A stretch of 64,000 nucleotides of DNA from contig JBJLFR010000010.1 of assembly GCA_045565285.1 (NCBI GenBank), forward strand, positions 3,344-67,343. The letters are read 5' to 3'. Both the position numbers and the translations under genes were made by a program. This DNA is from Paracoccaceae bacterium. GTDB lineage: Bacteria; Pseudomonadota; Alphaproteobacteria; Rhodobacterales; Rhodobacteraceae. Below, in pieces: positions 1 through 64,000 of this stretch. The notes beneath the pieces were generated by a model. The model made no database searches, was not told the origin of the DNA, and saw nothing but the letters and a program-made list of their open reading frames with translations. Numbering within the stretch: position 1 is the stretch's first letter; each line of letters starts with the position of its first letter.

Positions 1-161
1 TATTTGAAATCATCACCTCTTTGATTTGCAACTAAAATAAAAATGAAATTGTAAGATTTGACTATTTAATTTTGATACTAATGCTCTTAGTAAATCAATT
101 TACAGATTGGCCCTTTTTTTGCAACTAATTGTTATTTTATTAATATAAAATAGCTATTTCT

Positions 162-2240
162 ATGGACAAGATTAAAGAAGAATTACCGCTAAAAAATGAA
201 TATCATGAGGCCTATAACAAGAAGGAAGTTTTTCCCAAAGAATCTGGATACTTAAATCATGATATTCTAAATAAGGTTCCAAAGAATAAAAAAACTCAAA
301 AGGTTTTTGGTTCTCTAAATAAATTACAAAAATCTAATTCATCCAAAAGTCCACCAAAGGAAACCATAAATCAATTTTTAAATCTTTATAATAAAGGAAA
401 GCTGTCTGCTTTAATTGATCAAGCTGAGGTTCTTATAAAGCAATATCCCAAATCTTTTATGATCTGGAATATAATGGGAGCGGTAAAACAAAGATTAGGA
501 CAGGTTGAAGATGCCTCTTTCGCCTTCAAGAAGGTAACATCGTTAAATCCAACATACGCAGGTGGTTACAATAATCTTGGTATTATCTTACAAGAACAAG
601 GGAAAATTAAAGAGGCGATGGAGGCTTACAAAAAAGCAATTTATATTAAGCCAAATTATGCAGAGGTATATAGTAACATAGGTAATATTTTAAAAGAGCA
701 ATCGAAGTTAGATGAGGCTATAGAGATTTATAAAAAAGCTTTATTACTGAAGCCAGATTATGCAGAGGCCTATAATTACATGGGTATTGCTCTTGAAGAG
801 CAAGGTAAGTTAGATGAAGCGATTGAGGCTTACAACAAAGCAATTTCCTTTGAGCCTCATTATGCTGACGCATATTTAAATTTAGGTCTCGTACTTCATG
901 ATCAAGGAAAATTAGATGAGGCAATAGAGGTATATAATAAGGCTCTATCATTTAAGCCGGATTATGCTTTAGCTCATAATAATATAGGGCTTGCTCTCAA
1001 AGAAAAAGGAAACCTAAATAGAGCGCTTGAGGCTTATAAAAAAGCAATTTCTTATCAGCCTGATTTCGCTGACGCTTATTTAAACTTAGGTCTCGTTTTC
1101 CAAGATCAAGGTAAGTTAAATGAGGCCCTAGATGCTTACAAAAAAGCACTATCATTGAAACCAAATTATGCATTGGCCTACAGCAGTATGGGCAAGACAC
1201 TTCAAGACCAAGGAAACCTAAATAGTGCAATAGAGGTTTATAAGACGGCACTCTCAATTAAGCCTAACGATGCAGATACTCATAAAAACTTGAGTTTTTC
1301 ACTTCTGAATAGTGGAAGACTTAAGGAAGGCTTTGAAGAATATGAATGGCGTTTCAAAATTTCCAATAGTTTAATTAAGAATAGAAACTTTTCAAAGCCT
1401 TTGTGGGATGGAAAAAAAAGTTTGAAAGGTAAGAAAATTTTACTTTGGAGTGAGCAGGGTATTGGAGATACTATAAATTGGTGCTCTTTGTTATCATTTG
1501 TTAACTCACAAGTGGATCACTGTATTTTGGAATGTCCGGAAAAACTTGTTCCGTTATTAACTCGATCATTTCCAAAAGTAGAGATCAAGTCTGATTGCAT
1601 GGGTTTTGATAAAGAAAGTTTTGATTTTCATATCCCAATGGGAAGCCTTTACAAACATTTTTTATTTAAGTTTTCTCAAGAATACAAACCTTATAATTTT
1701 CTTATTCCCGATCCGCATAGGGTCAAGTTTTGGAAAGAACGACTTAAATCTCTGGGAAACGGTCCTTATGTTGGTATAAGCTGGAAAAGCTCAGAAATGT
1801 CGCCTAACCGTTTACCTAATTATGCTTCTATATCTGAGTGGTCTCCTATACTTACACTTTCTGACATAACCTTTATAAATCTTCAATATCAAGATTTTGT
1901 GGATGATTTAAACAATATCAAAAATAAATTGGGTGTAATGGTTCATAACTTTAATGATTTGGATCATTTCAATAATTTAGACGATGTAGTTGCTCTATGT
2001 GCTGCACTTGATGTTATTGTATCTATTAAAAATATAGTCCCTACAATCTCAGCAGGAGTTGGGACCTTAACTAAACTTGCTAATTGGCGACAAAGCCCAT
2101 GGAATAACGTTTTACTTAATCCTCTCAGCCCTTCGGTTAAAATATTTGAAAGAGATACATGGGAGCCTTGGGAAAATATCTTTAGATCAATTTCCAAAGA
2201 AATTATAGAAATAAAAAATAGTTCAAAACATAATGGATAA
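162..2240 (+). CDS. TPR-repeat protein with C-terminal GT9-like (heptosyltransferase-like) domain
   Basis: 692-aa ORF. About nine consecutive 34-aa TPR units (recurrent 'EAIEAYxKAxxxKPxYAxAYxNxG...GKLDEA', roughly aa 95-400), visible as a 102-nt DNA periodicity around 480-1290. The C-terminal ~280 aa carry 'GKKILLWSEQGIGDTI', reminiscent of GT9-type sugar transferases. Confidence 0.6.
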   Translation: MDKIKEELPLKNEYHEAYNKKEVFPKESGYLNHDILNKVPKNKKTQKVFGSLNKLQKSNSSKSPPKETINQFLNLYNKGKLSALIDQAEVLIKQYPKSFMIWNIMGAVKQRLGQVEDASFAFKKVTSLNPTYAGGYNNLGIILQEQGKIKEAMEAYKKAIYIKPNYAEVYSNIGNILKEQSKLDEAIEIYKKALLLKPDYAEAYNYMGIALEEQGKLDEAIEAYNKAISFEPHYADAYLNLGLVLHDQGKLDEAIEVYNKALSFKPDYALAHNNIGLALKEKGNLNRALEAYKKAISYQPDFADAYLNLGLVFQDQGKLNEALDAYKKALSLKPNYALAYSSMGKTLQDQGNLNSAIEVYKTALSIKPNDADTHKNLSFSLLNSGRLKEGFEEYEWRFKISNSLIKNRNFSKPLWDGKKSLKGKKILLWSEQGIGDTINWCSLLSFVNSQVDHCILECPEKLVPLLTRSFPKVEIKSDCMGFDKESFDFHIPMGSLYKHFLFKFSQEYKPYNFLIPDPHRVKFWKERLKSLGNGPYVGISWKSSEMSPNRLPNYASISEWSPILTLSDITFINLQYQDFVDDLNNIKNKLGVMVHNFNDLDHFNNLDDVVALCAALDVIVSIKNIVPTISAGVGTLTKLANWRQSPWNNVLLNPLSPSVKIFERDTWEPWENIFRSISKEIIEIKNSSKHNG

Positions 2241-2389
2241 AAATAAATTTAAACTAAGTAAAAGTATTTAACTTCAGTGACTTATTAATATTTATAAAAG
2301 TAGGTTAATAAGTTGAATAGAAAGGTGCCTAAAATGATTTTTTTTCGAAATTAATATCTAATAAGAGATTACTTTAGAGGTTTAATATA

Positions 2390-3196
2390 ATGATTAAAAA
2401 AGATTTTATTGTGGTGATCCCAGCTAGAATTAGTTCTGGTAGATTAGCCAGAAAACCTCTCGCGGATATTTGTGGTAAACCAATGATTTTACATACTTAT
2501 GAACGTGCTCTTGAGGCAACCGATCCTGAGAATATATTCATTGCTACTGATACAGAAGAAATAATGAGAGTATGCCAAAAAGTAGGAGCTAATTCTGTTT
2601 TAACATCTAAATCATGTAAAACTGGGACCGATCGTATTGCGGAGCTATCGAAAATTATCAAGGCCAAATCTTATATTAACCTTCAGGGTGATGAACCTCT
2701 AATGGATCCAAAAAATATAGAAAAAATGATCGCTTCTAGTATTAAACATCCTGATAAAATCATAAATGGTTGGGCCAAGATACAAACTAAAAAGGAATAC
2801 TTTTCTAGGACAATTCCTAAAGTAGTTTTAAAAAATAATGATAGTTTAATGTATATGAGTAGATCCCCAATTCCAGGTAATAAAAAAAATGAGTTTATAA
2901 ATGCTAAAAAACAAATATGTGTTTATAGTTTTCCATATTCAGCTCTTGAGTTCATGATAAAAAATCCTTTTAAAGCGCCTGTGGAGGATATTGAAGACAT
3001 TGAAATACTAAGATTTCTTGAACAAGGATGGTACATCAAGATGATTGAGTTGTATGGTAATTCAATAGCAGTTGATACTCCAAGTGATTTGCAAAGAGTA
3101 CGAAAAAAAATGACTCAAATAATTACCAGACAAAATAAAACTTACCAAACAATGGAAAGCATTAATAACCAAGCCCTTGAGTTGGAAAATGTATAA
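2390..3196 (+). CDS. kdsB: 3-deoxy-manno-octulosonate cytidylyltransferase-like CMP-sugar synthase
   Basis: 268-aa ORF. 'VVIPARISSGRLARKPLADICGKPMILHTYERA' and 'NLQGDEPLM' match KdsB/NeuA-type cytidylyltransferase signatures. AGAGG-like RBS about 8 nt upstream of the ATG. Confidence 0.7.
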   Translation: MIKKDFIVVIPARISSGRLARKPLADICGKPMILHTYERALEATDPENIFIATDTEEIMRVCQKVGANSVLTSKSCKTGTDRIAELSKIIKAKSYINLQGDEPLMDPKNIEKMIASSIKHPDKIINGWAKIQTKKEYFSRTIPKVVLKNNDSLMYMSRSPIPGNKKNEFINAKKQICVYSFPYSALEFMIKNPFKAPVEDIEDIEILRFLEQGWYIKMIELYGNSIAVDTPSDLQRVRKKMTQIITRQNKTYQTMESINNQALELENV

Positions 3197-3265
3197 AATT
3201 TCTTCTGTATTAAATATCAAAAAAATATTTAAATTTAATCAAAATATCTGATAGTAAATATTTTG

Positions 3266-3985
3266 TTATCTTAAGTTTTTTTCTTTTACTTTAAATAATT
3301 TAGTACCATCTTGGGAAGAAATTATTGAATTTACTCTTAAATCAGTTCCTTTCCAAATCGCTAATGCTAGAAGAAAGCCTTTGGTCATTTTTGTCCAATG
3401 TTTTTCATTTGATTTATGTATTACAATATCATCAACATTTGCAACCTTTTCTCCATTATGTTCAGACCAAAATAATGCGGAACCAGCAAGTGGTACATAT
3501 GCCTCTTCAGCTAAATGCCAATGCATTTGATAATTAAGATTTGCTCCCCAATAACCTATCATTATTCTGAGGTTATTCATATTATACGGGCCATTTGGTC
3601 CTATTAAATCAAACCATCCATACCTATTTATGAAGTCAGCACCAACTTCATTTTCAGAATAGGTAATATTCCATTTCAACTCATGATTTGCTTCAACTAT
3701 GCTGTCTAAAATATTCTTAGTATTTGAAAATTTGGATGTATTAATTTTTGTAATAAGTTTTTGCACAGGCTGTATTTGTGGTAGAATTGGAATGTATTTT
3801 AAATCTTTGGAAATTTTACCACAAAATCCTATTATATCGCCTCTTGAGTTACAGAAATCTATAACATTATCTTTCAAATTTATTAGATTTTCTGATATTT
3901 CCAAAAAAAACCTTTTATTTAAAAAAAAGTACAAATACAAAAGCTGTATAAATAAGTCTAATAGTTTCCACCTTTTAAAACACAA
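3266..3985 (-). CDS. cupin-fold protein, DMSP-lyase-like (DddL/DddQ/DddK-type metal motif)
   Basis: 239-aa ORF. The C-terminal cupin has 'NYQMHWHLAEEAYVPLAGSALFW ... IHKSNEKHW', i.e. H-x-H-x3-E-x-Y plus a distal His. The preceding 'FDLIGPNGPY...IGYWG' resembles DddL as I recall it. The true start is uncertain (T-rich N-terminus). Confidence 0.5.
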   Translation of the reverse strand: MCFKRWKLLDLFIQLLYLYFFLNKRFFLEISENLINLKDNVIDFCNSRGDIIGFCGKISKDLKYIPILPQIQPVQKLITKINTSKFSNTKNILDSIVEANHELKWNITYSENEVGADFINRYGWFDLIGPNGPYNMNNLRIMIGYWGANLNYQMHWHLAEEAYVPLAGSALFWSEHNGEKVANVDDIVIHKSNEKHWTKMTKGFLLALAIWKGTDLRVNSIISSQDGTKLFKVKEKNLR

Positions 3986-4239
3986 TCATCAAAAAAATTA
4001 AAAGCTTTGTTAGAACCAATTAAAAAAAACCAGGCTACATCGTCATTTTCATCCATCTGATAAAATTTTCTGCCTGCTCTCATCTCATTTTCAATTTCTT
4101 GTGTGGCTTCATCAGAATAATTAAAAATATTGCTTATTAACCAACCATTTTCATAAACTGGTTGGTCATCTTTACATGGTTGATTATTATCAATTCTAAA
4201 TTTAAAAAAGTCTAATTTTTTTTTTAGTATAGTCATCAT
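3958..4239 (-). CDS. hypothetical protein
   Basis: 93-aa ORF on the same strand, overlapping the downstream cupin gene by 28 nt. No recognisable motif. Confidence 0.3.
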   Translation of the reverse strand: MMTILKKKLDFFKFRIDNNQPCKDDQPVYENGWLISNIFNYSDEATQEIENEMRAGRKFYQMDENDDVAWFFLIGSNKAFNFFDDCVLKGGNY

Positions 4240-4264
4240 AGTATGTCTCTAATGTATATTCATC

Positions 4265-4473
4265 TTAAGATCTGTAAATTTGTAATATAATTTCATCAGT
4301 GTAAACTGCAGCAATACATCCTTTAGTTCCATCATCATAGCTTATTAAGTTAACTTTCCAGTGATCTTTTTCATAAATTGTAATTACTTCAGCACTTACA
4401 GAAGACATTGAAATGAAAAAAAAGAAAAAATAAAAGTCATAAAATAATTAAATTTCAAAATAATTTTTTTCAT
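4265..4473 (-). pseudogene. small secreted protein, frame broken in a homopolymer tract (or sequencing error)
   Basis: The ATG at 4473 opens a Sec-type signal peptide (MKKIILKFNYFMTFIFSFF...) that stops after 25 codons. A second frame continues ...FFISMSSVSA/EVITIYEKDHWKVNLISYDDGTKGCIAAVYTDEIILQIYRS to the TAA at 4265. The junction lies in coding-strand T6/T8 runs (plus-strand A runs 4416-4430). Total length is 209 nt = 3n-1. Confidence 0.4.
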
Positions 4474-4537
4474 ATAAATCTCCTATGGTTATTTAGTAAT
4501 TCTAAAATACTATTTTTAAAAATTATAATTTATTAAG

Positions 4538-4570
4538 AGAGGTTAACTCAAAAATTCTAAGTTAACCTCT
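4538..4570 (-). terminator. stem-loop downstream of the aldehyde dehydrogenase gene (possibly bidirectional terminator)
   Basis: Perfect 11-bp inverted repeat: agaggttaact (4538-4548) and agttaacctct (4560-4570), with an 11-nt loop. It is followed by ttttatattttt on the + strand and by an A/T-rich tail on the - strand. It sits 36 nt after the stop of the 4606..6168 gene. Confidence 0.55.
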
Positions 4571-4605
4571 TTTTATATTTTTAAATTTTTCTTAATCATA
4601 ATTAA

Positions 4606-6168
4606 TTAAAAGAAACCATCTGGACTTTCAGCATATGATACTAAAACATTTTTTGTTTGTTGATAATGATTTAGCATCATTTTGTGAGTTTCCCTACCAA
4701 TACCAGAATTCTTATATCCACCAAAAGCTGCATGAGCAGGGTAGGAGTGGTAGCAGTTCACCCAAACACGACCAGCCTCAATTGCTCTTCCCATTCTATA
4801 ACAAATATTTGCATCTCTTGACCATACACCAGCTCCTAATCCATATAATGTATCATTAGCAATAGATACAGCTTCAGCTTCGTCTCTAAAAGTCGCTACT
4901 GATACAACAGGACCAAAGATTTCTTCTTGAAAAATTCGCATTGAATTATTTCCTTTAAAAGCAGTAGGTTCAACATAGTAACCACCTGAAAAATTCCCAG
5001 TCATCTCTCTTTTTTCGCCACCAAAAAGAATTTCAGCTCCTTCTTGTTTGCCAATATCAAGATACGACATTATTTTTTCAAATTGTTCATTAGATGCTTG
5101 AGCACCAACTTGAGTATTTAAATCAAATGGTGAGCCACAATTTAATGCTTTTACTCTTTCCCTCACCATTTCCATAAAGGGTTCATAAATATCTTCATGA
5201 ATTATTGCTCGCGAAGGACAGGTGCAAACTTCACCTTGATTAAAATAGGCATGAAGAAAACCTTCGACACATCTTGAAATATAATCTTCAGAACCTTCCA
5301 TAATATCTTTGAAATAGATATTTGGACTTTTACCACCAAGTTCAAGTGTTACAGGTATTAAGTTTTCAGATGCATATTGAAGTATTAATCTTCCTGTCGT
5401 TGTTTCTCCAGTAAAACCAACTTTATTTACTCTCTTACTTGAAGCTAATGGTTTCCCAGCTTCTACACCATATCCATGTACAATATTTGCAACTCCTGCT
5501 GGAAGGAGATCTCCAATAGTCTCCATTAGAACGTTTATTGAAAATGGCGTTTGTTCTGCTGGTTTTAATACTACCGCATTTCCAGCTGCTAGAGCAGGTG
5601 CAAGTTTCCATGCAGCCATTAAAATAGGGAAATTCCAAGGAATAATTTGTCCAACCACTCCTAAAGGTTCAGGATAATGATAAGCCATCATTCCAAGTGC
5701 CGAATTTCCACCTCCAGATTGCATTCCATCTATATTTCCAATTGTACCCTCTTGAGCTCTTATTGCACCAGCGAAATAACGGAAATGATCTACTGTTAAT
5801 GGGATATCTGCGGCAAATCCTTCTCTGATTGGTTTTCCATTATCTAATGTTTCAGCTAATGCAAGTTTTTCAATATTTTCCTCTATGCGGTCAGCAATTT
5901 TTAATAATATATTTGCTCTTTCTGCAGGACCAGTTTTTCCCCATGCTGGAGCAGCTTTATGTGCAGCATCTAAAGCAAAATCTATGTCCTCAGCATTTGA
6001 ACGTGGAACTTCACATATTACTTTACCAGATGTAGGGGAAATATTTTCGAAATATTTTCCTGACTTTGGTTTTTGCCATTCTCCACCAATAAAATTCTCA
6101 TAACGTGAATTTGGCTTTAGTTTTGATCCCTCATCACCAGGATAAATAAAAGGTATTGTTTGATCCAT
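4606..6168 (-). CDS. NAD(P)+-dependent aldehyde dehydrogenase (AldB/AcoD-like)
   Basis: ORF 4606..6180. '[12 protein letters not shown]', 'ELGGKSP' and the catalytic Cys in 'GEVCTCPSR' are present, and the ~520-aa length is typical of AldB-type ALDH. I prefer the ATG at 6168 because GGAGGGA lies 5 nt upstream of it. Confidence 0.85.
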
Positions 6169-6361
6169 AATTCCCTCCATTCATTATAATCAGACAAAAA
6201 GTAGTTACTTCAGATTATAAAGCTTATAAAAAGAGTCAAGATAACTTAGACAAACTTATAAAAAGGAAGTTTATGAATTATATAACCTTTGATCTTGATA
6301 GTTATAAATTTTATATTAAGATTACCAAAAGTTATTGGTTTTAAATAAAAAATATCAACAA

Positions 6362-7603
6362 ATGAAAAAAATTATTGTTATTGGTGCTGGTATTGTAGGT
6401 GTATCAACTGCAATTTGGCTTCAGAGAAGTGGTTGCAAAGTTATTCTTGTAGATAAAAATGGGCCTGCATCCGGTGCATCTCACGGGAATGCGGGAATTT
6501 TGGCTGCAAGTTCAATTATCCCAATTCCCAATCCTTCGCTTATAAAAAAACTACCTTTTTTTTTATTTAGTAAAAATTCACCATTATTTTATAAACTTTC
6601 TTATATCCCTTTTATGTTTCCTTTTTTGGTAAATTACTTGTCCAAAAGTAATTTACGAGAAGTAAATAAATATGCAGAACGCATGACCCCTTTAATTTAT
6701 GATACTGTTGATCAACATAAATTGTTAGCAAAAGGTACAGGTGCAGAGAAATTTATTTCATATCAAGATTATTGTTTTGGTTATGAAACAGAAAAGAATT
6801 TTTTTGATGACAAAAATGTTTGGGAGTTAAGAAAAAAACTTGAATTACCATTTGAAGTTTTTAGTGGTAATGAATTTTCTAAATTTGATCCTTTTTTCAA
6901 TGGTTTATTTGATATTGTTGTAAGATGTAAAAAACATGGAAAAATAAATGATCCAGGATTATATGTAAAAACTTTGTGTGAACACTTTATATCACAAGGT
7001 GGTGAATTAGTCTTAGAAGAAGTAAAAAATATTTTGCCATTAAATTTTAATGAGGTGCAAATTAAAATTGAAGGTGATAATTTAGTATCTAATAAAGTAG
7101 TAGTAGCAACTGGTGCGTGGTCAAAAAAGCTTTTAACAAAATTTAATATGAAAATACCTTTAGAAAGTGAGAGAGGATACCATATCGAATATATAAATCC
7201 AGATTCTTACCCTATGGCTCCTATGATGTTAACTTCTAAAAAATTTGTCATTACACCAATGAATGGTCGAATAAGGGCTGCAGGCCTTGTTGAATTTGCA
7301 GGATTAAAAACACTTAAGAGAAAACAGCCAATCAATTTATTAAAAAATAAGATAAAGAAATTATTCCCTAATTTAAAATTTGAGGATAAATCTGAATGGC
7401 TTGGTCATAGACCTGCATTAGTAGATTCATTACCTATGTTAGGTTTTTTAGACAATAAACAACAGATTTGTGTTGCTTTTGGCCATCAACATTTAGGGTT
7501 GACAGCTGGTGCTAAAACAGGCCGAATAGTATCAGATCTGATTATGGGAAAAGATATTGAATTTTATATTAAAAACTACAGTGCAGATCGATTTATGAGT
7601 TAA
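6362..7603 (+). CDS. FAD-dependent oxidoreductase, D-amino-acid dehydrogenase (DadA)-like
   Basis: 'MKKIIVIGAGIVGVSTAIWLQRSGCKVILVDK' is an FAD Rossmann fold, and 'GASHGNAGIL' and 'GHRPALVDSLPMLG' are DAO-family motifs. The ATG at 6362 is preferred over the ORF-track start at 6335. Confidence 0.75.
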   Translation: MKKIIVIGAGIVGVSTAIWLQRSGCKVILVDKNGPASGASHGNAGILAASSIIPIPNPSLIKKLPFFLFSKNSPLFYKLSYIPFMFPFLVNYLSKSNLREVNKYAERMTPLIYDTVDQHKLLAKGTGAEKFISYQDYCFGYETEKNFFDDKNVWELRKKLELPFEVFSGNEFSKFDPFFNGLFDIVVRCKKHGKINDPGLYVKTLCEHFISQGGELVLEEVKNILPLNFNEVQIKIEGDNLVSNKVVVATGAWSKKLLTKFNMKIPLESERGYHIEYINPDSYPMAPMMLTSKKFVITPMNGRIRAAGLVEFAGLKTLKRKQPINLLKNKIKKLFPNLKFEDKSEWLGHRPALVDSLPMLGFLDNKQQICVAFGHQHLGLTAGAKTGRIVSDLIMGKDIEFYIKNYSADRFMS

Positions 7604-7621
7604 ATAAATTAGGAGGAGAAA

Positions 7622-8599
7622 ATGAAGAACTTTAAGATATTTATATATTCATTTATATTTATAAATCTTTCTTTATTCGGAATCGTTCATGCCGAAAAAT
7701 GGGATATGCCAATGGCTTATTCTGCAACAAATTTTCATTCTGAGTACGGTGTAGTATTTGCTGATAAAGTTAAAGAATATACAAATGGAGAACTTGAAAT
7801 TACTGTTCATCCAGGAGGCTCTTTATTTAAAGGTGGAGAAATAAAAAGAGCGGTACAAACAGGCCAAGCACCAATCGGTGAAAGATTTATGTCTGCTCAT
7901 GCAAACGAAGCTCCACTGTTGGGTTGGGATAACCTTCCTTTTCTAGCAACAACTTATGATGATAATAATAAACTATGGTCGGTTGCTAAAGATAAAGTTA
8001 ATAAACAGCTTTCTGAATTAAATCTTGTAGCACTTTATACTTGTCCTTGGCCTGGGCAAGGATTTTATTTTAAGAAAGAAGTCAAATCTAGTTCAGATAC
8101 TCAGGGAGTAAAATTTCGTTCTTATAATGCAGCAACTGCTACATTTGCAAAAGAATTAGGTATGTTACCAGTTCAGGTTGAAGCAGCAGAACTGAGTCAA
8201 GCATTAGCAACTGGTGTTGCTGAAGCATTTATATCATCTGGTTCTACAGGCTATGACCGAAAAGTTTGGGAACACTTAACTCACTATTATAAAGTTAATG
8301 CATGGTTGCCAAGAAATTATGTAATTATTAATAAAGGGATATATGAAGGCCTTTCTGATAATATAAGAAATGCGTTACATAAAGCTGCAGATGAAACTGG
8401 AGCTGCATGTTCTGCAAAATCTGCAGAATTAGCAAATTGGTATTTTGAACAATTAGAATCTAATGGTATGACAGTTACAGATGCTGGCCCTGATTTTTTA
8501 AAAGAATTAAAAGCCATTGGTGCTAAAATGCAATCTGAGTGGTTAAATACTGTTGGTTCTGAAGGTCAAGCCATAGTTGATGCTTATAATAAGATGTAA
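7622..8599 (+). CDS. dctP: TRAP transporter substrate-binding protein (DctP family), system 1
   Basis: 325-aa ORF with a signal peptide and a DctP-like core ('ITVHPGGSLFKGGEIKRAVQTGQAPIGERFMS'). Strong AGGAGG RBS. Followed by dctQ and dctM. Confidence 0.85.
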   Translation: MKNFKIFIYSFIFINLSLFGIVHAEKWDMPMAYSATNFHSEYGVVFADKVKEYTNGELEITVHPGGSLFKGGEIKRAVQTGQAPIGERFMSAHANEAPLLGWDNLPFLATTYDDNNKLWSVAKDKVNKQLSELNLVALYTCPWPGQGFYFKKEVKSSSDTQGVKFRSYNAATATFAKELGMLPVQVEAAELSQALATGVAEAFISSGSTGYDRKVWEHLTHYYKVNAWLPRNYVIINKGIYEGLSDNIRNALHKAADETGAACSAKSAELANWYFEQLESNGMTVTDAGPDFLKELKAIGAKMQSEWLNTVGSEGQAIVDAYNKM

Positions 8600-8608
8600 T
8601 CAAAATAG

Positions 8609-8635
8609 CCTAACCCTACTTCATTTGGGGTTAGG
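8609..8635 (+). promoter_or_regulatory. intercistronic stem-loop between dctP and dctQ
   Basis: cctaaccc (8609-8616) pairs with gggttagg (8628-8635), leaving an 11-nt loop. There is no U-tract, so it is more likely an mRNA-stability or attenuating hairpin than a full terminator. Confidence 0.4.
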
Positions 8636-8643
8636 TATACATT

Positions 8644-9357
8644 ATGAATGATTGGTCAAATTTTATTGGTTTGCCACTTTGGTTTTGGCTTTTTATTTTG
8701 CCATCTTTAGTTTGTTTATTTTGTTTATTTTTTCAAAATAAGCTAGAATATTTCTTTCTACCAATTTGGAAAATATTAGATTTTATTTATCACTTATCTG
8801 GTATTATTGCGGCAATAAGCATGTGTTTGATATTGCTTATTATAATTGCACAAATGGTCACAAGGTGGACAGGAATTATTTTTGAAGGTTCCACAGAATT
8901 TGCAGGATATGCAATGGCATCAACTTCTTTTTTTGCTTTAGCATATGCTTTAGGTAAAGGTTCTCATATAAGAGTATCAATTTTTTTAAATTTAAATTCC
9001 TTTACAAAAAAATGGCTGGATGTTTTTGCTTTATTTATTGCTTCTATAATTGCTACTTTTTTTGCTAGATATGCAATAAAAACAAATTTTATGTCTGAAA
9101 TTTTAAATGATAGAACTCAAGGACAAGATCAAATTCCTGAGGCAATTATTTACAGTTTAAAAATGTTTATCACGTTTCCTTCAGATTGGATTATACTTTG
9201 GTCGAATTATGAAGGGAAATGGGTATTTACACCAGTTTGGATTCCACAATTACCTATGTCTATTGGAACTATTTTACTTGCAATTTGTTTATGGGATCAT
9301 CTTTTAAGACTTCTTGTTACAAAAAAATCAGCAATAAAATCAAACATTGTTAAATGA
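8644..9357 (+). CDS. dctQ: TRAP transporter small permease (DctQ family), system 1
   Basis: 237-aa polytopic membrane ORF located between dctP and dctM. Its stop overlaps the dctM start (ATGA). Confidence 0.75.
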   Translation: MNDWSNFIGLPLWFWLFILPSLVCLFCLFFQNKLEYFFLPIWKILDFIYHLSGIIAAISMCLILLIIIAQMVTRWTGIIFEGSTEFAGYAMASTSFFALAYALGKGSHIRVSIFLNLNSFTKKWLDVFALFIASIIATFFARYAIKTNFMSEILNDRTQGQDQIPEAIIYSLKMFITFPSDWIILWSNYEGKWVFTPVWIPQLPMSIGTILLAICLWDHLLRLLVTKKSAIKSNIVK

Positions 9358-10665
9358 CTGAGATTCTAGCAACTATTATATTTCTTTTTTCCTTATTTTT
9401 CTTATTAGGAAGTTCAGTTTGGGTTGGTCTATCTTTAATTGGAGTAGCCTGGATAGGTATAGAATTATTTACATCTCGCCCAGCAGGAGATGCTATGATT
9501 ACAACTATTTGGACAGGAGCATCAAGTTGGACTCTTACAGCATTACCACTCTTTATTTGGATGAGGAGAAATATTATATAGAACTAGATTATCTGAGGAT
9601 ATGTTTAAAGGACTTTCACCATGGATGAGTCGTCTACCTGGGGGTCTTCTTCACACTAATATAGCTGGTTGTACATTATTTGCTGCAGTATCAGGTTCTT
9701 CTGCAGCAACCTTAACCACAGTAGGAAAAATGTCTATTCCAGAACTTAGAAAAAGAGGTTACCCAGAATATATGATAATTGGAACACTTGCTGGAGCAGC
9801 TACTCTTGGATTGATGATACCACCTTCCTTAACTTTAATTGTTTATGGTGTATCTATTAATGAATCCATTACAAAATTATTCATGGCAGGTGTAATACCT
9901 GGACTTATTTTATCATTATTGTTCATGCTTTATATAATCTTTTGGTATTATTATTTTCCAAAAGAAAGACCTCCTGCAGAAAAATCAATTGGTATAAAAC
10001 AAATGATTGCTGAAAGTAAATTTCTTATTCCGATATTGGCTTTAGTTATAATAGTTATTGGTTCTATGTACTTTGGTTGGGCGACAGCTACCGAAGCTGC
10101 TGCAGTTGGTGTTGTAGGAGCTCTTACATTAGCATTTTCTCAAGGTTCATTAACTTGGGAAGCTTTTTCAAGTAGTCTTATGGGGGCGACTAGAACATCA
10201 GCTATGATAGCATTAATTTTAATGGGTGCAGCTTTTTTATCTTTATCAATGGGGTTTACGGGATTACCAAGAGCTTTAGCAAACTATATTGATACTCTAA
10301 ATTTATCACCTATTGTCTTAATAGCCTCTCTAACTATTTTCTATATAATTTTAGGAATGTTTCTTGATGGTATTTCATCAGTTGTATTAACTATGGCAAT
10401 TGTTGAGCCAATGATAAGGCAAGCTGGAATTGATGTTATTTGGTTTGGTATTTTTGTTGTTGTTGTAGTGGAAATGGCACAAGTAACTCCACCAATTGGT
10501 TTTAATTTATTTGTATTACAAGGGATGACTAAACATGAAATTTCTTACATTGCAAAAACAGCAATTCCAATGGTTGCACTAATGGTTTTAATGGTCATTA
10601 TCTTAGTAATTTGGCCAGAACTAGCTACTTGGCTTCCAGAAACAATAAGACAACGTGGAAGTTAA
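9354..10665 (+). pseudogene. dctM: TRAP transporter large permease (DctM family), system 1, interrupted by a +1 frameshift (or sequencing error)
   Basis: 70 codons from the ATG at 9354 end in '...TALPLFIWM' and then run into a stop. Skipping A9564 reads 'GEILYRTRLSEDMFKGLSPWMSRLPGGLL...', continuous with ORF 9601..10665. The joined product is ~436 aa, the normal DctM size. Confidence 0.8.
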
Positions 10666-10668
10666 CCA

Positions 10669-11340
10669 TTGAATAAACTGGCGATTTTACAGTTAGACAC
10701 AAATTTTAAAAGAATAGCTGGGGATATTTGTAGTAAAAAAACCTTTTTAAGGAATGTAAATATCATTAAAATAAAAAATGCAGTAGTATCTGAAATTATA
10801 ACTAAAAATCCTAAGGAACAACATTATTTAAACTTCAAGAAAAAAATATTAACAAGAAATGAAAAAGTAATAACTACTTCTTGTGGTTTTACTTTTTATT
10901 GGCAAGATTATTTTAACAACCTAACGAAATCTGATGTAATAACCTCTTCTCTATGCTGTTTAGATAACAATAGAAAAATATATAAAGATAATGAAATTCT
11001 AATATTCACATTTGATGAAGAAATATTAAAATCTTTATTAGTTTCTAAATTAAAAACACCATTTAAAGGTCATATTTTAGGTTTAAGAAAATACAACCTT
11101 CTGTACAAAATAATTTCTAATAATGAAAAGAATTTTGAATTTGAACAAATCTGTTATGAATTAAAACAATTACTATGGGAAACTATAAAAAATCTTAAAA
11201 TTAAATTAATAATTTTAGAGTGTACAAATTTATCACCTTATAAAAACATTTTTAGAACCATCTTCAGTGGTGAAATAATTGATTTGTTAGTGTTGATTGA
11301 AAAAAAAATACCTGGTACTATTAAAAAAGAACTTTTATAA
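10669..11340 (+). CDS. Asp/Glu/hydantoin-racemase-superfamily protein (putative)
   Basis: 223-aa ORF with a TTG start 3 nt after dctM. 'LAILQLDTNFKRIAGDI', 'ITTSCGF' and 'IILECTNLSPY' resemble the two-Cys Asp/Glu racemase-like family. Confidence 0.45.
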   Translation: MNKLAILQLDTNFKRIAGDICSKKTFLRNVNIIKIKNAVVSEIITKNPKEQHYLNFKKKILTRNEKVITTSCGFTFYWQDYFNNLTKSDVITSSLCCLDNNRKIYKDNEILIFTFDEEILKSLLVSKLKTPFKGHILGLRKYNLLYKIISNNEKNFEFEQICYELKQLLWETIKNLKIKLIILECTNLSPYKNIFRTIFSGEIIDLLVLIEKKIPGTIKKELL

Positions 11341-11342
11341 GG

Positions 11343-12011
11343 TTATGTATAATTACCTCTTATATAATCTGGATGATATGTTTTACTAATCCATTTTTTT
11401 ATAAATTCTAAATTTTCAACTTTTAAACAAATCATCTGAACAGTTTTTAATTCTTTAACAAAGTTTGTTGGAAATCCTTCGATTATTCCAGAGCTGAACC
11501 ACCCAAATAATCTCCAAATTGCAATTTCTGCAATTGATAATTCATTTGGATCTTTAAAAGAATTATCATTTAAAAGCATATTCTCTAATAATTGCATTTT
11601 TTTCATAATAATATCATCAAAAAATTCTTTTCTTTTACTATGGATTATTTTAGTTTCAATATTTTTTCGATAATTAGAAAAAAGTACTGTCATATCCGTA
11701 CACATATCAATAATTTGATCTATTTTTGCAGCTAGAAAATCATTATATTTGGGGTACAAACCTGATAGTTTCCCACAATATCTAGATATAGCACCAGTTT
11801 GAGTAAGAGAATAGTCATTGATTATTAAAACTGGGATTTGTCTAAAGGGAAGGTAAAAATTTGATTTTGTAAAACCATTTTTTTTTGCTGACAAAAAGTC
11901 TTCTCTAGAAATTCTGACATCTTCAAAATTTATAGACCCATATGTTAAAGACAATCTTGGAACTTCTGCCCTCCAAAACGGAGTATCAACATATATAATC
12001 TTTAATTTCAT
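11343..12011 (-). CDS. glutathione S-transferase family protein
   Basis: 222 aa. The N-terminal thioredoxin-like GST motif 'RQIPVLIINDYSLTQTGAISRY' is followed by a helical C-terminal domain. Confidence 0.7.
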   Translation of the reverse strand: MKLKIIYVDTPFWRAEVPRLSLTYGSINFEDVRISREDFLSAKKNGFTKSNFYLPFRQIPVLIINDYSLTQTGAISRYCGKLSGLYPKYNDFLAAKIDQIIDMCTDMTVLFSNYRKNIETKIIHSKRKEFFDDIIMKKMQLLENMLLNDNSFKDPNELSIAEIAIWRLFGWFSSGIIEGFPTNFVKELKTVQMICLKVENLEFIKKWISKTYHPDYIRGNYT

Positions 12012-12036
12012 TGATCGATTCTCCTAAATATTTCAA

Positions 12037-12630
12037 TTATTTATCAATAAATAGTAATTCAACTGTGGTTTTAAGATTTATAACATCTCCAACAATGTAT
12101 TGATAGCCTGTAGCTTTAAAATCACTTCTTTTCAACTCTGCATAAATATCAAAATGTAAATTTTTTTTGACTTTATCTTTTAAAACTGAAGGATTATTCA
12201 GCTTAGCCTTAAAAGTAACATTTTTGGTAATACCTCTTATAGTCAGAGATCCTTTAATATTAAATTGATTATCTTTGGCAATAACCTTTTTACTTTCAAA
12301 ATAGATATAAGGATATTTCTCAGCATATAATACAGTTTCTCCAAGCATAGCAGTTGTAGCTAGATCAAAACCGGCAGAACTTGAATTCAAATCAAATTTT
12401 AATTTAAGCTTGGATTGAGTAGGTTTTTTAAAGTTCAATACAAATATGCTATCTTTTAAAGCAAAAAAACCTTCCATTGGAATAATACCAACAAAATAGT
12501 TAAATCTAATTTTCTCTGCATTAAGTATGAATTGATCACTCGCATAACTTATTTTTACTGAAACCGATATCAATAATGATAAAAGCAAAGGCAAAATAAA
12601 AAAAATTTTATTTTTTATTAAATCATCCAT
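12037..12630 (-). CDS. YceI-family periplasmic polyisoprenoid-binding protein
   Basis: 197 aa with a signal peptide. 'GSLTIRGITKNVTFKAKL' is the typical YceI core. Overlaps the upstream gene by 13 nt. Confidence 0.7.
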   Translation of the reverse strand: MDDLIKNKIFFILPLLLSLLISVSVKISYASDQFILNAEKIRFNYFVGIIPMEGFFALKDSIFVLNFKKPTQSKLKLKFDLNSSSAGFDLATTAMLGETVLYAEKYPYIYFESKKVIAKDNQFNIKGSLTIRGITKNVTFKAKLNNPSVLKDKVKKNLHFDIYAELKRSDFKATGYQYIVGDVINLKTTVELLFIDK

Positions 12631-13616
12631 TCGGGTATAGGTAATTTATTTTTTTTAAGAAACTCTTTATTCCAGATTTTAGATTCATATCTCTGACCAG
12701 AATCACATAATATAGTACAAATAGTATGTCCTTTACCCATTTGTTTTGCCAATTCAACGGCACCTACTAAATTTATTGCTGAAGATCCACCTAAATATAG
12801 CCCCTCATATTTTAATAAATTTTGTAATTCAATAATTGCTGTTTCATCTGAGATTCTAAAACTATAATCGGGTTTAAAATTTTCTAAATTTTTAGTAACT
12901 CTTCCTTGACCAATGCCTTCAGTAATAGAATTACCATCAGATTCCATTCTATTGATTTTATAGTAATTATAAAGTGCTGATCCACAAGGATCTGATAATC
13001 CAATTTGTATTTTTGGATTTTTTTTCTTTAAATACTTGGTAACACCAGCAATTGTTCCTCCAGATCCTATAGCACAAATAAACCCATCTACTTTTCCGCA
13101 TGTTTGTTCCCAAATTTCCGGACCAGTTGTTTTGAAATGGGCATTTAAATTCGAAGTATTATCAAATTGATTAGCCCAAAATACAGTTTTATTTTTTTCT
13201 TTTATAGCTAAATCTTCAGACAACTTTTTCGAATATCTTACATAATTATTTGGATTTTTATAGGGTGCTGCAGGAACTAAAATTAATTCTGCACCTAATA
13301 TTTCTAGTAGTTGTTTTTTTTCATTACTTTGAGTTTCAGGCATTACAATTATAGTCTTACAACCAATTGAATTACCTAATTGTGTCAAACTTATCCCAGT
13401 ATTACCTGCTGTTCCTTCAACTATAATCCCATCTTTTTTTAATTTTTTATTTTTTATAGCATCGTTTAAGATCCCCAAAGCTGCTCGATCTTTAACTGAT
13501 CCGCCAGGATTCAAAAACTCTGCTTTACCAAGAATTTCACAACCTGTTAGATCAGATAAATAATTGATCCTAATTAATGGAGTATTTCCAATTAGAGTAG
13601 AAAAATTTGGATTAAT
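12618..13616 (-). CDS. PLP-dependent cysteine synthase / cystathionine beta-synthase family protein, 5' end non-canonical
   Basis: The ORF-track segment 12618..13514 starts at 'LNPGGSVKDRAA' (PLP Lys motif). The same frame stays open upstream to 13631 and encodes 'KINPNFSTLIGNTPLIRINYLSDLTGCEILGKAEF', the conserved family N-terminus. There is no ATG/GTG/TTG in that stretch; ATT (13616) and ATA (13628) are the only start-like codons. Confidence 0.75.
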   Translation of the reverse strand: MNPNFSTLIGNTPLIRINYLSDLTGCEILGKAEFLNPGGSVKDRAALGILNDAIKNKKLKKDGIIVEGTAGNTGISLTQLGNSIGCKTIIVMPETQSNEKKQLLEILGAELILVPAAPYKNPNNYVRYSKKLSEDLAIKEKNKTVFWANQFDNTSNLNAHFKTTGPEIWEQTCGKVDGFICAIGSGGTIAGVTKYLKKKNPKIQIGLSDPCGSALYNYYKINRMESDGNSITEGIGQGRVTKNLENFKPDYSFRISDETAIIELQNLLKYEGLYLGGSSAINLVGAVELAKQMGKGHTICTILCDSGQRYESKIWNKEFLKKNKLPIPEWMI

Positions 13617-13624
13617 TTTGTTTT

Positions 13625-14419
13625 TTATTTTTTAATTCCTTTTGTTAAAAGATAATCTTGTCTTAATGAGTTATTTTCAAAATATTGAGATATAGTATTT
13701 AAAATCTCAGTTCTCAACAAATTAAGTCTTTCTGGATCAGAAGATAATTTTTCAACTAATTTTGACAGTGGTCCTGCTCCTTTTTCAAACATACCTAGTA
13801 GATGAGAAATACTTAAACCTGGAGAGATTATTTTATCTCTATCAAACTTAATTTCATCTACTGTGTTTTTTAACCTTTTGATGACTATATCTACATTACC
13901 CCATAAGTGTGGAGGAGAAAAATCTGAAGATAATGGAGGATTATATTTTGAAATTATTTGAAAAAATTGACCCATAAATAACTCTGGTGGCCAAGTAGAA
14001 AAAGCAATTGTTCCTCCTGGTTTTAGAACTCTTAATATTTCAAAAAGTGCTTTTTCAGGATTTGGAGCAAACATATGCCCAAATTGACTTAAAACGACAT
14101 CAAAAAAAGCATCATCGTAGGGTAATTTTTCAACATCAGCTTCAGTAAATTTTACATTAAGTTTAAATAATTTATTATTTTCTTCCGCTCTTTCTAAAAG
14201 TTCAGGTGTTAAATCTGACCCAAATACATCAGCACCAGTTCTTGCAGCAGTTAATGCTACAACACCGGTACCACAAGCAACATCAAGAATTTTTTGATTT
14301 TTATTAATATTTGCAAATTTAATCAGTCTTGGAGCAGCTGTTCCTGTTAGATTTTCAAGTGGTGCAAATCCAGACCAAACTTTTTTTGCTTTATTTTTTA
14401 TTTCTTCCAAATTATTCAT
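13625..14419 (-). CDS. class I SAM-dependent methyltransferase
   Basis: 264 aa. Motif I 'ILDVACGTGVVALTAARTGADVFGSDL' and post-I/II motifs of the Methyltransf_11 type. Confidence 0.8.
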   Translation of the reverse strand: MNNLEEIKNKAKKVWSGFAPLENLTGTAAPRLIKFANINKNQKILDVACGTGVVALTAARTGADVFGSDLTPELLERAEENNKLFKLNVKFTEADVEKLPYDDAFFDVVLSQFGHMFAPNPEKALFEILRVLKPGGTIAFSTWPPELFMGQFFQIISKYNPPLSSDFSPPHLWGNVDIVIKRLKNTVDEIKFDRDKIISPGLSISHLLGMFEKGAGPLSKLVEKLSSDPERLNLLRTEILNTISQYFENNSLRQDYLLTKGIKK

Positions 14420-14450
14420 TTTTTACTCCTAAAAAAAATAAAGAACAAAA

Positions 14451-14870
14451 TCAACACTTTGTTTTATGCATTAACATTTCTTGCTTTCTAATTGGCATTT
14501 GGTCAATTAAGTTAAATATTTCGTAAAGAATTTTTTTTTCTAAAGAGAAAGTTTTTACTTCTCCATCATAACCAATTAACCAAAATCCAAAATTTTTTAA
14601 AAAAAGTGGTTTTTTATATTGTTTATTTTTATAATCTTCAAAAAAAACTATATTAATGTTTCTTTCTTCTATTTTACATTTATAAGAAATTAACCAATTA
14701 TCTATATAACTTATTTTCTCTTCATTACCTGATTTTAAATTGATAACCAGTAATCTTTTAGTCCATTTGTAAGTTTCTAAATCAATCTTGTTCATTTTTT
14801 TTTCTAAACCATTCGATTTAACATATGATAAACCAAAAAGAATGAGTGTGATCGACAAAATATTTATCAT
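14451..14870 (-). CDS. DUF4174-like secreted protein
   Basis: 139 aa with a signal peptide. 'WTKRLLVI', 'FWLIGYDGEVK' and 'LIDQMPIRKQEM' match the DUF4174 pattern as I recall it. Confidence 0.55.
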   Translation of the reverse strand: MINILSITLILFGLSYVKSNGLEKKMNKIDLETYKWTKRLLVINLKSGNEEKISYIDNWLISYKCKIEERNINIVFFEDYKNKQYKKPLFLKNFGFWLIGYDGEVKTFSLEKKILYEIFNLIDQMPIRKQEMLMHKTKC

Positions 14871-14984
14871 AGTTGGATATTAATTAATCATTTAATAAAA
14901 AATTTTAATATAACAAAAGACTTTGTGAATTTTTGCGACATAATGTATCATTAAATACCTAACATAAGTATATATATCATATTA

Positions 14985-15362
14985 ATGTCCTTAAATACTA
15001 TAAAAATTTATTTTGATGGAAATTGCGGTCTATGCAGCAAGGAAATTAATTATTATAAGAAAATAGATAAAAAAAATATTTTTAAATGGGTGGATATATA
15101 TACTTACGATACTGTCCTAAAAAAATATGGGATTATAAAATCTGAAGCATTAATGGAGCTTCATGCATTGGATGAAAATGGTAAGATGTATAAAGGTGTA
15201 GATAGCTTTATATTAATCTGGAAGAATTTATCTTTCTTTTGGTCAATTTTAGGTATCCTAGTTTCTTTTTACCCTATATATATAATTGCTAAATTTGCTT
15301 ATAGAAAATTTGCTATTCAAAGATTTAACAAACTTGGTTACTGTGATATAAAAACTAACTAA
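14985..15362 (+). CDS. DCC-family thiol-disulfide oxidoreductase (DUF393)
   Basis: 125 aa. The N-terminal 'IYFDGNCGLCSKEINYYKKID' is the D-x-x-C-x-x-C signature of the DCC family. Confidence 0.75.
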   Translation: MSLNTIKIYFDGNCGLCSKEINYYKKIDKKNIFKWVDIYTYDTVLKKYGIIKSEALMELHALDENGKMYKGVDSFILIWKNLSFFWSILGILVSFYPIYIIAKFAYRKFAIQRFNKLGYCDIKTN

Positions 15363-15394
15363 TTTTAGAGTAAGTTTAACATTTTTTCATAATA

Positions 15395-16969
15395 GTGAAT
15401 AAAATTTTGGTAAAAAAAAATTCTCCTTTTAAAATTGATGTTGAAGCTGGAAAAAAATATTTCTGGTGTAAATGTGGTAAAAGTTCCAATCAACCTTTTT
15501 GTGATGGCAGTCACAAAGATACAGATATTAGCCCAGTTTCTTTTTTAGCAGAAAAATCAGAAACTAAATTCTTTTGTGGTTGTAAGATAACAAATTCTCA
15601 ACCCTTTTGCGATGGATCACATAATACTTTAAATGTAGATTTAATTTCTTGTACTGAAAGTAGTAAATTATTTGATGTCAATATAAGACCAGATGATAAA
15701 TTAATTAAAGTCGATATAAACGAAACATTACTCACAGCTTCTCTTAGAAATAATGTCCCTCATCTAAGTGCTTGTGGTGGCGTTGGTAAGTGTTCTACTT
15801 GCAGAGTAGAAGTAATTGATGGTCTAGACAATTGCTCAAAAAGATCACTTCTTGAAGAAAAATTGGCGCAAAAACTTAAATTCCCAGATCAAATTAGATT
15901 AGCTTGCCAAACAAAAATTTTGGGTAATATTTCTTACAGACGTCTTCTACTTGATAAAAGAGATTTAAACCATAATAGCCAAGAAAATCACAAAAAATTA
16001 GAGTCTGTTGGAACAATTCGGAATTTATCAATAATGTTTTGCGATATTAAAGGATTTACACCTTTTTCAGAAAGTTTATCTGCTTATGATGTAATATTTA
16101 TATTAAATCGATATTTCTCTATTATGAGAGAGGTAATTATTAAAAATGGTGGAGAAATTAATAATTATATTGGTGATGCAATTCTAGCAATTTTTGGCCT
16201 TAACGAAACACGTCAACAAACATTAAGAGCAACAAATGCTGCTTTAGAAATGATTCACCGTATGGATGAATTTAAAAAATATCTCATAAAAGCATATGGT
16301 AGCGACTTTGATATTAGAGTTGGTATTCATTATGGTGAAGTTATCGTCGGAACTGTTGGTTATGGAGAAGATAAAAAATTAACAGTGATAGGAGATGCTG
16401 TAAATATTGCCAGTAGAATTGAGGCGATTAATAAGGATGCAGGAACACGATTACTAGTATCTGATGATGCCTACAATGAAATAAAAGAGAACGTAGATGT
16501 TCGAAATTTCCTTAGATTAAAATTGAGAGGAACAAGTAACTTAATAACTTTGCATGAAATTCAAAGCGTAAAAGAGAACTCCCTTATAGACCATGATAAT
16601 ATCAAAGAAATTAGATATAATAATTTGCTATGGACAAGGACACTTCCGATAAGTGAACTTGAAGAAGGAGAAAAAAAGAAATTTCTTTCCAAAGACAAAG
16701 AAATTCTTTTAATAAAACAGAATGGCATTTATGCAATTGAAAACTTTTGTCCTCATATGAATTTACCTTTAGATGTAGGACAACTTACTGAAAATGGAAC
16801 TATTCTATGTCCGTATCATAATAGTGAATTTTGCTTTAAATCAGGGGAAGCAAAAAAGTGGGTAGGATTAAAAGCTCAAGATGCTCAAAAAGAATGTGAA
16901 CCTCTTAAAATAATTCCCACATTATCAAAAGACAGTTATATTTGGATTAAGAAAGATCAAAATATTTAA
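15395..16969 (+). CDS. multi-[2Fe-2S] class III adenylate/guanylate cyclase (2x CDGSH, ferredoxin, cyclase, Rieske)
   Basis: 524 aa with a GTG start. CDGSH motifs 'CKCGKSSNQPFCDGSH' (aa 25-40) and 'CGCKITNSQPFCDGSH' (aa 61-76). Ferredoxin 'CGGVGKCSTC...LACQT' (aa 127-172). Cyclase 'MFCDIKGFT', 'IGDAILAIFG', 'RVGIHYGEVIVGTVG', 'GDAVNIASRIE' (aa ~213-345). Rieske 'CPH-x17-CPYH' (aa 452-475). Confidence 0.85.
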   Translation: MNKILVKKNSPFKIDVEAGKKYFWCKCGKSSNQPFCDGSHKDTDISPVSFLAEKSETKFFCGCKITNSQPFCDGSHNTLNVDLISCTESSKLFDVNIRPDDKLIKVDINETLLTASLRNNVPHLSACGGVGKCSTCRVEVIDGLDNCSKRSLLEEKLAQKLKFPDQIRLACQTKILGNISYRRLLLDKRDLNHNSQENHKKLESVGTIRNLSIMFCDIKGFTPFSESLSAYDVIFILNRYFSIMREVIIKNGGEINNYIGDAILAIFGLNETRQQTLRATNAALEMIHRMDEFKKYLIKAYGSDFDIRVGIHYGEVIVGTVGYGEDKKLTVIGDAVNIASRIEAINKDAGTRLLVSDDAYNEIKENVDVRNFLRLKLRGTSNLITLHEIQSVKENSLIDHDNIKEIRYNNLLWTRTLPISELEEGEKKKFLSKDKEILLIKQNGIYAIENFCPHMNLPLDVGQLTENGTILCPYHNSEFCFKSGEAKKWVGLKAQDAQKECEPLKIIPTLSKDSYIWIKKDQNI

Positions 16970-16974
16970 TATTT

Positions 16975-17229
16975 TTATATAATGTCATTATTATCAAAAT
17001 AGTTTATCTCTTGAAAATCTTCATTATTTATTACTTTTAAATATTCCTGCTGTATTTTGGAGATTGATAATTTAGATAGATCAAAATCATGAAAAAAATA
17101 TAAATAAATTAATCTGTTTTCTAATTTTTTTCTAGAATTTAAGGAAAGCTTTTCTAGTTCATCACACCCAACAGCGATTTTAATTTTATCACTAAATTCT
17201 TTTTTATCTATATTCACATTCAAACCCAA
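16975..17229 (-). CDS. hypothetical protein
   Basis: 84-aa ORF convergent with the cyclase gene. No motif recognised. Confidence 0.3.
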   Translation of the reverse strand: MGLNVNIDKKEFSDKIKIAVGCDELEKLSLNSRKKLENRLIYLYFFHDFDLSKLSISKIQQEYLKVINNEDFQEINYFDNNDII

Positions 17230-17305
17230 TAATTTAAAACATGAAATTTTTGTTAACCCTATTATATATCAATAGTAAATATATTTAAGAAAATTTTTTA
17301 AACTA

Positions 17306-17321
17306 CTATCTATCTATCTAT
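17306..17321. repeat. (CTAT)4 tetranucleotide microsatellite
   Basis: ctatctatctatctat read directly from the sequence, ending 24 nt upstream of the ATG at 17346. Confidence 0.9.
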
Positions 17322-17345
17322 TGTAAATTATTATTAAGGAATAAA

Positions 17346-17651
17346 ATGAGATATAAGTTAGGGGCATTTTTATTAATTGCAGGAATAGTATTTACTTTTT
17401 TTGATGGGATATACTATTTAATGATTAAAAAAGAATATAATTTTACCATGGTAGGTGAAGTATGGTATTATATTCATCCTTATAGTCTTCAGATAATTCA
17501 ACCAATAGTAGAAAGATATATAATGGTTTTTTTATGGGATCCTTTATTGCTAACAATGCTCCAGTTGCCTTTTGGATTATTTATTTTATTTCTTGGCCTT
17601 TTACTATTATTGAGCAGGACTATTATAAAGCCTAGAAAAACAGAAAATTAA
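17346..17651 (+). CDS. hypothetical membrane protein
   Basis: 101 aa with three hydrophobic segments. AAGGA RBS upstream. Confidence 0.45.
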   Translation: MRYKLGAFLLIAGIVFTFFDGIYYLMIKKEYNFTMVGEVWYYIHPYSLQIIQPIVERYIMVFLWDPLLLTMLQLPFGLFILFLGLLLLLSRTIIKPRKTEN

Positions 17652-17684
17652 GAATTTACACAAATATTTTAAAAATTGGTACAT

Positions 17685-17822
17685 ATGATAAATATATTTT
17701 TTAAAATATTTAAGATTCCATTTAAATTTATTTATATATTTATTCGGTTTTTTCCTTTCCCACTTAGAATATTATTATACATTTCTATTATAGTGACAAT
17801 TTATCTTCTTTTTGATATTTAA
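17685..17822 (+). CDS. possible small membrane protein (45 aa)
   Basis: ATG..TAA ORF below the ORF-track cutoff: MINIFFKIFKIPFKFIYIFIRFFPFPLRILLYISIIVTIYLLFDI. It fills an otherwise unexplained spacer. No RBS is evident. Confidence 0.25.
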   Translation: MINIFFKIFKIPFKFIYIFIRFFPFPLRILLYISIIVTIYLLFDI

Positions 17823-17860
17823 AAATTAAGTTATTAATATGCCTTGAAGGATTTTTGATC

Positions 17861-18967
17861 ATGACCGATACACCAAAAATAGCAGAAAAAGCAGATTCTC
17901 CATTAGCTTTTTCTTTACCATTATTATTTTGCCCTTTGTTAATGCTTGGTTGGATTTATGGTGGAATTATGCTCATTTTTGTACCAATATTTGGATATGT
18001 TATTATTTCAATTATTGATCTCTTTATTGGTGAAAACAAAAAAGATCAGATTTTAAATAACGGAAATATTAATAATTACAAAATTATTTTGTTCGCATGG
18101 CCATTTATTCAATTTTTTTTACTATTTGGCTCAATCATTGTTATATGTTTTTTTGATCATTTATCTTTAATTGAAGCTATTGTTTTAATGTTGGTTCAAG
18201 GAATGATTACTGGTGCCGTTGGTATTACGTTTGCCCACGAATTAATGCATCAAAAAACTAAGTTTGAAAGATTTCTTTCTGATTTGCTAATGGGAATGGC
18301 CTTTTATGGTCATTTTAGAACAGAACACGTTTATGTTCACCATAGATTTGTTGGCACAAAAAAAGATGCTGTTACAGCTCGATATAATGAAAGTTTCTAT
18401 ACATTCTTTGTTAGAGTTGTTCCAGAATGTTTTAAATCAGCATGGAAAGTTGAAACCTTAAGACTGAAAGGAAAAAATAATAGCATATTTAATTCATCAA
18501 ATCCTTTTTATATATATGTAACATTAGCATTATTTTTCCTATTATTATCTTTTTTAATTGGTGGTTTTTGGGGTATATGTTTATTTTTAATACAAGCAAT
18601 AGTTGCTATTTTGCATTTAGAAGTTGTTAATTACATAGAACATTATGGTTTAAGTAGGCAAAAAGTTGATGATGAAAAATATGAACCTACCAAACCATTT
18701 CATAGCTGGAATGCAAATCATGCAGCAAGTAATTTTTTGTTAATAAATCTTCAAAAACATTCAGATCATCATGCTAGACCTAATAAAACTTACCCTTTAT
18801 TAAGTGCCTATGATCAAAATTCTGCTCCACAATTACCTTTTGGTTATCCCATAATGGTAGTATTAAGTCTATTACCATTTTTATGGAGGAACGTTATGAA
18901 CCCCAGAGTTAAGGAATGGAGAGAACAGTTTTATCCAGAAATAAAAGAGTGGAATGAATTAAACTAA
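17861..18967 (+). CDS. alkB: alkane 1-monooxygenase (AlkB-type integral-membrane di-iron hydroxylase)
   Basis: His boxes 'HELMHQ' and 'EHVYVHHR', plus the AlkB-specific 'NYIEHYGL' and 'LQKHSDHHA'. Multiple TM segments. The ATG at 17861 lies inside ORF 17855..18967. Confidence 0.75.
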   Translation: MTDTPKIAEKADSPLAFSLPLLFCPLLMLGWIYGGIMLIFVPIFGYVIISIIDLFIGENKKDQILNNGNINNYKIILFAWPFIQFFLLFGSIIVICFFDHLSLIEAIVLMLVQGMITGAVGITFAHELMHQKTKFERFLSDLLMGMAFYGHFRTEHVYVHHRFVGTKKDAVTARYNESFYTFFVRVVPECFKSAWKVETLRLKGKNNSIFNSSNPFYIYVTLALFFLLLSFLIGGFWGICLFLIQAIVAILHLEVVNYIEHYGLSRQKVDDEKYEPTKPFHSWNANHAASNFLLINLQKHSDHHARPNKTYPLLSAYDQNSAPQLPFGYPIMVVLSLLPFLWRNVMNPRVKEWREQFYPEIKEWNELN

Positions 18968-19540
18968 TTTTAATTTTTCTTCTAAATGAATAGATATCAT
19001 TTGATCAAAAATTATATCAAATTAAATTATCGTTTACTAAAAATGTAGGCAAAACAAATATACAAAATTTATAAGGTTATTTAGTATTACCTTCACAATA
19101 TTTTAAATTTAATTTACTTATGGATCTATATTTATATATTTGATAATTATTATTATTTTGATTTTTAAAGGTTAATATTTTTATTAGATCCAGTAGTTTC
19201 ACCTTCCAAATATCAATTACGTAATGTAGTTTTATTTATTAAACAAACATACTTTTTTTAATACTCTTATTGCATAGATATTTGCTTCATTAAAATTTCT
19301 AATGATTAAGGAAATGGAACTTTATGTTTTAGAATTTGATATAAATTGGCTCTTTTTTGAGTATCGATACAAATATATTTACTTCAGAAAGTTTGCAGGA
19401 GGAAATGAACTATTGTTCATTTTTTTTATTATTCATCTTATATAAAAAATTTTAAAGCTTATATCAAACATATTCTCTTAATATATTGTCAATACGAATG
19501 AATATTAAATAAGTATAATTGTTTCTCATAGAAAACTAAA

Positions 19541-20671
19541 ATGTCAGTTTATTTTTCATCCTTTAATGTAATCAATTACTTAATTACTAAAAAAATATTT
19601 TTATTACATTTATTTTTTTTATTCACTATTTTTATGTCCCCAAATATAGTTTTAACTCATACATATCTCAAAAAAATTGGTAAGGATATAGAATATCCTT
19701 GGGGAATGGATTTTATTGATCAAAATAACATCCTAGTAACTAAAAAAACCGGTCAAATTGTAAAAATAAATTTAAAAACTGAAGTTTTTGAAGAGATTAA
19801 AGGACTACCAAAAATTTTTTTTAAAGGCCAAGGAGGTCTTTTAGATATCACTGTTCAAAAAAATGATACTAAAAATAAAACTATTTATTTTTGTAATACT
19901 ATAGAAAAGGGAGGAAAATTAGGAACAGTCATTCAAAAGGGGGTTTTGGATTTCAATAATAACAAAATTTATAATTTATCAGTTATTTTTGAATCTAATC
20001 ATTATTCAAAAAGTAGCAGACATTTTGGTTGTCGTTTAATCTTAAAAAATAATAAGCTATATGCTTCATTAGGTGATAGAGGCAAAAGATATACTGCTCA
20101 AAATTTAAATGATGATTCAGGATCTATTATTGAAATAGATTTAAGTAAACTTAAAACAAGTGAAAAATCTTATCAAATTCATTCTATAGGCCATAGGAAT
20201 CCTCAAGGATTAACTATTAATCCTTTTAACAACCAAATTTGGAGTCATGAACATGGTCCAAGAGGTGGTGATGAAATTAATATCATTAAAAAAGGTAGAA
20301 ATTATGGATGGCCTATTATCACTTCTGGTGAAGAATATTTTGGAGGTAAAATAGGAGAAGGTACTTATTCACCTGATTATGAAAACCCTGTATGGACATG
20401 GATACCCTCTATCGCACCATCAGGTATGATATTTTATAATTCAGAAATGTTTGAAAATTTCAAAGGACATATTCTAGTTGGATCTTTGAAATTTAAATCA
20501 CTTTATCTTGTTAAAATAATGGATAATTTACCTTATTCCGAAGAAATTATTTTTCAAAATAAAATTGGAAGAATTAGAGATGTAGATGTGGGAGCAGATG
20601 GAAGCATTTATCTATTGACTGATTCCAAAAAAGGGGGTCTTTTCAAGTTCTTTAAAAGAGATATTGATTAG
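19541..20671 (+). CDS. PQQ-dependent soluble sugar (glucose/sorbosone) dehydrogenase, YliI-like
   Basis: 376 aa with a signal/anchor. 'GHRNPQGL', 'HGPRGGDEINIIKKGRNYGWP' and 'GRIRDV' are beta-propeller sGDH motifs. Confidence 0.75.
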   Translation: MSVYFSSFNVINYLITKKIFLLHLFFLFTIFMSPNIVLTHTYLKKIGKDIEYPWGMDFIDQNNILVTKKTGQIVKINLKTEVFEEIKGLPKIFFKGQGGLLDITVQKNDTKNKTIYFCNTIEKGGKLGTVIQKGVLDFNNNKIYNLSVIFESNHYSKSSRHFGCRLILKNNKLYASLGDRGKRYTAQNLNDDSGSIIEIDLSKLKTSEKSYQIHSIGHRNPQGLTINPFNNQIWSHEHGPRGGDEINIIKKGRNYGWPIITSGEEYFGGKIGEGTYSPDYENPVWTWIPSIAPSGMIFYNSEMFENFKGHILVGSLKFKSLYLVKIMDNLPYSEEIIFQNKIGRIRDVDVGADGSIYLLTDSKKGGLFKFFKRDID

Positions 20672-20679
20672 GATTAATT

Positions 20680-21894
20680 TTGAAACAAAGCAATGCTGTA
20701 ATCTTTTTCGATAAAAAGACCCCACCTCATATTTTTACTCTAATTATACTTTCTGGCCTTGGGGCATTAAGTATGAGCATATTTTTGTCTAGTATATTAG
20801 AAATGTCAATTTTTTTTAATAAAAGCTACGCTCTAATGCAACTTTCAATATCATTATATTTAGTAACTACAGCTTTTTTTCAAATAATTGCAGGACCCTT
20901 GTCAGATAGATACGGAAGAAGATTAATAACATTATTTTCTGTAATATTATTTATTTTAGCGTCTATAGGATGTTATTTATCAACTAATTTTGAATTTTTT
21001 ATTTTTTTTAGAATATTACAAGCTTCTGTAGCTGCTGGATTTTTAATGAGTAGAGTAATTATAAGAGACATTACTTCTGAATCTGATGCTGCTTCTATGA
21101 TCGGATATGTGACTATGGGAATGTCTATAATACCTTTAATTGCTCCTGGAATAGGCGGATTAATACATATGTATTTGGGCTGGTCGAGCATTTTTCTTAT
21201 AATGGCATTTCTAGGCATTATTTTATTATTTATTACTTTTCATGATTTAGGAGAAACAAAAATTGTAAAAATAAAAAAAAATAAAAAAAATTTTAATTTA
21301 TATATTGAATTGTTTAAAAAACCAAAATTTTGGGGTTATTCACTAACTGTTGCATTTTCTGCCGGTACTTTTTTTTCGTTTTTAGGTGGGGCACCTTATG
21401 TTGCTACCAAAGTATACAACTTAAATAGTGTGATATCTGGATTAGTAATGGGTTTTCCAGCTGCAGGTTATTTTTTTGGTAATTATTTATCAGGTAAATA
21501 TTCAAAAAATTTTGGAATAGATTATATGGTCTTACGAGGGATATGGTTTGTGATTTTTGGAATGTTTTCTTGTCTTATAATTACAGTTTTATACAAAGAT
21601 ACTCCTTACTTTTTTTTTGGTTTATGTTTTTTTGTTGGATTAGGTAATGGTTTAATTATACCAAATGCAAGTGCCGGTATATTATCTGTAAATGAAAACT
21701 TATCTGGTACAGCAGGAGGGTTAGGAAATGCAATTATGATTAGTACTGGAGCTATTTTGGCAGCACTAGCAAGCTATTTATTAGAAAATCAAAATAGTTC
21801 TTTTTATCTAGTATCATTGATGCTTTTTTCAGGTAGTTTGAGTTATATTTCTCATTATGTATTAGTTTTAAAAAATAAAACCGAAAATCCATAG
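20680..21894 (+). CDS. MFS transporter (Bcr/CflA-like)
   Basis: 404 aa, ~12 TM segments, MFS loop motif 'GPLSDRYGRR'. TTG start. Confidence 0.75.
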   Translation: MKQSNAVIFFDKKTPPHIFTLIILSGLGALSMSIFLSSILEMSIFFNKSYALMQLSISLYLVTTAFFQIIAGPLSDRYGRRLITLFSVILFILASIGCYLSTNFEFFIFFRILQASVAAGFLMSRVIIRDITSESDAASMIGYVTMGMSIIPLIAPGIGGLIHMYLGWSSIFLIMAFLGIILLFITFHDLGETKIVKIKKNKKNFNLYIELFKKPKFWGYSLTVAFSAGTFFSFLGGAPYVATKVYNLNSVISGLVMGFPAAGYFFGNYLSGKYSKNFGIDYMVLRGIWFVIFGMFSCLIITVLYKDTPYFFFGLCFFVGLGNGLIIPNASAGILSVNENLSGTAGGLGNAIMISTGAILAALASYLLENQNSSFYLVSLMLFSGSLSYISHYVLVLKNKTENP

Positions 21895-21925
21895 ATCTAT
21901 ATAATTGAAGTATTTAATAAATAAA

Positions 21926-22840
21926 ATGAATTTAAAAAATAAAAAAATTATTTTTATTGTTAATCCAAATTCAGGAAAACTTTCGACTAAAAATAAAATT
22001 AAAATTATTTCAAGGTGTCTACCCACAAATCCAGACATTATATTTCCAAAAACCCCAGATGAAACATCTCATCTTAGTGCTCAAGCATTTAAAAAAAAAC
22101 ATATTGTAGTTGCTTGTGGCGGTGATGGAACAGTTAATCTAGTTGCAAATCAAGCAATTATTCATGATGGAACGATGTCAATATTACCATTTGGAAGAGG
22201 AAATGATTTTGCAAAATTTATTGGTATTAATGATGATAAACAATTTATAGATATGTTAGAGAAACCTAGTATTTACAAAAGTGAATATCTAGAGTTATTT
22301 TTTAAAAATTCGTATAAGATTTGTCTAACATCAGTCGGTGTTGGTCTTTTAAGTGAGGCAGCTTACCGAGCAAGCAAAATACCTTTATTACAAGGAAGTT
22401 TATTATATACAATTGCAGCATTATCTTGTTTTATTAATCTCAAATCTCATTCTTATATTGTAAATTTTAATAAAAAAATTGAATTAAATGAAAAATTAAC
22501 TATTTTAGTTGTTGCATCTACACCTTTTGCAGGTGGAGGAATGCATATTGCTCCTGAGGCACAAAAAATAAAAAATAAAATCAACCTTTTATATGCAAAA
22601 AAAGTTTCAAGAATTGAAGCAATTGGATTACTTAGTAAAGTAATGTCCGGAAATCATTTGGGACATCAAAAAGTAAATAACTCTCATATAAAACAATGTA
22701 AAATTACAACAAAGGAAACCGATTTTTGGGCTCCCTTAGTTTATGGAGATGGGGAATATATAGGAAATTTACCTGTTGAAATTAAAAAAGGAAAAAAATA
22801 TTTGAAATTATTAGTACCAAACAATCAAACTATTGGTTAA
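21926..22840 (+). CDS. diacylglycerol/lipid kinase family protein (YegS/LCB5-like)
   Basis: 'IIFIVNPNSGK' and 'VACGGDGTVN' are catalytic-domain motifs. The ATG at 21926 lies inside ORF 21905..22840. Confidence 0.7.
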   Translation: MNLKNKKIIFIVNPNSGKLSTKNKIKIISRCLPTNPDIIFPKTPDETSHLSAQAFKKKHIVVACGGDGTVNLVANQAIIHDGTMSILPFGRGNDFAKFIGINDDKQFIDMLEKPSIYKSEYLELFFKNSYKICLTSVGVGLLSEAAYRASKIPLLQGSLLYTIAALSCFINLKSHSYIVNFNKKIELNEKLTILVVASTPFAGGGMHIAPEAQKIKNKINLLYAKKVSRIEAIGLLSKVMSGNHLGHQKVNNSHIKQCKITTKETDFWAPLVYGDGEYIGNLPVEIKKGKKYLKLLVPNNQTIG

Positions 22841-24473
22841 ATGCAAATTTAGCCTCAATAGGTTTAAGTTGTGTTTTTCTAAGTATAAAATCAGAAGCTC
22901 TGTGAGCAATCATCTGAATAGGTGCATTTAAATTAGCACTTATAATTTTTGGTAATATAGATCCATCTACTATTCTTAAATTTTCAACACCATATACTCT
23001 TAATTCTTCATCTACTACACTGTCCTCAGAATTTCCCATTTTACAAGTACCACATGGATGATAATCAGTTTCAGTCAAACCTCTAATTACCTCCTCTTTA
23101 TTGTTTTTATCAATGCCTTCAGAAATACCTGTTATTTCATTTCCTCTGAATTCTTCAAACGATTTTTGATTGATTAACTCTCTTGCTTTATCAATACCCT
23201 GTGACATTTGAGTAAAGTCCTCCAAGTTGTTCATATAATTAAAAATAATGTCAGGTTTACCAAATAAATTTTTCTTATTTAATTTCAAATAACCAGAACT
23301 TTTTGGTCGAAGAAGATCAATATGAAGAACAAAACCTTTTCTAATTTTTAATTCTCCATTAATAAAATCAAATCCTGCTGGTGCAAAATGGTACTGTAGA
23401 TTTGGATAATCAACTTTGTCGTTACCAAAAATTAATCCTCCAGCCTCCCAAATATTTGTACAAGCCATGCCTGTACGAGTAGTAATCCATTGCATACCTG
23501 TAATTAGTTTTCTTAAATTATTATTCATTCCATATATTGGAAAATTTTTTTTACAATCATATTTCAAAATAACTGTAGGATGATCTTGTAAATTTTTTCC
23601 TACACCTACTAAGTTTATTTCACTTTTTATTCCATTTTCTTTTAATTCTTCAGCTGCTCCAATACCAGAAAGCATCAATAATTTTGGGGTATTTATCGAT
23701 CCACATGATAAAATTATTTCATTTGATGCGTAAATTGTTTCAAAGCTGTTTTGATATAATATATCTAGAGAAACTGCTTTCTTTGATTTTAAATTAATCT
23801 TGGTTACATTCGCACTAGTAATAATATCAAGGTTTTCCCTTTTTTTAGCATTAGTAAGATGTGCATCAGCTGCACTCCATCTTTTACCTTTGTAACGAGT
23901 TGCATCTAATCTAGAAACACCACAAGGATTAAAACCATTTAGATCATCTGATCTGCCTTGACCAGAAGTCACTCCTGCTTCCAAAAAAGCTTCAAATAAT
24001 GGGGATTGAAGTGACCCACTTGAAACTTTCAAAGGACCATTTCCCCCTCTATAAAAATCTTCACCCTCTGAATATGTTTCACCCGCTTTAAAATATGGTA
24101 AACAGTTTTTATAAGACCAATTTTTTATTTTTAAGTCTTTTTCCCAACTATCATAATCAAGAGGATGACCTCTCATGTAAACCATAGAATTTATTGAAGA
24201 TGATCCTCCTAAAACTTTTCCTCTGGGTGTAAAAACAGATCTTTCCTTAAGAGCTGGTTCTTTACTAGTATCATAATTCCAATTAATTTCAGGATTTAAG
24301 TATGCTTTATAAACAGCAGCTGGAATATGTATCATTAAATTATTATTTACAGGCCCAGCTTCTAAAAGAAGTACTTTATTATTTATATTTTCACTAAGTT
24401 TGCTAGCTAAAACACATCCAGCAGATCCAGCTCCAACAATAATATAATTGTATTCTTTTTTTAAAATACTCAT
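22830..24473 (-). CDS. GMC-family FAD oxidoreductase (choline dehydrogenase-like)
   Basis: 547 aa. 'YIIVGAGSAGCVLASKLSE' is the Rossmann motif, with 'GGSSSINSMVY' and the C-terminal 'HPCGTCKMG...RIVDGSILP' GMC signatures. Its 3' end overlaps the convergent kinase gene by 11 nt. Confidence 0.8.
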   Translation of the reverse strand: MSILKKEYNYIIVGAGSAGCVLASKLSENINNKVLLLEAGPVNNNLMIHIPAAVYKAYLNPEINWNYDTSKEPALKERSVFTPRGKVLGGSSSINSMVYMRGHPLDYDSWEKDLKIKNWSYKNCLPYFKAGETYSEGEDFYRGGNGPLKVSSGSLQSPLFEAFLEAGVTSGQGRSDDLNGFNPCGVSRLDATRYKGKRWSAADAHLTNAKKRENLDIITSANVTKINLKSKKAVSLDILYQNSFETIYASNEIILSCGSINTPKLLMLSGIGAAEELKENGIKSEINLVGVGKNLQDHPTVILKYDCKKNFPIYGMNNNLRKLITGMQWITTRTGMACTNIWEAGGLIFGNDKVDYPNLQYHFAPAGFDFINGELKIRKGFVLHIDLLRPKSSGYLKLNKKNLFGKPDIIFNYMNNLEDFTQMSQGIDKARELINQKSFEEFRGNEITGISEGIDKNNKEEVIRGLTETDYHPCGTCKMGNSEDSVVDEELRVYGVENLRIVDGSILPKIISANLNAPIQMIAHRASDFILRKTQLKPIEAKFAFNQ

Positions 24474-24580
24474 GAAAAAAATTAAATTTTAATAAAATAT
24501 AATCAATATTTGATAACCTAAATTATCTTACTATATAAGACAATATAAGTTTTATTATATTTAAAAAAATCATATTTAAA

Positions 24581-25306
24581 ATGAAATTTGTTAAAATTTA
24601 TTCAATTATTTTTCAATTAATACAATTTACATTACTTCCCATATTAATATGGCAAGGAAAAAGTGTAAGAAAAAAAGTTTTGAAATTACCTGAAGCCACT
24701 GGTAAAAGATTTGGCACTATAGGAATAGGAAAAAATATAAAAATTTTATTCATTGGTGATTCATCAGCTTCCGGTGTTGGTGTTAACAATATTGAACAAT
24801 CTTTATCTGGTGGGGTAATTAAAAATTTAAAAAATAAGTATAAATGTACCTGGAAAATAATTGCTAAATCTGGTGTAAATACCAATCAATTAATTGATTT
24901 GATTACAATTGAAAAAGATGAACCATTTTCAATTGTAATCATTTCTGTTGGTATGAACGATATTACATCAGTAAGTACTTTAAAATTATGGAGTAAAAAT
25001 TTAAAACAATTAGAAAGTATTTTATTAAAAAAATTTTCTATTAACTATTTTATTTACTCAGGCATGCCTCCAGTACATAAATTATATATTTTACCAATTC
25101 CACTTAGGTATTTTTTGTCATTAAAAGCTTTACTTTTTGATAATTATTTAAGAATTAAATGTAAAAATTTATATAATTTTGAGTATATCAATATTAATAA
25201 ATTATCGTCAAAAAAAAATATAGTAGCAACTGATGGGTTTCATCCAAATGAAAATTTTTATACAATTTGGTCAAATAAAATTGTACAAAAAATTAAGTTA
25301 ATATAA
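24581..25306 (+). CDS. SGNH/GDSL-family hydrolase
   Basis: 241 aa. Block I 'ILFIGDSSASGVG', block III 'GMNDI', block V 'DGFHPN'. Confidence 0.7.
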   Translation: MKFVKIYSIIFQLIQFTLLPILIWQGKSVRKKVLKLPEATGKRFGTIGIGKNIKILFIGDSSASGVGVNNIEQSLSGGVIKNLKNKYKCTWKIIAKSGVNTNQLIDLITIEKDEPFSIVIISVGMNDITSVSTLKLWSKNLKQLESILLKKFSINYFIYSGMPPVHKLYILPIPLRYFLSLKALLFDNYLRIKCKNLYNFEYININKLSSKKNIVATDGFHPNENFYTIWSNKIVQKIKLI

Positions 25307-25311
25307 AAAAT

Positions 25312-26064
25312 ATGGAAAGAAATTTTAATAAATCATTAACTAAAATATTTCTACTATCTATGTTTTTTTTTATACTGTTACTCAAAACAACAATTGCTGA
25401 AACCTTTACTTTTTCCTTATCTGCTAAGGGAATAAAGTTTGGTTCTTTTTATATGATCGCTAAAGAAAGTGGTAATCAGTATCAAATTACATCAAATTTT
25501 GAAAGTAGTGGTATCTTGGGTGCTTTTACTAAAATTAATGTATCAAGTGGTGTATACGGTCGAATTCAAAATATAAATAATAATATTTATTACCCAATTG
25601 AAGTTCTATCTAAATGGAAAAGTTTACTTAAACAAAAACAATCTAAAATAAAATACAAAAATAAAAAAATTGTTCATTATGAAGTCTTGCCTTACCCTAG
25701 GAAAAATAAATATGCATTGAAAATCAATCAATTAAACAATACTATTGATCCTTTAACAGTAACTTATTTACTTTTAAAAAAGAGAAAAAAAATCAACATT
25801 TGCAAAGGTGAAAAATTAGTTTCAGAAGGTCAAACAATTATGAAAATAGTTTTTTTAAAAAAAGAAATCCTACAAAATAAAATTACTTGTGATGGAGAGT
25901 TTCAATTTTTAAAAGGGTTTGATCCAAAAAAGTATAAAAAGAAAAAATATAAATTTTCAGTAATTTACAAAAATAATAATAATCGCAATCAAAGATTGAA
26001 TGTTACAGATTTTATTTTCAATACTAGGATTGGTGAAATTATAGCAACAAGATTATCTAAATAA
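25312..26064 (+). CDS. secreted hypothetical protein (DUF3108-like?)
   Basis: 250 aa with a signal peptide, Lys-rich, 5 nt after the SGNH gene. The family assignment is tentative. Confidence 0.35.
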   Translation: MERNFNKSLTKIFLLSMFFFILLLKTTIAETFTFSLSAKGIKFGSFYMIAKESGNQYQITSNFESSGILGAFTKINVSSGVYGRIQNINNNIYYPIEVLSKWKSLLKQKQSKIKYKNKKIVHYEVLPYPRKNKYALKINQLNNTIDPLTVTYLLLKKRKKINICKGEKLVSEGQTIMKIVFLKKEILQNKITCDGEFQFLKGFDPKKYKKKKYKFSVIYKNNNNRNQRLNVTDFIFNTRIGEIIATRLSK

Positions 26065-26066
26065 TT

Positions 26067-26873
26067 ATGATATTAAAAGATGCTAACGTTACTTTAGAAT
26101 ATGAAAGGGTAGGATCAGGTCCTCTAGTGGTTTTGTTTCACTCTACTGCCAGTTCACTTAAACAATGGAATTCATTAATCAATATGTTAAAAAGTGACTT
26201 TGAAATTATTGCTGTAAATTTAATTGGATATGGCCTTACAAATAAGTGGACTGAAAATAATAAACAACAAAATCTAATAGACCATGTAAAACTTGTTGAA
26301 CCTTTAATAAGAAATTATAAGGGTAAAGTAAATTTTATAGGCCATTCATTTGGTGGTTCAGTTGCAATAAGAGCTGCTTTAGAATATAAAAAAAAACTTA
26401 ATAATCTTATTTTATTAGAACCAAATGCTTTTTTTATTTTAGACAAAAAACAACATTCGTCATCTTACAATATTGCTCATTCTTTTGGAAAAAAAATATA
26501 TGAAGCACAAAAGAAATCAAATTGGAATAATTTTGCAAAAATTTTTTTAGAATTTTGGGTTGGAATTGGATCCTGGGAAAAAATGACACCTAAACAACAA
26601 CATAATTTTTTACTTGTTATCCCCAATATTTACTATGAAGCACAGTCTATATTTAATGAAAAAATGGATTTAAAAGAATTAAATAATTTCCAAAAAAATA
26701 TTTTTTTTATTAATGCAAAAAATACTAACTTTATATCCAAAGAAATAAAGAGGGTGTTTATTTCCATTTTACCCGAAATTATTCATACTGAAATAGAAGA
26801 GGGTGACCATATGGCTCCAATAAAATATCCTGAAATAATAAATCCTTTGATTTATCAACACTTAAAAAATTGA
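26067..26873 (+). CDS. alpha/beta-fold hydrolase
   Basis: 268 aa. 'VVLFHSTASS' (oxyanion region) and the nucleophile elbow 'GHSFGGSVA'. Confidence 0.75.
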   Translation: MILKDANVTLEYERVGSGPLVVLFHSTASSLKQWNSLINMLKSDFEIIAVNLIGYGLTNKWTENNKQQNLIDHVKLVEPLIRNYKGKVNFIGHSFGGSVAIRAALEYKKKLNNLILLEPNAFFILDKKQHSSSYNIAHSFGKKIYEAQKKSNWNNFAKIFLEFWVGIGSWEKMTPKQQHNFLLVIPNIYYEAQSIFNEKMDLKELNNFQKNIFFINAKNTNFISKEIKRVFISILPEIIHTEIEEGDHMAPIKYPEIINPLIYQHLKN

Positions 26874-26883
26874 AATAGTTAAA

Positions 26884-27663
26884 ATGAATTTTACATCAAT
26901 TAGTTATAAATATTTTTTAATTTACCTTTTATTGATATTCGTTTGTTATCTTTTTTTTTCAAAAAATTTAATTGCAGAAGTAAAAATTATAAAAAATAAT
27001 ATTGAGAGATGTTTTTTTACTAATGCCAAACCAAATCATGCAATTGGACAATTTCCAACTAAAGGAAACCCGAATAGTTTTAAAAAACAAAATTTAAAAT
27101 TTTGTACTACTTTATATCCATTTATTAATAATAATTTCTCTTATAAAGCTAAAACGGTTGGAATTACTCTCTCTGGAATTCCAATAAGACCTAACACAGC
27201 TGATTGGTACGATCCTCATTCACCAAAAGGCCATAGTAAAAAAAGTACATCAGGTTGGAATTTAGAAGGAATTACTCCTTATAAAAAAAAGTTAGGTATA
27301 GATAGAAACAATGGTCATGTTGATAAAAATGGATTATATCATTATCATGGAGTTAATAAACACTTATTAAATTTGAAACAAAATTCTTTAATAGGATATG
27401 CTGCTGATGGGCATGAAATCCATTACCTAGGTTCAAATATAAAATCTTCATGGAAACTTAAAAATGGTAAAAGACCCACAATGCCTTTTGGAAGTTATGA
27501 TGGGAGTTTTTTTCAAGATTACGAATTTAAAGAGGGTAGTGGAGATTTAGATGAATGCAATTTTGGTAAAATAGATAATAAAAAAGTATACTTTGCAACA
27601 AATGAATTTCCATTTTTTCCAAGATGTCTTTGGGGAAATCCAAGTAAATATTTTTTGAGATGA
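26884..27663 (+). CDS. YHYH-domain secreted protein
   Basis: 259 aa with a signal peptide. 'HVDKNGLYHYHG' is the YHYH motif. Confidence 0.6.
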   Translation: MNFTSISYKYFLIYLLLIFVCYLFFSKNLIAEVKIIKNNIERCFFTNAKPNHAIGQFPTKGNPNSFKKQNLKFCTTLYPFINNNFSYKAKTVGITLSGIPIRPNTADWYDPHSPKGHSKKSTSGWNLEGITPYKKKLGIDRNNGHVDKNGLYHYHGVNKHLLNLKQNSLIGYAADGHEIHYLGSNIKSSWKLKNGKRPTMPFGSYDGSFFQDYEFKEGSGDLDECNFGKIDNKKVYFATNEFPFFPRCLWGNPSKYFLR

Positions 27664-27696
27664 ATTAAATTATTAATTTATTTTTTAACTTATAGA

Positions 27697-28452
27697 GTGA
27701 ATTTAATGAATAATTTTCTTTATATCACTGGTGCTGGTGTTAGTGCTGAAAGTGGTATTCCTACTTTTAGGGATACTGATGGATTTTGGACGGTGGGAAG
27801 CGTTAACTATACACCTCAAGAAATGGCAACGAGGAATATGTATGAAAATAACCCTAGTGAATTTCTTTTATGGTATTTTAAAAGATTTATTTCATTAAAA
27901 AATATAAAACCTAATAAAACACACTACTGGCTATCTAATAAATGTTTAATAACTCAAAATATTGATGGATTGGATAGAAAAGCAGGTAACAAAAATTATA
28001 TTGGAATACATGGAAATATTGATAAATTAGTGGTTTTTGATAATCAAGATAAAATTCAAGAACCAAAGAATGCTAATTGGGATGAAATTGATAGAGAATA
28101 TTTATATAATGACTTGAAACTTAAAAAAATTCTATTAGAAAAATTTAAAATACCTTTAAAAAATTCAGAGTATACACCTGAAAAAGGTGTTTCATTAAAA
28201 CCACTAGTTTTACTTTTTGATGAAATTTATAATGAAAATTATAGATTTAATGAAGCGTTAACTTGGATGGAAAATTGTACAAAAATGATATTCATGGGTA
28301 CATCTTTTAGTGTCAATATTACTAATATTGCATTAGAAATTGCTATTGAAAAAAATCTACCAATTGAAATAGTTGACCCTAATCCAATTGAAATTAATTA
28401 TCCTAATATTGTGTATCATAAAATTAAGGCTTCAGATTACTGTAATATTTGA
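27697..28452 (+). CDS. SIR2-family NAD-dependent protein (sirtuin-like, no zinc-ribbon cysteines)
   Basis: 251 aa. 'ITGAGVSAESGIPTFRDTDGFW', 'TQNIDGL' and the catalytic His in 'GIHGN' are present. The C-x2-C ... C-x2-C zinc module expected after the His is absent. Confidence 0.7.
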   Translation: MNLMNNFLYITGAGVSAESGIPTFRDTDGFWTVGSVNYTPQEMATRNMYENNPSEFLLWYFKRFISLKNIKPNKTHYWLSNKCLITQNIDGLDRKAGNKNYIGIHGNIDKLVVFDNQDKIQEPKNANWDEIDREYLYNDLKLKKILLEKFKIPLKNSEYTPEKGVSLKPLVLLFDEIYNENYRFNEALTWMENCTKMIFMGTSFSVNITNIALEIAIEKNLPIEIVDPNPIEINYPNIVYHKIKASDYCNI

Positions 28453-28474
28453 ATTGTAAAAAATTATATGAAAC

Positions 28475-28804
28475 TTATAAAATTACATCATATAGGATTA
28501 TCCCACGATTTGAAAAATTTTTAACAGTAATCTTTGCTTTTTTTTCAAATTTAATTTCTGCTTCACGAAATAAATTTTGACACTCTATAAATGATTTTTC
28601 ATCTTTGTATTCCCACATGTTTCCTAACCTAAAAACTCCTTCTTTATTCCATATCTGGCTTACGGTTTGTCTGATTGCACCTGCTTTTTTAAACTTTGGA
28701 AGCATTTCTTGAATAATTTCTTGCCATTCTTCAGCTCCAACTCTCATATCACTCTTCGTGGTAAAATCTGATGTAATATAACTCATTAGCTTAGATTCAT
28801 TCAT
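28475..28804 (-). CDS. hypothetical protein
   Basis: 109-aa ORF with no motif recognised. Confidence 0.35.
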   Translation of the reverse strand: MNESKLMSYITSDFTTKSDMRVGAEEWQEIIQEMLPKFKKAGAIRQTVSQIWNKEGVFRLGNMWEYKDEKSFIECQNLFREAEIKFEKKAKITVKNFSNRGIILYDVIL

Positions 28805-29023
28805 ATAATTTTCCTTTCAAAATGAATTTCTGTAATTGTAGATATCAGCATAAATAATACAAAACATGTTTCAAGATTGAATAAAAAATAAAATATATTA
28901 TCAAACTATATATTAAATCAGTTTAAACTTCTTATTGATCTTAATCTGAAAGATCATCTTTTTCTTTATATACTTCATTAGATAGATTTCTATTTAATAT
29001 TTCTTTCATTAAATATATCTTAG

Positions 29024-29971
29024 TTAAACTGTATCTGAAAATTTTGTTAATTTACTATTATTACTTGAATTACCCATTATAATTATAATTCCTGCAATAA
29101 TAATCGCAATAATTCCAATCAACCCATAAAAATTTGGTAAAATTCCCCAAAAAAACCAACTAAAAAAACCAGCGGAAATTAAATATGTATATTCATAAAT
29201 AGCTGCATATGTTGGTTTCGATATTTGATAAGCCATTATAATAAAATAAATTGCTACTGAAGATAAAAAACCAAGAAAACACATTATTATCCAAAAATTT
29301 AAATTTTGATTTTGCCAAGGCCTATAAATGAATGGTGCTTTATCAAATATAATTGAATTTACAGGATAAAATGTAAAAAACAATGAAAGCAATAAACCAA
29401 TCAAACCAATAGAAAACAAAAAACAAAAAAGGATTGAAAGTGGTTCTTCTTCTTGCAGATACTTATTTGTTATAATTGCTCCTACCGCATAAGTTGCGCC
29501 TGCTAAAATAGGAAAAAAATGGTAAATTGTAGGTTTGAAATTTACTCCTATAATTAAATAAACACCTATTATACCGAGAGAAAATGCAAAAATTTGTCTA
29601 ATAGAGATATTTTCTTTAAAAAATAAAAAAGAGAATACTAAAACAAAAATTGGTGAAGTAAATAATCCAGCTCCTGCCTCTGCAATCGGCATCATTGGTA
29701 TAACTGAAAAATATAATATCATAGAAATGACATTAAAAAATGTTCGACAAATAATTGCTAACCAATTTTTAATAATCAATTTTTTTTTGCTAAAATAAGC
29801 AAATATAAAAACTATTATTATAGCACTTAATGATCTTGAAAAATGAAATTGTCCAACACTTACTTTATCAGAAACTAATAAAGTTAAATTATCTGCTAAA
29901 CCAAATATAGACAGCCCTAAAGTTAACAAAATACCACTTTTTGTAAGAGGAGAAAAAGAGTTTAAGAACAT
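29024..29971 (-). CDS. DMT-superfamily (EamA-like) transporter
   Basis: 315 aa, ~10 TM segments arranged as two EamA-like halves. Confidence 0.7.
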   Translation of the reverse strand: MFLNSFSPLTKSGILLTLGLSIFGLADNLTLLVSDKVSVGQFHFSRSLSAIIIVFIFAYFSKKKLIIKNWLAIICRTFFNVISMILYFSVIPMMPIAEAGAGLFTSPIFVLVFSFLFFKENISIRQIFAFSLGIIGVYLIIGVNFKPTIYHFFPILAGATYAVGAIITNKYLQEEEPLSILFCFLFSIGLIGLLLSLFFTFYPVNSIIFDKAPFIYRPWQNQNLNFWIIMCFLGFLSSVAIYFIIMAYQISKPTYAAIYEYTYLISAGFFSWFFWGILPNFYGLIGIIAIIIAGIIIIMGNSSNNSKLTKFSDTV

Positions 29972-30040
29972 AAAATAAAACAGACTTAACTAATGAATAA
30001 TATATTAAGCAACACAAAGTATACTTCATTTTTTTTTAGA

Positions 30041-32050
30041 CTACAAATTTCTACTTTTAATTAAAATTTGAGGATCAGGTAATTTTTTTCTAAAAGCTTT
30101 ATAGAGTATTTCTGGTTCTTTTAAACCGCCCTTAGATAATATATTTTTTTCAAAACTTTCTGCCGTTTTTTTATTAAAAATATCACCAGTTTTTTTAAAA
30201 GCTGAATATGCATCTTCATCCATCATTTCTGACCAGATGTAACTATAATATGCCGAGGCATAGCCACCTCCACTAAAAATATGTTGGAATTGAGCTAAAT
30301 TATGTCTTGGGTATATAGCTTTAGTTAGACCAATCTTATTAAGATATGTTTTTTCTAGTTTAATCGGATCACTAATAGGTTTTTCAGAGTGTAATTTTAT
30401 ATCTATAATAGCTGAGGCTAAATATTCTGTGGTATCAAAACCAGAATTAAAAGTTCTTGATAAAATAACATTTTCCAATAGCTTTGAAGGAATATTTTTT
30501 TTGGTTTTATAATGAGATGTAAACTTGTTTAAAATCTCTTTACTTTCTAACCAATGCTCAAACCACTGACTAGGTAGTTCTACAAAATCTCTTGATACAG
30601 AAGTACCTGACAGCATTTCAAAATTAACATCAGATAATAATTGATGAAGAGCATGACCAAATTCATGAAATAACGTTTTTGCTTCATCAAAAGTCAAAAG
30701 ACAAGGCATCCCCTTTAGAGGTTTGCTAAAATTACAAACATTAAGAACAATCGGATTTAGTCTTTGTTCATTAATTTTACTTTGACTTTTAAAAGTTGAA
30801 CACCATGCACCAGATCTTTTTCCTTTGCGTGAGTAGTAATCACCAATAAATAAACCAATGCGCTCATTATTTTTTAAAACTTCAAAAACTTTACAATCCG
30901 GATGATAAGCAGTCATATCCAATTTTCTTAGTTTTAAATTAAAAAGTTTATCACACGAATAAGAAATAGCTTCGATTAACTTATCTAACTGGAAATATGA
31001 TTTAACATCATCCTCATTAAATTTGAATTGTTTTTCACGTTTTTTTTCAGCATAATATCTCCAATCCCAAGGTTTTAAATTACCAGAATACCCATCAGCT
31101 TTAAGTAATTTATTTAATTCTTTAATATCTTTTTTTACTTTTTGCTTAGAGGGACCCCAGATATTAAAAAGAAATTTATGAACATTATCAGGATCTTTGG
31201 CCATTTCAGTCTCTAAACGATAATGAGAAAAAGATTTATAACCTAATAAAAGTGCTAATTTTTGTCTTAAAAGAATAGTTTTTTTTATAATTTCTGGGTT
31301 TCCAGAATGAAGACCTCTAGATTTCCAACTTTTTAAAACTTTTTTTCTTAATTTTCTATTTTCTGAAAATTTTAAAAAAGGAAGTAGTAGTGCCTCAGTT
31401 AAATTAATTGCGTAACCTTTTTTACCACTTACTATTGCTAAATTTTTTAAATCATTTATTAAAAATTTAGGAAGTCCTATTGTATCTTTCTTTTTTAAAA
31501 AAAGAAGCCAATTTTTTTCGTCTTTTATAATATTTTGAGAAAAATTTACTCCTAATAAAACTAATTCTTTTACAATTTTTTTATACTCTGTTTTATCCTT
31601 ATATTTTAAATTTATACCAGAACGCAAAAATCCCCTTTTTAAAAGAAATAAAACTCTGTTTTGTTCAATACTGAATTCAGTATTATTTTTACTGATAGGT
31701 ATTTTATTTATTCTATCATAGAGTTTTTTATTTTGATAAATATTAGAATAATGATCAGAAATTATTGGTAATAACTTTTTTCTAATCGCTTCTCTTTCTT
31801 TGGTAAGTCCAGTTGCACATAATGAATAGAATATAGATAGTATTTCAGAAAGTTTATTTCCTGAATTTAAAAATGGAATTATTGTATTTTTAAAGGTTGG
31901 TTTGTTTTTAATAGAACAAATTTTACTGATAGTTAATTTTTGTTCATTTGTTAGAAAAGGGATAGCTTGTTCGAAATGAGTATTTTCAATAATATCAAAA
32001 GGAGGAATTTTAAAATTATTAGACAATTCTTTAAGTAATGGATTATTCAT
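30041..32050 (-). CDS. M3-family zinc metallopeptidase (peptidyl-dipeptidase Dcp / oligopeptidase A-like)
   Basis: 669 aa. 'TLFHEFGHALH' (HEXXH) with a downstream Glu region. Size is typical of M3A. Confidence 0.85.
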   Translation of the reverse strand: MNNPLLKELSNNFKIPPFDIIENTHFEQAIPFLTNEQKLTISKICSIKNKPTFKNTIIPFLNSGNKLSEILSIFYSLCATGLTKEREAIRKKLLPIISDHYSNIYQNKKLYDRINKIPISKNNTEFSIEQNRVLFLLKRGFLRSGINLKYKDKTEYKKIVKELVLLGVNFSQNIIKDEKNWLLFLKKKDTIGLPKFLINDLKNLAIVSGKKGYAINLTEALLLPFLKFSENRKLRKKVLKSWKSRGLHSGNPEIIKKTILLRQKLALLLGYKSFSHYRLETEMAKDPDNVHKFLFNIWGPSKQKVKKDIKELNKLLKADGYSGNLKPWDWRYYAEKKREKQFKFNEDDVKSYFQLDKLIEAISYSCDKLFNLKLRKLDMTAYHPDCKVFEVLKNNERIGLFIGDYYSRKGKRSGAWCSTFKSQSKINEQRLNPIVLNVCNFSKPLKGMPCLLTFDEAKTLFHEFGHALHQLLSDVNFEMLSGTSVSRDFVELPSQWFEHWLESKEILNKFTSHYKTKKNIPSKLLENVILSRTFNSGFDTTEYLASAIIDIKLHSEKPISDPIKLEKTYLNKIGLTKAIYPRHNLAQFQHIFSGGGYASAYYSYIWSEMMDEDAYSAFKKTGDIFNKKTAESFEKNILSKGGLKEPEILYKAFRKKLPDPQILIKSRNL

Positions 32051-32065
32051 ATCAGGAACTCTTAA

Positions 32066-32782
32066 TTAAGGGTAAACTTCTAAAGCATTGAAATCAAAAC
32101 ATTTTCCAGAGTCTTTTGAGCTTAAATCCTCTAATACTTTAGTTATTTTTAAAGCAGAATATTCTCCCGTAAATAATTTTTCATTAGACACATTTTTTTG
32201 AAATGGTTTTGACAGTTTACTATCAACAGTTCCTGGATGTAACCCAACAATAATACTTTTCTTATACTTCCTTCCAAGTTCTATACTAAAATTTTTAATA
32301 ATCATATTTAGTGCTGATTTTGAAGCTCTATAGCTATGCCAACCACCTATTTTATTATCTGATATACTACCCACGCGAGCTGAAAACGCAGCTAAAATTG
32401 TTTTTTTTTCTCGTGATATTGTATTGGAAAAATGTTTAAAGATTAATGCTGGAGCTATAGCATTAATGTTAAATAATGTTTGAAATTTTTCAAAGGATAT
32501 TTCTCTAATTGATTTTTCTGGAAAAAAAAGATCATTATGTAATAGTCCTGTTGCTATGATTAAGATATCAATTGTTTTTTCATTAAAATATTTTGTTACT
32601 ATATTTTCAATTGATACCTCATCTAAAATATTTATGTGATCCATAGTTAAATTTGAAACATGTTTATTTTTATACCCACGTGAAAATGCGTAAACATGAT
32701 TTTCAAAATTTTCCTTATAAATATTTACAAGGGCAGTACCAATTGTACCTGAAGCACCAATAATAACAACATTTCTTGACAT
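32066..32782 (-). CDS. short-chain dehydrogenase/reductase (SDR)
   Basis: 238 aa. 'VIIGASGTIGTAL' is the cofactor motif and 'YRASKSALN' the catalytic Y-x3-K. Confidence 0.8.
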   Translation of the reverse strand: MSRNVVIIGASGTIGTALVNIYKENFENHVYAFSRGYKNKHVSNLTMDHINILDEVSIENIVTKYFNEKTIDILIIATGLLHNDLFFPEKSIREISFEKFQTLFNINAIAPALIFKHFSNTISREKKTILAAFSARVGSISDNKIGGWHSYRASKSALNMIIKNFSIELGRKYKKSIIVGLHPGTVDSKLSKPFQKNVSNEKLFTGEYSALKITKVLEDLSSKDSGKCFDFNALEVYP

Positions 32783-32883
32783 TTACTAAATCCAGAAAAA
32801 ATTTAAAATACGATAATCATAGACTTATAGATATATATATTTAAAATAATCAATTTCAATTTTAAAATATAGAGGATTTTTTA

Positions 32884-33267
32884 ATGAAAAGTTTTATTGA
32901 TTTATTAGATGAAGCAAATGCAAAAATAAAAACTATAACGGTTGAAGAACTCAAAAAAATAATGAACGAGGCTCAGGTCTTAATAGTTGATGTTCAATCA
33001 AAAGATGTTGTTGATAAATCAGGAATGATCCCAAAAGCAATTCATGCAAATAGGGGATTCCTTGAGTTTTATGCTGATCAAAGAGAAGATAATCCCTTTA
33101 AAAAAAAGGAAATGAATAATAATAAAAAAATTATAGTTTATTGTGGGGCAGGTGGCCAAGGTGCACTAGCTACCAAAACCCTACAAGATATGGGATTTAA
33201 AGATGTAAGTAATCTGGAAGGTGGATCAGATGCTTGGGTAAAAGCCGGCAATATTTTGACCAAGTAA
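32884..33267 (+). CDS. rhodanese-domain sulfurtransferase
   Basis: 127 aa. Active-site loop 'VYCGAGGQGALA'. Single-domain size. Confidence 0.7.
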   Translation: MKSFIDLLDEANAKIKTITVEELKKIMNEAQVLIVDVQSKDVVDKSGMIPKAIHANRGFLEFYADQREDNPFKKKEMNNNKKIIVYCGAGGQGALATKTLQDMGFKDVSNLEGGSDAWVKAGNILTK

Positions 33268-33275
33268 TAATTGAT

Positions 33276-33827
33276 TTATATATTTTTATTATTCCATACA
33301 AGAGCTTTTATTGCGGATGCAACATCTGTATCTTCAATACTTTGTGCTCCCCTATTAATTCTTAATTTGTGGGCTTTTTCTAGAACTTGACAATGTGTGT
33401 ATCCAAATGGAGGATCAAATTTATAACTAGCTAATTCAATTAACAAACCTAATGGCTCATGAAAATAAATGGAATCCATAAATCCTCTGTCTTTTATTCC
33501 CGTATTGGGATATTTTTTATTTTTTAACCTTTCTTCGGCAATTCTTATAACACTTTGACTAACCCAAAATGCAATATGGTGAACTGATCCTTGATAAGGA
33601 TCTATTTTTTTTTTATTTGGTTTTTTACCTTCATTAGTAAAAACTGTTATTGTTCTACCGTCTCCACAATCAAAATATAAATGATTTATTGATAAATCAT
33701 CTAAATTAGGTTGTTCAAATATTAATTTCATGCCTAGAATTTCTTGCCAAAAATTAATGGAAGTCTTACTATCTGCACCATTAAGAGTTATATGATGAAT
33801 ACCTTGTGTTTGTAACAGTACTGACAT
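33276..33827 (-). CDS. VOC-family (glyoxalase/ring-cleaving dioxygenase-like) protein
   Basis: 183 aa. 'GIHHITLNGADSKTSINFWQEILGMKL' and 'HHIAFWV' are paired beta-alpha-beta-beta-beta module motifs. Confidence 0.65.
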   Translation of the reverse strand: MSVLLQTQGIHHITLNGADSKTSINFWQEILGMKLIFEQPNLDDLSINHLYFDCGDGRTITVFTNEGKKPNKKKIDPYQGSVHHIAFWVSQSVIRIAEERLKNKKYPNTGIKDRGFMDSIYFHEPLGLLIELASYKFDPPFGYTHCQVLEKAHKLRINRGAQSIEDTDVASAIKALVWNNKNI

Positions 33828-33943
33828 AAGTAAAAATTTAATAATATAAATAGTTGAATAGACATTCTAATATACCTTATATAAATATTAATAAAATTAA
33901 TTAAAAGAGTATAATTTGAATAAAACTGAAGGTTATAATTTTA

Positions 33944-34294
33944 ATGGTTGATTACTCAAATAAAGTATGTGAAGCATGTTCTGCAGATGCACCAAAAGCA
34001 ACACAATCAGAAATTGAGGATTTTTTAAAAAATAATAGGGAATGGTATTTAGCAAGTGATATAGACTTCCCTCAATTGAGAAGAGAGTTTAAATTCAATA
34101 ATTTTTTAAATGCTCAAAAATTTACAAACATAATTGGGGATTTAGCAGAAGAAGAGGGACATCATCCAAGTATTTTATTGGAATATGGTAAAGTAACAAT
34201 TAGCTGGTGGAGCCATAAGATACAATCTCTTCATGTTAATGACTTTATTTTATCTTCTAAAACTGAATATATTTATAATTCTAAATTTAAATAA
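33944..34294 (+). CDS. phhB: pterin-4-alpha-carbinolamine dehydratase
   Basis: 116 aa. 'AEEEGHHPSILLEYGKVTISWWSH' contains the PCD His-His-Pro signature. Confidence 0.8.
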   Translation: MVDYSNKVCEACSADAPKATQSEIEDFLKNNREWYLASDIDFPQLRREFKFNNFLNAQKFTNIIGDLAEEEGHHPSILLEYGKVTISWWSHKIQSLHVNDFILSSKTEYIYNSKFK

Positions 34295-34312
34295 TTTTTT
34301 TATGATGATATA

Positions 34313-34681
34313 ATGAAACAAAAAAATGTTTTAGGAACTGATTTAGAAGTATGTAACGAGAATCCAATGACTGGTTTTTTTAGAGATGGTTGTTGCAACA
34401 CCAATCAAATGGATGCTGGAAGCCATACAGTTTGTGTAATATTAACAAAAGAATTTTTAGAATTCTCGAAATCTAAAGGAAATGATTTATCAACTCCTAG
34501 GCCAGAATTTGATTTTCCCGGTCTTAGTCCTGGCGATGGTTGGTGTTTATGCGCTGCAAGATGGTTAGAAGCCGAAAATGAAGGTTGTGCACCAAGAGTA
34601 AAATTATTATCCACTAATGAAAAGGCATTAGAAATTATTAAATTTGAAAAATTAAAATCATATCAAATTGATTTAAATTAA
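34313..34681 (+). CDS. DUF2237-family protein
   Basis: 122 aa. 'TGFFRDGCCNT', 'HTVCVILTKEFLEFSKSKGNDLSTP' and 'PGDGWCLCAARW' match the DUF2237 pattern. Confidence 0.75.
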   Translation: MKQKNVLGTDLEVCNENPMTGFFRDGCCNTNQMDAGSHTVCVILTKEFLEFSKSKGNDLSTPRPEFDFPGLSPGDGWCLCAARWLEAENEGCAPRVKLLSTNEKALEIIKFEKLKSYQIDLN

Positions 34682-34726
34682 ATAAAAAAAAATTTTAAAA
34701 TTTTTAAAATTTTTAAAGGTTCATTT

Positions 34727-35599
34727 ATGTATTATTCAAATAATGATGATAAAGTACCTTTGGGTATTGTAACTTGTATTATAGAAATTCTAACTTTAAC
34801 TGCCATAGCCACTATAGTTAAATTTGTTTCTCCAAATATATCAGTTATTACTATATTATTTTTTAGATATATTTTTTGTTTACCATTACTTTTAATCGTA
34901 GGTTTATCACAGAGAGGCAAAAAATTTTTGCAAATAAATAAAAAGAAAACCCTAATTGCAAGAATAATTATTGGAATAACTGGACTTACATCATATTTCA
35001 TTGCAATTTCACTAATTGGAATTGGTAAAACTATAGCTCTTGGACAACTAATGACTATCTTCATTACAATTTTAGCTCCTTTTATGCTTTCTGAAAGAGT
35101 AGAAATGAAACGTTGGTTTGCTGTAGTATTTGGTTTGATAGGTTCAATAATAATAATAAACCCCGAAAAATCAGGCTGGTTCAATTTTGGAATTTTTTGG
35201 GGTTTAAATTCTGCATTTTTTGCAGCTTTATTAAATATTTATCTTCGTAAGCTTGGAAATTCTGATAAACCCATCAGCACTGCTTTATGGTATAATATAT
35301 CTGGAGCATTAATATTCACGTTAGTTTTTACTATTTCAAAAGAGGAATTACCACACAATTTCAATACTTGGTTAATTTTAATTTCTTGTGGTATATTATC
35401 TAGTATTCAACAATTTTTATTAGCTTTTAGTAGATCTTTAGCACCTGCAATTATTTTGGCACCTTTCCAATATTTATCAATTCCATTTGCATTTTTTGTA
35501 GGAATATATTTTTTTAATGAAGATCTAGGATTAAATTTTATTATGGGGACTATAATTATTATCTCAGCTACTTTTTACTTAAGTATAAAAAAAATATAA
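34727..35599 (+). CDS. DMT-superfamily (EamA-like) transporter
   Basis: 290 aa with 10 predicted TM segments. Confidence 0.7.
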   Translation: MYYSNNDDKVPLGIVTCIIEILTLTAIATIVKFVSPNISVITILFFRYIFCLPLLLIVGLSQRGKKFLQINKKKTLIARIIIGITGLTSYFIAISLIGIGKTIALGQLMTIFITILAPFMLSERVEMKRWFAVVFGLIGSIIIINPEKSGWFNFGIFWGLNSAFFAALLNIYLRKLGNSDKPISTALWYNISGALIFTLVFTISKEELPHNFNTWLILISCGILSSIQQFLLAFSRSLAPAIILAPFQYLSIPFAFFVGIYFFNEDLGLNFIMGTIIIISATFYLSIKKI

Positions 35600-35610
35600 A
35601 TTAATCTGAA

Positions 35611-36243
35611 TTGTTTTTATTTTTTTCATATTTTCAAGGTCTATTACTTGGTTTATCACTAATAATAGCAATCGGAGCACAAAATCTATTTGTTTTTAAC
35701 CAAGGTCTAATTGGCAAACATATTTTTTTAGTTTGTTTATTTTGTTCTATTTCAGATACATTTCTGATTTTAATAGGATATTTAGGTATTTATATAATAA
35801 TAAATGATAATATTTTTTTACAAAATCTAATTATATTTCTTGGTTTTATATGGTTATTAATTTATGGAATACTTAAAATAAGATATGGATTATTAATTGA
35901 TAAAAATAATTTTAATATTTATTTCACAGAAATTTCTAATAGAAGTTTAACTAAAACCTTGTTTGCACTAGCTGGGATAACTTGGTTTAATCCACATGTG
36001 TATTTGGATACTGTTTTTTTAATAGGAAGTATTTCTAATTCAATTGAACAACAAAAACAAATTCCCTTTTTAATAGGTTGTATGAGTTCGAGTTTTTTAT
36101 TCTTCTTTTTGATAGGGTATTTGGGATTTAAAATTGGACCATTAATAAAAACTCCAATCATGTGGAAAAAAATAAATATTTTATTTGGAATTATAATGAT
36201 AATTTTAGCTTTTTATATTATTTTTAAATATTTCATTAATTAA
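35611..36243 (+). CDS. LysE/ArgO-family amino-acid exporter
   Basis: 210 aa with a TTG start. 'FSYFQGLLLGLSLIIAIGAQNLFVFNQG' closely parallels the ArgO N-terminus. Confidence 0.75.
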   Translation: MFLFFSYFQGLLLGLSLIIAIGAQNLFVFNQGLIGKHIFLVCLFCSISDTFLILIGYLGIYIIINDNIFLQNLIIFLGFIWLLIYGILKIRYGLLIDKNNFNIYFTEISNRSLTKTLFALAGITWFNPHVYLDTVFLIGSISNSIEQQKQIPFLIGCMSSSFLFFFLIGYLGFKIGPLIKTPIMWKKINILFGIIMIILAFYIIFKYFIN

Positions 36244-36247
36244 TAAT

Positions 36248-36910
36248 TCATTTATTAAATAACATATCTTGTTTAGCTTTATTTTTATAAATTATAAAAA
36301 TAGAAAGTCCGAGGACACAAGTATTTAATATATGCCAAATGAAATGTGTGCCTATAGGAAAAAGAAAACATAAATCTTGATCTATAGTTCTAAAAAATAT
36401 GGAAATAGATAAAATTATAGAACAAATAAATAAATTTTTACTAATAAAAAAATTAATTGTTCTTAAGTAAATTGAATATCCTAAAAACAAAAAAATGTAA
36501 GAAAAATAAAATGCCGAACCATTCATGTATCCAAAGAAGAATTGAATAGTTGATATTACAAAAAAACTAAATGGAATAAATGCGATTGTTCCCAATATTG
36601 ATAATAATCTAGAAAGATTTAAAAATCTAATATTTGCTCCATATAAGTAAGTAAAACCAAATATTAAAATAGAAATAGTATCTAAAATAGCCCCTAAGAT
36701 ATTAGCATAAGTATGGAAAATGAAAGAACAAATACCAATTAATATTAATTCAATTGAAAGAAATTGACATAATTTATCTTTAAATGTTTTTGTTAAAAAA
36801 ATTAGCCCTGCGATAATATAACAAAAATTAGTAATTGAGTTAATTGGCTCACCAAAAAAAAACTCCGAGTTTCTTTCACAGTAAATATTTATTGTTTGAA
36901 AAAAGTCCAT
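36248..36910 (-). CDS. ceramidase-like integral membrane protein
   Basis: 220 aa, 7 TM segments. The N-terminal 'IYCERNSEFFFGEPINSITNF' resembles the alkaline-ceramidase family motif. Confidence 0.45.
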   Translation of the reverse strand: MDFFQTINIYCERNSEFFFGEPINSITNFCYIIAGLIFLTKTFKDKLCQFLSIELILIGICSFIFHTYANILGAILDTISILIFGFTYLYGANIRFLNLSRLLSILGTIAFIPFSFFVISTIQFFFGYMNGSAFYFSYIFLFLGYSIYLRTINFFISKNLFICSIILSISIFFRTIDQDLCFLFPIGTHFIWHILNTCVLGLSIFIIYKNKAKQDMLFNK

Positions 36911-37012
36911 TTTATGGTTTATAAGAGATTTATAGTAAATTAATAAATATTCTCTATCTTGAAAAGATAAAATTAGAAATTAATTTATTACTTATCAACA
37001 TGAGATAGTTTA

Positions 37013-37423
37013 ATGGATTTTGAATTCTTAATAAAAACGACTGAGAGACTTCTGTTAATTTCAATTGCAATTGCCACTGTGTGTGCAACAGCTATTGAAA
37101 TTTCAACATTAGTAATAGATAGAGAAGTAGAGCTTGCTGATTTGTTATTATTATTTATTTATACCGAAGTACTTGGGATGGTAGGTGTTTTTTATCGTAG
37201 TGGAAGCATCCCAATAACTTTACCTCTTTTTATTGCAATTACAGCATTAAGTAGAATGATTATTTTACAAGGTAAGGGTTCTGATCCTCAAAACTTATTA
37301 TACGAAGCAGGAGCTATATTAATGTTAGCTATAGCAGTATTAATTATTAGACAAAGTTCAATTTCTTCATTTGCATCAACAAAAGTTTCTAAAGATAATA
37401 ATAATGAGAATTACGGAAAATAA
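37013..37423 (+). CDS. small membrane protein (PsiE-like?)
   Basis: 136 aa, 4 TM segments. Size and topology are like phosphate-starvation-inducible PsiE. Assignment is tentative. Confidence 0.3.
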   Translation: MDFEFLIKTTERLLLISIAIATVCATAIEISTLVIDREVELADLLLLFIYTEVLGMVGVFYRSGSIPITLPLFIAITALSRMIILQGKGSDPQNLLYEAGAILMLAIAVLIIRQSSISSFASTKVSKDNNNENYGK

Positions 37424-37428
37424 AAATT

Positions 37429-37806
37429 TTACTCAAATTTTTTGATTTCACAAAAAGCACTCATCGACTTAACTCCTACGCCATCAAGTCTTGATACATA
37501 TAAATATTTACTATCTAGAATTAATCTATTAATGCCATCTGATGCTAGCCAATTATATTCGCTATCTTTCCTTAAAAATTCTAAATTGGAGGCTCCATAA
37601 AAATATCTATCAGTTAGTATTACAGATTCTTCTTTTACAATTACTTCAAACGTAAAAGTATCAAATTTTGTTATAACAGTTCTTAAAACCTGTATATGAT
37701 TTAAAATATTACAAGAAAAAGTAGTGGATACTGGATGTTCATCAGCTATTGTAAATTTAGAAATCAAGACAAAAAGGGGGATAAAAAAAATATTTAATTT
37801 AAACAT
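37429..37806 (-). CDS. secreted hypothetical protein
   Basis: 125 aa with a signal peptide (MFKLNIFFIPLFVLISKFTIA). No motif recognised. Confidence 0.4.
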   Translation of the reverse strand: MFKLNIFFIPLFVLISKFTIADEHPVSTTFSCNILNHIQVLRTVITKFDTFTFEVIVKEESVILTDRYFYGASNLEFLRKDSEYNWLASDGINRLILDSKYLYVSRLDGVGVKSMSAFCEIKKFE

Positions 37807-37901
37807 AACTCATATATTATTTTTTCAATTTAAAAGACAAGTATATAACGACTTAATTTATCAATTAAATAGTAATTTTATATGAATAATTTATTTTGTA
37901 A

Positions 37902-38795
37902 TTGGAAAAAATGGAAAAAAAAACCAAAATTGATACATTTGGTGCAATTGCATTAATCTCTTTTTCTTTATTACTTGGCATAAATCATGTTGTAATAAAA
38001 ATTGTAAACTTAGGCTTAAATCCAATATTTTTTGCTGGAATTAGATCTTTTATTGCATTTTTCTTTATAGTTTTATGGATGAAATTGATGAAAAAACCTA
38101 TTGTTTTTCATAGAGAAAATCTAGTTATAAGTTTATTAGCTGGGTTAATTTTTGCATTAGAGTTTTTATTCTTATTTTTAGCATTAGATTTCACAAGTAT
38201 TTCCAGAAATTCTATAATTTACTACTCAATGCCATTATGGCTTACCATTTTACTTTATTTAATAAAAAATAATGAAAAAATATCAATTATAAATTTAGCA
38301 GGACTAATTTTAGCTTTTTTAGGTGTTATAATATCGATCACTAATTCTAATACAAATTTAATTTTTAATTATGCATATTTAATAGGAGATCTTTTAGCAT
38401 TTTTAGCAGCATTATTTTGGGCATTACTTATTATAATTGCTAAAAGTTCAAATTTTAGCAAAGAAACACCAGAAATGCAGCTACTATGGATGGTCATGGT
38501 TTCAGGACCAATTTTGACCATTTTTTCATTTTTTGTTGAAGATCCCATTCGTGATTTTCAAGTAATTCATATTTGGGGTGTTCTTTTTCAATCTATTATT
38601 GTTGTAGCTGGGGGATTTTTATTTTGGTTATGGTTATTATCAAAATACCCTGCTTCAGGTGTGGCAAGTTTTTCCTTTTTAACACCAATATTTACAATTT
38701 TCTTTGGATGGATAATTTTAAGTGAAATCATGACCACTAATTTTTTAGTTGCTGCTTTTTTTGTTATTATAGGGCTAATTTTAATTAATAGATAA
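37902..38795 (+). CDS. DMT-superfamily (EamA-like) transporter
   Basis: 297 aa, 10 TM segments. TTG at 37902 or ATG at 37911. Confidence 0.7.
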   Translation: MEKMEKKTKIDTFGAIALISFSLLLGINHVVIKIVNLGLNPIFFAGIRSFIAFFFIVLWMKLMKKPIVFHRENLVISLLAGLIFALEFLFLFLALDFTSISRNSIIYYSMPLWLTILLYLIKNNEKISIINLAGLILAFLGVIISITNSNTNLIFNYAYLIGDLLAFLAALFWALLIIIAKSSNFSKETPEMQLLWMVMVSGPILTIFSFFVEDPIRDFQVIHIWGVLFQSIIVVAGGFLFWLWLLSKYPASGVASFSFLTPIFTIFFGWIILSEIMTTNFLVAAFFVIIGLILINR

Positions 38796-38810
38796 GAATT
38801 TTAGAAGAAA

Positions 38811-38957
38811 TTAATAATTTTTATCTACTGTTTTCGAACATAAATAAGGATTTGTTTCCAAACTACTACATATAATCATAGCTGCATCATTTCTAATTTT
38901 GCTACATCCAAAATTCAATAAGGTTATCAAAATTATAATTATAATTTTTTTCTTCAT
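38811..38957 (-). CDS. small lipoprotein (48 aa)
   Basis: ORF below the track cutoff: MKKKIIIIILITLLNFGC/SKIRNDAAMIICSSLETNPYLCSKTVDKNY, with the lipobox 'LNFGC'. 147 nt in frame, ATG to TAA. Confidence 0.45.
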   Translation of the reverse strand: MKKKIIIIILITLLNFGCSKIRNDAAMIICSSLETNPYLCSKTVDKNY

Positions 38958-38996
38958 TATATTGCCTTTTGGTTAAGTTATAACCAATTTTTAAAT

Positions 38997-39980
38997 TTAT
39001 GTATAGATATCTTTTTTTAAACATGATTTCCACATTCCCGTTCTAAAAAATCGTTGAAATCTCCTAATATTTTTTGGTTTTTTTTGGTTTTTAAAAATAT
39101 GATCCCAATCAGTTTCAACTACGTCTCCAACATAGATATTTCCTAGTGAGTCATAAGCAATAGAATGAGGTGAAACAAACATTCCTGGTGCCAGACCAGG
39201 CTTTCCTTCATTACCAATTCTGTATAACAAATCATTTTTAGAGTTAAAAATACTAAGATAAGGACCTAGATTTGGAAAATTCTTGTTTACTTCAAGATAA
39301 GATGCTAATTCACTAACTATTATATCTGGATTAAAACCTGGTGTTATTGCTAAACCACTTGGTCTATGCATATTGACAATCTGTTTTTCAAATTTACCAT
39401 TTGAATTAAAAATCTGAACTCTTGAATTTTCTCTATCTGCTACATAAATAAATCCATTTTTATCACAACATACATTATGAGGTAAGTTAAATTCACCTGG
39501 AGATGCCCCCGGTTTTCCCCAAGACTTTATATGTTTTCCATTTTGATCAAAAATATGAATTGCTGCATTCCCATAACCATCTGAAACTATAATGTTTCCT
39601 TCAGGTGACAAAGCTGAGTGAGTACACTTACAAAATGGTTTTCCACTCATAAAACCAGAATTAGTATCAGGAATTCCAATTTGTAGAAGTAATTTTCCAT
39701 CTAAAGTAAATTTTCTAACTGTATGGTCACCATTATCAGTTAGGTAAATATTTTGGTCAAAACCAATATGTGAACCATGAGGGTTTTTAAAAATTCCATG
39801 CCCCCATGTTCTCAATAATTCACCTTTTTGATTAAGTACAATAATAGGGTTTTTGCTTCTATTAAATAAATAAATATTATCTTTATTATCAACAGAAATT
39901 CCTGCAACATCCCCTAATTCTATAAAATTAGGTAAATTAGGTTTAAAAGTATCAGGTTTGAATTTATAATTACTATACAA
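38997..39980 (-). CDS. NHL-repeat beta-propeller protein (peptidyl-alpha-hydroxyglycine lyase-like)
   Basis: 327 aa with a TTG start. Repeated 'IYLTDNGDHTVRKF', 'IIVSDGYGNAAIHIF', 'IYVADRENSRVQIF' and 'IYVGD' NHL blades. Confidence 0.65.
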   Translation of the reverse strand: MYSNYKFKPDTFKPNLPNFIELGDVAGISVDNKDNIYLFNRSKNPIIVLNQKGELLRTWGHGIFKNPHGSHIGFDQNIYLTDNGDHTVRKFTLDGKLLLQIGIPDTNSGFMSGKPFCKCTHSALSPEGNIIVSDGYGNAAIHIFDQNGKHIKSWGKPGASPGEFNLPHNVCCDKNGFIYVADRENSRVQIFNSNGKFEKQIVNMHRPSGLAITPGFNPDIIVSELASYLEVNKNFPNLGPYLSIFNSKNDLLYRIGNEGKPGLAPGMFVSPHSIAYDSLGNIYVGDVVETDWDHIFKNQKKPKNIRRFQRFFRTGMWKSCLKKDIYT

Positions 39981-40126
39981 CTAAAATCCGATCTAATTTT
40001 TTTTGTTTTTATAAAACATAAAAATCTTAAAAATAAAATATATATATATGTAAATGAAAATAATAATTAGATTTTATAATATTTGCATGTTTTAATAAAC
40101 TATATTGATTTTTACTAATCATTACT

Positions 40127-40984
40127 ATGGAGAAAAGATTGTTTGGTTTATCTGTAGCTATAGCTACACCCTTTGATAAAAATGGTAAGATTGAGCTTGG
40201 TGAATTTGGAAATCATGTATTTAATCTTTTAAATTCGAATGTTAATTCGATTACTTTTTTTGGTACCACAGGTGAGGGACCATCAATAAGTTTCGATGAA
40301 AAAATAAATAGCCTTGATTATTTATTAAAGAGAAATTTAAAATTAGAGCATGTTATTGTATCAATTATAGTTTCAAGTTTTGAAACTGCGAAATTTGAAG
40401 TTGAAAAATATAATGAACTCGGAATTAGAAATTTTTTGATAGCACCACCCTTTTTTTTTAAAGAACCTTATCAAATAGCACTAGAAAATTGGTTCGCAAG
40501 TGTATTTTCTAGTTCAGGAAATAAGAATAAATTTTTTTTATATAATATTCCACAAATTACAAAAATAAAAATTACATATGAATTAGTAAAAAAATTACGA
40601 AAAAGATTTGGCACTAATCGAATAGTTGGAGTTAAAGATAGTTCTGGAGATATGGAGCAAACATATAAATTTTTAAAATTGAAAGATATTATAATTACAG
40701 TTGGAGATGAAAGGTTAATTGCCCTAGCAATGAAATCTGGAGGTGCAGGTTCTATCTGTGGATTATCGAATATATATCCTGAAATATTATTAGATATAAT
40801 TCACAATAAAAAAGATAATCCAAAAATTTTAAGAATAGTAAAGCAAATATTAAAATATCCTGTAGTACCAGCAATAAAATCTTTAATTTCAATTAAGACA
40901 AAAAATAAAATTTGGTTAAATGTAAGACCACCCTTAAATAATTTGTCTGATAAATCGGTAGAAAATTTGAAAAAAATTTTTTAA
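40127..40984 (+). CDS. DapA/DHDPS-family class I aldolase/lyase
   Basis: 285 aa. 'FGTTGEGPS' and the Schiff-base Lys in 'IVGVKDSSGD'. Confidence 0.7.
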   Translation: MEKRLFGLSVAIATPFDKNGKIELGEFGNHVFNLLNSNVNSITFFGTTGEGPSISFDEKINSLDYLLKRNLKLEHVIVSIIVSSFETAKFEVEKYNELGIRNFLIAPPFFFKEPYQIALENWFASVFSSSGNKNKFFLYNIPQITKIKITYELVKKLRKRFGTNRIVGVKDSSGDMEQTYKFLKLKDIIITVGDERLIALAMKSGGAGSICGLSNIYPEILLDIIHNKKDNPKILRIVKQILKYPVVPAIKSLISIKTKNKIWLNVRPPLNNLSDKSVENLKKIF

Positions 40985-41066
40985 ATCTTAATAAGAAAAT
41001 ATTCATTTATATTGAATTAAATCTTAAAAACTGCAATCCTAGTTTTATTTTAAGGAGAAAATACAA

Positions 41067-42077
41067 ATGAAATATTTTACATCAAATTTATTAATTAAAT
41101 TTATAATGCTAATTACTTTAAGTTTTCTAAGTTTTGTTACATCGGTGTTCGCGGATGGACATGTAACATTAAGAATGTCCACGCCTGCTTCTGCCACTGA
41201 CCAGAGAAGTATTGCTTTGGAAAAAATATTTGCTCCAGCTGTGTCTGAGTTTGCAAAATATGAACCCCATTATAATGCATCGTTAATTAAACAAAATTCA
41301 GAGCTTGAAGCAATTGCTTCAGGTGATCTTGAAATGTCTATTACTTCTGCCCAAGAATTAACTCAATTCTTTCCTGAGTTTTCAATACTTGCTACAGGTT
41401 ATGTTCATCAAGATGCAGCGCATCAGGTAAGGGTTTTTAATGATTCACTGATGGACCCTTTTAAGGCTAAGGTTGAAAAAGAACTTGGCGTTAAACTTCT
41501 AAGTATTATGTATTTAGGAAGAAGACATGTAAACCTTCGTCAATGTAAGGATGAAGTTAATGTTCAAACACCTTCAGATTTGGCAGGAATTAATCTTAGA
41601 ATGCCAGGTACGGATGCATGGCAATTTTTAGGAAAAGCTTTAGGAGCTAACCCTACTCCAATGGCTTTTACAGAAGTTTATACTGCTCTACAAACAAAAT
41701 CTGTGGATGGTCAAGATAATCCTCTTCCAACAGTTGTAGATGCAAAATTTTATGAAGTGACTTGTCAAATTGCACTTACATCTCATTTAGTTGATCTTAA
41801 TTATGTTGCATTTTCTAAAGCAGTTTGGGATAAATTAGATGCTAATCAGCAAGCAACTGTTGAGAAAGCAGCCATCGATGCCGCTGAAAGTGCTCGTCAA
41901 ATACAACTTCAAAAAGAGAATGATTTGGTTTCATTTTTGAAAGAGCAAGGCTTAGAAATTTATGAACCGAATCTTGCTGCATTTAGAAGCCACGTTCAAA
42001 AAATGTATCTTGAAACTGATGCATCTGATCCGTGGCCAGATGGAGTATTAGATAAGATTAATTCATTAGGTAATTAA
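41067..42077 (+). CDS. dctP: TRAP transporter substrate-binding protein (DctP family), system 2
   Basis: 336 aa with a signal peptide and AAGGAG RBS. DctP-like 'NLRMPGTDAWQFLGKALGANPTPMAFTEVYTALQTKSVDGQDNPL'. Confidence 0.85.
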   Translation: MKYFTSNLLIKFIMLITLSFLSFVTSVFADGHVTLRMSTPASATDQRSIALEKIFAPAVSEFAKYEPHYNASLIKQNSELEAIASGDLEMSITSAQELTQFFPEFSILATGYVHQDAAHQVRVFNDSLMDPFKAKVEKELGVKLLSIMYLGRRHVNLRQCKDEVNVQTPSDLAGINLRMPGTDAWQFLGKALGANPTPMAFTEVYTALQTKSVDGQDNPLPTVVDAKFYEVTCQIALTSHLVDLNYVAFSKAVWDKLDANQQATVEKAAIDAAESARQIQLQKENDLVSFLKEQGLEIYEPNLAAFRSHVQKMYLETDASDPWPDGVLDKINSLGN

Positions 42078-42100
42078 AATATAGTTAAGCACAAAATTCT

Positions 42101-42692
42101 ATGAGAAATATTCAAAATAGAATTATTCAAGCTTTTGAACTTGTGGCGGCCATAATGATGGCCGCTATGTTTGCAACGTTTATTCTCCAAGTAACAATTA
42201 GATATTCTGCACGTAAAGAATGGATAAGAGATATTTTTTCCTATTATGGATCCGACTCTATATGGTTGGACACTTGATTTCTGTCTTTTAATGTGGATTT
42301 GGATGGTTTTTTGGGGAAATGGACTAATTGTTCGACAACGTGATCACGTAATTTTTGATATGTTATATACTAGTGTATCTCCAATTTTACGTAAATGGCT
42401 GGCAATTTTAAGTGCTTTAATAATATCATTTACATTACTAATTGTTATTGAGCCCACTTGGAGTAAATTTTTTATCCTTAGATTAAAAAAAACTGCTACG
42501 CTTTCTAATGTTTTTGGTGATTGGATAAGGGTTAGAGATATTTATTTAATATTTTTTATTTTTTGTATAGCAGTTTCATTCAGATATCTTTATAGGGCTT
42601 TTTTTATATTTAAAAACGGCGCAGAATTTGACTTAATTTATTCAAATAATGATGGAATTGATTCATCAAATGAGAATAAAAATGTCTTATGA
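42101..42692 (+). pseudogene. dctQ: TRAP small permease (DctQ family), system 2, interrupted by a 1-nt insertion in a T6 run (or sequencing error)
   Basis: The ATG at 42101 gives 'MRNIQNRIIQAFELVAAIMMAAMFATFILQVTIRYSARKEWIRDIF' and then stops at codon 58. With one T fewer in the T6 run at 42234-42239 it reads on into '...PIMDPTLYGWTLDFCLLMWIW...' (ORF 42246..42692). The span is 592 nt = 3n+1. Confidence 0.75.
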
Positions 42693-43978
42693 GTTTTTTA
42701 TATGTTTAATAATTTTGTTTAGCTTATCTGCAATAGGAACCCCTATAGCATATGCAATTTTTGTAAGTTCTTGCGCTTATTTATGGGTTGGTGGTCAGGG
42801 AATAGGTTTAGCAGGAAAAATAATATTAGATGGATTATATAGTAGTTTTATATTACTCGCAGTTCCTTTATTTATAGTGGCAGCTAATATAATGAATGCT
42901 TGGTACCATTAGTGATCGTCTTTTAAGGTTTTGCGTAGCCGTAGTTGGTAGATTTAAAGGTGGATTAGGTCATGTAAATGTAGTTGCTAGCATAATTTTT
43001 TCTGGTATGTCTGGTTCAGCAGTAGCAGATGCAGCTGGTATTGGAAAAATCATAATAAATATGATGGTGAAATCAGGGCATTATACAAGAGGATATGCTG
43101 CTGCTATTACAGCAGCATCCGCAACAATTGGTCCAATAATACCTCCATCTATACCAATGGTTTTGTATGCTTTAGTATCTAATAGTTCAATAGGCTACCT
43201 TTTTCTTGGGGGAATAATTCCAGGAATAATGATGGGGGCAGTTCTAATGGCTATGAATAGTTTTATAGCTATTAGAAGGGGTTATGAGCCTGAAGAATCT
43301 GTTCCTATAATGAAACTTCCAGGTATTACTTTTAATGCATTTCCTGCATTATTAATGCCTATTATTTTATTATATTGTATATATGGAGGAGTGACAACTC
43401 CTACTGAGGCAGCAGCAGTTGCTGCCTTTTACGCTCTTCTATTAGCTTCTATATTTTATAGAGCACTATCATTTTCAAATTTTTATAAAATTTTAGTTGA
43501 ATCAGCTCGTTCATCTTCTGCAGTGGGGTTAGTAATTGGAGGAGCTTTGATTTTAAATTATATTGTAGCATCAGAAAACATACCTCATATTATTGCCGGC
43601 TATCTTGTTGGATTAGATGTTTCTCCACTATTTTTCCTTATTTGTGTAAATATTTTAATATTATTATTAGGTTGTATACTTGACGCAACTACTCTTATAT
43701 TAGTAATTATCCCACTTTTTTTACCTTCATGTAGGGAGTTAGGAATAGATTTTGTTCACTTTGGAGTAGTTTCTGTAGTTAATTGTATGATTGGTTTAAT
43801 TACTCCACCATACGGAGTTTTATTATTTGTAATAAATGCTGTATCCCGAATTCCATTAGGAGAAATTATTAAAGAAGTAATACCTTTTTTATTAGTATTA
43901 ATAGTTGCCCTTTTTGTTATGGTTTCTTTCCCTGATTTAGTATTGTGGTTACCAAGGAAATTTGGATATGAAGGATAA
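42682..43978 (+). pseudogene. dctM: TRAP large permease (DctM family), system 2, interrupted by a +1 frameshift (or sequencing error)
   Basis: The N-terminal frame ends '...AVPLFIVAANIMNA' followed by WYH-stop. Skipping T42901 reads 'GTISDRLLRFCVAVVGRFKGGLGHVNVVASIIFSGMSGSAVADAAG...', the conserved DctM core (ORF 42896..43978). The joined product is ~431 aa. The likely start is the ATG at 42682, overlapping dctQ. Confidence 0.8.
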
Positions 43979-44035
43979 TTGCAGTAAAAAAAAAAAAATT
44001 AAAATAATAAAATAAAAAAAAAAAATGATACAGAT

Positions 44036-44905
44036 ATGAACTCTATCCTTGTAGTTGGTTTAGTAACAGTAGACTTAATTTACTATTTAAATAAATTACC
44101 AGATAAAGGTATTAAATATGTTTCAGAAAAACAAATTCTATCTACAGGAGGCAATGCAAGTAATGCTTCTATTGCTATATCAAGATTGGGTGGATCAGTA
44201 ACATTCATTAGCACAATAGGAAATGATTTTTTTGGGAATTACATTTTAAATGAACTTAAAAGGGAAAATATTGATACTAACAATATAATAAAAAAAAATA
44301 ATATTAATACGTCAAATTCATGTATAACTATAGATGATAAAGGCGAAAGACAAATAGTTAATTTTCGATCAAAAGAATTAGATTTCACTGATAATCATTT
44401 TATTAAAAAAAATATTTTTGATGCTTATCTAACAGATGGTAGATTAGAAAATGCAAGTATTTTTATTTTAAAAGAAGCAAAAAAAAATAATAAACCTGGT
44501 ATTCTGGATGCAGAAAACCCAGTAAACGAAAATGCAGTAAAAGAAGCTTCTCATATTGCATTTTCTTTACAAGGATTAGAATCTTTTACAAATACCTCAT
44601 CAATAAAGGATTCCTTAAAATTAGTAAAAAATATCTCTAATAATTTTTCTTGTGTTACTGATGGAGAAAATGGTGTTTTTTTTCTAGATGAAGATGAATT
44701 AATTCAACTAAAGCCCCCCAAAATTGATGTTATTGATACACTTGGGGCAGGGGATGCATGGCATGGTGCATTTACATTAGCAATTTCATTAAGAAAACCA
44801 CTATTAGACGCATGTAAATATGCAAATATAGTAGCGTCAAAAAAATGTGAAAATTTAGGAGGTATAAAAGGATCACCTTATAAATTTGATAATGATTTTA
44901 TTTAA
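44036..44905 (+). CDS. PfkB-family carbohydrate/sugar-acid kinase
   Basis: 289 aa. N-terminal 'GGNASNASIA' and the C-terminal 'DTLGAGDAWHGAF' PfkB signature. Confidence 0.8.
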   Translation: MNSILVVGLVTVDLIYYLNKLPDKGIKYVSEKQILSTGGNASNASIAISRLGGSVTFISTIGNDFFGNYILNELKRENIDTNNIIKKNNINTSNSCITIDDKGERQIVNFRSKELDFTDNHFIKKNIFDAYLTDGRLENASIFILKEAKKNNKPGILDAENPVNENAVKEASHIAFSLQGLESFTNTSSIKDSLKLVKNISNNFSCVTDGENGVFFLDEDELIQLKPPKIDVIDTLGAGDAWHGAFTLAISLRKPLLDACKYANIVASKKCENLGGIKGSPYKFDNDFI

Positions 44906-44971
44906 TATAAATTGTATAATGTTTTTTCTAAACTTATAAATTTTAAGAATTAATAGTTATTTGAGTATTAG

Positions 44972-45859
44972 ATGAGAGGAATTGTTCCTAGTTTAAATAC
45001 ACCTTTTACAAAAAAAGGTGATATAGATTTTGAATCATTAGCAAAATTAGTGAAACATACTATTAATAGTGGATGTGGTGGTATGCTTGGACTAGCAGTA
45101 GCTGGGGAAAATCAATTTATTTCATTTTCAGAAAAAATTGAATATATCAAATTAGTAAGTAATATTAATAAAGAAAATTTACCATTTATTGTAAGTATTA
45201 GTAATTTAGAATATGAATTAAGTATTAAATTGTCCAAAATTGCCAAAAAAAATAAAGCGTTAGGGATCTGCATTCAAATCAATCAAAATGATAAATTTTC
45301 TGAAAATTTAAAATTACTAAAAGAAATAGCTAATGTTGGTCCAGAAATTATAATGATTCAAGATCTAGATTGGAATAGTAATGGTCTTAGCCAAAATTAC
45401 ATACTAGAATTATTTGATCAAATAAAAAAATTTTGCTGGCTGAAAATTGAAACTACTAATGCAAGTACAAAATATACAAAAATTAAAAAAATAACCAATA
45501 ATAAGTTAAATGTTTGTGGTGGATGGGCAGTAACTCAGTTAATTGATGCCTTAAATAGAAATGTTGATGCATTTATTCCCACTGGTTTAGAATTTTTATA
45601 TGTTAAAATTTATAACCTTTATAAAAATGGTTATGCTTATGAAGCAAGAACTTTATTTAATGAGATTTTGCCAATAATTAATTTTTCAAACCAAAATATT
45701 GATATAAGTATTAAATTTTTTAAAAAAGTTCGTGTCCAAGAAAAAATATTTTCAAGTAATTTTTGTAGAAATAAAAAAGCTAAATTTGATATTTTTCAAA
45801 AAAAAGAGGCTAAAGAAATGTTGAATTTAATTACAAAGTTAAATCAAAGATATATATAA
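44972..45859 (+). CDS. divergent DapA/DHDPS-family protein
   Basis: 295 aa. 'GIVPSLNTPFTKKGDIDFESLAKLVKH' and 'GLAVAGE' are DHDPS-like N-terminal motifs. It is more divergent than the 40127 paralogue. Confidence 0.55.
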   Translation: MRGIVPSLNTPFTKKGDIDFESLAKLVKHTINSGCGGMLGLAVAGENQFISFSEKIEYIKLVSNINKENLPFIVSISNLEYELSIKLSKIAKKNKALGICIQINQNDKFSENLKLLKEIANVGPEIIMIQDLDWNSNGLSQNYILELFDQIKKFCWLKIETTNASTKYTKIKKITNNKLNVCGGWAVTQLIDALNRNVDAFIPTGLEFLYVKIYNLYKNGYAYEARTLFNEILPIINFSNQNIDISIKFFKKVRVQEKIFSSNFCRNKKAKFDIFQKKEAKEMLNLITKLNQRYI

Positions 45860-45897
45860 AAAAAGTAATAATTAATAAAAGTAATTTAAGGTTTTTA

Positions 45898-46789
45898 TTA
45901 TGAATTTTTGACTTTATCTAGGGAATTATACTGAGAGTAAATTTTATAATATTTATTAAAACCGACAGTTTCTCTTATTTCTTTAAAGTTTAATAAAAAC
46001 TCATCGGTTGATTTATTTTCTTTAAGTTGTTGCAATACATTTTTCATTGCATACATCGATGCGGCTAATAGTGTTAATGGATGAAAAGCAATATTGTACC
46101 CTATTGCTTTCATTTCATCTAATGAAAGAATTGGAGTAAGCCCTCCTTCTAACATATTAATAATTTTTTTTTCCAGGAACTTCCTTACATATGACTTTCA
46201 TTTCATCCAAATTTTTTGGAGCCTCTATAAATATAACATCTGCTCCTAAATTAAAATACTTTTGCCCTCTATCTATAGCTTCATTTAGACCATGAGTATG
46301 ATTAGCGTCAGTACGAGCAATAATAACAATATCACCTATTTCTTCCCTTACTTCGGAAACAGCTTTTATTCTATCATAGGATTCTTCTCTACTTATTATC
46401 TCTTTTCCTGGAGTATGACCACAGCGTTTTGGTAAAACCTGATCTTCAATAATTATCCCTGCACAACCTAATTTTATAAATTCAGTAGCGGTTCTTCTAA
46501 CATTCATTATATTACCGTATCCATTATCGGCATCTACCACTAAGGGTATAGAAATAGACTCTTTTACATTTTTAGCTTGATCATAAACCTCAGAATAAGA
46601 AATAAGTCCTAAATCAGGCATGCATAATCTTGTAGCAGCTACTGAGAACCCAGATAAAACTGTTAACTCAAATCCTGAATTTTCAACTATTTTAGCAGAA
46701 AGCGCATCAAAACAACATGGAGCTGAAATAAATTTATTATCTTTTAAAAGCTTTCTAAGTTTTTTGGCTGAATTATTTATATTTTTCAT
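45898..46789 (-). pseudogene. isocitrate-lyase/PEP-mutase-family enzyme (PrpB / carboxyvinyl-carboxyphosphonate phosphorylmutase-like), broken in an A9 run (or sequencing error)
   Basis: The 210-aa part carries 'CFDALSAKIVENSGFE', 'DADNGYGN', 'IEDQVLPKRCGH' and 'ARTDA' and ends '...EVPGKKNY*'. With one A fewer in the coding-strand A9 run (plus-strand T9, 46164-46172) it reads 'GKKIINMLEGGLTPILSLDEMKAIGYNIAF...' into ORF 45898..46155. The span is 892 nt = 3n+1, giving ~296 aa when joined. Confidence 0.8.
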
Positions 46790-46829
46790 ATAAAATCTTT
46801 CAAAAAAAAATTATAAATGGTTCTATTTT

Positions 46830-48437
46830 TTAATTACTCATTTTTCCGATTCTTATACTATAATCAACAGCCAAAGCGTATTCTGGATCATCATCACTAT
46901 CAATCATAAGCTGACCTGTTCTAGAAAGTAAGTAGTGACAATCTTTACTTAAATGTCTAAGTTTAATTTCTCTTCCTGATTTTTGATAACGTTCTGCAAT
47001 ATCTTCTATTGCTTTTAGAGCAGACTGATCAACTACTTTTGAATTATTAAAATCAAGAATAACAACGTTAGGATCTTTTTCTGGTTTGAATAATTCTAAA
47101 AAACTTTCAACTGAGCCAAAAAATAATGGTCCATCAATTTCATAAACTTTTGCACCTTTTTCAGTTGTAGAATCTCTTCCAATCGCATGTATTCTACTTG
47201 CAGAATTCCAGGCAAAAACTAACGCCGATACTATCACACCTACAACTACAGCAACTGCTAGATCTTCAGCAACTGTTACTACGGTAACTAATATTATAAC
47301 AAGTGCATCGGTTTTAGGTACTTTAGTTAATAGCCTTATAGAATTCCATGCGAAAGTTCCGATTACAACCATAAACATAACTCCTACTAATGCAGCAATT
47401 GGAATTAACTCAATTAAAAAAGAACCATACAATATAAAAAATAACAAAAAAAGAGCTGCAATAGAGGCAGAAAGTCTAGTTCTTCCTCCAGATTTAACAT
47501 TTATCATAGACTGACCAATCATTGCACAACCTCCCATTCCACCAAAAAAACCTGTCACTGTATTGGCAGCACCTTGTGCAATGCATTCTTTGCTAGCACC
47601 TCCACGTTTGCCTGTAATTTCTCCAACAAGATTTAAAGTAAGTAAGCTTTCAATTAAACCAATTGTTGCCAATATAATAGCATATGGTCCTATTATTAAT
47701 AATGTATCAATTTCTAAAGGTACAATTGGAATATGAAAACTTGGTAAATTACCAGAAATACTTGCCAAATCACCAACTACTGGAACTCCTACATCAAAAT
47801 ATATTACAAAAGTAGATATTATAATTATCGCAGACAATGGACCAGGTATAGTTTTTGTGACCTTCGGAGTAGCCCAAATAATAAACATTGTAACAGCTAC
47901 TAAAAGTATAGAAAAAGACATCATATCACCAGTCATCCAATGAAGTTCACCCATTTTATCCATTGTCTGAAATTGTCTAATTTGAGCCAACCCAATTACT
48001 ATTGCCAAACCATTTACAAAACCTAACATTACCGATTGTGGAACTATTCTTATAAATTTTCCTAATTTAAAAATTCCCGATAATATTTGTAATATTCCCA
48101 TCAAAATTATTGTTGCAAAAAGATATTCGACTCCATAATCTTCAACTAATGAAATCATTACTACAGCAAGAGCTCCTGTGGCGCCTGAAATCATACCTGG
48201 ACGTCCACCAAATAACGCTGTAATTATTCCAACAATAAATGCTGCATATAATCCAAATAAAGGAGGTACTCCAGCAACGAATGCAAATGCTACTGCTTCA
48301 GGAACTAGTGCAATAGCAACAGTTAATCCTGCAAGTATTTCAATTCTAAAAAAAGAAAAGGAATATTTACTATCCTTGAGATTTGAATTATTGAAATTAA
48401 AATTTTTGACAAATGTTGAAAAATTGGATCTTAACAA
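46830..48437 (-). CDS. SulP-family anion transporter with C-terminal STAS domain
   Basis: 535 aa. 'EILAGLTVAIALVPEAVAFAFVAGVPP' is the SulP motif. Polytopic core followed by a soluble STAS-like C-terminus. Confidence 0.85.
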   Translation of the reverse strand: MLRSNFSTFVKNFNFNNSNLKDSKYSFSFFRIEILAGLTVAIALVPEAVAFAFVAGVPPLFGLYAAFIVGIITALFGGRPGMISGATGALAVVMISLVEDYGVEYLFATIILMGILQILSGIFKLGKFIRIVPQSVMLGFVNGLAIVIGLAQIRQFQTMDKMGELHWMTGDMMSFSILLVAVTMFIIWATPKVTKTIPGPLSAIIIISTFVIYFDVGVPVVGDLASISGNLPSFHIPIVPLEIDTLLIIGPYAIILATIGLIESLLTLNLVGEITGKRGGASKECIAQGAANTVTGFFGGMGGCAMIGQSMINVKSGGRTRLSASIAALFLLFFILYGSFLIELIPIAALVGVMFMVVIGTFAWNSIRLLTKVPKTDALVIILVTVVTVAEDLAVAVVVGVIVSALVFAWNSASRIHAIGRDSTTEKGAKVYEIDGPLFFGSVESFLELFKPEKDPNVVILDFNNSKVVDQSALKAIEDIAERYQKSGREIKLRHLSKDCHYLLSRTGQLMIDSDDDPEYALAVDYSIRIGKMSN

Positions 48438-48525
48438 TAAAAAATTCCTTTGATTATATTTTTATTTTTTTGCTTTATATTTCGATAAAAAACATTCTTA
48501 ATAATTTCTAAATAGTAAGTTATAG

Positions 48526-48963
48526 GTGAAATTGCAAATGATTAAAAAAGTAGAAAAAAGTTTTAACAAGCAAATGTTTATGAAAACAATCGGAGCTTAT
48601 CTCGGTAAAACTAGTAGTGGATATTGCGAAATAATATTACCAGTTAGTAACAATATTTCTCAGCAACATGGTCTAGTTCATGGAGGAATATTATCAACCT
48701 TAGCAGATAATTCATCTGCATTTGCAGCTTTTTCGTTAATGAAAGAACCTTATCAACCATTGACTATTGAATTTAAAATTAATTTTCTAACTCAAAATAT
48801 TTGTCAGAGTTTAATAGCAAAAGGAATGGTTTTAAGGGCAGGAAAAATTATAACCCATGTAAAATCAGAAATTTTCTCAGTTTTTGAAAAGAGAGAAGAT
48901 CTAATTGCATACTCTACTGCAACTATTAAATCTTCAAAATCAATTAAAGAATTATCTATTTAA
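48526..48963 (+). CDS. PaaI-family hotdog-fold thioesterase
   Basis: 145 aa. 'HGLVHGGILSTLADNSSAFAA' is typical of the PaaI/YbgC-like 4HBT family. GTG at 48526 or ATG at 48538. Confidence 0.7.
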   Translation: MKLQMIKKVEKSFNKQMFMKTIGAYLGKTSSGYCEIILPVSNNISQQHGLVHGGILSTLADNSSAFAAFSLMKEPYQPLTIEFKINFLTQNICQSLIAKGMVLRAGKIITHVKSEIFSVFEKREDLIAYSTATIKSSKSIKELSI

Positions 48964-49081
48964 TTTTTATATTAGTATTTAATAAAATGTAGAAATATTC
49001 TTAATATTATTACTTTATCCTTGACATTATTTTGTTTATGAAACAAATGATATTTTAATATTATTTAATTCGGGTTTTTTA

Positions 49082-49714
49082 ATGTTTGCAGTTTTTAAAA
49101 CGGGTGGTAAGCAATATAAAGTAAAATCAGGTGATATATTATCTGTAGAAAAACTTGTTGCTGATCTTGGTGATAAAGTAAGATTTAATCAAATTCTTGC
49201 TTTAGGAGGCAATTCACCCTCTATTGGAACTCCTTTAGTAAGTGGTGCATGTGTTGAAGCAGAAATATTAAATCAGACAAAAGGTAAAAAAGTTATTCAT
49301 TTTGTTAAACGCAGAAGAAAACATTCTTCACAAAGGAAAAAAGGTCATCGACAAGATTTAACAATACTAAAAGTATTAGAAATTAAATCTGATCAAAAAA
49401 TAGACGAAACAAGTAATTTTGAAATTCTAGGTAAAATTTTAAAACAAGTTAAATCTTCTTCAAATATTAAAGAAACATTCAATCAAAAAAATACAACACC
49501 AAAATCTGTAAAAAAATCTGAAGTAAAACCTGCTAGTACAAAAAATGCTGAAGTAAAACCTGCTAGTACAAAAAATGCTGAAGTAAAACCTGCTAGTACA
49601 AAAAAGGCTGAAGTAAAACCAGCTCGTACTAAAACTGTCCAAAAAAATAATAGTACAAAAACGAAAATTGAGAAATCTACAACTGGAAAAAAATCAGTAA
49701 AAGCTTCCAAATAA
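49082..49714 (+). CDS. rplU: 50S ribosomal protein L21 with ~107-aa Lys-rich repeat extension
   Basis: The N-terminal 103 aa ('MFAVFKTGGKQYKV...KKGHRQDLTILKV') are canonical bL21. The C-terminal tail carries 'AEVKPASTKN' repeats. Confidence 0.9.
   Translation: MFAVFKTGGKQYKVKSGDILSVEKLVADLGDKVRFNQILALGGNSPSIGTPLVSGACVEAEILNQTKGKKVIHFVKRRRKHSSQRKKGHRQDLTILKVLEIKSDQKIDETSNFEILGKILKQVKSSSNIKETFNQKNTTPKSVKKSEVKPASTKNAEVKPASTKNAEVKPASTKKAEVKPARTKTVQKNNSTKTKIEKSTTGKKSVKASK
49520..49639 (+). repeat. in-frame 30-bp tandem repeat (4 units) inside rplU
   Basis: Unit gaagtaaaacctgctagtacaaaaaatgct occurs at 49520, 49550 and 49580 (one mismatch in the third). A diverged fourth unit starts at 49610. Confidence 0.9.
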
Positions 49715-49729
49715 TTAAAGGAATATGTT

Positions 49730-49978
49730 ATGGCTCATAAAAAAGCAGGCGGTTCATCCAGAAATGGTCGAGATTCAGCTGGTAGACGTTTAGGTGTTAA
49801 AAAATTTGGTGGTGAAAGTGTAATATCTGGCAATATTATAGTCCGTCAGCGTGGCACCAAATGGTGGCCTGGTAACAATGTTGGTATCGGTAAAGATCAT
49901 ACAATTTTTGCGACTTCTGATGGAAAAGTAAAGTTTCACAAAGGCCTTAAAGGCAGAACATTTATATCAATTATTTAG
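49730..49978 (+). CDS. rpmA: 50S ribosomal protein L27
   Basis: 82 aa. '[29 protein letters not shown]' is the canonical bL27 N-terminus. Confidence 0.95.
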
Positions 49979-50020
49979 AGATAAAACTGCAATACCCTTT
50001 GCTAATAATTGAGCCTGGCA

Positions 50021-50620
50021 ATGTTGGTTGATAATTATACATTAAGCTTATTTTTATTTTCAGTATCCATGGTGGCAACTCCTGGACCTGCAAATATAAT
50101 TTTACTTAATGCTGGCTCACAATTTGGTTTTAAACAATCCCTACCTTTTGTATTTGGAATTATTTTATCAAAGCAAATAATTATATGGCCAATTGGATTA
50201 GGAATATTAACTATTTTTGATTTTTTTCCAAATTTTATTGATTTAATTAAAATAATATCCTCTAGTTACATTATTTGGCTAGCATGGAAATTATCCAAAT
50301 TTAAAATAACAAATGGGAAAAGCTTAATGAAAGCACCTTCTTTCATTTATGGGCTTCCAGTGCATCCAACAAATCCCAAAGCTTGGGCAATGGTAACTGT
50401 AAGTTTTTCAAATTTTACAAATCCCGATCATAGTTTAATTATTTCAACCTTAATAGTAGCTATTATTTTTATTATAGTTCAACTTTTTTTTCATAATCTT
50501 TGGTGTTTTTTTGGTGACCAGCTTAAGAAAAAATTCCAACACACTAAATATGAAATTTGGCTAATGAGGTTTTTATCGCTTTTAATGTTAAGCAGTTTAA
50601 TATTATTATTTTTAAACTAA
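50021..50620 (+). CDS. LysE/RhtB-family amino-acid exporter
   Basis: ~199 aa. 'VATPGPANIILLNAGSQFGF' is the LysE motif, with 6 TM segments. The ATG at 50021 lies inside ORF 50009..50620. Confidence 0.7.
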   Translation: MLVDNYTLSLFLFSVSMVATPGPANIILLNAGSQFGFKQSLPFVFGIILSKQIIIWPIGLGILTIFDFFPNFIDLIKIISSSYIIWLAWKLSKFKITNGKSLMKAPSFIYGLPVHPTNPKAWAMVTVSFSNFTNPDHSLIISTLIVAIIFIIVQLFFHNLWCFFGDQLKKKFQHTKYEIWLMRFLSLLMLSSLILLFLN

Positions 50621-50653
50621 AGAAATAATTTTTATAGATATAGTTTTTTTAAA

Positions 50654-51694
50654 ATGAAATTTCTCGACTTAGTAAAAGTTTATATAAAATCTGGAAATGG
50701 TGGATCTGGTGCATTAAGTTTCAGAAGGGAAAAATATATTGAAAAAGGGGGACCAGATGGAGGTAATGGTGGAAAGGGGGGCTCAGTATGGGGAATACCT
50801 GATAGTAATTTAAATACTTTAATAGATTTTAAATATAAACAACATCATTTTGCAAAAAATGGGAGACCAGGACAAGGTAAGAAAAAAACGGGTGAATCTG
50901 CTGAAGATATTTTTTTAAAACTACCTTTAGGTACAGAAATATTTGACGAAAACCAAAAGATACTTTTGGGAGAAATAAACAATATTAATGATAAAGTATT
51001 ATTACTTCCTGGTGGAACTGGTGGTTTAGGAAACCATAATTTTAAATCATCAACTAATCGCTCACCTAGAAAATTTACATCGGGGGGCAAAGGTTTAGAA
51101 AAAACAATATATCTTAAATTAAAATTAATTGCCGATGTGGGAATGATTGGACTTCCTAATGCAGGAAAATCAACTTTACTTTCTAAAACATCTAATGCTA
51201 AGCCTAAAATTGCAAATTATCCTTTCACTACATTAATTCCAAAGCTTGGTATTATTTCAATTTATAATTCACAATTAACCATTGCAGATATACCAGGATT
51301 AATTAAAGATGCTTATAAAGGAAAAGGAGCAGGAATTAGATTTTTAGGTCATATTGAAAAATGTAAAGCTCTTATACATCTTATTGATGTAACATCTTCA
51401 AAGATTATAAATGATTATAAAATAGTACTAAATGAATTAGAAAAGTATAATAAAGAATTATTAAATCGACCTCGAATTACTGTACTTAATAAAGTTGATT
51501 TAGTTGATAAAAATACTTTAAATAAAAAAATAAAATTATTAGCTAAATTTGAAATTAAATTACATACTATTTCAGCAATAAATATGACTGGTTTAGAATA
51601 TTTGAAAAAAGATATTTTCAAAAAAATAGTTAATGAAAAAATAGAAAAAGAAAAAGAGAATAAGTTGGAAAAAAAATGGAATCCAATAGATTAA
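50654..51694 (+). CDS. obg: GTPase Obg/CgtA
   Basis: 346 aa. Obg fold 'FRREKYIEKGGPDGGNGGKGGSV', G1 'GLPNAGKST', G3 'DIPG' and G4 'NKVD'. Confidence 0.95.
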   Translation: MKFLDLVKVYIKSGNGGSGALSFRREKYIEKGGPDGGNGGKGGSVWGIPDSNLNTLIDFKYKQHHFAKNGRPGQGKKKTGESAEDIFLKLPLGTEIFDENQKILLGEINNINDKVLLLPGGTGGLGNHNFKSSTNRSPRKFTSGGKGLEKTIYLKLKLIADVGMIGLPNAGKSTLLSKTSNAKPKIANYPFTTLIPKLGIISIYNSQLTIADIPGLIKDAYKGKGAGIRFLGHIEKCKALIHLIDVTSSKIINDYKIVLNELEKYNKELLNRPRITVLNKVDLVDKNTLNKKIKLLAKFEIKLHTISAINMTGLEYLKKDIFKKIVNEKIEKEKENKLEKKWNPID

Positions 51695-52824
51695 ATTTTA
51701 ATAATATAAATTGTTCACAAATTTTAAAAGCAAAAACAATAGTTATTAAAATTGGATCATCTATTTTAATTGATCCTAAAAGGAATATATTAAAGAATAA
51801 ATGGTTAAATTCATTGTTAGATGAAATTTCTATTTTAAAAAAAAGTGGCAAAAATATTATAATTGTTTCTTCAGGATCTATTGCTTTAGGTAAATCTGTT
51901 TTAAAATTAACTTCAAGTAACTTGAGATTAGATGATAGCCAGGCCTATGCAGCAATAGGACAAATAAAATTGGCTCAATCCTACGATTTGATATTAAAAA
52001 AACACAATATTCATACAGCACAAGTATTATTAACATCTGATGATAGTCAAAATAGAAGACGGTATTTAAATATAAGGTCTACATTTAAATCATTATTAAA
52101 AAAGGAAGTTATTCCTATAGTAAACGAAAATGATACTGTAGCTACCGAAGAAATAAAATTTGGTGATAATGATAGACTTGCAGCACAAGTGGCACTAATT
52201 ACTGAAGCAAATCTTTTAATCTTATTATCAGACATAGATGGCTTATATGAAAAAGATCCAAATATTAATCCTGACACAAAACATTTACCTTTAATTAAAG
52301 AGGTTACTAAAAATATGTTAAGCATGGCCAGTCATACAACTTCTGAGAATTCAAGAGGTGGCATGGTTACTAAATTAGAGGCTGCAAAAATATCTATGAA
52401 TGGTGGATGTGAAATGATTATTGCAAATGGACTATATAATTTTCCAATAAGTAAATTTTCTTGTGGAGATGGTAAATATACAAGATTTCTTCCCAAAGAC
52501 GATGTTAAAACCTTAAGAAAGCAATGGATTCTTTCTATAAAAACTAAAGGTAAACTACTTATAGATCAGGGAGCGATAAAAGCTTTAATAAATCATAAAT
52601 CTTTATTACCTGCGGGTGTTATTAAATCATTTGGAAATTTTGAAAGAGGTGATGCAGTTGAAATCATCTCAAATGATAATGAAAAGATTGGACAAGGTTT
52701 ATCTGGTTACTCAAATTTTGAAGTTCAAAAGATAAAGGGTTGTAAAACAAATGAAATTAAAGAAAAATTAGGACATCCAGGAAGGGTAGCACTAATTCAT
52801 ACTGATGATTTAGTATTAATTTAG
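51676..52824 (+). CDS. proB: glutamate 5-kinase (with PUA domain)
   Basis: 382 aa. 'IVIKIGSS', 'PIVNENDTVATEEIKFGDNDRLAA' and a C-terminal PUA domain. Overlaps obg by 19 nt. Confidence 0.9.
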   Translation: MESNRLNFNNINCSQILKAKTIVIKIGSSILIDPKRNILKNKWLNSLLDEISILKKSGKNIIIVSSGSIALGKSVLKLTSSNLRLDDSQAYAAIGQIKLAQSYDLILKKHNIHTAQVLLTSDDSQNRRRYLNIRSTFKSLLKKEVIPIVNENDTVATEEIKFGDNDRLAAQVALITEANLLILLSDIDGLYEKDPNINPDTKHLPLIKEVTKNMLSMASHTTSENSRGGMVTKLEAAKISMNGGCEMIIANGLYNFPISKFSCGDGKYTRFLPKDDVKTLRKQWILSIKTKGKLLIDQGAIKALINHKSLLPAGVIKSFGNFERGDAVEIISNDNEKIGQGLSGYSNFEVQKIKGCKTNEIKEKLGHPGRVALIHTDDLVLI

Positions 52825-52834
52825 GAAAAGAAAT

Positions 52835-54094
52835 ATGTTAAATAATATTGAAATCTTAGTAAAAGAACTTGGGAAAAGGGGTAAAAAAGCTAGTCTTTTG
52901 ATGTCAAAGATCTCAACAGATAAAAAAAATAAAGCATTAAAAAATATTTCAACAATTATCAATAAAAACCAAACTTTTATTCTTAAAGAAAATAAAAAAG
53001 ATTTAAAAAATGCAATCCAAAAAAATCTAAACTCAGCTAAAATTGATCGATTATCTTTAAATGAACAAAGTATTAAAGATATTCAATCTAGTTTACATGA
53101 TATAATTAATTTTGAAGATCCCATTAACAAAACTTTAGATTACCGGGAAAGACCTTCAGGAATTAAAATTAAGAAAATATCAACTTCAATTGGAGTTCTA
53201 GGAATAATTTATGAAAGTAGGCCAAATGTAACTATTGATGCAGCTGCATTATGTATAAAATCAAGCAATTCAGCTATTTTAAGACCAGGTTCAGAGAGTT
53301 ATCTATCATGTTCAGCTTTATATAGTTGTGTAAATGAAGGATTAGTTAAAACAGGATTACCAAAAAATTTAATTCAAATAGTTCCTACCACAAATCGAAT
53401 TGCAGTTAATAAATTGATACAAATGACCGATTATATTGACGTTATAATCCCAAGAGGGGGAAAGAACCTTGTGAAGTTAATTCAAGAAAATGCAAAAGTG
53501 CCAGTATTTGCTCACTTGGAAGGTATAGTTCATACTTATATCCACGAAGATGCTAATCCAGCTATGGTTGAAAATCTTATCTTTAATTCAAAACTAAGAA
53601 GACCTGGGATCTGTGGTGCATTAGAGTGTTTGTTAATTGATAAAACTTTTTTTAAGAATAATGGAATAAAATTAATTAACAAATTATTAAGTAATGGAAT
53701 TGAAATACGCGGAGATACCACTGTTGGCAAAATAAAAGGAGTAAAGTTAGCTGATCACAAGGATTGGGGAAGGGAGTTTCTAGATAAAATACTAGCAGTT
53801 AAGGTTACAGAAAATTTCAAAATAGCCGTTGATCATATCAATAAATATAATTCCAATCATACAGATTCAATTATTACGAATAGTAAAAATGTTGCTAAAA
53901 AATTCTTTTCTTCAATTGATAGTGCAATATTAATGCATAATGTTTCAACACAATTTGCTGATGGTGGAGAATTTGGAATGGGTGCAGAGATTGGTATAGG
54001 TACAGGTAAACTGCATGCTAGGGGTCCAATTGGAGCTCATGAACTAACTAGTTACAAATATATAGTTGAAGGAAATGGTATTTTGAGGAAATAA
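52835..54094 (+). CDS. proA: gamma-glutamyl phosphate reductase
   Basis: 419 aa. 'IYESRPNVTIDAAALCIKSSNSAILRPGSES' and the catalytic Cys region 'PGICGALECLLI'. Confidence 0.9.
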   Translation: MLNNIEILVKELGKRGKKASLLMSKISTDKKNKALKNISTIINKNQTFILKENKKDLKNAIQKNLNSAKIDRLSLNEQSIKDIQSSLHDIINFEDPINKTLDYRERPSGIKIKKISTSIGVLGIIYESRPNVTIDAAALCIKSSNSAILRPGSESYLSCSALYSCVNEGLVKTGLPKNLIQIVPTTNRIAVNKLIQMTDYIDVIIPRGGKNLVKLIQENAKVPVFAHLEGIVHTYIHEDANPAMVENLIFNSKLRRPGICGALECLLIDKTFFKNNGIKLINKLLSNGIEIRGDTTVGKIKGVKLADHKDWGREFLDKILAVKVTENFKIAVDHINKYNSNHTDSIITNSKNVAKKFFSSIDSAILMHNVSTQFADGGEFGMGAEIGIGTGKLHARGPIGAHELTSYKYIVEGNGILRK

Positions 54095-54099
54095 AAAAT

Positions 54100-54651
54100 C
54101 TACCTTTTCCAAGATCTTACTGGTCCACAATCAATATGAACAAATCCAGATCTAGAATAACTACCAACTCCTCCACTCATACAAGCTTTTGCAGCACCCG
54201 CTATTTGAGATACGGATCTATTATCTAACCTTAGATCTGCTGCCATTCCTTTTATATGGTAAGAGTTTCTAGCCACACCACTATTTGAATAGGATAACAT
54301 TTTATTTGTTGTAATAGTTCTATAGCCAGAGAGTAGTTGCATAGTTTCAGATGTATCTAGAAGTGCTTGAGTGGCCGAAATAATATCAATGTTAGCAACA
54401 TCATAAGTAATTGTCTTATTCTGACGCCAATCTCTCATGAAGTAACTTACTTCTTTAAGTGCTTCAGTAACATATGAGCCTTCTATCCAATAAACTAAAT
54501 TAATTTTTTCAGATGTTTTATTATTTTTTAGTTTTATTAATCTTATATCACCAGCATTTCTTAGTAATCCAGGGGTATTAGAATAAATAGGAGCGGCTAC
54601 AGCAACTAACGCTCCACTAAATATTGTGCAAAATTTTCTTCGTGACACCAT
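54100..54651 (-). CDS. Tat-exported DUF882 / peptidase M15A protein (YcbK/MepK-like)
   Basis: 183 aa. Twin-arginine leader 'SRRKFCTIF...AVAAP'. 'SGYRT', 'SYHIKGMAADL' and 'FVHID' are M15-type metal motifs. Confidence 0.75.
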   Translation of the reverse strand: MVSRRKFCTIFSGALVAVAAPIYSNTPGLLRNAGDIRLIKLKNNKTSEKINLVYWIEGSYVTEALKEVSYFMRDWRQNKTITYDVANIDIISATQALLDTSETMQLLSGYRTITTNKMLSYSNSGVARNSYHIKGMAADLRLDNRSVSQIAGAAKACMSGGVGSYSRSGFVHIDCGPVRSWKR

Positions 54652-54934
54652 ATGTGCAATACCATATAATTAAATTAATAAAATAAATCTTGCAGAATCC
54701 CTGCCAAATTTATAAATATTACTAATTTTAACCTGTTTAATTTTATTACTGTACAATAACTCATTGAATCTTAGTGGTTTTTTTTTTAATGTCAACTTCA
54801 AATAATGAATAAATACTTTCATTATTATTTATATTTATAAACGACAAATATTAAATCTTGTTAAATTTTATATTTATGCCATTTATTAAATGACTGATTT
54901 TTATTTTTTTTTAATTTAATAGGAATAAACGTAC

Positions 54935-56527
54935 ATGAAAAAAATTATTTTTAAATTAAGCTTTATATATATATTCATTTTTTTGTTATGTTCAAAAATA
55001 TATTCTAATGAAAAAGAGTTTATAGTAAATGAAATTAGAAATTTAATTGAATTTAATCAAGATATAGATGATTCAATTAAATCTTTTTATACTAATTCTT
55101 TTTATGAACCATATTGGCAAAATAATAAAACGAAAATTAATGACTTATTAAATGTTTTATCTAATACTTATAGAGAAGGCATACCAACTAATAGATATGA
55201 ATTGAATATTATTAAAAATTTAAATTCTTCTATTGAGTTATCTGATCTGGCTAAACTTGATGTTATGCTTACAGAAAAATTTTTATTACATTCAAGAGAT
55301 TTAAGCATAGGTATTATTAATCCACTTGAACTATCAACTTTTATTGCAATCGAAAGAGAAGCCCCAATAGCAGAAAAATTTTTAAGTAAATTAGATGCAC
55401 AAATAAATATTAAAAATTATTTTGAAGGTCTAAGACCAAATAATGGTGATTACTTAAAATTAATAGCAGAACTAGCAAAGTTAAATATCTTAAAAAATAA
55501 AAGTATTAATGAGATAATAGTTCCCAATGATATTACTTTGGAGGTAGGGATGTCACATCCAAATGTTATATCATTAAGAAAACGTCTATTGGAATTGAAG
55601 GTTCTTGAAGATTATTCAAAATCTGAAACATTTGATAAAGATTTATTAAAATCAGTAATTCTTTTTCAAGAAAACAGTGGTTTAATTCCTGATGGAGTAA
55701 TCGGAAAGAAAACTTTTCAAGCATTGAATTTATCAACAGAAACAAAATTAATGCAAGTTCTTGTTAATTTAGAGCGACTAAGATGGTTAAATTTTGACTT
55801 TGGAAATCAATATATTTTAATTAATCAAGCAAATTATGAAGCTAAATATGTCAATGGTGACAATACTTTATGGAAATCAAAAGTTGTAATTGGATTACCA
55901 GATTATCAAACTGCTGAATTTTTTGACCAAATGACTCATATTATTGCGAATCCAACTTGGCATGTACCAAAAAGTATTGCTGTTGATGAATATTTACCAA
56001 AAATTCTACAAGATCCAGAATTTTTAATTAATAATGAAATGTTATTATATGTAAGAGGTACTAGGAAAATTATCGATGCAAATCTAATAGATATGAGTGT
56101 TTTTACTGTTGATAATTTTCCGTTTGAAATTAAACAAAACCCAGGCAATCTAAATGCACTTGGTCAAGTGAAATTTATGTTTCCTAATAAACATAGCATC
56201 TATATGCATGATACCCCTATGAAAAGTTTATTTTCTAAGGATTTAAGAGCATTTAGTCATGGTTGTGTAAGGTTAGCTCGTCCTTTTGAATTTGCAAATG
56301 CATTATTGTCTGGCAATGAGACAATAAACAATCCTAATTTTTATTCTGCATTAAATAGTTCAGAAGAAACAAGGTTTAATCTTGAAAATTATATACCTGT
56401 CTATATGTCATATAGGACTGTCATATTTGATGATTTTGGGACTATAAACTATAGACCTGATATTTATGGAAGAGATGCTTTAATTTATTTATCCTTATTT
56501 TCATTTACACTTGATCACAATACTTAA
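54935..56527 (+). CDS. L,D-transpeptidase with peptidoglycan-binding domain (YcbB/LdtD-like)
   Basis: 530 aa with a signal peptide. PG-binding 'FQENSGLIPDGVIGKKTFQALN' and the YkuD catalytic 'IYMHDTP...SHGCVRL'. Confidence 0.8.
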   Translation: MKKIIFKLSFIYIFIFLLCSKIYSNEKEFIVNEIRNLIEFNQDIDDSIKSFYTNSFYEPYWQNNKTKINDLLNVLSNTYREGIPTNRYELNIIKNLNSSIELSDLAKLDVMLTEKFLLHSRDLSIGIINPLELSTFIAIEREAPIAEKFLSKLDAQINIKNYFEGLRPNNGDYLKLIAELAKLNILKNKSINEIIVPNDITLEVGMSHPNVISLRKRLLELKVLEDYSKSETFDKDLLKSVILFQENSGLIPDGVIGKKTFQALNLSTETKLMQVLVNLERLRWLNFDFGNQYILINQANYEAKYVNGDNTLWKSKVVIGLPDYQTAEFFDQMTHIIANPTWHVPKSIAVDEYLPKILQDPEFLINNEMLLYVRGTRKIIDANLIDMSVFTVDNFPFEIKQNPGNLNALGQVKFMFPNKHSIYMHDTPMKSLFSKDLRAFSHGCVRLARPFEFANALLSGNETINNPNFYSALNSSEETRFNLENYIPVYMSYRTVIFDDFGTINYRPDIYGRDALIYLSLFSFTLDHNT

Positions 56528-56558
56528 AAAATTATAGTCTTTTAATTATGAGGAAAAA

Positions 56559-57647
56559 ATGATTTCTTTAGCTGAAATTGCAAAGGCTTTAGATTGTGAT
56601 TTTTATGGCAACGGAAACTTAATTTTTTCGTCACCATCAGAACCTATATCTGCAGATGCACATCAAATAGCCATCGCCATCGATCAAAAATTCCAAACCC
56701 AATTATATAATACTAAAGCCAAGGGGGCAATAATAAATAGTAATTTTGATTGGGAAACTACAAACCTTGAAGGTGTGATTGTAACCAATAAAACTAATTT
56801 GATTTTATCAAAATTAACAAATCTATTCAATAAACTAGGTAACGAAGAGAGATCTATTAATGATAATACATTTATAGATAGCTCTTCAAAAATTGGTCTT
56901 AATCCTAATATAGGGTCCTATGTAATTATAAAAGAAAATTCTGAATTGGGTGATAATATAGATATAGGGAATTTTGTAGAAATAGGTAAAAATGTAGTAA
57001 TTGGAAACAATTGTTTTATTAAATCAGGAACAAAAATTTCTGATAATACAATTATTGGAAATAGACTCATATGCCATCAAAATGTAGTAGTTGGTTCTGA
57101 TGGTTTTTCATTTCATACTCAAAATGAAGAGAATATTTTAGAAAGATTGAAAAAAGAAGATTCATCTTCTAGTGAAGGATTCTTAAGAGTTTCATCTGTT
57201 GGATCTGTAAAAATTGGTGACGACGTAGAAATAGGAGCTAACTCTTGTATTGATAAAGGAACTATTAAAAATACAATAATTAAATCTGGTACTAAACTTG
57301 ATAATTTAGTTCATATAGCTCATAACGTGGAAATTGGAACTAATTGTTTAATTTGTGGCCAAGTTGGAATTGCTGGTAGTACTTTAGTAGGAGACAATGT
57401 AATTATGGGTGGCCAAGTAGGTATCGCTGATAATTTAAAAATAGGAAATAATTCTATATTGGCTGGGAAAACTGGCGTATCTGCAAACGTACTTCCAAGA
57501 AAATTTATGATGGGTAATCCTGCTATGGAAATGAAAAAAAATATTGCTTCATATATGGCTATAAGAAGACTTCCAAAACTGAAAATAAAAATTAATCAAC
57601 TAAGTAAATTAATTGATGAAATTTCTTCTAAGATTAATAAAAAATAA
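56559..57647 (+). CDS. lpxD: UDP-3-O-acylglucosamine N-acyltransferase (LpxD-type)
   Basis: 362 aa. LpxD N-terminal domain, long left-handed hexapeptide repeats, catalytic 'HIAHNVEIG' and a C-terminal helix. It carries a ~25-aa insert ('HTQNEENILERLKKEDSSSSEG'). Confidence 0.75.
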   Translation: MISLAEIAKALDCDFYGNGNLIFSSPSEPISADAHQIAIAIDQKFQTQLYNTKAKGAIINSNFDWETTNLEGVIVTNKTNLILSKLTNLFNKLGNEERSINDNTFIDSSSKIGLNPNIGSYVIIKENSELGDNIDIGNFVEIGKNVVIGNNCFIKSGTKISDNTIIGNRLICHQNVVVGSDGFSFHTQNEENILERLKKEDSSSSEGFLRVSSVGSVKIGDDVEIGANSCIDKGTIKNTIIKSGTKLDNLVHIAHNVEIGTNCLICGQVGIAGSTLVGDNVIMGGQVGIADNLKIGNNSILAGKTGVSANVLPRKFMMGNPAMEMKKNIASYMAIRRLPKLKIKINQLSKLIDEISSKINKK

Positions 57648-57676
57648 TTAAATTAATAATCAGGTAATTTTTTTAA

Positions 57677-57949
57677 ATGTCAGATAGTATCAAAAATAAG
57701 ATAATCAAAATTTTATCAGAACAAACCTTATTAGAAACTAGTGAAATAAAAGATAATTTATCCCTTGAGGATTTAGGTATTGATTCATTAGCTTTAGTTG
57801 AAATAGTTTTTTCTATAGAAGAAACATTTAATATTACTATTCCATTTAATGCAAATGATCCTACGAATTCAACATTTGATATCAGCAATGTAAATTCAAT
57901 CATTAAAGCTGTTGAGAGTTTAATTCATTCTTCATCAGGAAGTGCATAA
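57677..57949 (+). CDS. acyl carrier protein (specialised, NodF/AcpXL-like)
   Basis: 90 aa. 'LGIDSLALVEIVFSIEE' carries the phosphopantetheine-attachment Ser. Confidence 0.8.
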   Translation: MSDSIKNKIIKILSEQTLLETSEIKDNLSLEDLGIDSLALVEIVFSIEETFNITIPFNANDPTNSTFDISNVNSIIKAVESLIHSSSGSA

Positions 57950-57951
57950 AT

Positions 57952-59163
57952 ATGAATCGTGTAGTAATCACTGGAGCAGGTGCTGTAAGCTCGTTAGGTA
58001 TGGATTTACCTACTATTTTTAATTCTTTATCAGAAGGAAAAAATGGAATAAGCCCAATTAATTTTCTAAATGCTGAAAGATTATCAGTTAGGATTGGTGG
58101 TCAGATTCATAGCTTTAATCCAGATGATTATTTTTCTAAACAAGAAAAATCAATTTATGATAAATTTACACAATTTGCACTTATTGCTACTAAACAAGCT
58201 GTTTTATCTTCTGGAATAGAATTTAAGGAAAAAGACTCTTCAGAAATAGGTGTTATTTTAGGTACTGCTGGTGGTGGTCTTCAAACTCAAGATGAAAACT
58301 ATAGACAAGTATATGAAGAAGGTAAGAATAGAGTGCATCCTTTAATCGTTCCCAAGTTAATGAATAATGCGGCTGCTAGTAATGTTTCAATAAAATTTAA
58401 TGCCCAAGGGCCCTGTTTCACAATAGCATCAGCATGTTCTTCTTCTAATCATGCAATGGGACAAGCATTATACTTAATTCGATCTGGTGTTATAAAAACA
58501 GCCATAACAGGAGGATCTGAAAGTATGCTTTGTTTTGGTGGAATTAAAGCCTGGGAAGGACTACGAATTATGTCAAAAGAAGCATGTCGTCCTTTTTGTA
58601 AAACTAGAGATGGGATGGTTCAAGGAGAAGGTGCTGCAATTTTTATATTTGAAAATTATGATAATGCTAAAAAACGAGGTGCTAATATTTTAGCTGAAGT
58701 CGCAGGATTCTCAATGACATCTGATGCAAAAGATATAGTTAACCCGAGCATAAAAGGTGCTGCAAGAGCAATATTTGGTGCCTTAAAAGACGCAAAATTT
58801 AACCCAGAAGACGTTGGTTATATTAATGCACATGGTACTGGAACTTTAGCAAATGATAAAACTGAATGTGCAGCAATTAAGGAAGTTTTCAAAAATCATA
58901 CAAAAAAATTGATGATATCTTCAACTAAATCAATGCACGGACATTTAATTGGAGGTACTGGAGCAGTTGAATTGTTAGCTTGTTTATTAGCATTAAAAAA
59001 TAAAATCATTGCTCCGACTATTAACTTCTTAAAAAAAGATCCTGATTGCGATTTAGATGTTGTACCAAATACAGCTAGACAAAAAAATGTGCGATGTGTT
59101 CTTTCTAATTCTTTTGCATTTGGTGGTTTAAATGCAGTTTTAGCATTAAAAAAATGTCCATAA
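57952..59163 (+). CDS. beta-ketoacyl-ACP synthase (KAS I/II family, NodE/FabF-like)
   Basis: 403 aa. Active-site Cys in 'IASACSSS' and the His pair in 'NAHGTGT' and 'SMHGHLIGG'. It starts 2 nt after the ACP gene. Confidence 0.85.
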   Translation: MNRVVITGAGAVSSLGMDLPTIFNSLSEGKNGISPINFLNAERLSVRIGGQIHSFNPDDYFSKQEKSIYDKFTQFALIATKQAVLSSGIEFKEKDSSEIGVILGTAGGGLQTQDENYRQVYEEGKNRVHPLIVPKLMNNAAASNVSIKFNAQGPCFTIASACSSSNHAMGQALYLIRSGVIKTAITGGSESMLCFGGIKAWEGLRIMSKEACRPFCKTRDGMVQGEGAAIFIFENYDNAKKRGANILAEVAGFSMTSDAKDIVNPSIKGAARAIFGALKDAKFNPEDVGYINAHGTGTLANDKTECAAIKEVFKNHTKKLMISSTKSMHGHLIGGTGAVELLACLLALKNKIIAPTINFLKKDPDCDLDVVPNTARQKNVRCVLSNSFAFGGLNAVLALKKCP

Positions 59164-59736
59164 TTATTTTGAGGTTATATTATCATAAAGTGTCTCAAAA
59201 TTTTCTAAATCGATATCAACTATAAATTTATTGTTAGGATTTCTAATGTCAATCATAACCATTGATAGATTTGCACCTTTTATTAATAAATCAATACCTT
59301 GTTTTGTTAAACCAAACTGAGATGTACATCCTATCTGATCACAGAATAAAAATTGTTCCGTAAAGGGTTCATTAGTATCCACAACAAAAGTAATTCCATT
59401 TGGTAAAATAGGAATACTGGATTCAAAAGGAACAAAAATTGTAATCAATGAATCCGCTACCGTATCAGCATTATCTTTTATTTTTTCTATAATAAATCTA
59501 GCAGCCCTATTACCTTCTACGTTTAATGCGAACTGTACCCCAACACATTTACTTTTTACTTTCTCACATATTTGCAACCAATTTCCATATTCAGCCCTTA
59601 TTTCTTCGTTAGAATTCAACAAATTATTATTTTTATCAGTTTGGGAAAAAACAGGAATATTTAATAAATAATAGAATAAAAAGAAGAAAGAAAATACAAT
59701 AAATTGAATTTTAAAATTATATATTTTTAATGACAT
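59164..59736 (-). CDS. invasion-associated locus B (IalB)-family secreted protein
   Basis: 190 aa with a signal peptide. It shows the paired-Cys pattern 'WLQICEK...KCVGV' and 'FCDQIGC' typical of IalB-like proteins. Confidence 0.5.
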   Translation of the reverse strand: MSLKIYNFKIQFIVFSFFFLFYYLLNIPVFSQTDKNNNLLNSNEEIRAEYGNWLQICEKVKSKCVGVQFALNVEGNRAARFIIEKIKDNADTVADSLITIFVPFESSIPILPNGITFVVDTNEPFTEQFLFCDQIGCTSQFGLTKQGIDLLIKGANLSMVMIDIRNPNNKFIVDIDLENFETLYDNITSK

Positions 59737-59753
59737 TATATTGAGATAATTAT

Positions 59754-61061
59754 TTAATTTATTTTAGCTAGTTTAATTTTAGTAATTTTATTTTTTTCTT
59801 TAGATAGTATCTCAAATCGAAAACCGTAAAAATTAAAAACTTGACCTTCACTAGGAATTAATTGGGCTTCGTGAATTACTAAACCAGCTATGGTATTTGC
59901 TTCATTATCCGGAAGTGACCAATCATATGCTCTATTTAAATCTCTTATACTCATTCCACCATCAACCAAAAGCTTTCCATCAGATGTATCAATCATCTGA
60001 TCAACCTCTATATCATGCTCGTCAGAAATTTCTCCAACAATTTCTTCGATTATATCTTCTAAAGTAATTAAGCCTCTTAAATCACCATATTCATCTACGA
60101 CTAATGCAAAATGAGCTTTTCTCTTTAAAAATTGTCTCATTTGGAGATCAAGAGTAGTTGTTTCTGGTATAAAATAAGGTTTCATAGCAACTTTTAAAAT
60201 ATCAAATTTTTGAATATCAAATCTTTTAGATCCAATTGATGATAAAATACTTGTTTTCCTCAGCAAATCTTTGGCATGAAGAATACCTACAACATTTTCT
60301 TGATTATTTTTAAAAATTGGTATTCTTGTATATGGAGATTTAAGACATTTTTCTAAAACTTTTTTTGGTGGATCATCTGCATCGACCATTTCAATTTGAC
60401 TTCTATGTAACATAACTTCTTCTACCATTCGTTCTGGAAGGTCTAATACACCAAGCAATCTATCTCTTGCATCTTTTTTAACAGTACCTTCTGAATGATG
60501 AAGTGCTATTGCCCCTGCAATCTCATCAGAAGCAAGAATTTGTTTGCTTGGATCAATTTTTACTCCTATTAGCAAAAGTAACAACTGTACAAATTTTCTG
60601 ACAAAAATAATTATTGGAGAAAATATGTATATTAAAAATAAAACTAAAGGAGCAACTCTTCTTGCTGCAGTTTCAGGATTGTTAATAGCATAAGTTTTAG
60701 GCAAAAGTTCAGAAAATACTAAAATTAATATAGTCATACTAAAAGTTGCTATAAAAATACCTTTATCACCAAAAAACTTTACGAAATAAGCAGTTGCTAA
60801 GGAAGTAGCAAGGATATTAACAATATTATTTCCTAATAAAATTGTTCCTATTAAACTTTCATTATCATTTGTTATATCTAAAGCTTTCTTTGCACCATTT
60901 GAACCTCTATCACTCATACTTCTGAGTTTAGGGCGACTTGAAGCTGTAAGGGCGGTTTCAGAACCCGAAAAAAATGCTGATAATATTAATAGTAATATAA
61001 CAACTATTGGGCTACCCCAAGTTGCTAGTTTGAAATACGTTTCCAAATTATTTTCAATCAT
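59754..61061 (-). CDS. CNNM/HlyC/CorC-family transporter (DUF21, CBS pair, CorC_HlyC)
   Basis: 435 aa. N-terminal 4-TM DUF21 domain, tandem CBS region ('VGILHAKDLL', 'ALVVDEYGDLRGLITLEDIIEEIVGEI') and a C-terminal transporter-associated domain. Confidence 0.85.
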   Translation of the reverse strand: MIENNLETYFKLATWGSPIVVILLLILSAFFSGSETALTASSRPKLRSMSDRGSNGAKKALDITNDNESLIGTILLGNNIVNILATSLATAYFVKFFGDKGIFIATFSMTILILVFSELLPKTYAINNPETAARRVAPLVLFLIYIFSPIIIFVRKFVQLLLLLIGVKIDPSKQILASDEIAGAIALHHSEGTVKKDARDRLLGVLDLPERMVEEVMLHRSQIEMVDADDPPKKVLEKCLKSPYTRIPIFKNNQENVVGILHAKDLLRKTSILSSIGSKRFDIQKFDILKVAMKPYFIPETTTLDLQMRQFLKRKAHFALVVDEYGDLRGLITLEDIIEEIVGEISDEHDIEVDQMIDTSDGKLLVDGGMSIRDLNRAYDWSLPDNEANTIAGLVIHEAQLIPSEGQVFNFYGFRFEILSKEKNKITKIKLAKIN

Positions 61062-61065
61062 TAAA

Positions 61066-61977
61066 TTAACCTTTTTGATTTGTAAATGGATGAAATTTCA
61101 TCACTAATGCCTTTTTTTTATCTTCTAAAACGTGCGTATATATTTGAGTGGTAGCAATGTCTGAATGCCCTAAAAGGCTTTGAATAACTCTGAGATCTGC
61201 TCCATTTGATAAAAGATGAGTTGCAAATGCATGTCTAATTACATGAGGTGAAATTTTTTTATTGATAAGACCAGAATGGATTGTAATTTTTTTTAAAATA
61301 TTGAAAAATTGAACTCTACTTATATGTCCTAAATTTGAATTAGCAGGAAATAAGTATTTTTTTGACTTTTCTTTAATTTCCATTTTTTTTCGAAATAATA
61401 ACCAGTTTATAATAGCTTTTTTAGCAGAACTTGATATAGGTACTATTCTTTCTTTTTTTCCCTTTCCTTTAATTAAAATAACTTCTGAATTCTCATTTAT
61501 TGTGTTTAAAGGTAAAGAAACAAGTTCACTTACTCTCAATCCAGTTCCGTAAATAAGTTCAAGTAATGTATTATTTCTTATATTGTTGATATCTTTACTA
61601 TCTGCAACTTTTGAAGAATTTAATAATAAATTAATTTCGTCAATAGATAATGTTTCAGGTAATTTATTGATATAATTTGGAGATTGCAATTTTAAACATG
61701 GATTTTTATTTATCCAATTTTCTTTTAATGCAAATTTAAAAAAATGTTTATAACTAGAAATTTTTCTAGCTATTGATCTATTAGAAGTTCTCAACCTTCC
61801 TAAAAAATTCAAATTTTCGAGTATATAATTTTCAGTTATTAAATTTAAATCACGATGAATATTTTTTTCAAATAATTGCATTAAATCTCTTTTATAAGCA
61901 TCTATAGAATTTAAACTAAAATTTTTTTCTGATATTAATGATTCAAGAAAACAATCTAATTTATCGTTTATGTTCAT
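61066..61977 (-). CDS. xerD: site-specific tyrosine recombinase XerD
   Basis: 303 aa. 'GLRVSELVSL', 'ISPHVIRHAFATHLLSNGADLRVIQSLLGHSDIATTQIYTHV' is almost colinear with E. coli XerD and carries the R-H-R-Y catalytic set. Confidence 0.85.
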   Translation of the reverse strand: MNINDKLDCFLESLISEKNFSLNSIDAYKRDLMQLFEKNIHRDLNLITENYILENLNFLGRLRTSNRSIARKISSYKHFFKFALKENWINKNPCLKLQSPNYINKLPETLSIDEINLLLNSSKVADSKDINNIRNNTLLELIYGTGLRVSELVSLPLNTINENSEVILIKGKGKKERIVPISSSAKKAIINWLLFRKKMEIKEKSKKYLFPANSNLGHISRVQFFNILKKITIHSGLINKKISPHVIRHAFATHLLSNGADLRVIQSLLGHSDIATTQIYTHVLEDKKKALVMKFHPFTNQKG

Positions 61978-61987
61978 TTATTGAAAC

Positions 61988-63625
61988 CTATAATTTTTTA
62001 AAATATTCCATTATTAATAATTCATTAGAAATAGCTTTAAAATCGTTTATTAAACCAAGTTTTACTAAAGATGCCAAGCCTATTTGCAAATCTGCAATAT
62101 CGGTGTAAGTACTAGAGGAAATCAAATATATGGCATTTAATAATATAAATCCGTTCTGCTTTTTTGAAAATGCTTCATCCATTTTCTTACTTGAAAACAT
62201 GCCTACAGGATAAACTCCATTACTTGCTTCCAAAATAGCCCTTTGTAGTTCAGTATTGTGTGTGTTTAAAAAGATATTAGTAGTATTATGTTGAAGATTA
62301 TTTTTTAATCTATAATTCCTGATATTTTTATCTCTATTGTAAATAACGTCAATTAAATTTTGCAATTTAGAATTATTAATTTTATTTCCATATATTTGGT
62401 CATTGTAATTACCTGACATAATATTAATCACTATAATTAACTCATATAATAAAGAATATTTAGTTTCCCTTAATTTCAACGTTTCACTGTAAAACTCTGC
62501 AAAAGGAGATAATAATTTATTTTTTAAAAACTCTTCAATCATAAGTTTCAAATGGTTTTCTAAAGCTTTAGAATTGTTTAATTGAATTTTAAATATATTT
62601 TCTAAATCTTGAACTAGTTTTGCCCGCGCCCAAACTCCTCCAGAAGTCGAGGGCTGTTTTACTTTGTATATAGAAAATAATATATTTGGATTTAAAGCTC
62701 CACTTTTAACTAATTCCTCAGAAGCAATGATCCTTGACCTTATGCTTTTACTTCGACCTAAATCATTGTAAAGGTATTTCGCATCACTGCTTAAATTTTT
62801 TACTCCAACATTAGAAAAATTACATAAATATACTAATATAGGTTTATCTATACTACATAAATCCTTATTTGTTATTTCAAGTTCAGCTTCATGGTCTAAA
62901 TAGTTAATTAATAATTTTTCATAATCACTTTCTATCTCATTTATACTAGAATAAGTTGCTAAAGATAAAGCTGCAGCATTCCAATCTCCACTTCTAGCTA
63001 GACAAATTATTTTATGAGCGGGATCAATGAAAAGAAAATGACTTTTTAAAACTGAATTACAAAATTTGTCAAATCTGAAAGTTAAAAAGGAGATTTTTGA
63101 CCATAAATCTATTAATTTTGGATCAGTACTTGGGTCGGCATCTAGTAATAAAGCTTCAGCATCATCCAATGCTCCAATTTGTATTAATTTCAAAATTCTA
63201 GCTCTTAAAAAAAAAGTACCAGAAAACTCTTTTCCATTTACGATAATTGGTGGATCAGCTTCAATTAAAAGAATTCTTTTTAATAATCGATTTAAATAGT
63301 ATAAATCACTTATATCAATCTTTCCTAATAATTGAGAAATCTCCAATTCATTACTATTTTTCCATACATCAGAATCTATTCCAATTTTTATACTAGGAAA
63401 TATACCAATGGAATTTTTACTAATACCTGGAAGATTTAATTTTTCAATATCATCATTAATATTATTAAAATTTAAAGATGGATTTGTATAAAAAACTGGG
63501 GGATCATTTATTTTTTCTGCCAACCAATTTATTGAAGATCTTGGATCATTAGCATATAAAAAATTTATTTTAACACTTAATTGAAGTATTAAAATAAATA
63601 TCATAATAAATAATTTAAAAACCAT
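61988..63625 (-). CDS. secreted hypothetical protein (545 aa)
   Basis: Long ORF with an N-terminal signal peptide ('MVFKLFIMIFILILQLSVKINFLYA'). No motif recognised. It lies directly upstream of xerD on the same strand. Confidence 0.5.
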   Translation of the reverse strand: MVFKLFIMIFILILQLSVKINFLYANDPRSSINWLAEKINDPPVFYTNPSLNFNNINDDIEKLNLPGISKNSIGIFPSIKIGIDSDVWKNSNELEISQLLGKIDISDLYYLNRLLKRILLIEADPPIIVNGKEFSGTFFLRARILKLIQIGALDDAEALLLDADPSTDPKLIDLWSKISFLTFRFDKFCNSVLKSHFLFIDPAHKIICLARSGDWNAAALSLATYSSINEIESDYEKLLINYLDHEAELEITNKDLCSIDKPILVYLCNFSNVGVKNLSSDAKYLYNDLGRSKSIRSRIIASEELVKSGALNPNILFSIYKVKQPSTSGGVWARAKLVQDLENIFKIQLNNSKALENHLKLMIEEFLKNKLLSPFAEFYSETLKLRETKYSLLYELIIVINIMSGNYNDQIYGNKINNSKLQNLIDVIYNRDKNIRNYRLKNNLQHNTTNIFLNTHNTELQRAILEASNGVYPVGMFSSKKMDEAFSKKQNGFILLNAIYLISSSTYTDIADLQIGLASLVKLGLINDFKAISNELLIMEYFKKL

Positions 63626-63753
63626 TATTTTACTGGTACATTAAATATTAATAGATTAGTAATTGGCTTCAATTCATATAAAGAAGAGTAAATTGAAATA
63701 CTAATTATTAAAATTAATATCAAAATAAAAAAAACTTTAATTAATGTCCGCAT
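63625..63753 (-). CDS. possible 42-aa membrane micro-protein, translationally coupled
   Basis: ATG at 63753 to TAA at 63625-63627: MRTLIKVFFILILILIISISIYSSLYELKPITNLLIFNVPVK. Its stop overlaps the ATG of the 545-aa gene (TAATG). Confidence 0.35.
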   Translation of the reverse strand: MRTLIKVFFILILILIISISIYSSLYELKPITNLLIFNVPVK

Positions 63754-63899
63754 CTAAAATGACAAATTGTTAATATTAAATTATAATAAATTTTAATTCA
63801 AAAAAAAATTATTTTCAAAAGATTTATAAAATAATATATATATCAAATAATAGCCATAAATGTAAATTTACTAAATATAAATTGTATAAATTAAAAAAA

Positions 63900-64000
63900 A
63901 TGCTTGTTTTAGTCGGACTTATGGGAGCAGGAAAATCTTCTATAGGAAAAAAAACTATCCAATTTTTTAAATGTAGGATTTATAGACTCTGATCAAGAAA
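63900..64000 (+). pseudogene. aroK: shikimate kinase, 5' part, frame broken in an A8 run (or sequencing error); runs off the window
   Basis: The ATG at 63900 gives 'MLVLVGLMGAGKSSIGKK' (Walker A), after which the frame reaches a stop at codon 31. With one A fewer in the A8 run at 63947-63954 it reads 'LSNFLNVGFIDSDQE', the conserved AroK continuation. Confidence 0.75.

What the first reader, a model, noticed from the sequence alone, without database searches (positions are those of the whole stretch)
15395..16969. Nucleotidyl cyclase linked to four predicted [2Fe-2S] modules (CDGSH x2, ferredoxin, cyclase, Rieske)
Seen in sequence: one uninterrupted 524-aa ORF contains five elements in order. 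(1) Two CDGSH motifs (C25-K-C-G-K-S-S-N-Q-P-F-C-D-G-S-H40 and C61...H76). (2) An NqrF/plant-type ferredoxin motif (C127-x5-C133-x2-C136 ... C171). (3) A class III cyclase core at aa ~213-345, with metal Asp residues in 'MFCDIKGFT' and 'IGDAILAIFG', plus 'RVGIHYGEVIVGTVG' and 'GDAVNIASRIE'. (4) A C-terminal Rieske motif (C452-P-H454-x17-C472-P-Y-H475). Established knowledge: each of these motif families ligates a [2Fe-2S] centre, and ferredoxin-cyclase fusions are known. I know of no characterised cyclase that combines CDGSH, ferredoxin and Rieske modules. Inference: this is an intramolecular electron relay, or a redox/iron/O2-sensing input that controls cyclic-nucleotide output. A DCC-family thiol-disulfide oxidoreductase gene (14985..15362) sits 32 nt upstream on the same strand, so a redox-signalling operon is plausible. 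The position that usually holds the adenine-specifying Lys (four residues before the second metal Asp) appears to be Asn ('NNYIGD'), so the nucleotide substrate is open.
Basis: partly seen in the sequence, partly recalled or inferred. Interest (0 to 1): 0.8.

Follow-up and report, generated by a model that had tools for sequence, protein, structure and literature searches.

The report
Soluble cyclase carrying four iron-sulfur clusters
This gene encodes a real, widely conserved marine bacterial enzyme that makes a cyclic-nucleotide signal and carries four predicted iron-sulfur clusters, most likely a soluble relative of the redox-regulated adenylate cyclase CyaC that reports the cell's redox or iron state.

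Summary
ORF 15395..16969 (+) encodes 524 aa. Pfam finds zf-CDGSH x2, Fer2, Guanylate_cyc and Rieske, all above the curated cut-offs. All 16 cluster ligands and all catalytic residues are conserved in 118-121 of 121 homologues.

The fusion is not an artefact. More than 120 protein clusters from marine metagenomes share the architecture, and some carry four CDGSH motifs.

The Fer2-linker-cyclase core is homologous (33% identity, E 7e-52, contiguous) to Sinorhizobium meliloti CyaC. CyaC is a characterised, quinone-responsive adenylate cyclase with two haems and a [2Fe-2S] cluster. The wider Fer2-cyclase family is fused to many redox modules: a haem-type membrane anchor, FNR-like, globin, peroxidase, Rieske and CDGSH.

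The window protein is therefore a soluble, all-[2Fe-2S] variant of a known kind of redox-sensing cyclase. It is uncharacterised.

The adenine-specifying Lys is an invariant Asn paired with Thr, so the product is probably cAMP but unproven.

The DCC1-like neighbour is not conserved, so the proposed operon is weak.

The host is an AT-rich alphaproteobacterial MAG binned as Paracoccaceae.

The parts
15395..16969 (+). Complete gene: CDGSH x2 - Fer2 - class III cyclase - Rieske, 524 aa, GTG start. Predicted soluble: the highest 19-residue hydropathy mean is 1.02.
15410..15631 (+). Tandem-motif (type 6, MiNT/MmCISD-like) CDGSH module, aa 6-79. It holds two 3Cys-1His [2Fe-2S] sites: motif 1 is aa 25-40 (15467-15514) and motif 2 is aa 61-76 (15575-15622). 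The type-specific residues Gln33 and Lys64 are conserved.
   Evidence: 3TBN E 6.7e-26; CISD3 6AVJ E 3.4e-17; PMC3174974.
15629..15676 (+). Hypervariable tether of variable length between the CDGSH module and Fer2, aa 79-94. AlphaFold pLDDT is below 50.
   Evidence: commonest-residue frequency 0.21, gap fraction 0.48.
15677..15934 (+). Fer2 [2Fe-2S] ferredoxin domain, aa 95-180. Ligands are C127-x5-C133-x2-C136-x34-C171 (NqrF/adrenodoxin-like spacing). There is an extra invariant Cys at position 147.
   Evidence: (nqrF 38 bits, fdx_isc 32 bits).
15935..16024 (+). Conserved, fixed-length Fer2-to-cyclase linker, aa 181-210. It contains the family-wide motif RRL(L/V)xDxxD and is the candidate signal-transmitting element.
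   Evidence: no gaps, conservation 0.79; motif and 39-49-residue spacing in 137 of 140 representatives.
16025..16549 (+). Class III nucleotidyl cyclase catalytic domain, aa 211-385 (class IIIb-like). Key residues: metal Asp D217 and D261; N257 at the Lys/Glu specificity position; T330 at the Asp/Thr position; N337; R341; R308; R378.
   Evidence: Foldseek TM about 0.84 to Cya2, CyaC (Spirulina) and CyaB.
16550..16630 (+). Linker between cyclase and Rieske, aa 386-412. Sequence is variable but length is constant.
16631..16954 (+). Rieske-type [2Fe-2S] ferredoxin domain, aa 413-520. Ligands are C452-P-H454 ... C472-P-Y-H475. The bc1-type disulfide cysteines are absent.
   Evidence: (HcaC, NirD, AndAb ferredoxin models).
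14985..15362 (+). Upstream DCC1-like thiol-disulfide oxidoreductase gene (CxxC at C14..C17; hydrophobic C-terminal segment), 32 nt from the cyclase start. The neighbourhood is not conserved across the family.
   Evidence: contexts.

Best explanation
The gene encodes a soluble cytoplasmic class III (IIIb-like) nucleotidyl cyclase of the CyaC-type Fer2-coupled lineage. Like other bacterial class III cyclases, it should act as a head-to-tail homodimer. The Fer2 [2Fe-2S] cluster is joined to the catalytic domain by a conserved, fixed-length linker and acts as the proximal switch. Its oxidation state, or its presence, sets cyclase activity, as in S. meliloti CyaC, where oxidation via quinones activates cAMP synthesis. 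In CyaC a dihaem membrane anchor feeds that cluster. Here two soluble kinds of His-ligated [2Fe-2S] centres do the job: a flexibly tethered tandem CDGSH module (two clusters) and a C-terminal Rieske domain (one cluster). They equilibrate the switch with cytoplasmic reductants or oxidants and are also the most labile sites. The output is probably cAMP, read by cNMP-binding/CRP-type effectors encoded elsewhere. Shown here: the architecture, ligand and catalytic-residue conservation, homology to CyaC, and the recurrence of redox modules around the Fer2-cyclase core. Inferred: cluster binding, electron exchange between clusters, the direction of regulation, and the product.
For: (1) All domains score above the Pfam cut-offs. 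(2) The 16 ligands and the catalytic residues D217, D261, N337 and R341 are kept in 118-121 of 121 homologues of 58-96% identity. The clusters and catalysis are therefore both under selection. (3) There is contiguous homology of aa 95-379 (Fer2 + linker + cyclase) to the annotated S. meliloti CyaC: 33% identity, E 7e-52. CyaC carries two haem B and a [2Fe-2S] cluster, and its cyclase activity responds to quinone redox state (PMC10463352). (4) An exhaustive search of 1.84 billion cluster representatives gave 591 hits at E<=1e-30. In the best 150, the Fer2 ligands are kept in about 141 of 149, the Fer2-to-Asp spacing is 39-49 residues in 137 of 140, and an RRLVxDxxD motif is shared. (5) The same core is fused to other redox modules: FAD/NAD (FNR-like), globin, peroxidase, Rieske, C-terminal CDGSH x2, and a multi-TM His-rich anchor. 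This is the pattern expected of a redox-output cassette with exchangeable inputs. (6) The CDGSH tether is hypervariable while the Fer2-cyclase linker is rigidly conserved. (7) There are no TM segments.
Against: No biochemical data exist for this family. The AlphaFold monomer model has pTM 0.42 and low-confidence linkers, so cluster-to-cluster distances and any relay path are unknown. The Fer2-cyclase linker is not a recognisable coiled-coil transducer. The specificity Lys of CyaC is replaced by Asn, so extrapolating the product is uncertain. No conserved partner gene, such as a reductase or effector, is found next to the gene. The direction of regulation is borrowed from CyaC only.
Confidence: 0.6

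Rival explanations
1. The protein senses iron or Fe-S supply through cluster occupancy rather than redox state. The labile CDGSH and Rieske clusters are lost or not assembled under iron starvation or oxidative/NO stress. The holo/apo ratio of the protein then sets cyclic-nucleotide output in iron-poor seawater.
For: The family is restricted to marine metagenomes and MAGs with AT-rich genomes. It invests 4 to 6 [2Fe-2S] clusters per chain, with 587-618-aa variants carrying four CDGSH motifs. In one context a FUR-family gene lies 250 nt downstream on the same strand. From established knowledge of mitoNEET/MiNT: 3Cys-1His CDGSH clusters are labile and transferable.
Against: The FUR association appears in 1 of 11 contexts only. 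The homologous CyaC is described as redox-responsive, not occupancy-responsive (PMC10463352). Fusions with FNR-like and globin modules point to electron or ligand sensing. The two readings are not mutually exclusive.
Confidence: 0.2
2. The main product is not cAMP. The invariant Asn257/Thr330 pair redirects the enzyme to GTP or makes it promiscuous, giving cGMP or another cyclic NMP.
For: N257 replaces the adenine-specifying Lys in 121 of 121 members. Among the 149 aligned representatives of the wider Fer2-cyclase family, Lys/Thr occurs in 71, Asn/Thr in 26 and Asn/Ser in 5. In one genome the gene is wedged between guaB and guaA. The closest solved catalytic domain by sequence and fold is the guanylyl cyclase Cya2.
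Against: The guanylyl cyclase signature residues, Glu and Cys/Gly, are absent. Asn and Lys alternate within a single architecture: the CyaC-like anchor proteins P0301 and P0312 have Asn while S. meliloti CyaC has Lys, which suggests the change is tolerated. From my own knowledge, not verifiable here: M. tuberculosis Rv1900c (Asn/Asp) and Rv0386 (Gln/Asn) remain mainly adenylate cyclases. The guaB-guaA context is a single case.
Confidence: 0.3
3. The protein is mainly an electron-transfer protein, a fused ferredoxin/Rieske/CDGSH chain serving an oxygenase or another redox enzyme. The cyclase domain would be a scaffold or allosteric module rather than the output.
For: The Rieske domain resembles the ferredoxin subunits of ring-hydroxylating dioxygenases and NirD. 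An AlkB-like di-iron FA_desaturase gene lies 0.9 kb downstream in the window and in the syntenic L085.
Against: All catalytic cyclase residues are invariant, and the cyclase domain is the most conserved part of the protein (0.86 versus 0.71-0.75). No oxygenase partner is conserved across the 11 contexts. The homologue CyaC is a working cyclase.
Confidence: 0.06
4. The architecture is an assembly, frameshift or gene-calling artefact that joins separate genes.
For: One close relative (P0004 on L085) appears split into a 438-aa protein and a 67-aa Rieske fragment.
Against: L085 is a pilon-polished contig on which other genes are also broken (DctM and MFS_1 each called as two adjacent pieces), so the split is itself the artefact. 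More than 115 independent clusters from ENA, JGI, Tara, NCBI and Logan carry the full architecture in one ORF.
Confidence: 0.01

Closest known systems
Sinorhizobium meliloti CyaC (SMc01818), a redox-regulated class III adenylate cyclase (Wissig et al. 2019, as described in PMC10463352)
   Same: Both have a Fer2 [2Fe-2S] domain directly N-terminal to a class III cyclase domain. The alignment is contiguous over Fer2 + linker + cyclase (33% identity, E 7e-52). Both have Thr at the Asp/Thr specificity position and Arg-Gly in place of Lys-Gly in the beta7-beta8 loop. By analogy, both are redox-active cofactor chains feeding a cyclase.
   Different: CyaC has a 6TM dihaem-B membrane anchor that senses quinones. 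The window protein has no TM segment and instead carries a tandem CDGSH module and a Rieske domain, giving four [2Fe-2S] clusters and no haem. CyaC keeps the adenine-specifying Lys (DKFIGD), whereas the window protein has Asn (NNYIGD).
MmCISD (PDB 3TBN) and human CISD3/MiNT (6AVJ): type 6 tandem-motif CDGSH proteins
   Same: Residues 6-79 align end to end with MmCISD (E 6.7e-26). The numbering of ligands (C25, C61 ...) and of the type-specific interface residues Gln33 and Lys64 is identical (PMC3174974). MmCISD is a monomer binding two [2Fe-2S] clusters.
   Different: The known members are stand-alone proteins of about 80-130 aa, or fused to a glutamate-synthase FMN domain (type 5). The seven-type classification in PMC3174974 contains no cyclase fusion ('cyclase' occurs 0 times).
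Soluble class IIIb cyclases with sensor domains: Spirulina CyaC, P. aeruginosa CyaB, Synechocystis Cya2, bPAC/OaPAC
   Same: They share the catalytic fold (Foldseek TM about 0.8-0.86) and show 26-29% identity. Both have Thr at the Asp position. Both use the logic of an N-terminal sensor domain regulating a homodimeric catalytic core.
   Different: Their sensors are GAF, BLUF, CHASE or MASE2 domains rather than Fe-S domains. The window protein also has a C-terminal Rieske domain and lacks the specificity Lys or Glu.
Rieske-type ferredoxins of oxygenase systems (HcaC, AndAb) and NirD
   Same: They share the CxH...CxxH ligand pattern and a small soluble Rieske fold.
   Different: Scores are far below the equivalog cut-offs (43.5 versus 150 bits for HcaC). 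The domain is fused to a cyclase, and no oxygenase or nitrite reductase partner is conserved.

Membership tests
Class III nucleotidyl cyclase (PF00211) | Profile match above the curated threshold, and the cyclase fold | tested here: met
   89.2 bits against a cut-off of 21.9; Foldseek TM about 0.84 to 2W01, 1WC1 and 3R5G.
Class III nucleotidyl cyclase (PF00211) | Two metal-binding Asp, the ribose-orienting Asn and the transition-state Arg | tested here: met
   D217, D261, N337 and R341 are present in 121 of 121 family members. Residue roles are as listed in PMC2576301.
Class III nucleotidyl cyclase (PF00211) | Canonical purine-specifying pair: Lys/Asp or Lys/Thr for ATP, Glu/Cys for GTP | tested here: not met
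   The pair is Asn257/Thr330 and is invariant. Only the Thr is canonical (class IIIb).
Class III nucleotidyl cyclase (PF00211) | Homodimer with active sites at the interface; measurable cyclase activity | not testable with these tools
   Only a monomer prediction was possible.
CyaC-type Fer2-coupled redox-regulated adenylate cyclases | Fer2 domain with four Cys ligands immediately upstream of the cyclase domain, with contiguous homology to S. meliloti CyaC | tested here: met
   (E 7e-52 over aa 95-379). The spacing and the RRLVxDxxD motif are shared across representatives.
CyaC-type Fer2-coupled redox-regulated adenylate cyclases | 6TM dihaem-B membrane anchor with a tetra-His signature | tested here: not met
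   No hydrophobic segment is present: the highest 19-residue hydropathy mean is 1.02. The N-terminus is a CDGSH module instead.
CyaC-type Fer2-coupled redox-regulated adenylate cyclases | Cyclase activity that changes with the redox state of the cofactors | not testable with these tools
   Requires purified protein.
Type 6 (tandem-motif) CDGSH iron-sulfur domain | Two CDGSH motifs (3Cys-1His each) about 20 residues apart, with the type-specific Gln33 and Lys64 | tested here: met
   Motifs span C25-H40 and C61-H76, with 20 residues between H40 and C61. Q33 is invariant and K64 is at least 90% conserved. The criteria come from PMC3174974.
Type 6 (tandem-motif) CDGSH iron-sulfur domain | Stand-alone small protein | tested here: not met
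   The module is fused to a 445-aa Fer2-cyclase-Rieske body.
Rieske [2Fe-2S] domain (PF00355), ferredoxin type | CxH-x(15-17)-CxxH ligands, a profile match, and no bc1-type disulfide pair | tested here: met
   Ligands are C452-P-H454-x17-C472-P-Y-H475; 53.1 bits against a cut-off of 20.3. Ligands are kept in 118-119 of 121 members. No Cys is adjacent to the ligand His residues, as read directly from the sequence.
Fer2 (PF00111) [2Fe-2S] ferredoxin | Four Cys ligands with Cx4-5Cx2C...C spacing, and a profile match | tested here: met
   Ligands are C127-x5-C133-x2-C136-x34-C171; 39.1 bits against a cut-off of 21. Ligands are kept in 120-121 of 121 members.
   The DCC1-like gene is adjacent in the window. 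In L085 (same lineage) only an unannotated 47-aa ORF occupies the syntenic upstream position, taken here as a DCC remnant. In L083 it is on the divergent strand. It is absent in L081, L082, L084 and L087-L091.

The most novel reading that the evidence does not exclude
The protein is a multi-threshold redox and iron rheostat. Three chemically different kinds of [2Fe-2S] centre (4-Cys ferredoxin, 3Cys-1His CDGSH and 2Cys-2His Rieske) have widely separated, partly pH-dependent potentials and different labilities. Together they grade the output of one cyclase. The output may be a non-cAMP nucleotide specified by the Asn/Thr pair. This would give genome-streamlined marine bacteria a single-protein integrator of reductant supply, oxidative/NO stress and iron sufficiency.
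Probability: 0.2. Interest if true: 0.8.

Novelty: new variant of a known kind. Interest (0 to 1): 0.62.

Why it matters
Fe-S-dependent control of cyclic-nucleotide synthesis is documented, in what I could search, for only one protein, membrane-bound CyaC. In CyaC the role of the [2Fe-2S] cluster itself is not resolved in the one paper I could read (PMC10463352). The present family offers a soluble version without haem, so the Fe-S-to-cyclase coupling could be studied directly by EPR, redox titration and mutagenesis. It also shows that the Fer2-cyclase pair is a widespread redox-output cassette with exchangeable inputs: 591 cluster representatives at E<=1e-30. Ecologically, the family is represented by several thousand sequences from ocean metagenomes, in AT-rich genomes. 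A protein that spends 8 to 12 iron atoms per chain on sensing in iron-poor water must report something important. It would link redox or iron status to second-messenger signalling in abundant marine heterotrophs. The invariant Asn at the purine-specifying position is a testable handle on nucleotide specificity in a quarter of this family.

Tried and rejected
1. Genome-collection scan for phyletic distribution. It is unusable as a census.
2. Rfam scan of the window: no RNA family, so no rRNA-based taxonomy.
3. Taxonomy from a FabF-like gene gave only 66% identity to Rhodobacteraceae. ObgE resolved it: 100% identity to an NCBI 'Paracoccaceae bacterium' MAG.
4. Promoter and terminator scans: 27 promoter-like sites against 22.2 +/- 3.9 in shuffles. 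This is uninformative in AT-rich DNA, and no terminator lies between the DCC gene and the cyclase.
5. AlphaFold monomer: the domains are good but pTM is 0.42, so no inter-cluster distances can be claimed. Foldseek against PDB matched only the cyclase domain. The long, high-rmsd alignments to bPAC and OaPAC are not meaningful.
6. Search for a cNMP-binding receptor in the window, using the one found near P0056: none.
7. Search for paralogues of each domain in the window: none.
8. Literature searches for CDGSH/Rieske/ferredoxin cyclases and for SAR11/Pelagibacter cyclases: nothing relevant.
9. The original CyaC paper (Wissig 2019) and the Rv1900c paper (Sinha 2005) are not held. The Rv1900c/Rv0386 precedent for non-Lys adenylate cyclases therefore rests on my memory.
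10. Artefactual fusion was considered and rejected.
11. A conserved DCC operon was considered and rejected (11 contexts).
Full report
OBSERVATION

The window holds an uninterrupted ORF at 15395..16969 (+) with a GTG start, encoding 524 aa. The local DNA is only 25-31% G+C. Pfam finds four families, all above their curated cut-offs:
- zf-CDGSH, two stretches, 59.4 bits
- Fer2, aa 97-175, 39.1 bits
- Guanylate_cyc, aa 208-384, 89.2 bits
- Rieske, aa 413-489, 53.1 bits

NCBIfam gives only sub-threshold domain-level hits: nqrF and ISC ferredoxin for Fer2, and HcaC, NirD and AndAb for Rieske. The protein therefore belongs to no named equivalog. The protein has no hydrophobic segment (highest 19-residue hydropathy mean 1.02), so it is soluble. 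No paralogue of any of its domains occurs elsewhere in the window.

IT IS A REAL, CONSERVED FAMILY

A search of 5.8 billion protein clusters returned 1172 hits. The best 120 (58-96% identity) almost all carry the same four Pfam families in one chain. They come from ENA, JGI, Tara, NCBI and Logan, and many clusters hold hundreds of member sequences. In a 121-sequence alignment, the following are kept in 118-121 sequences:
- the 16 predicted cluster ligands: C25/C27/C36/H40, C61/C63/C72/H76, C127/C133/C136/C171, C452/H454/C472/H475
- the catalytic residues: D217, D261, N337, R341
- the specificity pair: N257 and T330

The cyclase domain is the most conserved part (mean commonest-residue frequency 0.86). 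The Fe-S domains follow at 0.71-0.75. The tether between CDGSH and Fer2 is hypervariable in sequence and length (0.21, 48% gaps). The Fer2-to-cyclase linker has a fixed length and is conserved (0.79, no gaps).

Members of 587-618 aa carry a second tandem CDGSH module at the N-terminus, giving six predicted clusters. One apparently truncated relative (P0004) lies on a polished contig on which other genes (DctM, MFS_1) are also called in pieces, so it is an assembly artefact.

WHAT THE PARTS ARE

Residues 6-79 align end to end with Magnetospirillum MmCISD (PDB 3TBN, E 6.7e-26) and with human CISD3/MiNT (6AVJ, E 3.4e-17). MmCISD is a monomer in which each of two CDGSH motifs binds a [2Fe-2S] cluster. 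The residues that define this tandem-motif type 6 fold are Gln33 and Lys64 (PMC3174974). They sit at the same numbers in the window protein and are conserved.

The Fer2 domain has Cx5Cx2Cx34C spacing. The Rieske domain has CPH-x17-CPYH and lacks the extra cysteine pair next to the ligand His residues, which in my own knowledge marks the low-potential ferredoxin type.

The cyclase domain is closest in sequence and predicted fold to class IIIb enzymes: Cya2, Spirulina CyaC, P. aeruginosa CyaB and bPAC (TM about 0.8-0.86). In the alignments, CyaB Lys, Cya2 Glu and S. meliloti CyaC Lys all fall on Asn257. The class IIIb Thr falls on Thr330.

THE KEY RELATIVE

An exhaustive HMMER search of 1.84 billion cluster representatives (50% identity) shows three things:
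- The four-domain family collapses into a single 50% cluster (P0070), so it is a tight clade.
- Next come Fer2-cyclase-Rieske proteins without CDGSH, at 34-43% identity (P0293-P0296, P0298, P0306, P0324).
- Beyond these lie several hundred Fer2-cyclase proteins: 591 hits at E<=1e-30.

Among the best 150 representatives:
- The Fer2 ligands are kept in about 141 of 149.
- The distance from the last Fer2 Cys to the first metal Asp is 39-49 residues in 137 of 140.
- An RRL(V/L)xDxxD motif follows the Fer2 domain.

The Fer2-cyclase core is fused to many other modules:
- FAD_binding_6/NAD_binding_1 (FNR-like)
- globin
- peroxidase
- DUF2769
- a C-terminal CDGSH pair (P0297)
- a multi-TM, His-rich N-terminal anchor (P0301, P0312)

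A tblastn of P0301 against annotated plasmid and chromid records hit the gene annotated cyaC in S. meliloti. Its translation shows a multi-TM N-terminal part followed by Fer2 and the cyclase domain. It aligns contiguously with window residues 95-379 at 33% identity, E 7e-52. CyaC is characterised. Per PMC10463352, citing Wissig et al. 2019, it binds two haem B in the 6TM domain and a [2Fe-2S] cluster. Its haems are oxidised or reduced by ubiquinone. Its cyclase activity is activated after oxidation by quinones.

MECHANISM

This mechanism is inferred. The Fer2-cyclase pair behaves as a conserved redox-output cassette with exchangeable inputs. In the window protein the membrane dihaem input of CyaC is replaced by two soluble, His-ligated kinds of [2Fe-2S] centre. 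I propose four steps:
- The Fer2 cluster is the proximal switch, acting through the conserved linker on the homodimeric catalytic core.
- The flexibly tethered CDGSH pair and the Rieske domain set or report the switch, by exchanging electrons with cytoplasmic couples or by losing their clusters under oxidative, NO or iron stress.
- By analogy with CyaC, the oxidised state is the active one.
- The product is probably cAMP.

The AlphaFold monomer has a mean pLDDT of 78.5 but a pTM of 0.42, with disordered segments at aa 79-89 and 187-204. It gives confident domains but no reliable arrangement, so no cluster distances can be claimed.

SUBSTRATE

Asn at the Lys position is invariant in the family. 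Among the 149 aligned representatives of the wider Fer2-cyclase family:
- Lys/Thr occurs in 71.
- Asn/Thr occurs in 26.
- Asn/Ser occurs in 5.

Both Lys and Asn occur within the anchor-type and the Rieske-type architectures. This suggests that the exchange is tolerated without a change of role. From memory, and not verifiable here because searches failed, M. tuberculosis Rv1900c (Asn/Asp) and Rv0386 (Gln/Asn) are still mainly adenylate cyclases. The guanylyl cyclase residues Glu and Cys/Gly are absent. I put about 0.65-0.7 on cAMP.

SURROUNDINGS

Upstream on the opposite strand lie five genes:
- DUF4174
- a methyltransferase
- a PALP enzyme
- YceI
- a GST-like gene

The DCC1-like gene (CxxC, hydrophobic C-terminus) lies 32 nt upstream on the same strand. 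Downstream lie a probably spurious 84-aa ORF on the opposite strand (no gene is called at the syntenic position in L085), a small membrane protein, an AlkB-like FA_desaturase and GSDH.

I examined 11 genomic contexts (window, L081-L085, L087-L091). The flanking genes differ almost every time. DCC1-like is adjacent only in this lineage (window and L085) and, on the divergent strand, in L083. Single cases show guaB-cyclase-guaA (L084), a FUR-family gene downstream (L089) and a cNMP-binding protein 4 kb away (L081). The gene is best viewed as a stand-alone unit, and the redox operon idea is not supported beyond this lineage. Promoter and terminator scans are uninformative in this AT-rich DNA.

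HOST

The window encodes several housekeeping genes:
- L21
- ObgE
- ProB
- ProA
- LpxD
- FabF-like

Its ObgE is 100% identical to an NCBI protein from a 'Paracoccaceae bacterium' MAG on a 79.8-kb contig. Named relatives, all Rhodobacterales, are only 52-56% identical. The closest full-length family member in species-representative genomes is from 'Rhodobacteraceae bacterium REDSEA-S34_B6'. Another is from 'Alphaproteobacteria bacterium MarineAlpha2_Bin1'. Loci carrying the gene have 28-40% G+C.

NOVELTY

Full-text searches found no paper on a cyclase with CDGSH or Rieske modules. The published CDGSH classification contains no cyclase fusion. Automatic annotations such as 'class 3 adenylate cyclase/CDGSH-type Zn-finger protein/...ferredoxin subunit' already exist, so the sequences are known but uncharacterised. 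Because a characterised homologue with the same Fer2-cyclase core exists, this is a new variant of a known kind, not a new category.

VERDICT

Interest is 0.62.

Noticed in passing
L084:4531-9084: In one marine genome (GCA_902560425.1) the family member P0111 lies directly between IMP dehydrogenase (guaB) and GMP synthase (guaA). All three are on one strand, with gaps of 3 and 30 nt. This hints at a link to guanine-nucleotide metabolism, but it is a single case.
   Followed up: partly
L089:5292-5744: A FUR-family regulator gene sits 250 nt downstream, on the same strand, of family member P0077. This is the only iron-regulation neighbour seen in 11 contexts.
   Followed up: no
L002:3992-5761: A 445-aa Fer2-cyclase-Rieske protein without CDGSH, which also has Asn at the Lys position, is followed 15 nt later by a stand-alone 138-aa Rieske paralogue.
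   Followed up: partly
Proteins P0297, P0305, P0375, P0313, P0323, P0338, P0318, P0354, P0345: The Fer2-cyclase core occurs fused to a C-terminal CDGSH pair, to peroxidase, to an FNR-like FAD/NAD module, to globin and to DUF2769. This is a whole set of uncharacterised putative redox-sensing cyclases.
   Followed up: partly
Proteins P0002, P0008, P0013, P0068 (587-618 aa; alignment A1 columns 1-120): Longer family members carry a second tandem CDGSH module at the N-terminus: four CDGSH motifs and six predicted [2Fe-2S] clusters per chain.
   Followed up: partly
window 50654-51694: ObgE is 100% identical to a protein of an NCBI 'Paracoccaceae bacterium' MAG, yet the window has only 25-31% G+C and named Rhodobacterales relatives are just 52-56% identical. 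This points to a strongly AT-biased, deep-branching lineage.
   Followed up: partly
window 17855-18967: An AlkB-like FA_desaturase (membrane di-iron enzyme with His boxes) lies 0.9 kb downstream of the cyclase and is syntenic in L085. Such enzymes need an electron donor, but the association is not seen in other lineages.
   Followed up: no
L085:8001-9565: The closest relative on a long contig is split into a 438-aa protein and a 67-aa Rieske fragment. Other genes on this pilon-polished contig are split too, indicating assembly frameshifts rather than biology.
   Followed up: yes
window 15833-15835 (Cys147): A fifth cysteine in the Fer2 domain (C147, in GL(D/E)NC) is invariant in the four-domain family. 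In the wider Fer2-cyclase family it is Cys in only 56 of 149 representatives and Leu in 62. Its role is unknown.
   Followed up: partly
window 162-2240: This is a large TPR-repeat protein (692 aa). It scores just above the NCBIfam cut-off for magnetosome protein MamA (209 versus 200 bits), most likely a generic TPR match.
   Followed up: no

Follow-up and report, generated by a model that had tools for sequence, protein, structure and literature searches.

Two TRAP systems with interrupted large-permease genes

The window, by which we mean the whole stretch of 64,000 nucleotides that was analysed, lies on a 79.8-kb contig (C10) of an assembly of a marine alphaproteobacterium with relatives labelled Rhodobacteraceae (G000; 2.23 Mb in 36 contigs, ~31% GC). 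It carries two TRAP systems, in each of which the gene for the large permease is interrupted. The genes and lesions concerned are as follows.

41067 to 42077, plus strand: dctP-2, periplasmic solute-binding subunit, intact (Pfam PF03480, E = 5e-54)
42101 to 42692, plus strand: dctQ-2, TRAP small permease, in two open reading frames of 58 and 148 aa, with one extra T
42682 to 43978, plus strand: dctM-2, TRAP large permease, 1297 nt, equal to 431 codons, a stop and one extra base
42900 to 42901, plus strand: extra T that shifts the frame of dctM-2, giving TT against one base in all relatives
9354 to 10665, plus strand: dctM-1, paralogous TRAP large permease, 1312 nt, equal to 436 codons, a stop and one extra base
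9564, plus strand: extra A in dctM-1, ATG[A]GGA, outside any homopolymer, absent from all five same-genus orthologues

Around the break in dctM-2 the window reads AAT ATA ATG AAT GCT TGG TAC CAT TAG (positions 42886 to 42912), exactly as given in the initial annotation, which had called the gene broken by a +1 shift at T42901; omission of one T at 42900/42901 leaves the frame open to the terminal stop. As deposited, the gene is split between reading frames at 42649 to 42912 (87 aa) and 42896 to 43978 (360 aa), and its start is the ATG at 42682 (MSYEFF...), the same as in intact relatives. In comparison with the Pfam DctM profile (PF06808), the 87-aa piece covers positions 1-67, with 21 bits for the fragment alone, and the 360-aa piece covers positions 68-412 with 320 bits, placing the break at profile positions 67/68. 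With the pieces joined, dctM-2 matches the full profile above the curated cut-off, and it stands in an operon with genes identified by Pfam as DctP (PF03480) and DctQ (PF04290). In dctQ-2 the extra T lies in the run at 42234-42239, which is T6 instead of T5.

The second interruption, which the initial annotation had likewise reported as a nearby +1 break in the paralogous gene, is also borne out. Omission of A9564 opens the frame of dctM-1 to its stop. The C-terminal part of the product begins at profile position 61 (61-412, 256 bits), so that the break falls at about positions 60/61, and the N-terminal reading frame is 97-99% identical to intact orthologues. This gene also gives a full-length DctM match when its pieces are joined; in both genes the extra base is the only departure from the family. 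Two reading frames, presumably dctP and dctQ, precede dctM-1 (7622-8599 and 8644-9357), and like known TRAP systems both dctM genes occur in the order dctP-dctQ-dctM, with same-species orthologues of 431 and 436 aa. Four other matches to the DctM family in the genome have no internal stop.

The two breaks are thus strikingly alike in position and kind: they lie 6-7 profile columns apart, each is a one-nucleotide insertion just 5' of a GGN codon, and each leaves its gene one base over a multiple of three. A nucleotide motif common to the two sites was not found (GCT[T]GGT versus ATG[A]GGA), and their homopolymer context amounts to TT at 42901 and no run at 9564.

The extra bases are private to one assembly

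Comparison with same-genus genomes, most of them marine single-cell genomes, showed that all eight dctM-2 orthologues lack the extra T and read AATGC-NGGNAC in the DNA alignment. Their products are 90-96% identical to that of dctM-2; seven of these orthologues are open over their full length, and the remaining one ends at a contig edge. All five dctM-1 orthologues are intact (frames of 436-442 aa) and read TGGATG-GGNGAAAT.

Closer comparison was possible with metagenomic DNA of the species itself, on four contigs from as many independent samples that are 96.4-98.2% identical in nucleotide sequence; among them are L143, from a Tara Oceans sample, and L144, from a marine metagenome in NCBI. Three of them span the dctM-2 site, with 98.2% (L143), 97.1% (L144) and 96.4% (L145) identity to the window over 1.9-2.8 kb, and all three read AATGCT-GGTACC there. 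In both L144 and L145 the base at 42239 is absent and the run in dctQ-2 is T5, the latter contig encoding an intact DctQ of 196 aa. The fourth contig, L146, is 96.9% identical to the window over 3.9 kb, and A9564 is the sole indel in that alignment. Searching 5.8 billion proteins recovered 431-aa proteins 99-100% identical to the C-terminal fragment of dctM-2 and a 436-aa protein 99% identical to the dctM-1 fragment; the stretch across the dctM-2 break quoted in the initial annotation is matched exactly by an intact 431-aa metagenomic protein, from which the gene differs by three codons overall. The extra bases in both dctM genes are therefore private to this assembly.

A survey for recurrence, the refuting check that the initial annotation had named for itself, extended this result. 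The interruption was seen in none of the 13 same-genus orthologues, none of the four same-species contigs and none of 240 close relatives, the latter being the 120 best matches to each gene; the shorter entries among those 120 derive from short contigs and read through the site, for example as MNAGTISDR for dctM-2.

The initial annotation had offered an unrecognised recoding event or a split-protein arrangement among its explanations, and the survey bears directly on both, since each predicts a conserved interruption and none was seen; we reject both on these grounds. Programmed +1 ribosomal frameshifting, or some other recoding, would yield full-length DctM from both genes. Both sites do require a +1 shift, and the zero frame of dctM-1 reads AUG AGG AGA, runs of AGG being hungry-codon shift sites in E. 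coli. However, the relatives carry the plain frame, the two sites have no slippery or hungry-codon motif in common (GCU-U-GGU as against AUG-A-GGA), neither has a stop or stimulator at the point of the shift, and the other DctM-family genes of the genome manage without an internal stop. The likeness to +1 frameshifting of the prfB type or the Ty1/Ty3 type goes no further than the formal need for +1; unlike those sites, the dctM breaks have no conservation, common motif or stimulatory element, and their orthologues are plainly open. Similar +1 lesions are also found throughout the genome in many contexts of no relation to one another, as described below, and we regard recoding as highly improbable. 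Nor does either dctM site lie in an A or T run of about nine or more, at which transcriptional slippage might occur. A9 and T9 sites elsewhere in the assembly would formally fit slippage, and relatives lack those insertions too.

A permease made in two separately translated pieces, an N-terminal one of ~75-87 aa and a C-terminal one of ~354-360 aa, could draw on the downstream-frame ATG at 42896 in dctM-2, placed 6 nt before the extra T and still inside the tail of the upstream reading frame. In dctM-1, however, the first downstream ATG (9601) would cost the protein 12 conserved residues, the best 120 relatives of either gene include no split form, and the split is peculiar to this assembly. 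The probability that we attach to such an arrangement is close to nil.

The same comparison shows no decay beyond the one base. Synonymous and non-synonymous codon differences from the same-species contigs number 12:4, 42:3 and 25:2 (1:2 for the near-identical L143). Each dctM gene carries one lesion and no further stops, and the same-species contigs are intact, a pattern that does not correspond to a genuine pseudogene.

Immediately downstream of dctM-2, the spacer that separates it from the PfkB gene (43979-44035) contains A13 and A12 tracts whose lengths are unlike those of the same-species contigs: L143 has A10, and L144 has shorter, interrupted A runs. This may be either real variation in tract length or a further run-length error.

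Single-base insertions recur throughout the assembly

The frequency of such lesions in the assembly at large was estimated with reading frames from two sister genomes, 834 kb of G002 and a portion of G001, which were compared by tblastn with the whole of the assembly. The count includes G002 reading frames of at least 100 aa that have an orthologue at 60% identity or more. An initial census of blastn gaps against the sister genomes gave hundreds of compensating gap pairs at ~80-85% identity and was too noisy to use; it was replaced by detection of frame switches with tblastn together with local MAFFT alignment.

Among the 622 G002 reading frames, 27 were flagged as split across frames, and removal of tandem-paralogue and antisense artefacts left ~23 genes with ~28 sites. 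The reverse comparison flagged six, of which ~3 are real, among roughly 620-640 orthologues. The assembly therefore has a clear excess of frameshifts (~23 versus ~3), and it extends to essential single-copy genes (see below). By frame arithmetic and local alignment, ~24 of the ~28 sites are single-base insertions. Most of these lengthen a homopolymer (A8 to A9, T7 to T8, G6 to G7, A3 to A4), and non-homopolymer insertions are also present, as in rho (GGTCCC[T]GATGAT) and petB (TTGCT[A]CC).

The sites are strongly clustered, and the contig that carries the window is among the worst, with six of 33 compared genes split, as against 8/107 on C4, 4/43 on C13, 1/114 on C16 and 0/55 on C33. All eight split genes of C4 fall within its first 20 kb, a region with well over a dozen single-base indels. 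Two further assembly-specific insertions lie in the window itself.

46164 to 46175, minus strand: one-nucleotide insertion in a T9/A9 run, splitting a gene with a 298-aa orthologue
63947 to 63954, minus strand: one-nucleotide insertion in an A8/T8 run, splitting a gene with a 111-113-aa orthologue

The first of these leaves reading frames at 46157 to 46789 and 45898 to 46155, in frames -2 and -3 by tblastn with the G001 and G002 orthologues.

These counts alter the standing of two features that had seemed peculiar to dctM. The shared need for +1, pointed out in the initial annotation, is no peculiarity of these genes: both breaks need +1 because the great majority of frameshifts in the assembly are single-base insertions. 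The position of each break directly before a glycine codon is correct for the two dctM sites and does not hold as a trend, since the insertions show no preference for positions before GG and are mostly extensions of A or T runs.

Elsewhere in the window, the minus strand at 3266-4408 has three short reading frames in succession (47, 93 and 239 aa), which are in different frames and either adjoin or overlap. On C4, the stretch at ~84000-104000 has ~95-100% local identity to contig C1 of G002, against ~80-85% elsewhere; a conserved operon such as rRNA might account for this, as might a segment shared recently.

Essential genes carry the same lesion

Among the genes split in the assembly are rpsA, rho, gyrA, uvrA, petA and petB, and Pfam confirms the identity of ribosomal protein S1, Rho, GyrA, UvrA and cytochrome b. 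A second copy of rpsA, rho, gyrA, petA or petB was not found in the assembly. The six S1 domains of ribosomal protein S1 are spread over two pieces (C16:~46075). In Rho the break lies within the RNA-binding domain, at profile position 24 (C32:46688; CCC[T]GAT). In GyrA it falls where the topoisomerase domain meets the C-terminal beta-propeller (C13:~32930); internal stops at this junction and within petB proved to be additional frame changes. The gene uvrA is split at C13:~28500 and truB at C4:~19200. The most extreme case is petB, which has at least five frame changes within 1.3 kb (C4:7983-9296), each of the intervening segments resembling the orthologue, and the neighbouring petA, for the Rieske protein, is also frame-shifted. 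Serial +1 insertions in one gene with no other damage are not what true pseudogene decay would yield; they are the mark of consensus errors where an assembly is poorly supported.

As true null mutations, these breaks could not all be borne by a free-living aerobic cell. Since wild DNA of the species lacks the extra bases of dctM and the assembly has many insertions of this kind, some of them in essential genes, the dctM breaks are almost certainly sequencing errors as well.

A ParC-like paralogue of GyrA (C23:188935-190645) gives matches in frames -2 and -3, and may carry another frameshift.

An assembly insertion error is the most probable cause of the dctM breaks

Taken as a whole, the evidence makes it very probable that each dctM break is an erroneous one-base insertion in the draft assembly, absent from the DNA of the organism. 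The privacy of the extra bases, the genome-wide excess of breaks and the involvement of essential genes are matters of observation; that they stem from a sequencing or consensus error rather than from mutation is what we infer from the pattern of sequence differences. The assembly carries dozens of +1 insertions, concentrated in certain stretches, and according to this explanation two of them chanced on the paralogous pair of dctM genes at a distance of 6-7 alignment columns. Judged from their sequences, the dctPQM-1 and dctPQM-2 systems of the real genome most likely function and are unbroken.

Indels that fragment genes have been documented as artefacts in assemblies prone to error (PMC12007338; PMC9262707). 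The present case resembles such draft-assembly errors in that it comprises many one-nucleotide indels, mostly in homopolymers and clustered, and in that the lesions strike essential genes, are absent in relatives and leave fragments that are otherwise perfectly conserved. It differs from typical homopolymer errors in the dominance of insertions and in that a minority of sites, including those of dctM-1 and rho, lie outside homopolymers. The two dctM sites, in no run and in a run of two bases, in fact contrast with most of the other sites, which occupy longer homopolymers.

That contrast is one of three points that speak for the principal alternative, in which true mutations, private to the sequenced cell or strain, gave rise to the extra bases, and both TRAP permeases, together with dctQ-2, are very recent pseudogenes that could have arisen under relaxed selection or in a mutator background. 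The extra bases do stand in the deposited sequence, and of the four genes for membrane subunits that the window's two TRAP systems comprise, three are affected. Against this, like lesions in single-copy rpsA, rho and gyrA, and at least five in petB, would be incompatible with viability. The decay of bacterial pseudogenes favours deletions, whereas the lesions here are overwhelmingly insertions. The dctM genes have acquired no further stops and differ from their same-species counterparts mostly at synonymous positions, and the DNA of the same species in the wild is intact at these sites. We consider private mutation improbable, although less so than any other alternative. Selection for switching off the TRAP permeases, which the initial annotation had also proposed, was discarded on similar grounds: the population is intact, the lesions are private, and comparable lesions affect essential genes.

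A variant of the alternative retains the extra bases as real and supposes that many +1 insertions, those in rho, gyrA, rpsA, petB and both dctM genes among them, are tolerated or corrected in the lineage. If true, it would call for ribosomal or transcriptional +1 frame correction at an unusually high level, and we give it very little weight. Of the explanations put forward in the initial annotation, error is therefore the one that stands, without the shared, position-specific mode that had been envisaged for it; inactivation and recoding or splitting do not. Its observations are confirmed and its interpretation is largely not upheld, so that overall it is partly supported.

The dctM breaks most probably represent no novel biological feature, and their value lies in the caution that they urge about the assembly. 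Some 4% of its compared genes, and nearly one in five on the contig that carries the window, are broken by single-base insertions, and its annotations will list split housekeeping genes as pseudogenes or fragments. Claims of pseudogenes, decaying clusters, recoding or split genes that are derived from this assembly need to be checked against same-species contigs or reads. Annotation should treat both TRAP systems as intact, along with the sugar-acid-like catabolic cluster that surrounds dctPQM-2.

The proximity of the two breaks

The closeness of the two dctM breaks is chance. In trials that scattered the eight frameshift sites of the 79.8-kb contig with uniform probability, 1.4% struck both dctM genes, and the probability of striking them within eight codons of each other was about 6e-4 (~0.06%). 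This value is small and nominally counts against the error explanation, but it describes one pattern chosen post hoc from very many, on an error-dense contig. Comparison of the local DNA of the paralogues and of the insertion contexts revealed no mechanistic link between the breaks. Cross-mapping of reads between the paralogues was considered and is not an obvious cause, the DNA around the breaks being insufficiently alike.

Another locus of the DctM family, on the minus strand at C14:17747-20566, has two partial matches to the profile (positions 47-160 and 237-413) within a single open frame of 1054 aa, which may encode a fused or otherwise unusual TRAP permease.
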